A stretch of 64,000 nt of DNA, from positions 42,222,001 through 42,286,000 of the forward strand of contig NC_079173.1 in assembly GCF_947568905.1 (NCBI RefSeq). Reading direction: 5' to 3'. This stretch comes from Ostrea edulis. Its lineage: Eukaryota. Made by a program: the position numbers and the translations under genes. This document shows, piece after piece, positions 1 to 64,000 of this stretch; positions within the stretch are counted from its first letter, which is position 1; every line of letters begins with the position of its first letter. The notes below the pieces were generated by a model. The model had not been told where the DNA came from. It saw only the letters and a program-made list of their open reading frames with translations, and ran no database searches.

Positions 1-832
1 TATTTAATGTTATATAATTTATTTTATGATTTTAAATCAGATCTTAAATAAACCTCAAAAAAAAAAAATGTTATTTGAATTTTATGCATCTTTACCATTT
101 TAATTTACTATGAATGATTTTTCCCAATTTGAGGAAAATGTCACTAATTTTTCCTAATTCAAAAGGAGGGGTGATAGTTTGAAAAACAAAAAAAAATCAC
201 TGGTGACAAGAAAAATACTACTGGTTTAGACCTGCTGTGTGTCTTCTACCACAGCTGTTTACTCGAGTCTGCACACTACATCTTTTACATCATGGAATCC
301 CAGAATACAAATTAATATATATGGACAGGAAATACAGAAAACTGAAGATTTAAGATGAAATCAGTGACTCTGTAAAAATAAAAAAGAATATATATTGAAA
401 ATGCGTAATTTTAAAAATTATATGTGTATATGTAAAATAACTTATGTGCATTATTTTTCAAATAATTTGTTTGTAGTATGCCCCTAACTGTTCACCATTT
501 CATGTTACAAGAGACATGGTAGAGGCATTTGTTACTGTGTCTCTGTTAAGGTTTGAACCTGGGACTTCTAGCATACCAGGTTCAGTGTTCTTGAAATGTT
601 TTATTTTTATTTGTCAGACATTTGAACTGATAACACTTATAAAATAGAGGATAATTCTCCTCTCTTTTGTTATTTTTAGCCGTTTATACCGATATAACAG
701 CAATAAATGAGTTTTACAGACAACCTTTAATTCTATAAATGAATGCAATTTGAGTCAGCCTCCAAAAATCATCTTTTTTTCATAGACTAATTCATAGAAT
801 TTGTATGTAAGCATTGTTGTTGACTTTTGCAG

Positions 833-920
833 GGAAAGCTGTTTGTTTTTGACAAAGTTCTGAAGCCCAATGTAACTCAGGAGCAGGTGTATGAAAATGC
901 GGCAAGACCTATCGTAGCAG
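833..920 (+). CDS. Khc: Khc coding exon (motor N-term)
   Basis: ttttgcag|[29 protein letters not shown](D)|gtttgt; 88 nt. Confidence 0.95.
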
Positions 921-3900
921 GTTTGTATTATATAGTTGTATTGTTACAAACTAATCTGTGATGCAGATCAGTATTGTTACAAACTCCTCTGTGATGCGGA
1001 TCAGTATGATAGCTGTGTGATTGCTAGACTGCATCAATGTAAAGTCATAATGTACATCAATATTCACTCTTCTTCCAGATGTACTGGGCGGATACAATGG
1101 AACCATTTTTGCGTACGGACAAACATCTTCTGGAAAAACCCATACTATGGAGGTCAGAATCTTTTGAAAAGCAAACTCTTTCATATTTATTTTAAGATGA
1201 TTGATTGACATAAACACAATTACTAGGGCTGAAATGATTCACTGAAATATCAATACTGTTCAATGTAAATGCTCAAATTTAATGTTCGATTCAAAAGGCA
1301 TCTCGCTGTACGACAGTTTGGAAACAGTTTACTTTTGAAATTGTGACTGTGAATCTTAGCAATTAAATTTTTCTTCAAAGTTATTATTGGTTTCTTCTGT
1401 AAAATTATCGTATTAAAAATGTTTAATCATGGCATAAGTATTGCATTATGTAGCGAATTGTGAGGGGGGTGTATCGTTTCAGCGTAACAATTACAATAAT
1501 TAGTAAAGGTCTTTAGTATACATAGTATATACTTATAATTTGTGTAGTTTTGGGTAGGTGACGTTATTTTGTTGATATAGATACATGTTTATGATAATTA
1601 ACGCGAGTATGTACTTATAATTCTGTGTGTTAGTGTCTCTGAGTACTAGGAGTTTTGGGTAGGTGACGTTATTTTGTTGATATAGATACATTTACATGTA
1701 TATATATGATAATTTAACGCGAGTATGTACTTATAATTCTGTGTATTAGTGTCTCTGAGTACTAGGAGTTTTGGGTAGGTGACGTTATTTTGTGATATAG
1801 ATGTGATAATTTAACCTGAGTATGTACTTATAATTCTGTGTGTTAGTGTCTCTGTGTAGGAGTTTAGGGTAGGTGACATTATTTTGTTGATATAGATGTG
1901 GTAATTTAACTTATGATTCTGTGTGTTAGTGTTTCTGAGTAGGAGTTTTGGGTAGGTGATTATATTGATTGATCTCCATATGACCTTGACCTCAAGGTCA
2001 AAATTAAAGGTTTTTACAATGGATTCGTGTCAGGGCCATGACTTCTTTGTTCTTTGACATAGGCATACCATATTTGACACATGAGTGTATCACAATGAGA
2101 CGATGTGTCGGATACTTTCATTACCTCTATATGACCTTGAACTTTGACCTCAAGGTCAAAATTGATTATAGGGTTTTGACATAGTCATACCATAAGCCAT
2201 GGGTGTATCACCATGAGACTATGTGTCATGTACATTCATGACCTCTTTATGACCTTGACCTTTGATCTCAAGGTCAAAATTATAGGTTTATACCATGGAT
2301 TTGTGCTCGGACTATATCTTCCATTTTCTTCTACAAATGCATACCATAATTTTACACTCAGGAAAGAGGTAATTTATACCTATTAACAACACCCTTTGGG
2401 AGATTGTGGTAAGCGGGGGGTATTCTTAGTGAGCATTGCTCACAGTACCTCTTGTTCCATTTGATACATGTATGAGGATTATTGTTACATGTTGTTCAGT
2501 GAAAAAGTTTGTGTACATTTAAATGCAAATTAGTGTTCATCAGTAATTGTATGAAGCTGTGCTCATTTAATTCACTTAGCACCGAATTGATTTATATTTA
2601 GATGAGTAAGATGAGGGAGAATGTTTTAAATTAGGTGTACTATGATTACATAATTGCTGTACATGTACAATTAAACCTTATTCATAGCTGCAGGAGAATG
2701 CAGATGAGTTTGACTCTGAAAAAAAAAACGTTCCTGAATTTTAAGATCTGCTGACTGCCTTCAAGATTCAAGTGTAGACAAAGATTTGAGTGTAGACAAA
2801 GATTCAAGTGTTGTCAAAGATTCAAGTGTTGTCAAAGATTCAAGTGTCAAAAAAGATTAGACAAAGATTCAAGTGTTGTCAAAGATTTAATTGTGTTTCC
2901 AATTTTTGTACAGGGTGTTCTCGGGGACACTAAAATGCATGGCATCATTCCTCGCATTGTACAGGACATCTTTAACTACATCTACGGCATGGAGGAAAAC
3001 CTAGAATTTCACATCAAGGTATGTAGATCTAAATGTGACATGTCACTGAGGAAAACCTAGAATTTCACATCAAGGTACATAGATCTAAATATGACATGTC
3101 ACTTAGGAAAACCTAGAATTTCACATCAAGGTACGTAGATCTAAGTATGACATGTCACCGAGGAAAACCTAGAATTTCACATCAAGGTACGCGTAAATCT
3201 AAATATGACATGTTACTGAGAAAAACCTAGAATTTCACATCAAGGTATGTAGATCTAAATATGACATGTTACCGAGAAAAACCTAGAATTTCACATCAAG
3301 GTATGTAGATCTAAATATGACATGTTACTGAGAAAAACCTAGATTTTCACATCAAGGTACTTAGATCTAAGTATGACATGTTACTGAGAAAAACCTAAAT
3401 TTTCACATCAAGGTTCGCGTAGATCTAAGTATGACATGTTACTGAGAAAAACCTAGAATTTCACATCAAGGTACGCGTAGATCTAAGTATGACATGTTAC
3501 TGAGAAAAACCTAGAATTTCACATCAAGGTATGTAGATCTAAATATGACATGTTACTGAGAAAAACCTACAATTTCACATCAAGGTATGTAGATCTGAAT
3601 ATGACAAGTTACTGAGAAAAACGTAGAATTTCCCACAAAAAGTTATTTTATTTTGTAATTCAGAATTTTGTGGCAAATCTGGAGAGGGGTCATTTTAGCC
3701 ATATCGAGGCCTCCACTTCTCACCTCCCACCCCCTTTCTTCTGTGTAAAAGGTATAAACGTGGGTCACAACTACCCACACCCCTGCCCCCTTAAAAATTT
3801 TGTTTGTTCTGCCACTGCTTTGGTTGATTGATGAATTTAATTTTGCATATAATATATACATTTAACTCAGTCAAAATGTTTTTTCACTCTGCTTTTATGC

Positions 3901-5189
3901 CAGAATGATAATTTCTTTCGTGATTTAATCCACACGTCTATGATTTTTTATGTATAATAATATATATGTCCCGGGACGTGCGTTTTCAAGTTCTTAGTTT
4001 TAAATGGTTTATTTCTGTTTCAGGTTTCTTATTTTGAGATCTACATGGACAAAATTCGAGATCTCCTCGATAGTAAGTTGTAATTTATTCGAGATCTCCT
4101 TGATAGTAAATTGTAATTCTTAATCTACTGTTAACATGATAAATATGCCAGGACCAAAATAAGGTCATGAAATTACCATGAGTTTTTTTTAGGTCACCTG
4201 AATTCATTCAGGTGACCTATTGCTATCTGTTTTTGTCCGTCGACGTGCGTTGTGCGTTAACATTTGAACATTTTCAGCTTCTTCTCTGAAACCCCTGAAC
4301 CAATTTCAACCAATTTTGGCATATAGCATCTGTGGGTGGAGGGGAACAAAAATTGTGAAATTCGTGGTCCCTGCCCCCCTGGGGCCTGAGGGGTGGGGCA
4401 AAAACCATCAAAATGAGTGTAATTTTAAAAAATCTTCTTCATTACTCCTGGACATCAAGAAGTCAAACTGTGGGCATAATTATAATGAACGTTGAGCCCT
4501 CTACCAAAATTGTGAAATTCATGGCCCCTGGGGCAGGGGTTCTTGTGTTAGGGTGGGGCTCTATTGGTCATATAGTGAAAATGTAGAAATTCTTTGAAAA
4601 TCTTCTTCTCTGTCTCTGGGTATTAAGTAGACAAATTAATAGCATGGTAATGATGAGCAAGGATGCCTCTTTATAACCCCCACAACAAGTTGTGGAGGGT
4701 ATACTGGAATCGGGCTGTCCGTCCGTCCGTCTGTAGACGCAATGGTTTCCGGGCTCTAAAGCATTATCCTTTCCACCTACCATCACCATATCATATATAT
4801 GGACTACCCATGGGATGAAGATGTTCCCTATCGATTTTGGGGTCAAAAGGTCAAAGGTCAAGCACACTGGACATTGAAGTAGCAATATGGTTTCCAGGCT
4901 CTTAAGCGTTATCCTTTCCACCTACAGTCACCATATCATACATATGGACTACCCATGGGATGAAGATGTTCCCTATCGATTTTGGGGTCAAAAGGTCAAA
5001 CGTCATGCGCACTGGACATCGAAGTAGCAACACTCAGAAAAGAGGTAGTTTATACCTATTACCAACACCCTTTGGGAGATTGGGTTAAGCAGGGGGTATT
5101 CTTAGTGAGCATTGCTCACAGTACCTCTTGTTAAAAATTGTGAAATTCATGGCCCCTGGATCAGGGGTTCTGGTGCTAGGGTGGGGCTC

Positions 5190-5239
<50 letters not shown>

Positions 5240-8200
5240 GTCCTTGGGTATTAAGTAGACAAACCAATAGCATGGTTATGATGAGCAAGGATGCCTCTTT
5301 CAAAATTGTGAAATTCATGGCCCCTGGGTCAGGGGTTCTGGTATTAGGGTGGGGCCCTATTGATCATATAGTGAAAATGCATTTTATTTCTTTGAAAATC
5401 TTCTCCTCTGCTGCTGGGTATTAAGTAGACAAACTAATAGTATGATAATGATGATCAAGGATGCTTCTTTCAAAACTGAAATTTATGGCCCCTGGGTGAG
5501 GGGTTCTGGTGCAAAGGCTGGGCTGACCACATAGCTATTCAATGTTTCTTCCATCCAAAAGTAAGATTTTTATATTTAAACACAAACCTAATTCAAACAT
5601 TGGAAGGTTGTTACATGATACTCAGGTGACCTATAAGGCCCCTGGGCCTCTTGTTTAATGTATTATGTATTTAACCTGATAGGAGGCTGAAGGCAACGGT
5701 TTTTATGCTGTAGGCCATCTTTAAAAAATTAATTGTTTGCCCTCTCAAGAACCAGCTTTTAAGATTTGGGTGGGTAGGGATTTTTTTTATCATATCAGCT
5801 ATGCTAAATGTTGGGGAAAAAAGAAGAAAAAATTCAATTCAATGCAAGGCAAATTGACATTTATAATGTTTAAAGTTCAGGGTTGCTAGGTTAGTGTTTG
5901 GGAGTATCCCCTCTGACTTCACAAGGCAGCACGACTGGAAAACTGATTGAAATTTCTCAAGCAGAACTGGGTGAGATTTCTCAAGCAGAACTGGTTGAAA
6001 TTTCTCAAGCGGAACTGGGTGAAATTTCTCAAGCAGAACTGGGTGAGATTTCTCAAGCAGAACTGGAGGAAATTTCTTAAGCAGAACTGGGTGAGATTTC
6101 TCTAGCAGAACTGGGGGAAATTTCTCAAGCAGAACTGGGGGAAATTTCTCAAGCGGAACTGGGGGAAAATTCTCAAGCAGGGCTAGAAATATTTTTATTC
6201 ACTGCTCAGTTGGGCTATCAACTTGAATTTTTACTGGTCAAATGATAATTTTACTGTCTTGTCGGACAAGTGGATAGAGATGTCAACGGGTGAAATATCC
6301 AATTGGATCGCAACTCAACCCTATGAGTTTCACACGATTTGGAGATGATTAAAGTCACTTGATCTGTTGCATACATATCAAAATTATCTAATTCTTTCTC
6401 ATCTACACATTTTCTGAAAGCAAACTTCCATTTATATTCAGCACTATAATCTCAGACACTTAAAATTTTAAGGTGGGCAGTTTAGAATCAGCCGGTCAGG
6501 AGAGGGCAAATAAGGAATTTTGTTTGACGATGGCCCTCTGTAGAAAATTCAATGCCTGATCTGTTAACATTGTAAGATTCTTTATACAGTACCCGCAACG
6601 TTATTCTTGACATGATAAACGATAGAACATGATACACGCACGATAGGATAGGATACACGCACGATACGATAGGATACACGCACGATACGATATGATACAC
6701 GATAAACCTGATAAACGCAAAACCTGATAAACGATCTTCACGATAGACCTGATAAACGCAAAACACGATAAACGATCTTCACGATAAACAGAAAACCTGA
6801 TAGAAATGTTATAAATTTAGAAACGATTTAGACAGAACGAAATTTTGATACCTACAACATAATTACATTATGTTGATAATAATATTGAAGGATTTCAATG
6901 TTCATTATATACCTACATTACGGACAACGCGGATTTCTTGTTTTCGGTAATCTATAGGTAACTCAGGAAACCTGCGTTCTCATCGCGGGATGACTATCAG
7001 TTACCTGTCCCCGTCGCGGTAACATTTGTTTAAAACATTGATCGGTTTTATACCATATAATTTCTTTAATCCACGGTCGTACATTTTTCTTTTTGTTTTT
7101 AATTTTATTTATGTTTTTTATGCCACCACAGCTAAAATAAAAAAACTAAAATATATACGGCATTGAATTCATTATTTGATATCTATATGAATTTTCTCAG
7201 CCAATTCTAAAACTTGTATTGTCACCTAATGTTTAATATATAAATTATATAGGGAATTAACTATATGTAATATAATGTAGTGATATCATGCTTCAGTAGC
7301 TCTCTTATGCTAATGTATATTACCTAGATTATGAAACAAAACCAAGTAATATTGTGTGTGTAGCGAGGAGGGGGTTATTTTGCATCAAGCTCTAAGTTCA
7401 CGGCTCATTCAACATCTCAAGTTATTTTCATAACGACCGCTTTAAAAAAATCAACCGCACTACACCTGTTAGATATTTGTACACTATGAATGATAATTGA
7501 TAGTCATAAGTAACTGGAACATATTTATTTGAATTGATATTTTGTTAACAAAACATAAATAAACTGTTTAAAAGAACATAAACAAAACCCGGCTTGTTTT
7601 AAATTCGCAATTTGAAACTCTTAGTGTGTAAAAAAAAATTCAAATAATCATCAAAACCAGCATAAATTTCCAGTATCTACACGTACGACTATTGGTACAT
7701 GTGTACATGTACAAGTAAAAAAAAACACAACAACGATGACAGCGGAATCGTGCCCAGTTGAGCAGAATTTTGGGGGATGCAACACCCTTGCACCCTTTTA
7801 AAACTTAATCTTCTAAATGTGTGAAATACAATGTCCCTGAGAATGTTAGCTGTCAAAACACGGGTGATACACAAAATCAGATATAAGGACGCGCACAAGT
7901 TCAGCAGTTGCTATATAAGTAGCATACAGGTGAAAAAAATCGGAAGAAAAAGAACCATTATTAAAATATACATGTATGTGATAAACAATGTAATTTACTG
8001 ATTTTTCTTTTCAAATCGGAACTCCCTATTTTTCTGTTAGTGTTCATTACAAATAATTGTTTCTAGACAAACAAATGTTTATGAACTTCAAATGAAGGAT
8101 CGAGCTTTCAAATTTACTGTCCTCGGTTTGCTCGACAGACCACTGCCTACTTTCCAGACTACTTAGAATTAAATTGTGATAAATTTTCACTCTCTCTGGA

Positions 8201-11200
8201 CAGACAAATAGCTCTTCTTCTGCCTTAAAATCGACAACTTTATGTTCTCCTTCAAATATACCGTCTTTCCTCGATTCCTAAAAATAGCTTCTTTAACAAA
8301 ACGAATAAAGGTTTCGGAAAGTATCGTACTTTTTCCTTAGATTTTATATACGATCCCGATAGTTTCCGAAGCTACACAATAAACGATTTTCACGATAAAC
8401 GGGAAACCTGATACACGCAAAACACGATAGAAAACGGAAAACCTGATACACGATAGGATAGGATACATGCACGATACGATAGGATACACGCACGATACGA
8501 TAGGATACACGCACGATAGAGCACGATAGGAATGTCAAGAATAACGTTACGGGTACTGTACATGCTACACTGTGTTGATTGACATGCACCCTGATGCTTC
8601 ATGTCTTAGGCATTATGAGATTGAAAACTTGTTTCTTGTTAACAGTTTCTAAGGTGAATTTGTCTGTACACGAAGACAAGAACAGAGTGCCCTATGTCAA
8701 GGTAATGTTGTCCATCTGTCTGTCTGTATGTGTGTCCATCTGTCTGTCTGTATGTGTGTACATCTGTCTGTCTGTATGTGTGTCCATCTGTCTGTCTGTA
8801 TGTGTGTACATCTGTCTGTCTGTATGTGTGTCCATCTGTCTGTCTGTATGTGTGTACATCTGTCTGTCTGTATGTGTGTACATCTGTCTGTCTGTCTATG
8901 TCTGTCTGTCTTTCTTTATGTATACCTGTCTGTCTAAGAATGCCTGTCTGAATTTTTGTATAGTTCATTAAACTGAAATTCTATGTTAGTGACCTGGATT
9001 TAGTTTTGTTTGACATACAGACTTTTAGTGTATGTGTAAATCTATATGGGAATGAGGTCACATGAAATGTAGAAATTTTACCAGACAAAGAACTGATTTA
9101 CTAGATTATGACAGCTTGTAAAACTTCAAATAAAATGCATACAAACATGAAAGTCCTACTTTCACTTTAAATTGATCAATAAGACTTAAATTATAATTAG
9201 CATATTTGATCGCTGATGGAGAATCTTTTGAAATAATTATGTAATAGTTTTATCTAGTTTTGAAGATCTATACTCTTGACAACGCGTTATAGTAGAACCT
9301 GTTTGTTTACCGAATTTTAGAGAAATGTCCTTGATGTCATTTTATCCAACTTAAATGTATAGAGTTTTAGATGGCTTATTTTAATTTCACAGGGGGCCAC
9401 TGAAAGGTTTGTGTCCAGCCCTGAAGAAGTAATGGAAGCGATCGATGAAGGAAAAAGCAATCGCCATGTGGCTGTTACTAGTAAGTTATTGTGTGACCAA
9501 TAAATGTATATCATTAGTCATCAGGAAGTCAACATCAGCAGTTGACATTAAATTAGCGAGTTGACATTAATAAGTTGACATCAGTGAGTTGACATCAGTG
9601 AGTTGACATTAATAAGTTGACATCAGTAAGTTGACATCAGTGAGTTGACATCAGTGTGCTGACATCAGTAAGTTGACATCAGTGTGCTGACATCAGTAAG
9701 TTGACAACAGTAAGTGGACATCAGTAACTTGACATAAGTGAGTTGACATCTGTAACTTGACAACATCATTGAGTGTTGTTTCCCTATTGATTGTCCTGGA
9801 ATTCAGTGCTAGGATCTTCCTGTGATGTCGATTGAAGCTTTCAGAAAACTGGGCCGCCTCTTGGATAAATTTTGGCCACAGTAGGCGTATCAAATGTATT
9901 GTCAAATCGTGTACCATTAAATTTACACACCGTGACCAGACTTTGTTGTCAAATCGTGAACCATTAAATTTACGAGCCATGACCAGACTCTGTTGTCAAA
10001 TCGTGAACCATTAAATTTATGAGTCGTGACCAGACTCTGTTGTCAAATTGTGAACCATTAAATTTACGAACCGTGACCAGACTCTGTTGTCAAATCGTGA
10101 ACCATTAAATTTACACACTGTGACCAGACTTTGTTGTCAAATTGTGTACCATTAAATTTACGAACCGTGACCAGACTCTTGTCAAATCGTGAACCATTAA
10201 ATTTACGAACCGTGACCAGACTTTGTTGTCAAATCGTGAACCATTAAATTTACACACCGTGACCAGACTCTGTTGTCAAATCGTGAACCATTAAATTTAC
10301 GAACCGTGACCAGACTCTGTTGTCAAATCGTGAACCATTAAATTAACACACCGTGACCAGACTCTATCTAACAATAGTAAATGATTGTCAATCCACAAAT
10401 CAAGGTGTAGATATTTCCTGACAGAAAAAGAAAAGCTTGTTGTCAGCCATATTTGACCAAAGAAAATGAATTAATATTATACAGGGTTCCAAATTACCGC
10501 TCGCCCACTCGCATTGGCGACTAAACTTTGCTTGTGGGCAACCAAAATTTTCGTTCTCGTCGCCCACTTGGCGACCATAATTGTCCGATCAACATTTTTC
10601 TTTCCGACCGATCCGAGTCCTATTATAATTGAAATTCAATTTCCGGTTGAGGTTTTGCCACTTGGCGAGACATGCATGATTCCTGGGGTATCAAACCTTA
10701 CAAAATGTATTTAAACCAGAAATTGAACAACACAAGGGTTACTTCAAACGAAAAGAAAGCGTCTGCTTTTAACCAAAGTGGAAAGAAGGGGAGAATAAGG
10801 CTCGATGACGGCAAAAAGGGGATGACCTGCTGTGTGTACAAAACATGACACGAAAGGTCCAGTCGTTGTGACAGCTTGCCCAAGTTATAAACTTGACAGC
10901 ATCGTAAAGCTGAGAAATTTTGAAATAAACATAGAAAGCCTGAAGAAACGTGTGTTAAAGTCAGACGCCGTGAAGATCATAAAGTTGTTAGGTTGACGAA
11001 ATGAGAGAGGTATTTGAAAGAATTACGGAGAAGGAAAAAGAATTTAAATATTGATATTTTAATTTTTTAAATAAATTGCAATGTGGCCTGATGTTTCTTT
11101 TTTCTTGTAAAAAAAAAAACACAACCCCATGTTATTCAATTTCATGATATGTGTGGGCTACTAAAATTTCATGTGAGCTAACAGAATTTCTTATTCAGAG

Positions 11201-14200
11201 GCCCACTTGGCCCATAAGGTATTCAGTCGAAGTTGGAACCTTGTTATATTATACAGAATGTATGTCCATTTTATGTTTGTGCTTAAATTTGCTGGTGTAT
11301 ATCACAGAGGCATACTGACCGTTACTGACCATTCACTGACCTCTAGAAATGATAGTTTAGAATTAAGGTGTGTGTGTAGTTATTAGAATTAAGGTGTGTG
11401 TGTAGTTATTTGGTGGTTTGTTTAGAATTAAGGTGTGTGTGTAGTTATTTGGTGGTTTGTTTTTAGAATTAAGGTGTGTGTATAGTTATTAGAATTAAGG
11501 TGTGTGTGTAGTTATTTGGTGGTTTGTTTAGAATTAAGGTGTGTGTGTAGTTATTTGGTGGTTTGTTTTTAGAATTAAGGTGTGTGTGTAGTTATTAGAA
11601 TTAAGGTGTGTGTGTAGTTATTAGAATTAAAGTGTGTGTAGTTATTTGGTGGTTTGTTTAGAATTAAGGTGTGTGTATAGTTATTAGAATTAAGGTGTGT
11701 GTGTAGTTATTTGGTGGTTTGTTTAGAATTAAGGTGTGTGTATAGTTATTAGAATTAAGGTGTGTGTGTAATTATTTGGTGGTTTGTTTAGAATTAAGGT
11801 GTGTGTAGTTATTAGAATTAAGGTGTGTGTGTAGTTATTTGGTGGTTTGTTTAGAATTAAGGTGTGTGTATAGTTATTAGAATTAAGGTGTGTGTGTAAT
11901 TATTTGGTGGTTTGTTTACAGATATGAATGAACACAGTTCACGTTCCCACAGTGTGTTTCTGATTAACGTGAAGCAGGAAAATCTGGAGAACCAGAAAAA
12001 ACTGAATGGTAAACTGTACCTTGTGGACTTGGCAGGAAGTGAAAAAGTACGTATGAACAAATTTCACATTCGTCAAAATATGATATGCATAAGATTTGTT
12101 TGATGATATTCTGCAGTTGAATCTTGGTATCTCGAACCTTGATATTTTGAATTTCTCAATGTATTTTAACCTCAATATCTTGACTCCTCAGTTATTTCGA
12201 AGTTTTTTTATGGCCCCATCGAGTTCACGATTAGGAGGTTTGACTGTAATGAAACTGGTTATGGTTGTGCAGTGGTTAGGGTGCCTGTTTTGCAGCCTGG
12301 AAGTCTGGGTTTGATTTTCAATCAAACTTAAAAGTTTTAACATAGGTAGTGAACAATCCTTCAACAGGTCCCCAGCATTAGAAACCGTGGGTATTTTGGG
12401 TATAAGAAACTAAAAGTCCCATGTCTCACAGTAGACATTGGCACTCACTGCCAAAGTCATACACATCATGCATAAGATAAAATTTAATGGTTCCTGGCTT
12501 GATGTTTCATCATTAGGTTTAGTAGATTAAATGAGCGTGTGTGGACTTTCAGAATCTCCATCATGATCACGAGGAAATGTTTTTTGTTTTCGGTGATTGT
12601 GCCATTATGCCATCAATTAAAAACTTGGAAGGATAATCTCTTCCCTCTGTAATCCAATCTGTTTTGATTAGATCTAGTTCTTGTGTTTTGTGTGCAAACA
12701 TGATTTAAAAAAAGGGAAATTCTTATCTCATCTAATAATTAAGCTTGAATATCATCTGGAAAAATGCATTGTCATAATGATGTCTAGATGTGTATCACAA
12801 ACAGTGAAAGTATCTCATATAATGATGCCCATTGGTATATGATACCCATTGGTATTTCATATAATGATACCCATTGGTAAAGTTTAACCATATATTGATG
12901 ACTATTGATATTTCATATGATGCTTATTGGTATTTCATTAAATGATGCCCATTGACATTTCATACAATGATGCCCTTTGGTATTTCATTTAATGATGCTC
13001 ATATGATAACGTGCATTGTTTTAGGACCCTTGAAAACTCAAACTCTTGAATACTCTATGGTTTCCTGGATTTCTGAATGCCTGCAACAATAAGGAGGGGT
13101 AAAGGGGGCAGGGGGATGGGGTGGGGTTGGTTGGTTGGGTTGGGGTTGTTCTTTATTCTTCTAGTGAGTACACCTTTTTATTTTGGACAAGACAGGGTGT
13201 TCACTATTACCTAACAACCTTTTGTAGGTCAGTAAAACTGGAGCAGAAGGTGCTGTATTAGATGAAGCTAAGAACATCAACAAATCACTGTCCGCTCTCG
13301 GAAACGTCATTGCTGCATTGGCTGATGGAAACGTAAGTACAGTTAAACCTGTCTAATCCAACAACCTGTCTAACCCAACATCCCGTCTAACCCGACAACC
13401 CGTCTTACCCGACAACCTGTCTAATCCGACAACTTGTCTAACCCAACACCCTGTTTAATCCGACAACCTTTCTGACTCGTGAAGCTGTCTAATCCGACAA
13501 CAGGTCTAATCTGACAACTTGTGTAAATTTTAGGTATGTTTTTTGCAGGAATCTTAATGCAGCTCCATTTGATGTAGAATATGAATTCTCATTATTTCAC
13601 AATCATTTAATTCTTATTGTATCCTTGTCTCTGATTGGTCAAATTCCAATTGAGGAACTTAAGTTATTTTTGTATAACCTGGTTTGGTATGGGGACATAC
13701 CCCCTTGACAACCAGATGTCGGGACTATTTTTTTTCTCTCTCTCTAAATTTACATCGCAGCACTGTTTTCAGCCTTCTATGGAATAGAAAGTCAACGTGC
13801 ACAATAAGATACTTCGGTTTGATACACATGTTGTTTTCTCGTCAATATTAGCATTTAGGCCTACTTGTACACAAATCACTTTTGTAAAACATCTTTCTCT
13901 GTATGTATGGTCAAATAATACTATTAATAGCAGTCTATGCGAAAGTTTTTTAGACCACACAGGACATTCGGTCCTGTGTAATCAATGAACACACCGGACC
14001 GAACCAAATTTTGTCAGACCGAAAAACCTAATGTAAAAAAGTGAAACACGTGAAAATGCAAAACCAAGGGAATCTTATTTATTATACTAGTAATACTATA
14101 CCAGGGATCCCTCCCGTATAATACTTTAGACAGTCCATGCGGTTTTAATCACATTCATTTACGTATTTGGATTTGTGTGCTATTTTTTTTTACTTATAAC

Positions 14201-17200
14201 AAACATTTAAATGACTCCGCATCAAAATAGTAAAGCTCAAAACCGGACACTGAGACATCGGACATTCCGGTCTGGTGTAAAAAATGATGCGTCGGACCTG
14301 AGGCACTGCACATCGGTCAGGTCCGACGGTCCGATGTCTTTCGCATAGACTGTAATAGCTTCGCGGATTATAAAGCGTAAACTGACCCAAACCAGGTTAT
14401 ACTCGTATAACTTGCCCCAGAATTAAAGTCATTCCTTAATTAAAAAAGTAATCCATGTGACTATGAATGTTAGAGACATGTTATTTAAAACATTACTAGA
14501 TGTGATCTTTCTTGAGAATTTTTAGCGATTATTTATTCTGTATAGTCACTAGAGATTTTAAAGTATAATCCGCAGGCCGGGATTTTTTTAGTCTTGTTTC
14601 CTATATATTGATTATCATTGAAATTAAAATCTGCTCATCACACTACTGTCCTCAAGTAAAGGAAACAATGACAATGTAACAGCATTGATCTATAACCTTT
14701 ATTCCACTCTAAGTTGTAGGTTCCCGTGGGGATACGGGTTAGAATAGGTCCTCAGTACCCCTTACTTGTCGTAGAAGGCGTCTAAATGGGGCGGTCCTTC
14801 GGATGAGACCGCAAAAACCGAGGTCCCGTGTCACAGCAGGTGTGGCACGATAAAGATCCATCCCTGCTCAAAGGCCATAAGCGCCGAGCGTAGGCCGGGC
14901 TTTTGCAGCCCTTCACCGGCAGTGGTGACATCTCCATATGAGTGAAATATTCTCGAGAGGGACATTAAACAATATTTAATCAATCAGTCAAGTTGTAGGT
15001 CATGTCAAGGTCAAAGGTTAGGATGTGTGGAACTTGAGCACTTTGGGGACGTTCTAGTGACAAAGGTTAGGATGTGTGGAACTTGAGCACTTTGGGGACG
15101 TTCTAGTGACAAAGGTTAGGATGTGTGGAACTTGAGCACTTTGGGGACGTTCTAGTGACAAAGGTTAGGATGTGTGGAACTTGTTCTAGTGACCTACAAA
15201 TGCTTCGTGTTCTGTGATTTTCAAAGTTTCATTCTACATGTAAAAAAGCCGTAACGAATAAAAAAAAAAATAGCATAGCCATATGTGTGTATTAAAATAT
15301 ACTGCAGTCTTTGTTTTCATCAGTATATAATTAATATATTTGTTTCTACAGATATTTAATACATTTATATAGTGCAGTCCATGTTTTCATCTGACAGTAT
15401 AATATATTTATTCCAACAGATATTTGATACATTTATATAGTACAGTTCTTGTTTTCATCAGTATAATATGTTTATTTCTACAGATATTTAATACATTTAT
15501 ATAGTGCAGTCCATGTTTTCATCAGTATAATATGTTTATTCCTACAGATATTTGATACATTTATATAGTGCAGTCCATGTTTTCATCTGTATAATATTAT
15601 TTGTTTCTACAGATATTTGATACATTTATATAGTACAGTCCTTGTTTTCATCTGTATGATACATTTATTCCTACAAATATTTAATATATTTATATAGTGC
15701 AGTCCGTGTTTTCATCAGTATAAAATATTTGTTTCTACAGAAAAGCCATGTCCCTTACAGAGACAGCAAGCTAACGCGAATTCTCCAGGAGAGTTTGGGT
15801 GGAAACGCCCGGACAACGGTTGTCATTTGCTGCTCTCCTGCCTCGTTCAATGAATCGGAGACCAAGTCGACACTGCTGTTTGGTCAGCGGTAAGTATCGC
15901 TTTGTGTGTCTACTATCCATGACGAATGGAACCAAACATTCATTATACAGAGCTCCAGATAATTTTTTACCACAAGGAGTATTTACACCCTGATTTTCAA
16001 ATCAATGAGTATTTTACCTTTTCAGAAAAGGTCAAAAGAGTATTTTGTAATTTACTGATTATCTTTGCTGTTTTGCCACTAATACATAATCATGTGACTG
16101 GGTGTTTGCTATATTAATTTTCAATACCTCAATGATAAATTTAAAAATCCCAATGACAATGAATAGTTTTGATAAAAAGAACTACAAAGGATTTCCCACC
16201 ATAGATATACAAGTATCAAATAAATGTGTGACTCCCATTCTCACAAATGCTTTTAAATACTTATTAAAACAATGCTGCTGGAGCGGCCTATCAGTAAAAT
16301 CTTTAAGTCAAAGTTTGATAGAGGAAGTATTGTTTATCAGGTAATATTTTCTGTGCCATGTTTTTAGCAGCAATCATTCGTCCACAATTGATAATACAAG
16401 ATTTTATTTTCTGTGCTTTCAACTGCACACTACCTCTTTAAGAAAAAAGTATAACAAGTAGGACTATATAGTTGTTTTGAGTTAACTCTTCCAAACTTTC
16501 AAAATTGTGATTGTCATGGAAACGTATTTCATAGCGCTATTTCATGTATGATCAAACCCTGGGGTAACCTCAATTCATATGGATAGATAATTCGTATTTA
16601 TATTATACTACATGTATCACAAGTACTCACTACTTTGGGGGTGTAAAGCGTATTTAAATTTGCTAATGCATAATTTTACGCATGATTTTCAACTTAAAAG
16701 CTTTTTTTTGTCAAATTAAATGAGTATTTACGCTGATATGCACCTTATCTGGAGCTCTGTTTATAGTCATGCCGGATGGAGTCTCACATTTACTGTAAAA
16801 CCTTGATATGAGTCTCATATTTACAATAAACTCACAATAGAGTCTTACATTTACATTAAATCTCAGTAGAATCTCGCATTTACAGTAAAGCCTTGATATG
16901 AGTCTCATATTTACAGTGAAGTCTCAATAGAATCTCATATCTACAGTAAATCTCAACATGCTCGATAGTCTCACATTTACAGTAGCATCTCGATAGTCTC
17001 ACATTTACAGTAACATCTCGATAGTCTCACATTTACAGTAAACATCTCGATAGTCTCACATTTACAGTAACATCTCGATAGTCTCACATTTACAGTAACA
17101 TCTCGATAGTCTCACATTTACAGTAACATCTCGATAGTCTCACATTTACAGTAGCATCTCGATAGTCTCACATTTACAGTAACATCTCGATAGTCTCACA

Positions 17201-20200
17201 TTTACAGTAGCATCTCGATAGTCTCACATTTACAGTAACATCTCGATAGTCTCACATTTACAGTAGCATCTCGATAGTCTCACATTTACAGTAACATCTC
17301 GATAGTCTCACATTTACAGTAACATCTCGATAGTCTCACATTTACAGTAAAGTCTCGATAGTCTCACATTTACAGTAAAGTTTCAGTAGACTTACTTTTT
17401 CAGTGAAGTCTCAATAGAGTCTCGCATTTACAGTAAAAACTACACAGAAACTCACATTTACAGTAAAGTCTCAATAAAATCTCGCAATTACAGTGAAATC
17501 TTAACAGAGTCTCACATTTACAGTAAAAAATTTATAGAAACTCGTATTTATATTAAAATTGCTACAGTAAAGATTTCATAGAGTGTCAATTTATGTATAG
17601 CAGAGTCTCATGGATCTCGGATGAGTAAGTCACTTTTTGAATTGGTAATATACTGCCTTGGTTTGATAGTGCTAAGACGATTAAGAACATTGTCTCTGTG
17701 AATGAGGAGCTCACTGCTGAGGAATGGAAGAAGAGATACGAGAAAGAAAAAGAGAAGGCCGCCCGATACAAAGGACTACTAGAAAAGTGCCAAGCTGAAC
17801 TCCAAATGTGGAGAGCCGGTAAGTTTCCATGTTTCAACAACAAAACACAGGGTTGTACAGCCTAGTCTTGATCTGTATTGTGACCCAGGTGAGTGGTGTT
17901 ATATGAAGATGCAAGAAACAAATTTTCAAAGCATTTGGTTTGCACATATACTTCCTATAATGAATCTAATGTATATAATTAGTTGTGTCTTTCATATGAA
18001 TGATCGTGATATTATTATGGTGGGCAACAATTGATGATGAAAGAAACTTGATTTCTTTTCCCAGGATTATAAGTGTTTTTATTTTTCATAGATCAGAGTA
18101 ATCATTGATTTGATAGTTAAACTATGTGACACCAAATATAAACTTACAGTTTCTACCTGAGAGTTTTATTCCCTGCCCAAAATTCATGTTTGTTGCAAAA
18201 GCAGAAAGTGTTAACGTCACATCACATATACTTAGGGCTATTCCAGAAATGATCAAATGGGGGGGTTGGGCGGCAAACGATATTTTTTTGTATGGGTGGT
18301 CGTATTTTTTCATATTTTAATTGGTCCGTGGTTGGACTGTTAAAAAAATATTTATTATGGGTAGTGGGTAGTTTCTATTGTTTTTTAATTTTGTGCCACA
18401 TGGGTGTTGAGTTTTCAGAATATTTTTATTGTCACTCTTGTCGTGTTGGTTACAAAACGTCGGAGGGAAAATTGAGAACGTGCTTTCGAAATCGGAAGTA
18501 ACATAGAACTATTTGAGTTGTCGCTCTTTGCAGCGCATAACTTTCCATTACAGCACTCTTCAAATTAGAGGCGCGTTTAGTAGGGTCCCTTTGGACGTGA
18601 TGGCGGCGAACTCTGTTCTGTAGATTATTACAGTTTACAGTGCATCGATTTTGGGAATATTTTGAAACCAATAGGTATTCTGTTTTCTAATAAAAATAGG
18701 CAAACCTTAGTTGATTTATACGAGGGTACCGATCCGTTATATTTATCAGTCGGTGTGATGGTGATATAGAGGCCTCTGGGCGCGGGCTCCATTAGAAGAC
18801 GAACGATTCGTGGAAAAACATATCCATATCCATTTCATGATAATAGCATCGTTTGGACTCCCAATCTTTCCAACATTCCCGCCATAGATGCCTTTGATTG
18901 TTGATGTGACATCGTTTCTTCAGAACTACTGTGATACAATGTCGCACAGGCATTACCGCGTCATTGACTAGAATGTTTGTCCCGAAAACCTCGCGAGATT
19001 TGTACCATTTTCATTTTCAAAAATATTTTTGTGATGGGTCTGGTTAGTTTTTTTTTTTTATTAGATGGGTCATTGTAAAATGAGTTGATTAATTTGATGG
19101 GTCATGGGGTAATTTTTTTTTTTTTTTTATGGGTGCTTGGTTTATACAAAAGGTGCCTCCCGACCCCCCCATGTATTTATTTCTGGAATAACCCTTATTA
19201 CAGTACTGGCATTATGTTGTTCATGTGTAGGTCAAGCCGTGTCGGTGGATGAACAAGTGGACATGAAAGCCAGCACCGCCTCGCTACAGGAAGAGGAGAA
19301 ACCACCACAGCCAGCCATGACAGCCAGCGTCAGTTCCACAGTCGACGAAAACACCAAGGCGCAGTTTGAGGAGGAGAAACTGAAGCTGTATGCACAGCTG
19401 GATGACAAGGTCAGTTGTTAATGCCCTGGATGATTGTGGTCACACTTCTCTATATAATAAGACATGTATGGTTAAGATGGTAACGTGTCTGTAGATAATA
19501 CTTGTCAATGGGTGATGAAGTAGGACGTGTATGGATGATAGGGTAACGTGTCTGTAAATTATACGATAAGAGCTAGGCCTATTTTCTATCTATCATGTAG
19601 GGCTGAAACGACACGCCCCCTTCAAGATACGATACATGTTGCAATACTTATGCCACGATTCAATACTTTCAATATGATACATTTTATAGAAGAAATATTT
19701 AATTACCAAGATTCACAATCATAATTTTAAAAGCGAAATGTTTCCAAACTGCTGAACAGTAAGATGTCTATTGGCTTTGTTGTTTAAACTGTTAAAGTTC
19801 TTTATTATTTTCATCAGACTCATGGCTAACAACAGTCTGATCGTTATTTGATGCTATTTTGTCCCTCGTGCAAATAAAAATAATAAGTACAGACCGAGTA
19901 TTTTACTGATGTATTTTACTGAACCTGTTTGTAATATACATGTACGTATCAAACTGAAAATCAAGGCAATGAATTGAACATTGAATCGAGCGTTTATATT
20001 GAACAGTATTGATATTTCGGTGAATCGTTTCAAACCTACTATTATGGAGATAGACCTAGTTGTATTCTAGTTGCTGTCTATGATGGAGATGGATTTAGTT
20101 GCCTATAATGGGGAGGGGACGTGATGCTGTTGATGATTAGAAAGGGACCTTGTCATTGTCTATGATAAGAGAGGGACCCTGATTTGCCATTGAGGAACTA

Positions 20201-23200
20201 TTCTTTCATTTCATTGATAAGAACTCAAATTATTTTTCCCAATGATTGAACAATAATGTTCCGCACAATAAGAAATAAAGTCGCAGTTGCTTTGTTAAGA
20301 TTTTGGTTTTGTTATAAAACTCTAGTACAGCACACTTTCATTTTGTGTTCTTGTTTTTCAGGATGAGGAAATAAACGAGCTATCACAGATGATAGAGAGA
20401 TTGAAGGAACAAATGCTGGAGCAGGAGGAGCTGATTACGATGGGGAAGCGAGATTACGAGAACATGCAGCAGGACATGGCTCGGATACAGGCGGACAACG
20501 ACTCCGCCAAGGATGAGGTAACGTTTCCTCTCCTAGCAAACAAACATTTCCTCTCTCAGCAAACAAACATTTCCTCTCTCAGCAAACAAACATTTCCTCT
20601 CCTTGTAAACAAACATTTCCTCTCTCAGCAAACAAACATTTCCTCTTGTAGTAAACAAACCAAACAAACATTTCCTCTTGTAGCAAACAAACATTTCCTC
20701 TCCTAGCAAACAAACATTTCCTCTCTCAGCAAACAAACATTTCCTCTCTCAGCAAACAAACATTTCCTCTTGTAGCAAACAAACTTTTCCTCTCTCAGCA
20801 AACAAACATTTCCCCTCCTATAGAACAAACATTTCCTCTTGTAGTGTTCAAACAAGCATTTCTTTTCCTAGAGAACAAACAATTATCTTCTAATTAATAA
20901 ACATTTCCTTTTGTAGTGAACAAACATTTCCTCTCCTAGCCAAGAAGCATTTCCTCTCCTAGCAAACAAACATTTCCTCTCCAAGGGAACAAACATTTCC
21001 TCTCCTAGCATACAAACATTTCTTTGTGAACTACATTTCCTCTCATAGTGAACAAATATATCCTCTCTCAGCAAGCAAACATTTCCTTTAACAGCCAACA
21101 GACATTTTCTCTCTCAGCAAACAAGTATTTCCACTCCTATTGAACAAAGATTTCCTCGTGTAGTGTTCAAACAAGAATTTCCTCTCCTAGCGAAGAAACT
21201 TTTCCTCTTCTAATAAACAAACATTTCCTCTTCTAGTGAACAAACATAAATTTTCTTGTAGTGAACAAACATTTCCTCTCTCAGCCAAGTGAGATAACAT
21301 ATTCTCTCCTAGTCAAAAAACATTTCCTTTCCTAGTCAACAAACACTAATCCTCTCACCCTGAACAAACATTTATTCTGTGAAGGCAAATTGTATTCATG
21401 CACAGGTTGAGAAGGGGTTTAATTTTCCAATTCTTTTAAGAGAGACATGAATTATCCTGACAATGGGGCTGTGCAGTGGTTATGATATTCTCTTTAATGC
21501 CTCTGGGATTCAATGCTCTGATAGTGGAAGGTTGTAACGAACATGGGAGTGTGGAGAAGGGGGGTAGGGGGCTGTTTCGTGTCATAGTTGGGAGATTGTG
21601 TCCCACATAAAAGACCCCTTTACTTTCATATCCAGTGAGAGACATTGAAAGGAATTTTTATGCCGGCAGTACAGTAAAACACATGTACAGTGGAGTGCTG
21701 GGGATGAACGAGTCGTAATCTCATTAAATCCACTCTATGTTCTGTAACTACAGGGAATGAAAATCACTTCATTATAAGCATGAATTTATTATGAGCCTGT
21801 TTGCTGTAACTGTGTTTGACTGTAGACAAGATTTAGTTTGGGTTATCTATCACTCTGTCTTGAGGTCTCTATCTCACATAGTTCTACTCTGTCTTGAGGT
21901 CTCTATCTCACATAGTTCTACTCTGTCTTGAGGTCTCTATCTCACATAGTTCTACTCTGTCTTGAGGTCCCTATCTCACATAGTTCTACTTCTGTCTTGA
22001 GGTATCTATCTCACATAGTTCTACTCTGTCTTGAGGTCTCTGTCTCACATAGTTCTACTGTCTTGAGGTCTCTATCTCACATAGTTCTACTCTGTCTTGA
22101 GGTCTCTATCTCACATAGTTCTACTCTGTCTTGAGGTCTCTGTCTCACATAGTTCTACTGTCTTGAGGTCTCTATCTCACATAGTTCTACTCTGTCTTGA
22201 GGTCTCTGTCTCACATAGTTCTACTTCTGTCTTGAGGTCTCTATCTCACATAGTTCTACTCTGTCTTGAGGTCCCTATCTCACATAGTTCTACTGTCTTG
22301 AGGTCCCTATCTCACATAGTTCTACTCTGTCTTGAGGTCTCTGTCTCACATAGTTCTACTCTGTCTTGAGGTCCCTATCTCACATAGTTCTACTCTGTCT
22401 TGAGGTATCTATCTCACATAGTTCTACTCTGTCTTGAGGTCCCAATCTCACATAGTTCTACTGTCTTGAGGTCTCTATCTCACTTAGTTCTACTCTGTCT
22501 TGAGGTCCCAATCTCACATAGTTCTACTGTCTTGAGGTCTCTATCTCACTTAGTTCTACTCTGTCTTGAGGTCCCAATCTCACATAGTTCTACTGTCTTG
22601 AGGTCCCAATCTCACATAGTTCTACTCTGTCTTGAGGTCTCTATCTCACATATTTCTGGAGATAGAGACTTCATATTTGGTGAACTGAGAGTTGAAAGTC
22701 AATGCTGCATGATTAAGGTCATTTATCAAGGTCAGATTTGCATCCATCAGTGGCGGCAAGGCTTTGGAGGCTTAATGATATTTCTCAGTTTTACAGAGAG
22801 AATTTGACGCTGAAATTTTTTTTATCAGTATTTTTTTTTTTTTTTTGAAAACTAGGTTGAAGTTAAAGGAAAACTGTAAATGGGATGATTTAATGAAGTG
22901 CTGCGATTTGTTGATGTTCAATGATCTCTGTATTTATAGGTTAAGGAGGTCTTACAAGCCCTGGAGGAATTGGCTATGAATTACGATCAGAAGTCACAGG
23001 AAGTGGAGAACAAGAACAAAGAAAACGAGACCATTGTGGAAGAACTCAACCAGAAGCTGGTACATGTGCACCAAGACTTGTCAGATTTAATCCAACTGTA
23101 AAGCAGTCTGGTATCACATGACTGATGTAGATGTCTGGTATCACATGACTGATGTAGATGTGTAGTATCACATGACTGAGGCTATATTTAGATCTAAAAC

Positions 23201-26200
23201 TTCAAAGTTATTTCAGATTTCAAACATTTCGGTTGAGCATCACTGAAGAGACATTATTTGTCGAAATGCGCATCTGATGCATCAAAATTGGTACCGTATA
23301 AGTTTTACATTATGACTGATGTAGATGTCTGGTATCACATGACTGACGTAGATGTCTGGTATCACATGACTGATGAGGTTTTTACGTTGGCTAAGTGTTA
23401 GACTGAGTGTATTTGGTGGTTACTTTTTGATGCCATATTTGAAGACGTTTCACACATCTTTATACGCAGAACAAATTGAACAAGGTTTAGGAGTTTGTTG
23501 TAGATTTTATCATGTTTATCTTTATTGAATTGATTTGTTTGGTATTAAGGAGAAATTCAGGGAAATTTTGACTATTTACAGAGCGAGCTGGAGAATATTA
23601 AGGCTGAGTTCGAGAAGATGAAGGACTCGTCTCTTCATCAGAGGAAGAAGATGACAGAGGTCATGGGCAGTCTGATGAAAGATATGTCAGAGATAGGGAG
23701 CATTGTGGGAGGAACCGCTAACGAATTCAAGGTATGGATTTGTCATAGGGGAAATAGATAGTTTAACAATTCAGTGTGAGGACTATAGATATCCAGCGGA
23801 GGTGAAATATCTTTCTTTATACTGGTCTTCTGTTTAGTTTCCCTTGTTCTCTTTTCAGTTTAGCGGAGTTACTACAGACAAAATGGAGGAGGATTACACA
23901 GTGGCCCGCATTTACATCACCAAGATAAAGAGTGACATTAAGACTATAGTATCGCGGTCGCAGCAGCTAGAAGTGACCGAGACTGAGGTCAAGGAGAAGC
24001 TTGGCCACGCCGTGAAAGATCTCAGTGACTGCAAGCTGACCATACAACAGGTATATCGACTGGGTAGTTTACAATTTAACAAGCTGACCATACAACAGTT
24101 ATATTGACTGGGTAGTTTACAACCTGACAAGCTGACATACCACAGTTATATTGACTAGTTTACAATCTGACAAGCTGACTATACAACAGTTATTTATATT
24201 GACTGGGTAGTTTACAACCTGACCATACCACAGTTATATTGACTGTGTAGTTTACAACCTGACAAGCTGACTATATAACAGTTATATTGACTGGGTAGTT
24301 TACAATCTGACAAGCTGACCATACAACAGTTATATTGACTGGGTAGCTTACAATCTGACAAGCTGACTATACAACAGTTATATTGACTGGGTAGTTTACA
24401 ATCTGACAAACTGACCATACAACAGTTATATTGACTGGGTAGCTTACAATCTAACAAGCTGACTATACAACAGTTATATTGACTGGGTAGTTTACAATCT
24501 GACAAGCTGACCATACAACAGTTATATTGACTGGGTAGCTTACATGCTGACTATACAACAGTTATATTGACTGGGTAGCTTACATGCTGACTATACAACA
24601 GTTATATTGACTGGGTAGTTTACCATTTAACAAGCTGACTATACAACAGTTATTTATATTGACTGTGTAGTTTACAATCTGACAAGCTGACTATACAACA
24701 GTTATATCAACTGGGTAGTTTACAATCTGACAAGCTGACCATACAACAGTTATATTAACTGGGTAGCTTACAATCTGACAAGCTGACTATACAACAGTTA
24801 TATTGACTGGGTAGCTTACATGCTGACTATACAACAGTTATATTGACTGGGTAGTTTACCATTTAACAAGCTGACTATACAACAGTTATTTATATTGACT
24901 GTGTAGTTTACAATCTGACAAGCTGATTATACAACAGTTATATCAACTGGGTAGTTTACCATTTAACAAGCTGACTATACAACAGTTATTTATATTGACT
25001 GTGTAGTTTACAATTTAACAAGCTGACCATACAACAGTTATATCGACTGGGTAGTTTACAATCTGACTATACAACAGTTATATCGACTGGGTAGTTTACA
25101 ATTTAACAAGCTGACCATACAACAGTTATATTGACTGGGTAGCTTACAATCTAACAAGCTGACCATACAACAGTTATATTGACTTGAGTAGCTTACAATC
25201 TGACAAGCTGACCATACCACAGTTATATCGACTGGGTAGCTTACAATCTAATAAGCTGACCATACCACAGTTATATTGACTGTGTAGTTTACAATCTAAT
25301 AAGCTGACTATACAACAGTTATATTGACTGTGTAGTTTACAATCTAATAAGCTGACCATACCACAGTTATATCGACTGGGTAGCTTACAATCTAACAAGC
25401 TGACCACGCAACAGTTATATTGACTGGGTAGCTTACATGCTGACCATACAACAGTTATATTGACTGGGTATCTTACAATCTGACAATCTCTGTAGTAATG
25501 TGCAGTTTGTTTGTTCGACATTGGTCAAACCAATGCCTCTCTTATCAATGGGGTTGCTATTCAGCTGTGCCATATGACGACAATTGTTGGTTCAAATATA
25601 AATAGATTGTTGGGTTGACATAAATAAATGAAGGGACAAGATAAAAATCGATGTCGTACTAAAAACTAAAGACCCCCCTCCCCCTCCCTCCCCCCCCCCC
25701 CCCCCTTCTTTTAAAATCTAAATATGATTGTTGATTCCCCCCTCCCCAAATAAAGGAGCATATTGGTTTGCACCTGTGGGTTAGTAGAGGAAATATCTGC
25801 TCCGTGTGAGATAAGAACCCCTTTGCTTGACAGACATCAAACTTGTAATACTGGTTTTCTCTATAAAGTAGATTACACCTACTGATTTTGAGGACATACA
25901 GTCTTATGGAAGATATTGTCTGCAAACAGTCAAGGGTCAATATACTTTAGACAGGAGAAGATTTTGTCCTCACAGTCTAGGGTCACTCTACTTTAGACAA
26001 AGGAAGATATTGTCTGCGCAATGTCTGAAGAACCCTTTGCTACACTAGTTCTATCTAAGGTTTAGATGACCTCTGTTAATTCTTAGGCAGGTCAAGGGTC
26101 AAACTGGACATGGTAAGTTATTGTTTGCTCAGTATCTTGAGAACCCTTTCTTGACAGACATCAATATTGATACACTGGTTCTGCCTAAGAAGTAGATGTT

Positions 26201-29200
26201 CATTGTTGATTTTGAGGTCAGAAGGTTGAATGAAGGTTAGGGGTCAAACTGGACATGGTAAGTTATTGTCTGCTCAGTATCTTGTGAACCCTTTGATGAC
26301 GGACATCAAACTTGGTACCCCCAAAAGATTAGATGACCTTGTTGGTTTTCAAATCCCAAGATCAAGGTCATGACTCAGTTGACAGAAACTTGAGAGATAA
26401 GACTTAGTATTGTGGTTGGTCCTAATTAGTGAATTAATTCATATTTTTCACTATCAAACCTCATTACAGATGATTGGAATTTGAAGTTGACCCTTTTTAA
26501 TATTGCCACAGTGGGAGAAGGAGGAGGCAAATGTGTTTCTGAAACATTTCTTTTTATTCTGCTTATTCACAAAATTAATGCTCAGTTTCTGTATCTCACT
26601 TTCAATGACATAAAGAAGTTTATTTTTTCAACAACAACAAAAACTAATGATGTAATATCATGTGATCAAAGGCACACAACAGACATTAATGAAATTTAAC
26701 CCCCCCCCCCCTCCCAACTATTTGAATCAAGATTTATCCAGCATCAACCATTTGATCTTGCCCCTAAATCAGTAATTTAGATATTATTTTAGTGAGTAGT
26801 GTCAAAAGAAATAATTGGTTGAAAAATAATAGAAAGAAATAATTGGGTTTAGATCTTAGAAACCAATATATGTCTCCTTTTGAATTCGAAACATATTATC
26901 CTTTGTAAGGCTTTCAAACTGATCATCTCCTCTGATAAGCATATAATCCAAGATATTAGAGACATGGTCTTCTGTAGTTAAGTATGTGTTCAAACTGCTA
27001 GATTTACAAGTATATATGTATAGTAGTTCATGAGGGAGAACTGCGAAGTATGGGAGACATTCATCTGTGTTTTCTTGTCTGCAGTATGAAGCCAAGATGT
27101 CGACACTCAATGAGACAATAAAAGACATTGACAGCAAGAAGAAGCAGCTGCAGGAGAATGTCGACAATCTCAACGATCAGGTGGAGATGTTGAAGATGGA
27201 AGGTACGAATGTGTTAGTGGCAATCGCTTAATGATCAGGTAGAGATAATCACTTAACGATCAGGTGGAGATAATCGCTTAACGATCAGGTGGAGATGTTG
27301 AAGATGGAAGGTACGGATGTGTTAGGGGTAATCACTTAATGATCAGGTGGAGATAATCACTTAACAATCAGGTAGAGATAATCACTTAACAATCAGGTGG
27401 AGATAATCGCGTAACGATCAGGTGGAGATAATCGCTTAACGATCAGGTGGAGATAATCACTTAACAATCAGGTGGAGATAGTCACTTAACGATCAGGTGG
27501 AAATGTTGAAGATGGAAGGTACGGATGTGTTAGGGGTAATCACTTAATGATCAGGTTGAGATAATCACTTAACAATCAGGTGGAGATAATCGCTTAACGA
27601 TCAGGTGGAGATAATCGCTTAACGATCAGGTGGAGATAATCACTTAACAATCAGGTGGAGATGTTGAAGATTGAAGGTACGGATGTGTTAGGGGGAATCC
27701 TATGTCAGATCTTCACAGGAAGGAAGGAATCTTATAACAGAGCTCTTTTTTAGCTCTTCTGAGCCAAAGGCTCAAAGAGCTAATGCTATGGCCATTTGTG
27801 CGGTGTGCGTAAACTTTTTAGAAAAAGGTCTATAACTCAAGAACCCCTTGGCCAATTTTTTTCAAATTTGTTACAGGGTATCATTGGCCCAAGGGCTTTC
27901 ATACATACTAAATAGAGGGATGTGACCCTTTAACAAGGGGAGATAATCAGGAAAATACAAACAAAAGTAGTGGTTGCTAAAAAATCTTCTCAAGAACCAC
28001 AGGGCAGATTATCACCAAACTTACACATAAGGATGAGGATATGTTGTAGATTAAAAATTGTTCAAGGCATTACCCTGGGGCAAAGGGTGTGGTCTCAAGG
28101 TCACTTCAAAGTTGACCTAAATTTATAAATTTTTTAAATTCCTTAAATCTTAGATATTTTAGTCATTATAAGGACTAGGATCATCAAATTTTGACAATTG
28201 ATGCATCTTAGGACCTTGTGTCAAGTTGTCTCAAAAGTAGGTCACGGTGACCTACTTTTTGAATTTTGCAGGTATTTATTTTAAAATTAATTTTGATGCA
28301 TATCTTGGACACTTTGAAGCCTATGATCATCAAAACTTGTCAGTTGGTGGATCATGGGACCTTGAAATGCGTCAACTGAAAAATAGGTCACCGTGACCTA
28401 CTTTCTGAATTTTATGGCTTATCATTTATAGATATATTTTAAGTTGTTATTTCAAATACCAAGAGGTTTAGAATCATCAAATCTTGTAAGTTGATGCATC
28501 TTGAGGCCTTGAAACATATTTATAAAAAAGTAGGTCACAGTGACCTACTTTTTGAATTTTACAGATATTCAAATTTCACATTTTCAATTTTAGATGCATA
28601 TTTTGGGCACTATAAAACCTAGGATCATCAAACTTTGTCAGTTGATGCGTCTTCAGTCTTCGGTTTGTGTCGACCAAAAAGTAGGTCACCGTGACCTACT
28701 TTTGGCATTTGACAGTTATATTTATATATTTCAGTCACTAATTGACCTACAATCATCAAACTTTGGCAGTTGATGCATCTTGAGTCTACGGAGTGTGTCG
28801 ACCAAAAAGCAGGTCACCTTGACCTACTTTTGGAATTGGACACCTATATTTATATATTTCAGATACTATTTGACCTACAGTCATCAAGCTTTGTCAGTTG
28901 ATGGGTCTTGCATGTTCGAAGGGTTTCGACCAAAAAGTACTTTTGGAATTGGACACCTATATTTATATATTTCAGATACTATTTGACCTACAGTCATCAA
29001 ACTTTGTCAGTTGATGGGTCTTTCATGTTCGGAGTTCGCTGACCAAAAAGTAGGTCACCATGACCTACAATTGGAATTTGACAGCTATATTTCAATATTC
29101 AGATACTAATTGGCTTAAAATCATCAAACTTTGTCAGTTGATATTTCTTGGGTTCTCAAAATGTGTAAACCAAAAAGTAGGTCACATTGACCTACTTTTT

Positions 29201-32200
29201 TGAATTCTTAGGATTTAACTAAAGATTTAGAATACTAAGAGGCTAAGAATAGAAATGGTGGGGTTGTACAATTTATCAGAAGAGCGATTCTAGGCCCTTG
29301 GGCCTCTTGTTATGAATTGATTTGAGATGATAGAGTTTTCATTGATTTTAAAATATTTTTTGTAATACAATATTCAACTTTGTTTAATTTACATTTTTGC
29401 ACACTAAGAGTGTTATGAAAATGTATTGCTATTGATATGTTGAATCTTGATTTGGAGAAAACTTAATGTGTTTAGAAATGCAAGTAAAGAATCAAAGGCG
29501 TGAATAAATGCATGTTCCAAACCTTTCAGGCCTTTGATTTTTATCTTTCATTTCCATGTGATGTATGTAGCACAAGCATTTCAGGCCTTTGATTATGTAT
29601 TGGGTTTTTTTTCTTGTGAACAGAGAAAATGCACTTGAGCTCTGTCTCGGAGCGTGAGAAGGAGGCATCAGACCGTGTCCAGAATATTTCAGCCATGAAG
29701 GAATCTCTGGAGAAACAAATGGAACAACACAGAGAGCAACACGCCAAGAATCTCGCTGAGCTCCGCGAGGAGGTGGCCGACAAACAGAGTCTCATTGACC
29801 AGCTCAAAGAGTACGTATCTCATAAAACAGCTCAAAGATTGTGTATCTCATAGACCAGCTCATAGACACAGTATGTATCTGATACACCAGCTCAGAGTCT
29901 GTATCTCATAGAACAGCTCAGAGTCTGTATCTCATAGAACAGCTCAGAGTCTGTATCTCATAGAACAGCTCAGAGTCTGTATCTCATAGAACAGCTCAGA
30001 GTCTGTATCTCATAGAACAGCTCAGAGTATGTATCTCATAGAACAGCTCAGAGTATGTATCTCATAGAACAGCTCAGAGTCTGTATCTCATAGAACAGCT
30101 CAGAGTATGTATCTCATAGACAGCTCAAAGAGTATGTATCTCATAGACCAGCTCAAAGACACAGTATGTATCTGATACACCAGCTCAGAGTCTGTATCTC
30201 ATAGAACAGCTCAGAGTCTGTATCTCATAGAACAGCTCAGAGTCTGTATCTCATAGAACAGCTCAGAGTATGTATCTCGTAAACAGCTCAAAGAGTATGT
30301 ATCTCATAGACCAGCTCAAAGAGTATATATCTCATAGACCAGCTCAGAGTATGTATCTCATAGACAGCTCAAAGAGTCTGTATCTCATTAACCATTAGAG
30401 GTGATGTTGAAGACTGAAGCTTGTTTGGTTTCACTTGGTCTCATGGGGTCTTGCGACAGGCAGGTGCCCTATAGTGGCCTGTGTGTGCATTCAAATGCTT
30501 TTCCTGACTTTATTTTGGCTATCCTTGCAGCTATTAAATTGAAAATTTATACATGAACTTGTTGCATTAATGTGTTTCATACCAAGTTTGAGTTTTGGCT
30601 TTACTGACCTATTTTTGAAAGAGTTATGGACCTTGACCTTAGCAAATGAAGCCGCAAAAAGTGTTTATATGTAACATATTCATATAATGTTTGTAGTATT
30701 TTAGAAGTATTGTCAAAGAATTTTAGATGTGGATATTATGAAGAATCATTTAAAACTTCAACCTTATTTTATAGTACAAACCAAAAACTGAGTTTGGCTT
30801 TGGAGAAACTTCAGGCTGATTATGACAAATTGAAGACAGAGGAGACTGAAAAATCACAGAAACTACAGGAGCTGTCATTACAAATAGATCGCCGTGAGCA
30901 GGCAAAGCAGGACCTCAAAGGCCTCGAGGAGACAGTGGTAAGTAAATTACAGGAGCTCACCATGAGCAGGCAAAGCAGGACCTCAAAAGGCCTCGAGGAG
31001 ATGGGTAAGTAAACTATAGGAACTGTCACTACAAATAGATCGCTGTGAGCAGGCAAAGTAGGACCTCAAAGGCCTCGAGGAGACAGTATTAAGTAAACAA
31101 CACAAGCTCACTGTGAGCAGGCAAAGCAGGACCTCAAAGGCCTCGAGGAGACAAGTAAACTATAGGAGCTGTTGCTATAGCTACATGGTTGTGAGTAGGT
31201 GACGCAGGACCTCAAAAGTTGTCAGTAAATTATAGGGGCTGTTGCTATAGATACATGGTGGTGAGTAGGTGATGCAGGACCTCAAAGTCCTGGAGGAGAC
31301 AGTGGTAAGTTAACCACAAAAGTTGGCAGCTAAAGATTGATCATTATGAGCAAATCAATACAACAAGGAGATATAGGTAGGAAGACCATGAGAGGTGTCA
31401 CTAAGAATCGTTCATCATGAACAAGCAGAAGAGCACCTCAGGCCCTGCATCTCAGGTCCTTTGACAAGTTTCGGGGCCTTTCAACAAGTTTAGGTACACA
31501 AGTTATGAATAGGGGAAAATTTACGAATAGAAAAATAGGAAACTTAATGAATTTGTTTATGACAATCACACAAGTTTTCATTTTCCTTTTTCAGGCTAAA
31601 GAGTTACAGACCTTGCACAACTTACGCAAATTGTTTGTACAAGATTTACAGAATAGAGTGAAGAAGGTCAGTACAACTCAACGATCATAAAATGGCGTAG
31701 AATTAAGGAGGTTTGTCAGACATTGTCCATTCTGTGTATAATTAAGGAGGTTTGTTGGACATTGTCCATTCTGTGTATAATTAAGGAGAATTGTCTGGCA
31801 TTGTCCATTCTGTGTATAATTATGGAGGATTGTCTGGCATTGTCCATTCTGTGTGTTATTAAGGAGGAGTAATAGATAGGATTTTAAGTTGAAAATGAAG
31901 TGTACAAAAATATTGTAATTGAAAAGTTAACTTGAAAATTGACTGTGTTAAACTTTGGTAAAAATTTAATCAGAATTCATAGATTTTTATGGGGAAAAAA
32001 TAATAAAGGCAACCATTGATAATGACAGATGAGTGTGTTATTACAGTCAGCCAGTGGGAAGTCTGTCAAATATGTTTTGTGATAATCTGCCAATAAAATA
32101 TCCATAGTATTACATTATTTTAATACACTAAGCCAATAAGAAGGCCTATTACATTTATCTTGTTACAGTCAGCCAATAAGAAGGCCTATTACGTTTATTC

Positions 32201-35200
32201 TGTTACAGTCAGCCAATAAGAAGGCCTATTACATTTATTTTGTTACAGTCAGCCATTAAGAAGGCCTATTACATTTATTTTGTTACAGTCAGCCAATAAG
32301 AAGGCCTATTACAATTATTTTGTTAGAGTCAGCCAATAAGAAGGCCTATTATATTTATTTTGTTACAGTCAGCCAATAAGAAGGATGATGAGGATGATGA
32401 CGACATAGGAGGAAGCATGGCACAGAAACAGAAAATATCATTCCTAGAAAACAACCTAGAGCAACTGACCAAAGTTCATAAACAGGTAAGAACAGTTCAT
32501 AGGTCAACTTAGGGTCAGAGGTCATAGAAGGGTAGGACAGTTAGAGATGGTTGGGAAAGGAAAGGTAATGTTGATATTTCAGGTGAGAAATGAAAAAGTG
32601 ATCAAAAGTTTGTAAGAAGTGTTGAAAAAAGTTTGTAAGAAGTGCTGAAAAATTTGTAAAAATTGATGAAAAACTTGTAAGAAGTGATGAGAAAAGTTTG
32701 TAAAAAGTGATGAAAAATTTGTAAAAAGTGATGAAAAGTTTGTAAAAAGTGATGAAAAGTTTGTAAGAAGTGCTGAAAAAAGTTTGTAAAAAGTGATGAA
32801 AAATGTGTAAAAAGTGATAAAAAGTTTGTAACAAGTGATAGAATGTTTGCAAAATGTGATAAAAAAATTTTTTTTAGAAATGATGAAAAGTTATTAAGAA
32901 GTGATGGAAAGTTAGTGTTAAGTTTCAGACATGGGACAAATTGAGTTGTATGAAGAATGTGTTAGAGGTGGTTGAAAATCCCAACATGGCTATCCACATC
33001 TGGTAAATAATAGGGGTGAAACGATACAGTACCTTCTCGATTTGATTTTCGATACTTTAGTCTCAATTCGATGATTTTCGATTCAATACAATAGCATGTA
33101 CCAAATTCTTTATAATGCTAAGCTTTTTTTATGTTTCGTTGTATTTATTGCTCTCTGCAAATAAATTCTACATAATGTAAAACCGTTTAACATAGAGCAA
33201 CACTCTTATCACTTGTCCTAAAGCCGAAATGTCGCCATACCCAGGATTTAAACATTAGGGGTGCATTTTTCAACTCGACAGCGTCCATTTTGATACAGCA
33301 AAGTTTACTTGTATGTTGATTGGGCGATTTTCAATTCCATTGGCTAATCAGAAACCATGTTATCAAGAGCAATGTGTGCTATAATTTTAGAACCGTATCA
33401 AACCGAAACAGACCCTGAATTAACTGAACATCGAATTGAGACCACTACATCGCGATTCGGTCGCATCGCGATGCATCGTTTCACCACCAGACTTCCACCA
33501 GAGTTTGTTTGCTCACAAACCAAACTCTTCCACTTAGGCATTATGGGATAGCGATTTCTTAGGCCGTGTATACTGTGTGATGTCACTGTAGAATAACGAA
33601 AAAACATAACGTCAAACGTAAACAACTTTCAAAACAAGAACGTAAACATCAAGTTCATTACTTTACACAATAATTTGAACAGTCTCCCTACTTTTTAATG
33701 ATCTTTTGATCATTTTATGTTTAAAATAAAATCCATACTTTTATATTAATGCTCTTAATATCAATATCTTCAAACGTTTAACTGCGAACTACTTCTTTAG
33801 TGTTATTTGCCTGCGTGATAATCGTGGACTCACAATATACAAATCTGTATATTGTGCTGCGTCACATAGGAGAGGTCTATTTGTAGGTGATGTAATGAGG
33901 CCTCGACGGGGAGTTTGGTTTCACCCCTAGTAAATAACTAGAGTAAAAAGTAACAGAAGATTTATATTAATATAAGATAGTGGATGGAAGTATAGTGAAG
34001 TGTTTATGAAGGAGTGGAAGTGTATCAACATTGGATTTAGTCATTGGGTGTAAATCCCGCATGGAAGTAATAGCCACTGATGACCTTTGATTTCAGCTGG
34101 TCCGTGATAACGCTGACCTGCGTTGTGAGCTTCCTAAGCTGGAGAAAAGGCTGAGAGCGACGATGGAGAGGACCAAGTCCTTAGAAACAGCTCTAAAGGA
34201 AGCTAAAGAGGGGGCCATGAGAGACAGGAAGAGGTAAGGAATTGTGGGTGAATTGTCTGTTTGAGACAGGAAGAGGTAAGGAATTATGGGTGAATTCTGT
34301 TTGAGACAAGAAGAGGCAAGGAGTTATGGGTAAATTGTCTGTTTGAGACAGGAAGAGGTAAGGAATTATGGGTGAATTTTGTTTGAGACAAGAAGAGGTA
34401 AGGAATTATGGGTGAATTTTCTGTTTGGGATAGAAAGGGGAAGGAATTATGGGTATACTAAAATGACTAGGAGACAAGAATAGGTGAGAAGTTGCGGCTA
34501 AAATAACTGAAACTGGAAAAGGTTAGGAATGAGGTAAAATTAAAATTGTATGCAGCTTGCAGGATAACAAGGATTATCATAAATTAACAGATATCATAGT
34601 TAATATTATAATTATTTTGAAGAAATCACTATTGTATTGGAACATTGACAGATATCATTACTGTATTGGAACATTGACAGATATCATTATTGTAATGGAA
34701 CATTGACAGATATCATTACTGTATTGGAACATTGACAGATATCATTACTGTATTGGAACATTGACAGATATCATTACTGTATTGGAACATTGACAGATAT
34801 CATTATTGTATTGGAACATTGACAGATATCATTACTGTATTGGAACATTGACAGATATCATTATTGTATTGGAACATTGACAGGTATCATTACTGTATTG
34901 GAACATTGACAGGTATCATTATTGTATTGGAACATTGACAGATATCATTATTGTATTGGAACATTGACAGATATCAACATGAGGTGGACAGAATTAAGGA
35001 GGCAGTGAGACAGAAGAACCTGGCTCGCCGGGGTCACGCTGCACATGCCCAGATCGGTGAGTTCATGTTATTACTATATGTTATGTACCATTTCATTATG
35101 TTATTGAGGTATTAACATGTCATTAATTGTGAAAATATTGGTGATCTTTGGATTGGAGCTATAAACAGGCCAGTAAAACCCTTGAGTATACATACTGTAC

Positions 35201-35714
35201 ATGTTTATGATGTTAAAATTATTGTCTTTGTTATTCACTGTACTCCGTGTTTTCTGGATAATAAATATTCTCAAAAATATGTATTTTATCTACATCTAAG
35301 TAGAATGAAATTTTGTTTCACTTCTGATACGAAATATAGATAATGAAATATGTGAAATTATGTGAGACTGTATTGTATGCAATGATCTCTTTTATAATTT
35401 TAAAGAAGATTTAGTCTTTTAAAATTTTGAGTTTTATACGGGGGAGGGGTTGGGGATGTCACAGAATGACAGTTATTATGTACATAGTTCTGTAATGTTA
35501 CCGTAGTACTAAGGAGACTTATCTCACTCCAGGCTCCTTGTGCTAGGTTCTTTAGAAATTATTTTATAGTGTGATTTTTTTTCACCTTACAGCGAAACCC
35601 ATCCGAGCCGGTCACACTCCAGCAGCATCGCCGGGGACTACAGGCATCCGTGGGGGAGGGGGAGGAGTCAATGGCCCCGCCCCTATCCGGCCGAAAATGG
35701 AGACAGAGTCCTAG
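833..35714 (+). CDS. Khc: Kinesin-1 heavy chain (KIF5/Khc orthologue), spliced gene, 23 coding exons in window; exon 1 (~40 aa) is upstream of the window
   Basis: Manual splicing gives 2787 nt = 928 aa + TAG. P-loop GQTSSGKT, switch I NEHSSRSH, switch II DLAGSE, coiled-coil stalk, tail [22 protein letters not shown] and IAK motif QIAKPIRAG. All introns GT-AG with matching phases. Confidence 0.98.
1079..1152 (+). CDS. Khc: Khc coding exon (P-loop)
   Basis: ttccag|(D)[24 protein letters not shown]|gtcaga; 74 nt. Confidence 0.97.
1545..1960. repeat. Minisatellite, ~85-100 bp x ~5
   Basis: gagtatgtacttataattctgtgtgttagtgtctctgag..gggtaggtgacgttatttt. Confidence 0.85.
1962..2456 (+). mobile_element. 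5'-truncated Helentron/HINE-like element
   Basis: tgaccttgacc internal repeats; 3' end gggggtattcttagtgagcattgctcacagtacctcttgtt shared with copies at 4672 and 45009. Confidence 0.7.
2914..3018 (+). CDS. Khc: Khc coding exon
   Basis: gtacag|[35 protein letters not shown]|gtatgt; 105 nt. Confidence 0.97.
2990..3630 (+). repeat. 56-58 bp tandem array copying an exon end and its 5' splice site
   Basis: AAG|GT at 3019 (real), 3075, 3131, 3187, 3245, 3301, 3357, 3413, 3471, 3529, 3585. Confidence 0.95.
4024..4072 (+). CDS. Khc: Khc coding exon
   Basis: tttcag|[16 protein letters not shown](I)|gtaagt; 49 nt. Confidence 0.97.
4189..5654 (+). mobile_element. Non-autonomous Helentron (HINE/DINE-1/Pearl-like)
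   Basis: 5' AGGTCACCTGA plus adjacent IR TCAGGTGACCT, internal tandem units, 3' subTIR TCAGGTGACCT, hairpin AGGCCCCTGGGCCT, CTTGTT end, in a T-run. Confidence 0.8.
4672..5132 (+). mobile_element. Second HINE-like element nested in 4189-5654
   Basis: Starts ttataacccccacaacaagttgtgg, has a (GTCC)n microsatellite, ends gtgagcattgctcacagtacctcttgtt; same family as 45009-45799. Confidence 0.8.
5940..6180. repeat. 24-bp minisatellite x ~10
   Basis: gaaatttctcaagcagaactgggt. Confidence 0.9.
6587..8558. mobile_element. Non-autonomous Tc1/mariner-like DNA transposon
   Basis: 27-bp TIR CAGTACCCG(C/T)AACGTTATTCTTGACAT, TA TSD, subterminal GATAGGATACACGCAC repeats, no ORF. Confidence 0.85.
8646..8701 (+). 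CDS. Khc: Khc coding exon
   Basis: taacag|(I)[18 protein letters not shown]|gtaatg; 56 nt. Confidence 0.97.
8710..8950. repeat. 24-bp compound (CTGT)/(GT) repeat
   Basis: catctgtctgtctgtatgtgtgt. Confidence 0.9.
9393..9480 (+). CDS. Khc: Khc coding exon
   Basis: tcacag|[29 protein letters not shown](N)|gtaagt; 88 nt. Confidence 0.97.
9530..9770. repeat. 13-15 bp minisatellite
   Basis: gttgacatcagt(a/g)a. Confidence 0.85.
9899..10365. repeat. 47-bp minisatellite x ~10
   Basis: tgtcaaatcgtgaaccattaaatttacgaaccgtgaccagactctgt. Confidence 0.92.
10482..11243. mobile_element. Degenerate hAT-like MITE
   Basis: CAGGGTTCCAA ... TTGGAACCTTG termini; ATATTATA on both flanks (right copy offset 2 nt). 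Confidence 0.55.
11355..11921. repeat. Two-module minisatellite ending at a Khc acceptor
   Basis: gaattaaggtgtgtgtgtagttatt +/- tggtggtttgttta; the last copy is tttgtttacag|. Confidence 0.9.
11922..12046 (+). CDS. Khc: Khc coding exon (switch I and II)
   Basis: ttacag|(N)[41 protein letters not shown]|gtacgt; 125 nt. Confidence 0.97.
12255..12450 (+). mobile_element. Degenerate tRNA-headed SINE
   Basis: A-box-like tggtgcagtggttag and body resembling the 44725/51768 copies. Confidence 0.4.
13228..13332 (+). CDS. Khc: Khc coding exon
   Basis: ttgtag|[35 protein letters not shown]|gtaagt; 105 nt. Confidence 0.97.
13345..13525. repeat. 17-bp minisatellite
   Basis: cctgtctaatccgacaa. Confidence 0.8.
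13672..14402. mobile_element. Unclassified inverted-repeat element hosting a nested MITE
   Basis: Perfect 16-bp IR GTATAACCTGGTTTGG / CCAAACCAGGTTATAC. Confidence 0.65.
13931..14352. mobile_element. MITE with 6-bp TSD
   Basis: Perfect 15-bp TIR CAGTCTATGCGAAAG; TAATAG directly on both flanks. Confidence 0.85.
14722..14989 (+). mobile_element. SINE-like retroelement, non-tRNA structured head, (TCAA)n tail
   Basis: 11-bp TSD AAGTTGTAGGT; near-identical copies at 47641, 49581 and 57982(-). Confidence 0.88.
15290..15740. repeat. ~64-bp array of acceptor-like units ending at the real acceptor
   Basis: tatttgtttctacag|atattt repeated ~7 times. Confidence 0.9.
15741..15889 (+). CDS. Khc: Khc coding exon
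   Basis: ctacag|[49 protein letters not shown](R)|gtaagt; 149 nt. Confidence 0.97.
16770..17560. repeat. 28-bp minisatellite with diverged flanks
   Basis: gatagtctcacatttacagtaacatctc. Confidence 0.92.
17670..17818 (+). CDS. Khc: Khc coding exon (neck linker / neck coil)
   Basis: tgatag|(R)[49 protein letters not shown](G)|gtaagt; 149 nt. Confidence 0.97.
18235..19194. mobile_element. PIF/Harbinger-like MITE
   Basis: 16-bp TIR GGG(C/T)TATTCCAGAAAT, TTA TSD. Confidence 0.8.
19231..19409 (+). CDS. Khc: Khc coding exon (hinge 1)
   Basis: gtgtag|(G)[12 protein letters not shown]...[14 protein letters not shown]|gtcagt; 179 nt. Confidence 0.95.
19598..20038. mobile_element. hAT-like MITE
   Basis: TAGGGCTGAAACGA ... 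TCGTTTCAAACCTA; 8-bp TSD CTAT(C/T)ATG. Confidence 0.75.
20362..20517 (+). CDS. Khc: Khc coding exon (coil 1)
   Basis: tttcag|[24 protein letters not shown]...DNDSAKDE|gtaacg; 156 nt. Confidence 0.96.
20525..21370. repeat. ~23-bp minisatellite starting at a Khc donor
   Basis: aacaaacatttcctctctcagca. Confidence 0.9.
21850..22650. repeat. 32-35 bp minisatellite x ~24
   Basis: ctctatctcacatagttctactctgtcttgaggt. Confidence 0.93.
22940..23059 (+). CDS. Khc: Khc coding exon
   Basis: ttatag|[40 protein letters not shown]|gtacat; 120 nt. Confidence 0.96.
23180..23310 (+). mobile_element. ~130 bp insert carrying the hammerhead (probable Penelope pseudo-LTR/retrozyme fragment)
   Basis: Interrupts a 27-bp tandem array; ATGACTGA on both sides (TSD or repeat unit). 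Confidence 0.55.
23233..23285 (+). ncRNA. Minimal type I hammerhead ribozyme (Penelope/retrozyme type)
   Basis: Stem I GCATCA/TGATGC (extended TTGA/TCAA), core CTGAAGA, stem II GACA-TTATT-TGTC, GAAA, 2-bp stem III with palindromic ATGCGCAT, AUC cleavage triplet (cut after 23274). Confidence 0.88.
23582..23731 (+). CDS. Khc: Khc coding exon
   Basis: ttacag|[50 protein letters not shown]|gtatgg; 150 nt. Confidence 0.93.
23859..24050 (+). CDS. Khc: Khc coding exon
   Basis: tttcag|[28 protein letters not shown]...[11 protein letters not shown]|gtatat; 192 nt. Confidence 0.94.
24030..25470 (+). repeat. 48-bp array derived from an exon end/donor, ~30 copies
   Basis: caagctgaccatacaacagttatattgactgggtagtttacaatctga. 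Confidence 0.95.
25780..26380. mobile_element. Degenerate HINE-like remnant
   Basis: Repeated aacccctttgcttgacagacatcaaacttg / ggtcaagggtcaaa units. Confidence 0.45.
27085..27202 (+). CDS. Khc: Khc coding exon
   Basis: ctgcag|[39 protein letters not shown](E)|gtacga; 118 nt. Confidence 0.94.
27170..27690 (+). repeat. Higher-order array copying an exon end and donor
   Basis: 25-bp taacgatcaggtggagataatcgct monomers plus 3 copies of gatgttgaagatggaag|gtacg. Confidence 0.9.
27750..29311 (+). mobile_element. Non-autonomous Helentron (HINE-like) with central tandem repeats
   Basis: 5' GCTCTTCTGAGC..GCTCAAAGAGC; ~7 internal units with AAAAAGTAGGTCACCGTGACCTACTT palindrome; 3' AGAAGAGC, hairpin AGGCCCTTGGGCCT, CTTGTT. 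Confidence 0.82.
29624..29810 (+). CDS. Khc: Khc coding exon
   Basis: gaacag|(E)[11 protein letters not shown]...[33 protein letters not shown](D)|gtacgt; 187 nt. Confidence 0.95.
29795..30390 (+). repeat. ~26-bp array seeded at an exon donor
   Basis: cagctcaaaga|gtacgtatctcata, degenerating to cagctcagagt(c/a)tgtatctcatagaa. Confidence 0.9.
30775..30937 (+). CDS. Khc: Khc coding exon
   Basis: ttatag|(D)[20 protein letters not shown]...[17 protein letters not shown]|gtaagt; 163 nt. Confidence 0.96.
30895..31310 (+). repeat. ~60-bp diverged array copying an exon end and donor
   Basis: gagcaggcaaagcaggacctcaaaggcctcgaggagacagtg|gtaagt copies. Confidence 0.85.
31595..31666 (+). CDS. Khc: Khc coding exon (light-chain binding region)
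   Basis: tttcag|[24 protein letters not shown]|gtcagt; 72 nt. Confidence 0.97.
31700..31870. repeat. ~40-bp minisatellite x 4
   Basis: aattaaggag..cattgtccattctgtgtat. Confidence 0.8.
32120..32385 (+). repeat. 40-bp array copying an acceptor and exon start
   Basis: tgttacag|tcagccaataagaagg at 32161, 32201, 32241, 32281, 32321, 32361 (real). Confidence 0.93.
32369..32485 (+). CDS. Khc: Khc coding exon
   Basis: ttacag|[39 protein letters not shown]|gtaaga; 117 nt. Confidence 0.96.
32590..32910. repeat. ~22-bp A-rich minisatellite
   Basis: aaaagtttgtaaaaagtgatga. Confidence 0.85.
33011..33929. mobile_element. hAT-like non-autonomous element
   Basis: TIR TAGGGGTGAAAC / GTTTCACCCCTA; perfect 8-bp TSD GTAAATAA. 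Confidence 0.85.
34097..34233 (+). CDS. Khc: Khc coding exon (cargo-binding tail coil)
   Basis: tttcag|[45 protein letters not shown](R)|gtaagg; 137 nt. Confidence 0.97.
34220..34450 (+). repeat. 40-42 bp array copying an exon end and donor
   Basis: gagacaggaagag|gtaaggaatt x ~5. Confidence 0.9.
34630..34976 (+). repeat. 29-bp array copying an acceptor
   Basis: tgtattggaacattgacag|atatca x ~11; the last copy is the real acceptor. Confidence 0.93.
34971..35056 (+). CDS. Khc: Khc coding exon
   Basis: tgacag|(R)[28 protein letters not shown](A)|gtgagt; 86 nt. Confidence 0.96.
35593..35714 (+). CDS. Khc: Khc last coding exon (IAK motif, stop)
   Basis: ttacag|(A)[39 protein letters not shown]; GTAAGT donor at 35726, 11 nt after TAG. 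Confidence 0.95.
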
Positions 35715-36299
35715 GCCGAACTAATGTAAGTGGGATTTAAAATCACCGTACCAAATACCATTAATCTAAGTATCATAAAATCAGAGTCCCAGACTTAGAG
35801 TATTACTTAAGAAACCAATAAGCGTCTTAAAAACTTCACTGGGTTATGAAGTAAGGCAGTCACATGATCAAAGCCAGAAGGGTTAACTTTCTCGTTAGAT
35901 TTAATCACGTATTGCATCGTTTCATATTCCTGTGAAGTTTTTAAAAGGGTTGTTCATTACTTGCATATGCTTCTGAGATGAATAGGCCATTTCAGAATAC
36001 GAGACTAACCACCTGCCATATTCCATAATGTGTGACCCAAAAAACAAAGTGAGAGTGGCTGAAATCTGTGGGTTAACATTAGCTGAGTTACTAGTATTGA
36101 ATGAGGATTTCTGTTGTCGTTTTTGAGAAAGCTTATTTGTATTGATAATGTGTAGATGTGAATTTGAGATTGCTGTTAGGGACAAAGTAGAAGGGGGCTC
36201 ATTCAATATATAACTTGTGTTTTATTGACAGGCAGAGTAAACTATGTTTTGTTGACAGGCAGATTTAATTATGATCCTGTGAATCGTTTTCTACACTAC

Positions 36300-36970
36300 T
36301 TATATATCCACGTTACACCCGTGCTGTGTGTTAGAAATCCATGTTACACCCGTGCTGTGTGTTATATCCATGTTACACCCTTGCTGTGTGTTAGAAATCC
36401 ATGTTACACCCGTGCTGTGTGTTAGATGTCCACGTTACACCCGTGCTGTGTATTAGATATCCATGTTACACCCATGCTGTGTATTAGATGTCCATGTTAC
36501 ACCCGTGCTGTGTATTAGATATCCATGTTACACCCGTGCTGTGTGTTAGATGTCCATGTTACACCCGTGCTGTGTGTTAGATATCCATGTTACACCCATG
36601 CTGTGTGTTAGATGTCCATGTTACACCCGTGCTGTGTGTTATATCCATGTTACACCCGTGCTGTGTGTTAGAAATCCATGTTACACCCGTGCTGTGTGTT
36701 AGATGTCCATGTTACACCCGTGCTGTGTGTTAAATATCCATGTTACACCCGTGCTGTGTGTTAGATATCCATGTTACACCCATGCTGTGTGTTAGATGTC
36801 CATGTTACACCCGTGCTGTGTGTTATATCCATGTTACACCCGTGCTGTGTGTTAGAAATCCATGTTACACCCGTGCTGTGTGTTAGATGTCCATGTTACA
36901 CCCGTGCTGTGTGTTAAATATCCATGTTACACCCGTGCTGTGTGTTAAATATCCATGTTACACACTTGCT
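36300..36970. repeat. 29-31 bp minisatellite x ~22
   Basis: atccatgttacacccgtgctgtgtgttagat. Confidence 0.93.
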
Positions 36971-37086
36971 ATGTGTTTTTCAAGATCAATGTGCCTGCTT
37001 CAAACAGGCTTTTATAACCGGAGACCATACCACTTACCACCCCCTCTAAGAACTAAATATTTTGCTTTGTTATGTTAATGTAAGAA

Positions 37087-37419
37087 AGGAATACACGTAT
37101 CAACACTTCGCGAAAGTTACGTCCCTTGTCCGCCATCTCCCGGATAAAAATCGTATTTCCCTACGTTGGCCTTTGTAATTTTCCTATCTGTAGCTTTAAC
37201 ATCTGTTATTTTTCCATCAATTGCAGTCAACTACAATATGCCCCAGATTGGGGCAACCCATTAACTTGTATGAAAACTTGGTAATTGGCTAAAATTCAAA
37301 GTAATAACATCTTACATTTGGTAAGGTAAAGAAGGAAAACTGGGTTTTTCACCGATTGACCTTTGGCTGACCCCGCAAAGGGACGTAACTTGCGGCGAAG
37401 TGTTGATACGTGTATTCCT
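37087..37419. mobile_element. MITE with ~43-bp TIR
   Basis: AGGAATACACGTATCAACACTTCGC..AAGTTACGTCCCTT inverted at both ends; TSD not evident. Confidence 0.8.
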
Positions 37420-37439
37420 CAAAATTATGTGCATATATA

Positions 37440-37670
37440 TTATAATTAAAATGATATTTATGTTGACAAGGTTAGATAAATATTAAAATGATATTTATGT
37501 TGACAAGGTTAGATAAATATTAAAATGAAAGTTATGATGACAAGGTTAGATAAATATTAAAATGATATTTATGTTGACAAGGTTAGATAAATATTAAAAT
37601 GATAGTTATGATGACAAGGTTAGATAAATATTAAAATGATATTTATGTTGACAAGATTAAATAAATTTCA
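37440..37670. repeat. 37-bp minisatellite
   Basis: aaatattaaaatgatatttatgttgacaaggttagat. Confidence 0.9.
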
Positions 37671-37914
37671 TGAGTCTACATTCTTTACCTCACATTGTGT
37701 GGATATTACACAAAGCAAAATTTCTGTTATCACTTATAAATGTGTGATTTGAAGTTTAATTCAAGAATGAAAGTAATTTTTATAGGATATAAAAGGGGTT
37801 GGGTTAATTTATGCTTTATCAATAGCAAAACGATTCAGAAACAAGTATAAAGTTTCCCATAGTATCATTTAAGATGAGTAGAAATTGTTTTCATTGCCTA
37901 TGATTAGATGTAAA

Positions 37915-38090
37915 ATGAATTTAATTTTATGTAACATAGTAAATAATTCTAAAGAAAATATGAATTTTATGTAACATAATAAATAATTCTAAAGAAAATA
38001 TGAATTTTATGTAACATAATAAATAATTCTAAAGAAAATATTAATTTTATGTAACGTAGTGAGTAATTCTAAAGAAAATGTGAATTTTAT
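37915..38090. repeat. 40-bp minisatellite x 4
   Basis: aattttatgtaacataataaataattctaaagaaaatatg. Confidence 0.88.
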
Positions 38091-38406
38091 GATATTACTG
38101 TAGCACGAAAATGAAAACAGGAGCAAAATATATTGTGACATCATCCCTAGAACGTCATGTGGCATGATTTAATGTCAACTCAGTCTATACGATATAAAGA
38201 ATATTGATTGCGTCAAATGATCCTATCAAATTGTGTCACTTTACCTGTGAAATTTAATTGTGAAACAAGAACTATACAGTGTACATAACAATTGGTTTTT
38301 TTTGCTGTTTTTTTTTTTTACATAAGAGATTTAGAAATTTCATTGCGGAGTTTTTACGATGGAATTTATGAAATATGAATTATATTTTACTATGTCAGTG
38401 ATTTAA

Positions 38407-38730
38407 GGAGGTACTCTACATCATCATAATATAATGGCTGGCTTCCTTTAAAAACATGGAGGAAAAAAATTAATATCAGCAATATTTCACTTTTTCTTTT
38501 CAATTTAAATACTTAGCCGAGTAGCTCAGTAGGTTAACATACTGACTGCTGAACTGTAGGTCGCAGGTTCGAGATCAGTAGGGGTTTTAAAAATTTTTAC
38601 GATTATCTTCTACTAAAACTGTATTTTTTGACAAAATAAAGTAAATTTGAAAAATTTTAACTTCAAATTATTGTTGTACATATCCTCCACTTTTCATCTA
38701 CATCAAATTTCTCTGGTGTAGCATACCTCC
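38407..38730. mobile_element. TTAA-inserting MITE (Kolobok-like) with an internal tRNA-like segment
   Basis: TTAA TSD; TIR GGAGGTA..CTACA.CA; tRNA-like stretch 38514-38585; degenerate reverse copy at ~46125-46334. Confidence 0.75.
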
Positions 38731-38790
38731 TTAAATAGATCAAGGAGTTAACTATATAGATGGTATAATTTTTGTAATTTTTTTTTCCAG

Positions 38791-40067
38791 ATGTTCACTG
38801 TGTTTTGTTTACAAGCCTTTTGAAGAGGAGATTATTCCATTTTGAACAAACATTGACTTCTTTCAAAGGGAAAAAACTGAGTCTTCTTGCTTAGACTTCA
38901 TAGCATGCCGACCAGAGGTCAAAGGTCATCCATTTAGTACAGATGAAATGCATGATTGTATAGCTTATAGTAGATTCATTATGAAGCCATTATGTCAATA
39001 AGAAAAAGAAGTTGATTGTTGTGTAGAGAAATTTGACATTAGTCTCGTTAGATAGCTGGGTATAGTTTACAGGTAATCAGACCTAGTGCTTTGGTGTAAG
39101 GAATCCTGACTGTTCTACTTAGATCCCAACTTCTGACCTCAGTTTCAAGAAACTATTGTCCTTGTTGTTTTAGTTGTGGAAAAAATTGGGGAAGGGGGGG
39201 GGGGGGTCATCAATTACATGAACTATCACAAAATGTAAATTTTAAAATCTGGTTTTACAATCCGATAAAATTACACACTGTTAAAAGGTTCCCAAATGGA
39301 TATATTTCAGACCTCAAACAGAGATTTCATTTCACACTCCCAAACTGAGATTCGATTTCGCACTCCCAAATAAAGATTTGATTTCACACTCCCTAACAAA
39401 GATTTAATTTCACATTCCCAAATAAAGATTTCATTTCACACTCCCAAACAAAGATTGATTTCATACTCTGGCTACACAGGACTCGGTCGGGGCTGACTTC
39501 ACAAAGACAAGTCATTTATAGGAATCAACAAGCATAACACTGGCGTTCTTTACATTAATCCAGTTTGGATTTGTCCATCTAAAAAGGTATGAGCTTGTAT
39601 TTACAAAACTGAATTCTCTATTCACAATTTTCAGTTCGCATATATGTATTTCAGTGTAAGGAAAAAGTATAGAAGTTGGTTGATGAGAATGAATTGGAAA
39701 ATTAGCTTTTTCTGATAATGATGCAGAGTTGTGATTTGTCTTGCATCCAGAATTTGAGGAATATGATAAATCAATTGAGAAATGCTAAACCATTGCCAGA
39801 GGAGTGCAGTGTTGAAGTGTAAAAGTCTTTTGGATCTGATGGTTTATATTGTAGAAAGGGTTAAGCAATATAGGAATTTGTGTAATCATTGTGAGAGGAC
39901 AGCATTTAAATACTGGAGTGAGGAAGTTGTTTTCTGTGAGATTTGAATCCAAAAACAAGATAAGAAAGTCAATGATGTTGGGTGTCAGGTGGATGTGCTT
40001 TGTCAGTGTATGAAAACCAGAAGTGAAGTTGAAGTTGATATTAAGCATGTAATGTACATGGTCTGTT

Positions 40068-40099
<32 letters not shown>

Positions 40100-43000
40100 A
40101 GGGAAGACTGGTGAATGTGAGCACTACTAACATGGGTTATAGAAATGCTGAAAGGGGTGGATGGGTGTTCAAATACACAAAAGGGAGTTCTCTTTGTTTT
40201 GGTTTCCCTGCTAGTAAATTCACATTCCTATCATTGCATGTGTTTTCGAGAAGAAAAATCTGTATTTAAATTGGTGTGTAGGTTTCCATGGTTACCAGAT
40301 AACTGCATACAGTCGACAGCGTAGCCCAGATAATGTGGTCAATTTTTCCTCAAGCTTTTCTTTCCGGAAATAGAGCTTTCCAAGATAGTAACAGAATCGA
40401 TATTGACTGATAATGATGTCAGTATCTTAGTAACTCAGTGTATATTGACTGATTATGATGTCAATATTATAAGACAAGTTAACAATCAAAGATTTATTAA
40501 GGTCCAATGCCCCTCTGAGACAAAAGATAACCACTACAATACTTTGTTTGAAATAATAGTCACTCTCAACGTTAAAATTTGGTCATACTGTACATGCAGG
40601 ATTGGATTTTTATTTTTTATTTTTTGTGTGCTAAAAATGAGAACTAGTAAAAGAAGTTATAACTTGAGGGGCATTTCACTTTACAATGTAGTTAATGGTG
40701 GAAATAATACGGCTCTGGCTCTGTTAAAGGAAAGGGGAGATTAATCCGAGGGGAAGGAACTGTCCACAAATGTTGACCCAGAACGCCCTTTAGGGGGAAC
40801 ATTTGGCTGTGGTAAGAGAAATGCTCAAGTGTTACAGAGGTGGTCAGATGTTTAAAGGGGCTACAACCATTAATTAAATTCAATTCAATTCGAATGCAGT
40901 CATTGCAGTGTTGTACAGGAGTGGCATCATTTTATATTGATTGATGTAACAGACATCTTGATTGTTGATGTCCTCTCAAAACATAGTTTGACCTGGTGCA
41001 GATATTTGTCGCCTAATTTTGAAATGTCTTTTGACATTTATAGGAGTTATGAGATTGATCACTGTTTCGTTGTCTTCTCCTTACAACTGTGTAGGTTTGT
41101 TAAAATCATTTCAAATCTAGGATTTCCCAAGATGAGGTAAGTCTGGTCTTTCTGTGAAGATTGTTAACAGCCCTAAATGTCTCACTGTTGTGTGTCTCTG
41201 TAGCCAGAGTCTGAAGTCATAAGAAATCCCTGTACATGTAATTCACTAGTGACAGTGATGTATATGGGAGGCGTACAAACAGGACTGCTCTGGATAAGAG
41301 TAGAAATCCCTGTACATGTAGTTCACTAGTGACAGTGATGTATATTGGAGGCGTACAAACAGGACTGCTCTGGATAAGAGTATTTGCTGATACAGGTTTA
41401 TATTTAGCCTGTACTGCAGTCTCCTGGGTGGGGGGGGGGGGGGGTCAGAAAATTCTAAAGGAGAGAGGTTTACAACCCAAGATAGCAAAGTTTCTGGCAG
41501 TGGGGGTGTTAACAGCACATGATAATGACTTCTTTCTGTGATAAGTTTTAAATCTACCACTGATAATGAGAAAGTCTATCAGAGAAAGATCACAGTTTGT
41601 ATTTGAACTTGGCATGTAAATCAATAGCTTCATGAACCCATGCTAGGAAATTAATTTTTTTGTAGATATGGTCCACTTACTAAGAAACAGAAATCTGAAC
41701 AAAATGAAATGTTGGGGGTATTTTCTTTTTTTAAGGAGATGTACTGTGTGTATAAAAATAAGTGTTCATTGCCTTGGTGAGGCGTTTTATGTTTTTTGTT
41801 TTAAATTATTTGAAGTTGCAACTTCTTCCACGTGTATTGGCACGGTGAAGTCTTTCATTTTGTGTATGTAGAAGGAAAATTGTGTTCTGATAATTTGCCT
41901 TGTAAATATCAAACGATGCTACTAAGTTTGTCTTGTAGATACTGCATAAAAAAATAAATATGATGGAAACAAGTATAGCTTTTTACACACACACACATCA
42001 CATGCATGTATTTGTAAAAATGTATGCAGAAATATTCACATAGTTTGATTTTTCAGTTCAAGGGTGATGGTTGAAAACTTCCTTCATTTTCTAATTTGTC
42101 AGGTGTCTCTTAAATGACTATCAGTGAGCCGCTTTGTGTATTGTTTATAGTTAAGAACTTTTAAATTTGTGTCATTTTGTAAATTTCAAATTCTCTCCAG
42201 CTATATGAAGGATGTGTCCTATATACATGTACACACTACATAACTAGAAAGTGACATTAATTATTGATATAGCTTACTAGAAAGTGACATTAATTATTGA
42301 TATAGCTTACTAGAAAGTGACTTTAATTATTGAGATAGCTTACTAGAAAGTGACATTAATTATCGCTGTAGCTTACTATAAAGTGACATCATTAATTATT
42401 GCTGTATATTATTAGAAAGTGACATCATTAATTATTACTGTATATTACAAAAATTAATTATTACTGTATATTACAAAATGTGACATCATTAAGAATTTGT
42501 TTACAGTATAGCAATACTTTGTTTACAGTGTAGCGCTAGACTTTGTTTACAGTATAGCAAAACTTTGTTTACAGTATAGCAAGACTTTCCATCTCTTAAC
42601 ATTGAACTTAACAATGCTTAAGGAGCTTACCTGTGTCCAGCAGTTTATTGACATTAGCTTTGTGGCGATGTTTGTACTGCTACAGATTTGTGGCGATGTT
42701 TGTACTGCTACAGATTTGTGGCGATGTTTGTTATATGTATGTGTCTGCAATCCACATCTGATATGATAAATTTGATGACAGTCACTGCTTTTTACTTCTA
42801 TCGACAATATGACCGTATGTTAATGTACAGTAAAATATTGTTATAATAAATCCCCATATAACGAATTACGGCTTATAATGAAACAGGCAAATTGCATTAA
42901 AGCAGAGAGATGAGAAACCCTTTTATAATGAATTTCTGCTTGTAACAAATCACAATATACTGTAATGCACGCTTAATGAATACTGCTTATAATTATTATA

Positions 43001-43970
43001 CAGTAAAACAGGGGGGAAAATATACCTACTCTTAATGAATTCCTGTGTTTTATTGATCAAATATTGCTTATAGTTATTATACAGCTTACAGTAAAGTAGG
43101 CCATAAACGTACTCTGCTGCGTTTTATTGAAGTAAGCAATGCACAATTATAATGAATTGCTTGTTTATAATGAAACGGGCAATAAATAGTTATAATGACT
43201 TATTACTTATAATGAAATAGACAATATACAGTAAAACAGATATAACCTGCTGGTGATGAATTTCTAACATACTGAGATAGTAGCGAGGTACTTTGTTTGT
43301 AATTATACACTGTAGTAGGACATGAATACCAAGAACCCCGCATTAATGAAGAAGTACTTACAATGAATATCTGTATTTAACAAATTATAGAAAACACAAT
43401 TGGACATAATGAATTATGCTTTTTTAAAAATCATCAAGATCAGATTCCCAGCACTATAAGTGTGTTGTCATTATGTAGATATTGTGGACTAGTGCCGTTG
43501 TAATATCACTATATGTTGACTGGTTTGTGCAATAATTCAAGATTCTCAGGAGAGCTTGCAGAGTCATTCGGATAAAATGGGATCTGCTTTAATGTGTTGG
43601 TACTAGGAAATAATGTTTATAGACATAGTACTTGGGCAGAATGTTTGTGTGTGTAGCACACACTTTTATTTGATGCACAACAGACACCTCATAGCTTTTT
43701 ATAAGTCACAGTAACAGATGTTTCTTGTATTTAGTTGGGTTTTTTTTTTTTTTTTGGCCGACATTTTGTGAACAATGTTATGTGACTTTTTTTTGTGAAA
43801 TGTACTTCCGATTTCAATAAATTGATTGATACATTAGCAGTTTAGTGATTGTTCCTCCAGTGTAGTTGTAAGACCGCCTTCATCATTACATGCAGTGTAG
43901 TTCAATCAGAATTAGAAACGCTTTTCACTGGATATTACAAAACTGTAAATAAACCTTCATATAAGACTAC
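38791..43970 (+). other. Probable non-coding terminal exon / long 3'UTR of Khc
   Basis: Strong acceptor ttttttttccag| at 38790 downstream of the post-stop donor. Unique, TE-poor AU-rich sequence. AATAAA at 41953, 43816 and 43948. Inferred, no transcript evidence. Confidence 0.55.
43816..43821 (+). terminator. Candidate polyadenylation signal of Khc (alternatives at 41953 and 43948)
   Basis: AATAAA followed by GT/T-rich sequence near the end of the TE-poor region. Confidence 0.4.
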
Positions 43971-44724
43971 TTTTGGACCTCATTACACACACATATATAT
44001 ATTTGATAAGTGATTGGGATTGAGGTGACAGTTTTTCGTTGTAATGGGTCGCATTGCATATTTTGTCACCGCTCGGTGTAAAACTTGTTTTGGCGTTTTG
44101 TTTCGCTCTCAATGGAATGTCGTAACATGAATAGTCAATTCGCGGCCAGTATCGAGTTGATGCATGTTAATGAACCACGCCTACATGTTTTTATTAATAT
44201 TGATTGTATATTTATTGATATTGACTGTATATTTCTAACTATGAACATGTAACTGTCAAATCTGAGTAATAACTGCAGTCACGTGACTTGCGATTTGTAA
44301 TACATGGTGGTTTTGATTTCTGCTTGCCAGTCGTTTTTGTGTTGAACCTGATGTAAATTTCTTTGCAAAAGAACATTAAATTATTCACGAAAATGTCATA
44401 TGGTCTTTGTTTAGTTGGGTCTTCCAGGAGAATGTTTGGCGTATCAACACCAGCTGCCGACCTGTAGTGATTTCGACAGAGAACTAGGACTCCACTCCTT
44501 TGTAAGAACCTCCACGCAACTATTGTGCGCAAGATTCGAATATTACACTATCTGTGTCTTTGTAGTTTGCATCGCCGCCTCCAGATTTTGATATTTAAAA
44601 AAGTGGACCAGTGATATCTTTCATTCGGGTAATCTATTGGGCAGTAGATATTTAGGAGGAGCAGAAGAGGGTCCACCATCTGAATACTTCGTTAGGATGT
44701 ATTAAAAGCCCTCTTATTTAAACT

Positions 44725-45003
44725 GACCGCCGACGTGGTCTAGTGGTTAGAACGTTCGCCCCGCATGCGGAAGGCCGGGATTCGAATCGCCTTTAAAACA
44801 AGTAGTGACAGTTCCATCGCCAAACGCTCGGCATCAGGTGTGACTGTCACAGGTCCTCAGAGATTGCCACTTTATGTGTGGTATGCTAAAGAACCCTCAC
44901 TGCTCAATGGCCCGAAACGCCGAGCAAAGGCTTAAATTTTAAGCCCATCACCGGTCTTGGTGAAATTCTCGAGAGAGACGTTAAACAAGATGCAATCAAT
45001 CAA
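44725..45003 (+). mobile_element. tRNA-headed SINE
   Basis: A box TGGTCTAGTGG, B box GATTCGAATC, body shared with the 14722 family, CAAT tail. Confidence 0.8.
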
Positions 45004-45008
45004 AATTA

Positions 45009-45799
45009 TTATACCCCCCGCAACAAGTTGTGGGGAGGGGGGGGGGTATACTGGAATCGGGTTGTCCGTCTGTAGACGCAATGGTTTCCGGGCTCTAAAG
45101 CATTATCCTTTCCACCTACCGTCACCATATCATATATATGGACTACCCATGGGATGAAGATGTTCCCTATCGATTTTGGGGTCAAAAGGTCAAGCGCACT
45201 GGACATCGAAGTAGCAATATGGTTTCCAGGCTCTAAAGCGTTATCCTTTCACCTACAGTCACCATATCATACATATGGACTACCCATGGGATGAAGATGT
45301 TCCCTATCGATTTTGGGGTCAAAAGGTCAAGTGCACTGGACATCGAAGTAGCAATATGGTTTCCGGGCTCTAGCGTTATCCTTTCCACCAACAGTCACCA
45401 TATCATACATATGGACTACCCATGGGATGAAGATGTTCCCTATCGATTTTGGGGTCAAAAGGTCAAGCACACTGGACATCGAAGTAGCAGTATGATTTCC
45501 GGGCTCTAAAGCGTTATCCTTTCCACCTACAGTCACCATATCATACATATGGACTACCCATGAGATGAATATGTTCCCTATCGATTTTGGGGTCCAAAGG
45601 TCACGTGCACTGGACATCGAAGTAGCAATATGGTTTCCATTTGAATTCTTTAATGGCTTTTTTCATCTCACGGAGATGCTGTGTTCCTAGATACCTTTTG
45701 GATCATAATACTGAAGTTTTACTTATTACCAACACTCTTTGGGAGATTGGGGTAAGCGGGGGGTATTCTTAGTGAGCATTGCTCACAGTACCTCTTGTT
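45009..45799 (+). mobile_element. HINE-like element with ~137-bp central tandem repeats
   Basis: Same termini as 4672-5132; ~4 internal units. Confidence 0.82.
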
Positions 45800-45802
45800 T
45801 TA

Positions 45803-46000
45803 ATTGCATTGACCCTCAGTCAGGGGTAGAATCAAGGGCAGTAATTACATTGACCCTCAGTCAGGGATATAATCTAGGACAGTAATTGCATTGACCCTCA
45901 GTCAGGGGTATAATCTAGGACAGTAATTACATTGACTCTCAGTCAGGGTTAAAATCTAGGGCAGTAATTACATTAACCCTCAGTCAGGAGTAGAATCTAG
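45803..46000. repeat. 41-bp minisatellite x 5
   Basis: attacattgaccctcagtcagggatataatctaggacagta. Confidence 0.88.
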
Positions 46001-46334
46001 GGTAGTTATTGGTGTCGAATTAGAACCCCGAGGATTTCCATATTGATATGCAAATTCAATACTTTGGCTTTATATTCATACACAGCGGTGTTCCTCTTAA
46101 CTGTTTACCCCCAAATTTTTTTATAGAGGGATACTACACCAGAGAAATTTGTTATGGATGAAAAATGGAGGACATGTACAATATTTTGAAATTGAAATTT
46201 TTTAATATTTACTTTATTTAGTGGGGGGAAAAAAACAGTTTTGGTAGAAAGCAATCTGTGGGGAAAATTGAAAACCTTGTTGGACTCGAACTTGCTATCT
46301 TTAGTTCAGCAGTCGAAACGCTACATGTGTAAGC

Positions 46335-46842
46335 TTCTCCATCGTCAACTTCCCATGATATTTATGTAGCAATATTCCATTATCACCTGCATGTGGTGTT
46401 TATCTAGATCTCAACTGATTCGATTAGCAAGAGCTTGTTCTGCGTATAGTCAGTTTTGAAATCGAGGTAAGCTACTTACAAACACGTTGATGGTACAGGG
46501 GTTTCAACAGTCTCGATTGAAGTCAGCATTTCGCAAATTCTATGGTCGTTATAACGATCTAGTTCGTCAATACAACTTATCATTGGGTCAAATGCTGTCT
46601 GACGTGTTTCATACCGATTGTTAAGCCGTTCTTGGCACACTAATTTTGACTGCGGATAACTCCGTTTACCTGATCAGGATATAGGACTCACGGCGGGTGT
46701 GACCGGTCAACAGGGGATGCTTACTCCTCCTAGGCACCTGATCCCACCTCTGGTGTGTCCAGGGGTCCGTGTTTGCCCAATTTTCTATTTTGTATTGCTT
46801 ATAGGAGTTATGAGATTGATCACTGTTCGTTATCTTCACCTT
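46335..46842 (+). mobile_element. 3' fragment of a Penelope-like retroelement (decayed RT C-terminus + 3'UTR)
   Basis: Frameshifted translation FSIVNFP/YLCSNIPLSPACGVY/SQLIRLARACSAYSQF*NRGKLLTNTLMVQGFQQSRLKSAFRKFYGRYNDLV...*; resembles the PLE RT thumb region. Confidence 0.7.
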
Positions 46843-47260
46843 GCATGTGTAACCTACTGAACTACTCAGTTATGTACATGCAATTCAATCTAAACGGAAT
46901 AGACAGATATTGCTGATATTTCTATTTCTATTTATGTTTTATAAGGAGGTCCGCCATTATGACGGTGTTGTAAACCTCCTTAACGCGTTGAGCTTTTCTG
47001 ATTGATCTACCGACGCTGTGTCCTTTGTTGTTTCCAATTTCAGCCAAACTGCTACAAAGTATCTTAAGGTAAATGGGATTCATGTTTGTTCAAATGAAGG
47101 AATGTGCCTTGCTCCTTCTTAAGGAGAATGTGATTAAGAAATGGTGAAATTAGGATGGGTGTCTCCCAAGTTCTCAAGAACTACTGAACTAGAGAACCGA
47201 AAGAAATGGGCAGCGATAAAGGTAAGAGTTTTACATGGGAATACACATCTATTGGGATAT

Positions 47261-47493
47261 TTTTGTGGCCCTTCGCAACGTGGAAGGGAACATAGAAATA
47301 CCGGTGTCCGTATGTCCGTCCGTCACTCTGGACTTTGTGGACGCAACTCCTCGGAAACTGCTCAACAGATTTTGTTAAAATTTTGTAGAATTGTTAGTCA
47401 CCATATTTAGTATTTTGAGTTATGGGACTGTTGAATTTGTACATGCTACTCTATAAGAACACTGTGGACGCAACTCCGACGAAAACGCTCTAA

Positions 47494-47529
<36 letters not shown>

Positions 47530-48268
47530 AGGATTGTTAGTCACCATATAAAGTTGATCATATTATGCCGCCATTTTGATTCAACAAATTCCACAGGAGT
47601 TATGGGACTTTGTTGAATTTGAACATATGCTACACTATAGGAACGTGGGGATCCGGGTTAGAATATGTTCTCAATACCCCTTGCTTCTTGTAAGAGGCGA
47701 CTAAATGGGACGCGGTCCTTTGGATGAGACCGCAAAAACCGAGGACCCGTATCACAGCAGGTGTGGCACGATAAATATTCCTTCCTGCCCAAAGGCTGTA
47801 AGCGCTGAGCATAGGCCTAAATTGTACAGCCCTTCACCGGCAATAGCGATGTCTCCATATGTAAGATTCTTAAATGGGACATTAAACAGTATACACTCGA
47901 TCAATCACTATAGTAACTCCTCCCAAACCGCTCAACAGATTTTGTTTAAATTTTGTCGGATTGTCAGTCACCATATGTAGTTGATCATATTGTGCCGGAA
48001 TTTTGATTCGACACAGGAGTTATGGGACTTGATTGATTTTGTACATGCTACACTATGTCTATAGGAACACTCTGTGGACGCAACTCCATCAACACCTCCC
48101 AACACCACAGTATGGGTTTTGTTCAAATTGTGCAGGTTTTAGTCACAATATGCAGTTGATCATATTACACCGCGATTTTGAATCTACAAATTTACAAGAG
48201 TTTTAAGGGACTTTTGCGCTTGAACTCTGCCGCGCGGGGTACACATGGCTACGCGTAGTAATCTTGTT
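47261..48268 (+). mobile_element. HINE-like element containing a nested SINE
   Basis: (GTCC)n near 5' end, internal ggacgcaactcc units, ends hairpin + CTTGTT. Confidence 0.65.
47641..47905 (+). mobile_element. SINE-like copy (14722 family)
   Basis: 8-bp TSD CACTATAG. Confidence 0.85.
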
Positions 48269-48319
48269 AATTAGAAAATCTTGAGAATAAACCGGTACAA
48301 TTTATCAAGTTAGTATGTA

Positions 48320-48562
48320 TTGATTGATTGATTTGATTGCTTTGGACCACACCCAACCATTTTTCAGTTATCTGGTGGCACCCAGTTTTGGATGAGAGAA
48401 CCCAGATACAGTGTACCTGGGAAGAGACCACTGACCTTCCGAAAGTAAACTGGGAAACTTTCTCACTAACAGGCGCGAGCGGGATTCGAACCCGCGCCGA
48501 CCAGAGGTGAGAGGCCGTGTGATTTTGAGCGCGATGCTCTAACCACTCGGCCACGGAGGCCC
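48320..48562 (-). mobile_element. tRNA-derived SINE, second family (V-domain-like body)
   Basis: Head GGCCTCCGTGGCCGAGTGG..GGTTCGAATCC, (TCAA)n tail, TSD TTAGTATGTA; sister copy at 63447. Confidence 0.85.
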
Positions 48563-49580
48563 TAATTTAGTATGTAAGCATCCTCACATAGTGTAGATTC
48601 AAGATGGTTTACATCATGATCTCAAGGACAACAATACACACACCCTTGTATCCGCGCTGGTTATGAGATGTGAGTGGATGTAGTAAAAATGGCGGAATGG
48701 TTTGAAGGTAAGGTTGTTTACCCTGAAATACTTTAACAGAATACATTTTCTGTTGGTTTCTGCACCTTTCAACTGAATGCTGTAAATACAGGATCAATGG
48801 TGAGACATAGGAACGCGTTGTTTAATTTTGGAAATAGCAGGGATTTTCCCACTGATTTTCACATAATGTTATCAGATTTTCTTTTGCATTGAAATAGGTT
48901 TTTATTTTGTCTCTAGTAGGCATGCAACAAATAAAAGAAGACACCTAATATAACTTATGGCTTTAGAAACAAAGTGTAACTGTTTTGGTGTATCAGAAGT
49001 CTAGAAAAATATCCACGTCACATTTTATTTCTTTCCATAGATAGGAGCGTTTTAAGTACTGCCGGAACACCATTTTATTCTGAATTTACACACAGCAATC
49101 ACGTGATTTTGAAGTATGCGAGTTTGCCAGAAAGACCCGAGAATCAGTAAATTTGTAATGAATAATTCTTTGATATTAAATGTATAGTATAATTTTTCAT
49201 TTGTATTGTTTTAAAAAAAAAATCAGGTGCATGATATATTTTTGTATATCTTATGTTCCATATGCATTGTATAATTTTTTTTTCATTTGTATTAAAAATT
49301 CATTTCTATTATTTATCTACCATTGGTATTCTATATTTACCATTTGTGTTTTATGATTTTCCATACATATTGTATATTTTTTTCATTTGTGTTGTATAAT
49401 TTTTCATAGGTATTATAAAAAAATTTCCAAGTATGTAATCCGAGGGAATGTTATGTATTTCATTGGTTCCATTATCAAGCTGCAGCCTGTATCTCTGTTA
49501 TAACTACTGCTATACCATTTGTTTTGTTTGTTGGTGGGTTTTTTTTTTGGGGGGGGGGGGGTATTTTATTTATTTTCGTT

Positions 49581-49809
49581 TTGAATAGATCCTCAGTACC
49601 CCCTTGCGTGTCGTAAGAGGCGACAAAATGGGACGGTCTTTCGGATGAGACCGCAAAAACCGAGGCCCCGTGTCACAGCAGGTGTGGCACGATAAAGATC
49701 CCTCCCTACTCAATGGCCATAAGCACCGAGCATAGGCCTAAATTTTGCAGCCGGTGACGTCTCCATATGAGTGAGGGACGTTAAACAATATTTAATAAAT
49801 CAATTAATC
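49581..49809 (+). mobile_element. 5'-truncated SINE-like copy (14722 family)
   Basis: High identity to 14740-14989. Confidence 0.82.
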
Positions 49810-50427
49810 GTTATGCTCTTTATCCCCTAGAGATTTGTTTTTACTCATATTGTGACGTCACCAGCTGTATGTGAAGACAAGTACCGCAGATCTTTAGACC
49901 AATGCTTAGCGCTCAGGGCCGTACACAATAGTGGTGGTGGTGGTGGGGGGGGGGGGGGTTCATTATGTGTCAGCGCCTGTCGTGACGCAGGACCTCTCGC
50001 TAAAGACCCGTGATCCTCACAACAGAAGTCAAGCATAATTTTACTTGTCAGTATATATCGTGGGTCAATATTTATGTACTTAGTGGCAAAATTTGCAATC
50101 GTGATTCGTTGCTATGATAAAACCTGGCATGGTGATGACGTCACAGTATAATGTCTTATAGGCACTATAAATTAAATGAAATTATACCTTCAATTCTTTG
50201 GCCAGGTGCCAAGGACATTCGTACCAAATCGACACACCCATTTTGTTTAAGTAAAGGTAAATATATTACCTGACAGGTGAAAATTACCTACATCGATCAC
50301 ATAAGGGGGGGTGGGGGTGGGGGGGGGGGTCCGCCTGGTGACACCTTTTGTGGTCTGGAGAGACCGTTACTTGTTGCATGAAAATAAAACGAGAATTTTG
50401 GATTTGGAAAAAAGTATCCAGGAATGT

Positions 50428-50433
50428 TTTATT
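50428..50433 (-). terminator. Candidate polyA signal of the precursor gene
   Basis: AATAAA on minus strand ~290 nt after the TAA stop. Confidence 0.45.
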
Positions 50434-50724
50434 TTTACATGTATTACATAGGTAGTGTGAAGAACAAAGCGTGTTTAATGTCATCGAAACAGTGTTTCTA
50501 TTATTGTAGATATTTCATGCTGGAAAATTTAACAGGAATAACGAGTTAGGCGAGATAAACGCACGCTTCGTGACTTCACTCAAAACAAAACTGACAACGC
50601 GAGATCTCGTTAGACAAACGAATAATCACTTTGATGGCGATATGAAACCAAGAAAAGGATGTAATTTTTAGAGAGGCATCCAGATCTGTGGCAGATGTCA
50701 ATTAAGAACGAGAAATGATTACAA

Positions 50725-51072
50725 TTAGTTTCTGTTGTTTTTCTTTAGAGGCCAAAACCTGTCGTTCCAGTTTTGATAATAAGATCTTAATGGATTTTTC
50801 GTATCTTGAAATCCGTTTATGTCAGCATCACCAAAACTTCTCTTTTCGAACAGAGTCCTCCAGTCTACAAAGCGGTTGTAATGGTGACCCCCATGGAAGA
50901 AATTCTTTCCCGTGTTGAATCGTAGTCGTTTGTTGACCGTAGTTAACAGATTTGGTAGTTCCATGTTTGAAGAGATGGAAAGGGGATTGTCTTCAAACAC
51001 TGAATTCTTCCCGTATACGTCGTGAATCAAAGCACAAAGTAACGAAGCAAACAACAGGATCCGCGCCTTCAT
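50725..51072 (-). CDS. Secreted neuropeptide/prohormone-like precursor, 115 aa, family unassigned
   Basis: MKARILLFASLLCALIHDVYG (signal-peptide-like) KNSVF...TTVN-KR-LRFNTGKNFFHGGHHYNRFVDWRTLFE-KR-SFGDADINGFQDTKNPLRSYYQNWNDRFWPL-KK-NNRN*. The ATG lies 5 nt after a polypyrimidine/ttacag acceptor (exon starts 51077). Confidence 0.8.
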   Translation of the reverse strand: MKARILLFASLLCALIHDVYGKNSVFEDNPLSISSNMELPNLLTTVNKRLRFNTGKNFFHGGHHYNRFVDWRTLFEKRSFGDADINGFQDTKNPLRSYYQNWNDRFWPLKKNNRN

Positions 51073-51124
51073 TGTGTCTGTAAAAGAAAGCAGTTGAGTA
51101 GAAAATGCAAGAAAATTCGCTGTA

Positions 51125-51655
51125 TTTGTGAATATAAGCGTGTTCACTGTCACTGTGTTTTATTGTAAGTGTGAATTCATTGTAAGCGTGTTCGCTATAA
51201 CCATGATTGACTGTAAGTGTTTTAAAATTCGTTATAAGCATGTTCACTGTAACCGTGTTTTACTGTAAGTGTGAATTCATTATAAGTGTGTTCACTGTAA
51301 CCATATTTTATTGTAAGTGTTAATTCGTTATACATTGTAAGCATGTTCGCTGTAACCTTGTTTCACTGTAAGTGTGGATTTATTATAAGTGTGTTCACTG
51401 TAATTGTGTTTTATTGTAAGTGTGAATTCATTATAAACGTGTTCACTATAACCGTGTTTTACTGTAAGCGTGAATTCATTACAAGCGTGTTCATTATAAT
51501 CATGTATTACTGTAAGTGTTAATTCATTATAAGTGTATTCGCAGTAACCATGTTTTACTGTAAGCGTGAATTCATTATAAGTTTGTTCACTATAACCATG
51601 TTTTACTGTAAGCGTGAATTCATTATAAGCGTGTTCGCTGTAACCATGTTTTAGT
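51125..51655. repeat. 48-bp minisatellite x ~11 next to the precursor-gene acceptor
   Basis: tgtaagtgtgaattcattataagcgtgttcactgtaaccgtgttttac. Confidence 0.9.
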
Positions 51656-51767
51656 GTATTAGTTTTTCAAACTACTAAGGTAAATCATATACAATAGTGG
51701 TAAACCATAAAATGGTCTATAAACATATGGAAGTTTCTACTAGAGCAAACCAAATTACAATGTTAAT

Positions 51768-52050
51768 GGCCGCGTTAAACCTAAGACGTAACCATAGGTA
51801 GTGATTGCTCTTTTGCCAAACCCTCGGCATCAGAGGTGAGAATCACGGGTCTTTCGTATATGACCTTAAAAAATGGAGGCCTCGTTTCGCGGCAGGCGTT
51901 GACACGTTATTAAAGAACCCTCACTGCTACGACCCTGAACACTAAGCATAGGTCTAAATTTGTGGTCCTTCACCTACAGCGGGTGACGTCTCAATATGAG
52001 TGAAGAATTCTCGACTGAGCGTAAAAGAAATAAAAAAAAATCAACCAACC
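51768..52050 (+). mobile_element. Degenerate SINE (44725 family)
   Basis: aaagaaccctcactgct..ggtgacgtctcaatatgagtgaagaattctcga body. Confidence 0.65.
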
Positions 52051-53015
52051 CTTCCATTAACTGATTATTCATCTTTGAAAATAGCCCTCGTTGTATCTCC
52101 CTGACAACCCCAGAAATTATGACGGGAAGATTTCATTAACCTCTATTTTTAAACATGTCTAATATTGAACAAGCAGGATGTCAATCGAGGAGCAGCACGC
52201 GGACCAAACATCCTTAATTTTGTTCTTGATTGAAATTTGTCAGGGCATCCGGACTCAATTAATCCGATGTTTAATTAACTTTGGCCGACAGGAATTATTA
52301 CGTAACAAAACGGCTTCCGGAACTTTTAAAATTTCCTGTTTTGAAACAAATGAACGTGCCGATATGGTTTTAATGTGTCATTGCTCTTTGATAGATTACG
52401 GACATTTAAAGTTCATACTGGAAGAAATCAGCTCATTGTTAATCAAGGAACTTTAAAGTATACAGAAATCTGATTTAAAAGAATTAAATACAGACCCTCG
52501 TTATCTCTGGTTTAGAGAACAAATTAATCCTAATACCACGACAAATGTGGTCAAAAACCTGATTAATTCTCCTACATCTCCTTGGAGTTCATTATTTGGA
52601 GATGTTGAAATAAGTCCTTCTTAAATCTGAAGTTACACTGTCCTCCCACCTAGATACGCCTACTATCAACATGTAGTTGATGACGCCAGAAGCACGCGCC
52701 ATCTGGTGTTTATAAACAGCAGCTTTGACATAGTAAAAGGTGAGGTGGTGAAAATAGAATAAATGTCATATTCATAATCCTGTGCTTTTGGTGTTGATTG
52801 AATAAATTAATGAAATTATTACATAAAAATTCACTAATACCCATTTTAGTTCTGGAATTCCATCGTCATCAAAAGCAGATTATTTTGACTTGCCTAGATG
52901 ATCGAGCATGCAGTCTGGGGGGGGGGGGGGGGGGGGGGGGGGCAGTATAAGAGAGAACTTACATGTATACTGCCTCGCTAGAGAGCTAGCTTTTCTAGTG
53001 ATGTGGTAGAGTGTA

Positions 53016-53075
53016 TCTCTTGATCATATAAATTAAGCAACGGTGAGCATGACCAGCACTTGGATAGGTGACCGC
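53016..53075 (+). pseudogene. 5S rRNA-like internal fragment
   Basis: gatcatataaattaagcaacggtgagcatgaccagcacttggataggtgaccgc resembles the 5S internal control region; 5S ends are absent. Confidence 0.5.
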
Positions 53076-53504
53076 TACACGTTACACTAGTTTGATATGC
53101 TCGGTTCATTTGACTATATCATGTCACATTACGTTTGGCTCCAATCGGATCTCACCCGTCCTTTTCCGTAACCGAAAATATTTGCTCTTACGGAAGTGAC
53201 CGAGTAATTACGATTGGTTTGGCGCCTCTATCTCCGCGTCATATGAAATTCATATTTTCTTTTCAATTATTCATCAACTGAGTTTAACTAAACTAAATCA
53301 TAATAAACGCAATTTCTACTCATTTTGAACTACATAAAGTAGGGGCGGTGTACTCGCAGTTATCTAAACCTCTTAGCGGTTTGTACATGTAATGTGCAAA
53401 TTTTCCGAATTTCGTATAAGACGAGTAGAAATTGATTTCATTCCTTAATTAGACGCCACCTTGGAGTTACCTGAGAAGGAATTAGATGCTGGACATTGAA
53501 CGTC

Positions 53505-54300
53505 GCATTCTGTATTTGCTACAGTCTATTTTTGCCACAGTTTTATATTTGCCAGTCTATATTTGCCACACATCCTGTATTTGCCACAGTCTGCATTTGC
53601 CATAGTCTATATTTGCCACAGTCTGTATTTGCCATAGTCTATATTTGCCACAGTCTGCATGTCTATATTTACAACAGTCTGTATTTGCCACAGTCTATAT
53701 TTGCCGCAGTCTAAAATTGCCACAGTCTAAATTTGCCACAGTCTATGTTTGTCACAATCTGTCTGTATTTCACACACAGTTTATATTTGCCACAGTCTAT
53801 ATTTGCCACAGTCTGTATGTCTGTATTTGTCACGCAGTCTATATTTGCCACAGTCTGTATTTGCCATAGTCTGCATGTCCATATTTGCCACAGTCTGTAT
53901 TTGCCACAGTCTATATTTACCACAGTCTGTATTTGCCATAGTCTATATTTGCCAGTCTGCATGTCTATATTTACCACAGTCTATATTTGCCATCATCTAT
54001 ATTTGCCACAGTCCGTATGTCTGTATTTGCCACAGTCTATATTAGCCACAGTCTAAATTTGCCACAGTCTATGTTTGCCACAATCTGTCTGTATTTGCCA
54101 CACATTCTGTACTTTCCACAGTCTATATTTGCCACAGTCTATATTTGCCACAGTCTATATTTGCCACACAGTCTGTATTTTCCACAGTCTATATTTGCCA
54201 CAGTCTATATTTACCACAGTCTGTATTTGCCACACAGTCCATATTTGCCACAGTCTATATTTGCCACGCAGTCTGTATTTTCCACAGCCTGTATTTGCCG
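53505..54300. repeat. 16-bp-based minisatellite
   Basis: atatttgccacagtct. Confidence 0.9.
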
Positions 54301-54984
54301 TTTGATTTACCTGTTTTATTTGCTTTACCATTAGGTTTACCCCTGAATAATGTTAGTGACGTTTATTAGATATACATGCACCCAGCATTTCTCAGTTCCC
54401 TTCAATAAGCATATGAACATTTATTGCGAAAAAAAAAAAGAGAAAAGAAAACTGACGCATTGAAATCGTTATCAGGTTTTGCAGCACATTCTTGAAAATC
54501 AATCCCCATTGTGCAGACCGAAAGCAGCGAAACCGCTCCCCTTAGATTGTCGACAATTACCAATGATTGATAGTATCCCCTCCCCATCATCAGTACTGTA
54601 AAATAAGGCTATATTCGTATATCACAGCACAACATACAACTCTCTATAAATAAAATCCATGATTTAGCAAAGCTGTTTAAACTGATTCGGATTGCTGGGG
54701 AGATAAATTTAGATTAAGCAATTCTAAGCTTCTGAAAACCGCATTGGCTTCTCTCGACCTTGAGAATCCGGGAATCTTATCGTCATCAACACAAAATTGA
54801 TTTCACTGAGCCATGGATTCATAACACGAGTAACAAAGCTAATTAAAATGTACATGAGTTTGCAGTTACGCTAGTCTTTAATTAAGGGAGTGCATGAGAA
54901 TGACGTCACGTATGAACTTCAGGAGGAAGAGAAGCACACTATTATCTGGAGTTTTGTAAGCATGTGTTGATTTTCACATAAGTC

Positions 54985-55340
54985 GGTTCAACCGGGCAAT
55001 AAATCGGTGTAGGTCGGCTCAACCGGGCAATAAATCGGTGTAGGTCGGCTAAACATTGTGATAAATTGGTGTAGGTCGGCTAAACATTGCAATAAATTGG
55101 TGTAGGTCGGCTAAACATTGCAATGAACCGGTGTTGGTCGACTAAACATTGCAATGAATTGGTGTAGGTCGGCTTAACCGGGCAATAAATTGGTGTAGGT
55201 CGGCTAAACATTGCAATAAATTGGTGTAGGTCGGCTAAACATTGCAATAAACCGGTGTAGGTCGGCTAAACATTGCAATGAATTGGTGTAGGTCGACTCA
55301 ACCGGGCAATAAATCGGTGTAGGTCGGCTCAGCCAGGCAA
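54985..55340. repeat. 31-bp minisatellite x ~11
   Basis: ggtgtaggtcggctaaacattgcaataaatt. Confidence 0.92.
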
Positions 55341-55759
55341 TAAACCGGTGGACCTATTTTAGTTTGTTGTCGGGTATCCTTGCCTTATGTTTGAGGGTTT
55401 TTTTATTTGAGCGATCAAAATTTGAATTAAATCCCAAACTTAAATCTAAGTCTCGATTTCATTTTCTCTCTCGAGATTTTCAGGCCCAGGATTCAAATAG
55501 ATTCGCACTTCAGTTTTGTAGTATTGTCAATTTTCTTGGAAATATGTTTTTAATGTCTACATGTAAGGGGGATTATAAAACTAAAACCGAAGAACTGGGA
55601 TCATAGCGCTTACTTGTTATTGAGTTATAGTGTATTAAACTCTCGACCTTTTTGAAATTACGATTTATATTTATTTCTTCATATGTGTACGCTCATGTGC
55701 TACCCTGTTAGGTCATAGCTATAGATAAAGGTCGCATTATCAATACAGAGGTGATATCG

Positions 55760-56690
55760 CATGGCTATTGTTTTAATATTAAGTGATATCGCATGACTAT
55801 TGTTTTAATATTAACTGATATCGCATGGCTATTGTTTTAATATTAGGTGATATCGCATGACTATCGTTATACTATAAGGTAATATCGCATGACTATTGTT
55901 CTGATATAATGTGATATCGCATGACTATTGTTATAATGTAAATGTGATATCGCATGACTCTTGTTATAATATAAGGTGATATCGCATGTCTATTGTTATG
56001 ATATAAAGGTGATATCGCATATCTATTGTTATGATATAAAGTGACATCGCATGTCTATTGTTATGGTATAAAGTGATATCGCATGTCTATTGTTATGGTA
56101 TAAAGTGATATCGCATGTCTATTGTTATGATATAAAGTGACATCGCATGTCTATTGTTCTGCTATAAAGTGACATCGCATGTCTATTGTTATGGTATAAA
56201 GTGTTATCGCATGTCTGTTGTTATGATATAAAGTGATATCACATGTCTATTGTTATGATATAAAGTGATATCGCATGGCTATTGTTGTGATAGAAAGTGA
56301 TATCGTATGTCTATTGTTCTGCTATAAAGTGATATCGCATGTCTATTGTTATGGTATAAAGTGATATTGCATGTCTATTGTTCAGCTATAAAGTGATATC
56401 GCATGTCTATTGTTATGATATAAAGTGATATCGCATGTCTGTTGTTATGGTATAAAGTGATATCGCATGTCTATTGTTATGATATAAAGTGATATCGCAT
56501 GACTATTGTTATGATATAAGGTGATATCGCATGTCTATTGTTATGATATAAAGTGATATCGCATGTCTATTGTTATGGTATAAAGTGATATCGCATGTCT
56601 ATTGTTATGATATAAAGTGATATCGCATGTCTATTGTTATGATATAAGGTGATATCGCATGTCTATTGTTATGATATAAGGTGATATCGC
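55760..56690. repeat. 32-bp minisatellite x ~29
   Basis: gtgatatcgcatgtctattgttatgatataaa. Confidence 0.93.
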
Positions 56691-57846
56691 ACCTCTTTTG
56701 CTCTCTCCCTTTCACTACAATGGCGGCTGTAAAGTTATGATAAAGCTTGTAATAGCAGCACCACTAGTTGGAATCGTTATGAAATAATCTACAGTAATTA
56801 GTACTGTTAAGTTGATTTATATTTAAAGGAGATTTCAACCATTAAAGCGAGGGTGTTCCCAAAGATTGTGAAGAAACCTGAATAATGATAACTTTGTTTT
56901 ACGCTATTATTTCAGTGTCATAGAGATTGCATTATATAAAGCTTGACCACAGTGTTTTGTGTACTAGTACGTCTTCTTTGTTGTAGAAAAAACTTATCTT
57001 CTTGTGTAAGTTTCATTCCGTTGATTTTCATAGAAGGTCAACAACTTTACAGTATCGTGATAAAGGGAAAAAACAAATAGTGTCATCTTGGGTTGTCGAG
57101 AGCGCATTAAATTTACAATAATCATTGTCTGTTTTATTTTACATATCGATTTCTCGGATTAATTCTTTTGATCCTTAGCGCGAGGAGAAGGTTCTGTGGT
57201 ATTGTTACATTTCGTGTGTTTATTGTCATGCTATTAATGTGCATATTGTTATGTTATTATGAAATAAACATGCCACAACCACATGAATTATTTCTGTAAA
57301 AGGTCAGAGAAAATGAGACCGAAACCTTCCATTTCGGGATTTGAGCCCATAATTCAGTGTCCCACATATTTCTATGTTATATGAGTTGAGATGTCTATTT
57401 TTATCGGGTTTGTGTGGAATAGAAAGGAGTGAATTTTGGTACGCTTCACTTCACATCGGTGTTTACTATTTACCTGTGTGGACGGATTCGACAGGTGTAC
57501 ATCTCGACATGATAATTACATCACTAGTATTCGCTTTTGAAGCATAATATACAGTAGAAACACATCTTTATATAAGATAGAAACACATCTCTATTTGAGA
57601 AGACAGGTACATGTGTTCAGTTACCATGTTTACGTACCATTCCAAATTTAATGTCACGTATTATTGTCAGTTTCCAAAGAGGATTGAATTCGCGGAAGGT
57701 TCAAAATGTTTTTAAAAAATTGCTAATTTACAATTTTTCCTATATTCAGCAAAGAGTTGTTTCAAACATAGATAATACGATTAAGACAATCATCCTAATA
57801 ATATCAGTGACTTATTCACTGGAATAAACCGTCAATGTAAACTAAA

Positions 57847-58949
57847 AACAAGAGGTCCATAGACATTATCGATCACCTGGGTATGACTTAAAAGTATTCC
57901 TAGTCCGAAGTGCTATGGAATCTATAATGATTTTCCTGTTCTGCATACCTAAGCCAAATTCTAATATTTAACAACAGTATATTGATTAATTGTATGTTGT
58001 TTAGCGTCACTTCCGAGAATCTTTCACTCGTATGGAGACGTCACCATTGACGATGAAGGGCTGCAAAATTTAGGTCTATACTATGTACAGGATTAAAGAC
58101 CTATACCCGGCGGTTACGGCCTTTAAGCAGGGAGGGAACTTGATTATGCCACACCTGCTGTGACACGGGACCTCAGTGTTTGCTGTCTCAACCGAAGGAC
58201 CGCCCCATTTAGCCACCTCTTATGACAAGCAAGGGGTACTGAGGACCTATTCTAACCCGGGTCCCCACGGACCAGCAGCTATATAAAACAAGATGTGTTT
58301 TTAAAACACTAATCCCCCTAAAATTTCAACACTGATGAAACACTTTACATTACATACTGTAACATAGTGCACTATATATGACTATTTTGGAACCGTCTTA
58401 GAGCAAGAACCTTTTCTGCTTTTCCTAAATATGCACTTAGTGTTTACACAGTATCAGCAAACTTTAAAAAGTCTTTCACATGATAGAGACATTTAATCTC
58501 TATACCCCCGTGATCATGAAATTTACAATGTCGGTAAAGGGTCACCTGTTCCTTTTAAATATATAATTTGTTTCAATTTAGTATCATAGCATTAATGAAG
58601 ATGTTATCTAAATGTTTAACGCATAGATATTATATATACAAAGTTTGGCCCCGCCCTGGAGTCAGAACCCCTACCCCGGGGATCATGAAATTTATAATAT
58701 TGGTAGAGACCTGCCTGCGCTACATCATTATGCATTAAGGTTTTCTTATAAGTGTGCGGTTGTAGAGAAAAAGATTTTTGTAAATTGGTCATTTTTGGCA
58801 GGGATGCCGGAGTCCTGAAATTTGTAATAACAAAGATACTTCATACCAAATTTAAGAAGAATTGGAAGGGTATTTACATGCATCAAGAAGAAGTTAAATT
58901 GCACGACGGACGACGACGGACGAAGAACTGAGGGACTCGGGTGACCTAA
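57847..58949 (-). mobile_element. HINE-like element (reverse) with nested SINE
   Basis: Reverse complement starts TTAGGTCACCCGAGT..(CGTC)n and ends CAGGTGATCG..GGACCTCTTGTT. Confidence 0.72.
57982..58270 (-). mobile_element. SINE-like copy (14722 family), reverse
   Basis: Full head CCGTGGGGACCCGGGTTAGAATAGGTCCTCAG on minus strand. Confidence 0.85.
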
Positions 58950-59154
58950 GACACGTTTAGAAATACATCCGTGTGTTTCAAATATTAAATTTCGGCACTA
59001 AATCACAGGTACATGAAATGCTCTATTTATCAAAAATAATCATTACGATCTTCTATTCTTATCTTTGATATTGTTTTGCTTTATAAGAATTTAGATTTAT
59101 TAACCAAACACTGTCGGTAAAATAAATAAACCCCAGCCTCCATAAAGCATCGCA

Positions 59155-59157
<3 letters not shown>

Positions 59158-59228
<71 letters not shown>
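59158..59228. repeat. (TA)n microsatellite
   Basis: ~35 TA units. Confidence 0.95.
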
Positions 59229-59237
<9 letters not shown>

Positions 59238-59627
59238 TAAATGAACCTGTAAGTTGTATTTAGGTATAAGAATTGTAAAGCTTTATTTAAACATGAAAAA
59301 GTATTTAAGCTGTACATTTTCAAACTTGGAAAACATTTAAATTTTGTATAAACATGAAAAAACATTTAAGTTATATCGAAACATGAAATAAATAAAGAAA
59401 AAAAAAAAAAAAAAAAAAACACAACGAAACACAAATATCGAGTTATCCTTATTTTCTATAATCTGTGATTAAAATATGAAATATGTACCTATCGATATCT
59501 GCGAAATTTTAACTCAATCAAATTGATTGAATTAAATTAATTGAAAATCAAACAAAATTAAGGAGACCCGCGATAGATCTGTTTGACATCCCGTGTATCA
59601 TGTAGCAATGAGTGATTAGGTACTTAC

Positions 59628-59681
59628 GTCACCGCTATAGTCCCTCGTGTAGTGTCCGCACAACTACTGCTCGCTAAAGAT
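59628..59681 (-). other. Candidate non-coding exon 1 of the precursor gene
   Basis: 54 nt with no ATG, from the Inr A (59681) to a GAC|GTAAGTA donor. Linkage to the 51077 acceptor is inferred. Confidence 0.55.
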
Positions 59682-59712
59682 GACACGAGAATCGTCTGAC
59701 AGGGATTATATA
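59678..59712 (-). promoter_or_regulatory. TATA + Inr core promoter (minus strand)
   Basis: TATATAA at 59712-59706, 31 nt upstream of the A in TCATCT (Inr-like). Confidence 0.6.
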
Positions 59713-59914
59713 GGACGAGAGAGGCATGCGATCAATGGGATCATCCGGGCACTTGTTCAGCTCGCTCGCCTGGACGGAGCTGATTAAATTTATCCAATAA
59801 AAGTGAGAACTACTTCTGTATTGAAATTAATGAAGTGCTGAATGACTCTCTTAAAATAAGAATCTGATATTCTGTCTTATGTCTTACGACTGATTCAGAC
59901 ACCTTAGTATCATC

Positions 59915-61370
59915 ACTGTTCTCACGGATATCGACATTTAACCACTCAAAGTAAATACCATTCTCACGGATATAGATATTTAACCACGCAAACTAAACAC
60001 CATTCTCACGGATATCGACATTTAACCACGCAAAGCAAATACCATTCTCACGGATATCGACATTTAACCACGCAAAGTAAATACCATTCTCACGGATATC
60101 GACATTTAACCACGCAAACTAAACACCGTTCTCACGGATATTGACATTTAACCACGCAAAGTAAATACCATTCTCACAGATATCGACATTTAACCACGCA
60201 AAGCAAATACCATTCTCAGGGATATCGACATTTAACCACGCAAAGTAAATACCATTCTCACGGATATCAACATTTAACCACGCAAACTAAACACCGTTCT
60301 CACGGATATCGACATTTAACCACACAAACTAAACACCATTCTCACGGATATCGACATTTAACCACTCAAACTAAACACCGTTCTCACGGATATCGACATT
60401 TAACCACGCAAACTAAACACCATTCTCACGGATATCGACATTTAACCATGCACACTAAACACCGTTCTCAGGGATATCGACATTTAAGCACGCAAACTAA
60501 ACACCATCCTCACGGATATCGACATTTAACCATGCACACTAAACACCATTCTCATGGATATCGACATCTAACCACGAAAACTAAACACCATTCTCACAGA
60601 TATCGACATTTAACCACGCAAAGCAAATACCATTCTCACGGATATCGACATTTAACCACCCAAAGTAAATATCATTCTCACAGATATCGACATTTAACCA
60701 CGCAAAGCAAATACCATTCTCACGGATATCGACATTTAACCACGCAAACTAAACACCGTTCTCACGGATATCGACATTTAACCACACAAACTAAACACAA
60801 TTCTCACGGATATCGACATTTAACCACTCAAACTAAACACCGTTCTCACGAATATAGACATTTAACCATGCACACTAAACACCATTCTCAGGGATATCGA
60901 CATTTAATCACGCAAACTAAACACTGTTCACGCGGATATCGACATTTAACCACGCAAACTAAACACCATTCTCACGGATATCGACATCTAACCACGCAAA
61001 CTAAACACCGTTCTCACGGATATCGACATTTAACCACGCAAACTAAACACCGTTCTCACGGATATCGACATTTAACCACTCAAACTAAACACCATTCTCA
61101 CGGATATCGACATTTAACCACGCAAACTAAACACCATTCTCACGGATATCGACATTTAACCACGCAAACTAAACACCGTTCTCACGGATATCGACATTTA
61201 ACCACGCAAACTAAACACCATTCTCACGGATATCGACATTTAACCACGCAAACTAAACACCGTTCTCACGGATATCGACATTTAACCATGCACACTAAAC
61301 ACCATTCTCAGGGATATCGACATTTAAGCACGCAAACTAAACACCGTTCTCACGGATATCGACATTCACC
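59915..61370. repeat. 42-bp minisatellite x ~35
   Basis: cattctcacggatatcgacatttaaccacgcaaactaaacac; produces the 331-aa repetitive ORF. Confidence 0.95.
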
Positions 61371-61894
61371 TAACAACACAGTATTTTTACTTGTTACCAA
61401 TTTATTTTTTAAATCCCAGATTAGGTATCAAAATGCATCATAGTGTTAAAACTAGTTTCATAACATTGTGACATTCATGATAAATTCAGTGTCGACACAA
61501 ACGGATTTTGGCAATAGCAATACCAAGAACGACAAACGCACTGGTCTTCCAGTCTTCTAAACACGCGTCATTTTCCTCTGCTAACAATTCAAAGACGCGT
61601 GAGTTCCCACTGCTAACAATTCAAAGACGCATTAGTTCCCACTGCTAACAATTCAAAGACACGTGGGTTTTCACTGTTAGCAATTCAAATACGGGTGAGT
61701 TCTCACTGCTAACAATTCAAAGACGCATTAGTTCCCACTGCTAACAATTCAAAGACATGTATCCACATGTTTCAGACCCCCCCCCCCCCAAAAAAAAATA
61801 GTAATGATTTTGAAAAAACCTGCTTCTTTATCAATTTGTTCATAACGAAATACCATACAGAGAAGCAAGCAGACGAGTTAAATGGATAGAAATC

Positions 61895-62170
61895 ACAAGA
61901 TTACTTACAGTTTGTATAATAAATGTGTATAAATCACAAGATTACTTACAGTTTGTATAATAAATGTATATAAATCACAATATTACTTACAGTTTGTATA
62001 ATAAATGTATATAAATCACAATATTACTTACAGTTTGTATAATAAATGTATATAAATCACCAGATTACTTACAGTTTGTATAATAAATATATATAAATCA
62101 CAATATTACTTACAGTTTGTATAATAAATGTATATAAATCACAAGATTACTTACAGTTTGTATAATAAAT
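61895..62170. repeat. 41-bp minisatellite
   Basis: aaatcacaagattacttacagtttgtataataaatgtatat. Confidence 0.9.
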
Positions 62171-62244
62171 AAGGAAGGTGAACCTTTACCGGAGAATCTG
62201 AGACTATTTACAACCATGAAGACATTCTAGATCACGTGTTCCTA

Positions 62245-62410
62245 GAGAAAACGTGTTTGTCATTCTTACCGGTACAGAAAAAACGTGTTTGTCACACATA
62301 CCGGTACAGAAAAAACGTGTTTGTCATTCTTACCGGTACAGAAAAAACGTGTTTGTCACACATACCGGTACAGAAAAAACGTGTTTGTCATTCTTACCGG
62401 TACAGAGAAA
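62245..62410. repeat. 32-bp minisatellite x 5
   Basis: gaaaaaacgtgtttgtc(acacat/attctt)accggtaca. Confidence 0.88.
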
Positions 62411-63446
62411 ACATTTTGATGTGATATTGAAGAAAATACATAAAATGGTCTCTAAGTTTTGTACAAGTACTACCAGAGGATTGGCGTGTCATGAAAATCA
62501 ATAAGAGGTGATGTTGTCACGCACGTAAAGCGATAATTCAATCTATAAGCCATAAGGAAGACAATTTCGTTTCTACGTCTCACCTGTCCAGACACGTTTA
62601 AACACCTTACTGACCAGTAAAGAGAGAAAATAATAAAAGAGTCATTGTGTGTGTACTGTACAAATGCGAAATACATCACCCAAGCCCCACGAGGATTGAA
62701 ATATAGCGCTAAATATCAACTTAAAACTGTTAACTTCTGTCATTAAAAATGATGTCAATTGCGTCAGGACGTTAATTATCAACACGACACACTTTTAACT
62801 TCTGTCATTAAGAAAGTAATATTCGGAGTTTAACTCGAGACGTGGAACATTTTGCAGTTCTGATAACACGAACGTGTCATTCTGGTAGATTTCATCATTA
62901 CAGAGTCTAAAATTACCTTAATCTGAGATTAAGTGACTAATTGTAACACCTGGGATAACTTTAACCTGTCGTGTACTTTTACCGATTTGTTTTTAAATAA
63001 ATGAACCCGAGAGCAAAGTATGTGATATATTTACACCTCCTATGATTTTCGTCTTTGCTTAACAAACAGCAATGGTTATGAATGCGCTGCTGTAGGGAAC
63101 AATGCGCGTATGGATCTTGATCAAATAGCACCTCTATTTTAATGACTGGAAATTCCGACAAAAAATAAAAGTAGAATGTAAATATTTAAACAATGAAATG
63201 CTTTCTTTGTTGTTTCATCGAGTGATGAAGGTAGCTAGCATTGCAGAAAAATGCATTATCCGGATAAGTGGTGAAGGTATATATGTGACGTATTAAATTT
63301 ATGTTGGATGTGCGCAAGTGCGCTAGAAAAATATTATTAGAAACATTATGGGAGATGAGGTATATAGTCGTACTGAATAATTATTTTATGTTAAACTTGA
63401 AATTTACCCCCCCCTCCATTGCTCATTGTGGTTCTCTCTACCCTGT

Positions 63447-63689
63447 GCCTCCGTGGCGTAGTGGTTACAACATTGCGCTCAAACTCGCATATACTCTTAC
63501 CTCTGCTCGGGGCGGGTTCGAATCCTGCTCACACCAGTAAGTGAGAAAGTTTCACAGTTTACTTGCGGAAGGTCGGTGGTCTCTTCCCAGGTACATTGTA
63601 TCTGGGTTCTCTCCTCCCCAATAAAAACTGGGCGCTACCATACAACTGAAAAATTGTTGAGTGTGGCGGAAAACTTCAATCAATCAATC
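63447..63689 (+). mobile_element. tRNA-derived SINE (48320 family)
   Basis: A/B boxes, shared body, (TCAA)n tail. Confidence 0.82.
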
Positions 63690-64000
63690 TGTCTGGCTAT
63701 CTTTTGCTGAATGTGTCCCGCCAACAGCCTGCAGGCCATACTCGCTTGAAATCATTTCGCTTGCAACATCAAGTGATCATGAATATTTCAAAATGGGGCG
63801 TTCACTATCCGACTCGGAGAATATATCACTAAATAAGAAATTATTTTGATTACTTTTAGGCCAAAAACACACTACAGTGCATTTGTAATACTTTAAAGTT
63901 AATATATAGTAATATATATATAGTTATATAGTAAACTATAAATATAGTAATGGGAATGGAATATCAAGAGGTTTCCATTCTGTCGTGAGAAATTATAGGT

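What the first reader, a model, noticed from the sequence alone, without database searches (positions are those of the whole stretch)
50725..51077. Orphan neuropeptide-like precursor convergent with kinesin-1
Seen in sequence: a strong acceptor, then ATG 5 nt later and a single-exon 115-aa ORF. It has a hydrophobic N-terminus ending in VYG, two KR sites, a terminal KK and no Cys after the signal peptide. Predicted products are LRFNTGKNFFHGGHHYNRFVDWRTLFE (or amidated LRFNT via G-K) and SFGDADINGFQDTKNPLRSYYQNWNDRFWPL. The two share a weak C-terminal pattern Y-x-x-[FW]-x-D-x4-[FL] before the basic pair. Established: this layout is typical of prohormones. Inference: I cannot match it to a molluscan family I know. 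There are only faint echoes: RLRF as in bag-cell/caudodorsal-cell peptides, and an LSI motif as in ELH/CRF-like peptides. It may be an undescribed signalling peptide, or a His/aromatic-rich host-defence peptide.
Basis: partly seen in the sequence, partly recalled or inferred. Interest (0 to 1): 0.75.

Follow-up and report, generated by a model that had tools for sequence, protein, structure and literature searches.

The report
Flat-oyster copy of RTLFamide neuropeptide gene
The small open reading frame is a real, transcribed oyster gene for a secreted neuropeptide precursor, but it is the counterpart of the "RTLFamide" precursor already described in the Pacific oyster in 2021, so it is not a new kind of signalling peptide.

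Summary
On the minus strand, ATG 51072 to TAA 50725 encodes 115 aa, and an AG acceptor lies 5 nt upstream. The protein has a signal peptide, two KR sites and a terminal KK.

The gene is real. Transcriptome-like contigs of a roughly 3%-diverged relative cover 50456-51077 and stop exactly at the acceptor. dN/dS against a 76%-identical relative is 0.27 overall and 0.06 over the predicted peptides.

It is not an orphan. A search of 1.84 billion proteins finds Magallana (Crassostrea) gigas K1RCX4 (E 2.6e-17). That protein contains, letter for letter, the peptides found by mass spectrometry and assigned to "Cragi-RTLFamide" by Réalis-Doyelle et al. 2021 (PMC8398477). They report expression mainly in visceral ganglia, mantle and larvae.

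The prohormone reading is therefore right, but "undescribed" is wrong.

One modest difference remains. The Gly that gives the C-terminal amide in Crassostrea (RTLF-G-KR) is Glu here (RTLF-E-KR). The same holds in two close relatives, so the peptide should end as a free acid.

The proposed amidated LRFNT and the internal repeat are not supported. The genome is very probably Ostrea edulis. This is a new member of a known family, of low interest.

The parts
51078..51095 (-). Polypyrimidine tract and AG splice acceptor (AG at 51079-51078), at the end of the intron that precedes the coding exon
   Evidence: Sequence. Contigs of organism A stop aligning exactly at 51077 and carry 25-39 further unaligned letters (table 8, records 1 and 9). 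The same acceptor-just-before-ATG layout is seen in C. gigas genomic contig L004 and in the distant locus L003.
50456..51077 (-). Last exon, the only coding one: 5 nt of 5'UTR, the CDS, and about 269 nt of 3'UTR
   Evidence: Extent of the contigs from X1 (50505-51077) and X2 (50456-51077). RNA-seq contigs X3 and X4, with no differences, lie at 50518-50680.
50725..51072 (-). CDS, 115 codons plus TAA
51010..51072 (-). Signal peptide, residues 1-21 (MKAR / ILLFASLLCALI / HDVYG). Predicted cleavage is VYG|K.
   Evidence: Hydropathy. The -3/-1 rule (V, G) comes from established knowledge. In the alignment the site sits next to the N-terminus (ARNSQF...) of the C. gigas propeptide seen by mass spectrometry. 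No SignalP run was possible.
50932..51009 (-). N-terminal propeptide, residues 22-47 (KNSVF...TTVN), weakly constrained
   Evidence: dN/dS is 0.77 against L001. It corresponds to the C. gigas peptide ARNSQF...TVD detected by mass spectrometry.
50926..50931 (-). Dibasic site KR (residues 48-49)
   Evidence: Invariant in all six aligned sequences
50845..50925 (-). RTLF peptide, residues 50-76 (27 aa, LRFN...FVDWRTLFE). It ends in Glu (GAA 50847-50845) where Crassostrea has the amidation Gly.
   Evidence: Aligned to the C. gigas 24-aa RTLF-amide peptide seen by mass spectrometry. The last 16 residues have dN/dS 0.05. Gly versus Glu is tabulated.
50839..50844 (-). Dibasic site KR (residues 77-78)
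   Evidence: Invariant
50746..50838 (-). Second peptide, residues 79-109 (31 aa, SFGD...YYQNWNDRFWPL). A single Arg (R96) may split it into 18 + 13 aa.
   Evidence: Aligned to C. gigas SFGGPDKIGFHNMESPFK(SYYQNWRERFFPK); both forms were seen by mass spectrometry. dN/dS is 0.08. YQNW is invariant.
50728..50745 (-). KK site (residues 110-111) and short C-terminal tail NNRN
50474..50479 (-). Probable poly(A) signal ATTAAA, 18 nt before the end of the X2 contig at 50456. A second AATAAA lies at 50433-50428.
   Evidence: positions; contig end. That it acts as the poly(A) signal is inferred.

Best explanation
This is the flat-oyster (very probably Ostrea edulis) orthologue of the mollusc RTLFamide neuropeptide precursor gene. 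A non-coding first exon lies further upstream and was not located. It is spliced to one coding exon (51077 to about 50456, minus strand).

The 115-aa preproprotein is inferred to enter the secretory pathway through a 21-residue signal peptide. Prohormone convertases are inferred to cut it at KR48-49, KR77-78 and KK110-111, and possibly at the single R96. Carboxypeptidase then trims the basic residues. The expected products are:
- an N-terminal propeptide of 26 aa;
- the 27-aa peptide LRFN...FVDWRTLFE;
- the 31-aa peptide SFGD...YYQNWNDRFWPL, or its 18-aa and 13-aa halves.

By homology with C. gigas these are neuronal and mantle signalling peptides. Their receptor and physiological role are unknown. 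Unlike in Crassostrea, the RTLF peptide has no Gly before the KR, so it should carry a free C-terminal Glu and no amide.

Shown here: the ORF, the splice boundary, transcription in a close relative, homology, purifying selection concentrated on the peptides, and the missing Gly. Inferred: the signal cleavage site, the processing, neuronal expression in this species, and bioactivity.
For: Homology:
- phmmer over 1.84 billion representatives gives P0001 (76% identity, E 5e-45), P0002 (50%, E 2.6e-17) and P0004 (37%, E 2.8e-4).
- The P0002 cluster holds UniRef K1RCX4 of Magallana gigas. Pairwise BLASTP gives E 2e-28.

Identity with the described precursor:
- Three of the four peptides listed for Cragi-RTLFamide in Supplementary Table 2 of PMC8398477 are exact substrings of P0002/P0005. 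The fourth, the N-terminal propeptide, differs at one residue (LYRTVD against LYGTVD).
- The paper reports expression mainly in visceral ganglia, mantle and larvae.

Gene reality:
- Contigs from two runs of a relative about 3% diverged cover 50456/50505-51077 and break exactly at the AG acceptor. In those runs 52167-52757, 53349-55318 and other stretches have no coverage, which fits RNA rather than genomic DNA.
- RNA-seq contigs identical to the window lie in the 3'UTR.
- The gene is single-copy in its own genome.

Selection:
- dN/dS against L001 is 0.27 overall, 0.06 for residues 61-111 and 0.70 for residues 22-60.
- KR, KR, YQNW and the W and F of the RTLF motif (W-x-x-x-F) are invariant across six sequences.

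Gene structure:
- An acceptor directly before the ATG is conserved in L004 and L003.

Protein-language-model neighbours:
- These are mostly prohormones such as DH31, PDH, galanin, NPFF and tachykinin. This is a lead only.
Against: No tissue information for this species could be obtained, because run names are coded. X1 and X2 are only guessed to be RNA. The 3'UTR RNA-seq contigs (X3, X4) are unstranded and could in principle belong to a long kinesin 3'UTR. No peptide evidence exists for this species. Against the closest relative (organism A), 7 of 8 coding differences change an amino acid; six of these fall in residues 22-64 and one changes the last residue (N115K), after the KK site. That part of the protein is barely constrained. 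The name-giving amide is absent. The first exon and the promoter were not found.
Confidence: 0.88

Rival explanations
1. It is a secreted peptide with a mainly non-neuronal role, such as a host-defence or mantle/shell-related peptide. The ganglion signal in C. gigas would then be secondary.
For: The C. gigas orthologue is also expressed in mantle and larvae. Peptide 1 is rich in His and aromatic residues and mildly cationic, +2. No receptor or bioactivity is known for any family member.
Against: The C. gigas peptides were recovered from visceral-ganglion extracts, and the transcript is 'mainly' in visceral ganglia. Peptide 2 is anionic and is the best conserved part. This is unlike linear cationic antimicrobial peptides, whose mature parts usually evolve fast (general knowledge). 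The layout of dibasic sites with conserved peptides and a variable spacer is that of a prohormone.
Confidence: 0.08
2. It is a non-coding or decaying locus in this lineage. The transcript exists, but the ORF no longer yields functional peptides, and loss of the amidation Gly is a sign of decay.
For: NCBI files the C. gigas locus under an XR_ accession, the non-coding class (Supplementary Table 1 of PMC8398477). Gly is replaced by Glu at the amidation site. Seven of eight coding differences against organism A are non-synonymous.
Against: The ORF is intact in the window, in organism A and in P0001, and the only indel is in-frame. dN/dS is 0.06 over residues 61-111 with dS 0.82. All cleavage sites are kept. 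Mass spectrometry shows the C. gigas ORF is translated and processed.
Confidence: 0.03

Closest known systems
Cragi-RTLFamide precursor of Crassostrea (Magallana) gigas (Réalis-Doyelle et al. 2021, Mar Drugs 19:452, PMC8398477; UniRef K1RCX4; CGG_contig_04103; NCBI XR_902640.3)
   Same: The order of parts is the same: signal peptide, propeptide, KR, a peptide of about 25 aa ending in [FV/FM]DWRTLF, KR, a 31-aa peptide SFG...SYYQNW..RF.P, then a dibasic site and a short tail. In both, a single coding exon is preceded by an acceptor 5-6 nt before the ATG. Identity is 40% over the full length and 50% over the phmmer-aligned core.
   Different: RTLF is followed by Glu, not Gly, so no amide is expected. 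Peptide 1 is 27 aa rather than 24 aa, and its N-terminal half is different and His-rich. The propeptide is 10 residues shorter. Peptide 2 ends WPL-KK rather than FPK-KR/KK.
Lottia gigantea RTLFamide-related precursor (XM_009063916.1), cited in PMC8398477
   Same: According to the paper it is a related precursor whose corresponding peptide is also not amidated.
   Different: I could not fetch the sequence, so no direct comparison was made. The paper reports homology mainly at the N-terminus of the RTLF peptide. Within bivalves the C-terminal part is the more conserved.
Unnamed 120-127-aa proteins P0004 and P0019 from ENA assembly ERZ26168041 (locus L003)
   Same: The architecture is the same, with KR after the propeptide...RFMNWDDMF-KKR, and ...AYQNWRSKF. 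The acceptor lies directly before the ATG.
   Different: Identity is only 29-37%. The organism is unknown. There is no RTLF motif and no Gly. No kinesin gene lies within 10 kb.

Membership tests
RTLFamide neuropeptide precursor (mollusc-specific NPP, PMC8398477) | Significant sequence homology to the Cragi-RTLFamide precursor | tested here: met
   phmmer E 2.6e-17 against a library of 1.84 billion proteins. Pairwise BLASTP E 2e-28. The hit's cluster contains K1RCX4_MAGGI, whose sequence contains the published mass-spectrometry peptides.
RTLFamide neuropeptide precursor (mollusc-specific NPP, PMC8398477) | Precursor architecture: signal peptide, then three or four peptides separated by conserved dibasic sites | tested here: met
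   Alignment A1: K48, R49, K77, R78 and K110 are invariant. The N-terminus is hydrophobic.
RTLFamide neuropeptide precursor (mollusc-specific NPP, PMC8398477) | RTLF motif at the C-terminus of the first peptide | tested here: met
   DWRTLF is identical in the window, organism A, P0001 and C. gigas.
RTLFamide neuropeptide precursor (mollusc-specific NPP, PMC8398477) | Gly before the dibasic site, giving a C-terminal amide | tested here: not met
   The window, organism A and P0001 have RTLF-E-KR. All 16 Crassostrea-cluster proteins have RTLF-G-KR. The describing paper itself admits a non-amidated Lottia relative to the family. I therefore treat this as a variable feature, not an exclusion: the gene is an orthologue, but the peptide is not an 'amide'.
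RTLFamide neuropeptide precursor (mollusc-specific NPP, PMC8398477) | Expression in the nervous system (visceral ganglia) | not testable with these tools
   Transcript-like contigs exist, but tissue labels are coded.
RTLFamide neuropeptide precursor (mollusc-specific NPP, PMC8398477) | Mature peptides detectable by mass spectrometry | not testable with these tools
   This is known only for C. gigas. Predicted masses for this species are given.
Pfam-curated neuropeptide families (any) | Match to a curated profile | tested here: not met
   No Pfam family matches, even at E up to 10.

The most novel reading that the evidence does not exclude
In the Ostrea lineage the name-giving peptide has lost its amidation signal (Gly to Glu, one base) while staying under strong purifying selection. 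That would mean the C-terminal amide is dispensable for receptor activation. Alternatively, the truly bioactive, family-defining product may be the second peptide (SFG...YQNW...), which is the best conserved across bivalves. Amidation would then be a Crassostrea-specific gain, since the Lottia relative and L003 also lack it.
Probability: 0.45. Interest if true: 0.3.

Novelty: new member of a known kind. Interest (0 to 1): 0.2.

Why it matters
It matters mainly for annotation. Small two-exon neuropeptide genes such as this one are easily missed or filed as non-coding: NCBI lists the C. gigas orthologue under an XR_ accession. This locus gives the flat oyster its RTLFamide-family gene with exact coordinates and predicted peptide masses. 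The Gly/Glu difference offers a natural test of whether amidation matters for this still orphan peptide, whose receptor and function are unknown. It does not open a new class of signalling molecule.

Tried and rejected
- Pfam scan of the ORF found nothing.
- The word-indexed protein search found only P0001. The Crassostrea orthologue appeared only in the exhaustive phmmer search.
- P0003 (710 aa, E 5e-5, seven stretches) is a repetitive protein that matches only residues 16-63. I rejected it as a compositional hit.
- A metagenome scan with the family alignment returned 176 pattern matches, none confirmed by tblastn.
- A literature search for the window's own peptide strings found nothing relevant. 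The family surfaced only through the word 'RTLFamide', taken from the C. gigas motif.
- Synteny with kinesin-1 in the distant locus L003 was not seen within 10 kb. L004 is too short to test.
- The internal duplication of the two peptides is not significant.
- The ESM Atlas neighbours are prohormones, but recognition is below threshold (1907 against 2300), so I used them as a lead only.
- The 5' non-coding exon could not be located. The unaligned 25-39 letters of the relative's contigs were not displayed, and the region upstream is a 48-bp tandem array.
- No structure prediction was run, because a short processed precursor is not expected to have a stable fold.
- I ran no further search on the family's wider range, because the identification no longer depended on it.

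Full report
**What is there**

The finding's coordinates hold an ORF on the minus strand. ATG is at 51072-51070 and TAA at 50727-50725, giving 115 codons plus the stop. Read on the minus strand, the sequence upstream is ...ctttcttttacAG|acacaATG. This is a pyrimidine tract and an AG at 51079-51078, 5 nt before the start codon.

The protein begins MKAR, then ILLFASLLCALI, then HDVYG. The mean hydropathy of the hydrophobic run is 3.0. KR lies at residues 48-49 and 77-78, and KK at 110-111. The only Cys is inside the hydrophobic N-terminus.

On the plus strand there are kinesin-1 heavy chain exons. For example, 30770-31012 matches residues 736-798 of solved kinesin-1 heavy chain at E 1.3e-12.

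Length alone is weak evidence. The window has two stop-to-stop frames of at least 140 codons, against 0.56 expected in shuffles.

**Is it a real gene?**

Two runs of "organism A" are guessed to be RNA and are about 3% diverged from the window. Each holds one contig, 600 nt and 688 nt long, covering 50505-51077 and 50456-51077.

Both alignments end exactly at 51077, the first base after the AG. Both contigs continue for 25 and 39 letters that do not fit the window. This is what a spliced mRNA would show.

In the same runs 52167-52757, 53349-55318 and other stretches have no coverage. That fits a transcriptome better than genomic DNA.

Two small RNA-seq runs hold contigs identical to the window at 50518-50680, inside the 3'UTR. 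These contigs are unstranded, so a long kinesin 3'UTR cannot be formally excluded as their source.

An ATTAAA lies at 50479-50474 on the minus strand, 18 nt before the end of the X2 contig at 50456. The gene is single-copy in its 894.8-Mb genome.

**Relatives**

- Pfam gives nothing.
- The word-indexed search gave one hit, P0001. It is 76% identical and comes from a 906-nt JGI contig cut off inside the signal peptide.
- The exhaustive phmmer search of 1.84 billion representatives added P0002 (123 aa, 50% identity, E 2.6e-17) and P0004 (120 aa, 37%, E 2.8e-4). It also returned P0003, a repetitive 710-aa protein that I discard.
- The 90% cluster of P0002 has 58 members. One is UniRef K1RCX4, an "uncharacterized protein" of Magallana (Crassostrea) gigas.

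**Identification**

The C. gigas sequence ends its first peptide in ...FMDWRTLF-G-KR. Searching the literature for "RTLFamide" found one paper: Réalis-Doyelle et al. 2021, Mar Drugs 19:452 (PMC8398477).

The paper names "Cragi-RTLFamide" as a new mollusc-specific neuropeptide precursor. It reports the following:

- It is expressed mainly in visceral ganglia, mantle and larval stages.
- Only one related precursor is known, in Lottia gigantea, and that peptide is not amidated.

Supplementary Table 2 lists four peptides under that name:

- FNMDNRAFGEDDRFNHFMDWRTLF-amide
- SFGGPDKIGFHNMESPFK
- SFGGPDKIGFHNMESPFKSYYQNWRERFFPK
- ARNSQFKHLPVFPGFLNRPLSTSPHFDLQNLYRTVD

The first three are exact substrings of P0002/P0005. 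The fourth differs from them at one residue, R for G. P0002/K1RCX4 is therefore the Cragi-RTLFamide precursor, and the window's ORF is its orthologue. Pairwise BLASTP gives E 2e-28.

The alignment (A1) shows the same order of parts in all six sequences. The invariant positions include K48 R49, K77 R78, the W and F of the RTLF motif, the G-F of the second peptide, and Y-Q-N-W.

**Gene structure**

C. gigas genomic contigs read ...ctttttcAG|acgacaATG. The distant locus L003 reads ...ttttttttcAG|ATGgcaATG. An acceptor directly before the start codon, followed by a single coding exon, is therefore a conserved feature of the family.

**Selection**

I used Nei-Gojobori estimates against L001, with dS 0.59.

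| Region | dN/dS |
|---|---|
| Whole CDS | 0.27 |
| Residues 61-111 (end of peptide 1 plus peptide 2) | 0.06 |
| Residues 22-60 (propeptide plus start of peptide 1) | 0.70 |

Against the very close organism A there are 8 coding differences and one in-frame 3-nt insertion. Seven of the differences change an amino acid. Six of these fall in residues 22-64, and one changes the last residue (N115K), after the KK site. Peptide 2 is unchanged.

Tightly kept peptides and cleavage sites beside a loosely kept spacer are the usual pattern of a neuropeptide precursor.

**How it most likely works**

These steps are inferred from the architecture and from the C. gigas mass spectrometry.

1. The signal peptide is removed at VYG|K.
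2. Convertases cut after KR48-49, KR77-78 and KK110-111, and partly after the single R96. R96 sits where C. gigas has the K at which the 18-aa form ends.
3. Carboxypeptidase trims the basic residues.

The predicted products and their monoisotopic masses are as follows.

| Product | Length | Mass (Da) |
|---|---|---|
| Propeptide | 26 aa | 2875.43 |
| LRFN...RTLFE | 27 aa | 3394.66 |
| SFGD...FWPL | 31 aa | 3763.74 |
| First half of the 31-mer | 18 aa | 1993.95 |
| Second half of the 31-mer | 13 aa | 1787.81 |

The receptor and the physiological role are unknown for the whole family.

**What differs from the described member**

In all 16 Crassostrea-cluster proteins the RTLF is followed by Gly-Lys-Arg, the amidation signal. 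In the window, organism A and P0001 it is followed by Glu-Lys-Arg (GAA at 50847-50845). In P0004 and P0019 it is followed by Lys.

The flat-oyster peptide should therefore end in a free-acid Glu, yet its last 16 residues have dN/dS 0.05. Together with the non-amidated Lottia peptide reported in the paper, this hints that amidation is a Crassostrea trait. I could not test the direction of change.

- The "amidated LRFNT via G-K" product is not conserved: the site is TGN in organism A and NNN in P0001.
- The proposed shared pattern of the two peptides is not above chance. 4014 of 5000 shuffles reach the score, and its Asp is not kept in other species.
- A host-defence role is not favoured. The net charges are +2 and -1.5, the anionic peptide is the most conserved, and the orthologue's peptides come from ganglia.

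**Species**

The own-genome span is 894,786,893 bases. This equals the 894.8 Mb stated for the Ostrea edulis assembly in PMC10979132. With the 40-50% identity to C. gigas, this makes O. edulis very probable, but it is an inference.

**Verdict**

This is a new species member of a family known since 2021, with a small, possibly informative loss of the amidation site. Nothing here called for a referred step.

Noticed in passing
window 51133-51658: There is a 48-bp tandem array of 10.7 copies, 78% matching, directly upstream of the coding exon, inside the presumed intron. Contigs of organism A pile up on 51182-52166 at depths of hundreds to thousands with many internal joints. It therefore looks like a dispersed or expressed repeat family.
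   Followed up: partly
window 60448-61443 (+): This is the longest ORF of the window (331 aa). It is a run of 12-residue repeats (HGYRHLTTQTKH...) with no Pfam match. It is most likely a 36-nt minisatellite that happens to stay open, not a gene.
   Followed up: partly
window 53509-54299, 54996-55350, 55751-55999: Further tandem arrays with periods of 16/142, 31 and 32 nt lie between the neuropeptide gene and the next sequence upstream. A G26 homopolymer lies at 52917-52942.
   Followed up: no
C. gigas orthologue (L004:3127-3498; paper's Supplementary Table 1): NCBI lists the C. gigas RTLFamide locus under XR_902640.3, an accession class for non-coding RNA, although its peptides were found by mass spectrometry. 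The orthologue here may be missing from, or mislabelled in, gene sets in the same way.
   Followed up: no
window 19137-31012 (+): Coiled-coil stalk exons of kinesin-1 heavy chain lie in the ORFs at 19137-19421, 20389-20706, 29629-29853 and 30710-31012. Introns between them hold long tandem repeats, for example 22097-22807 and 24212-25521. Another note of this scan places a hammerhead ribozyme at 23233-23285. I did not examine it.
   Followed up: no
L003 (ENA ERZ26168041, contig ctg179528): This is a 31-kb low-coverage contig from an unidentified organism. It carries the most distant family member found (P0004/P0019...NWDDMF-KKR...AYQNWRSKF). Knowing its species would extend the family's known range.
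   Followed up: partly
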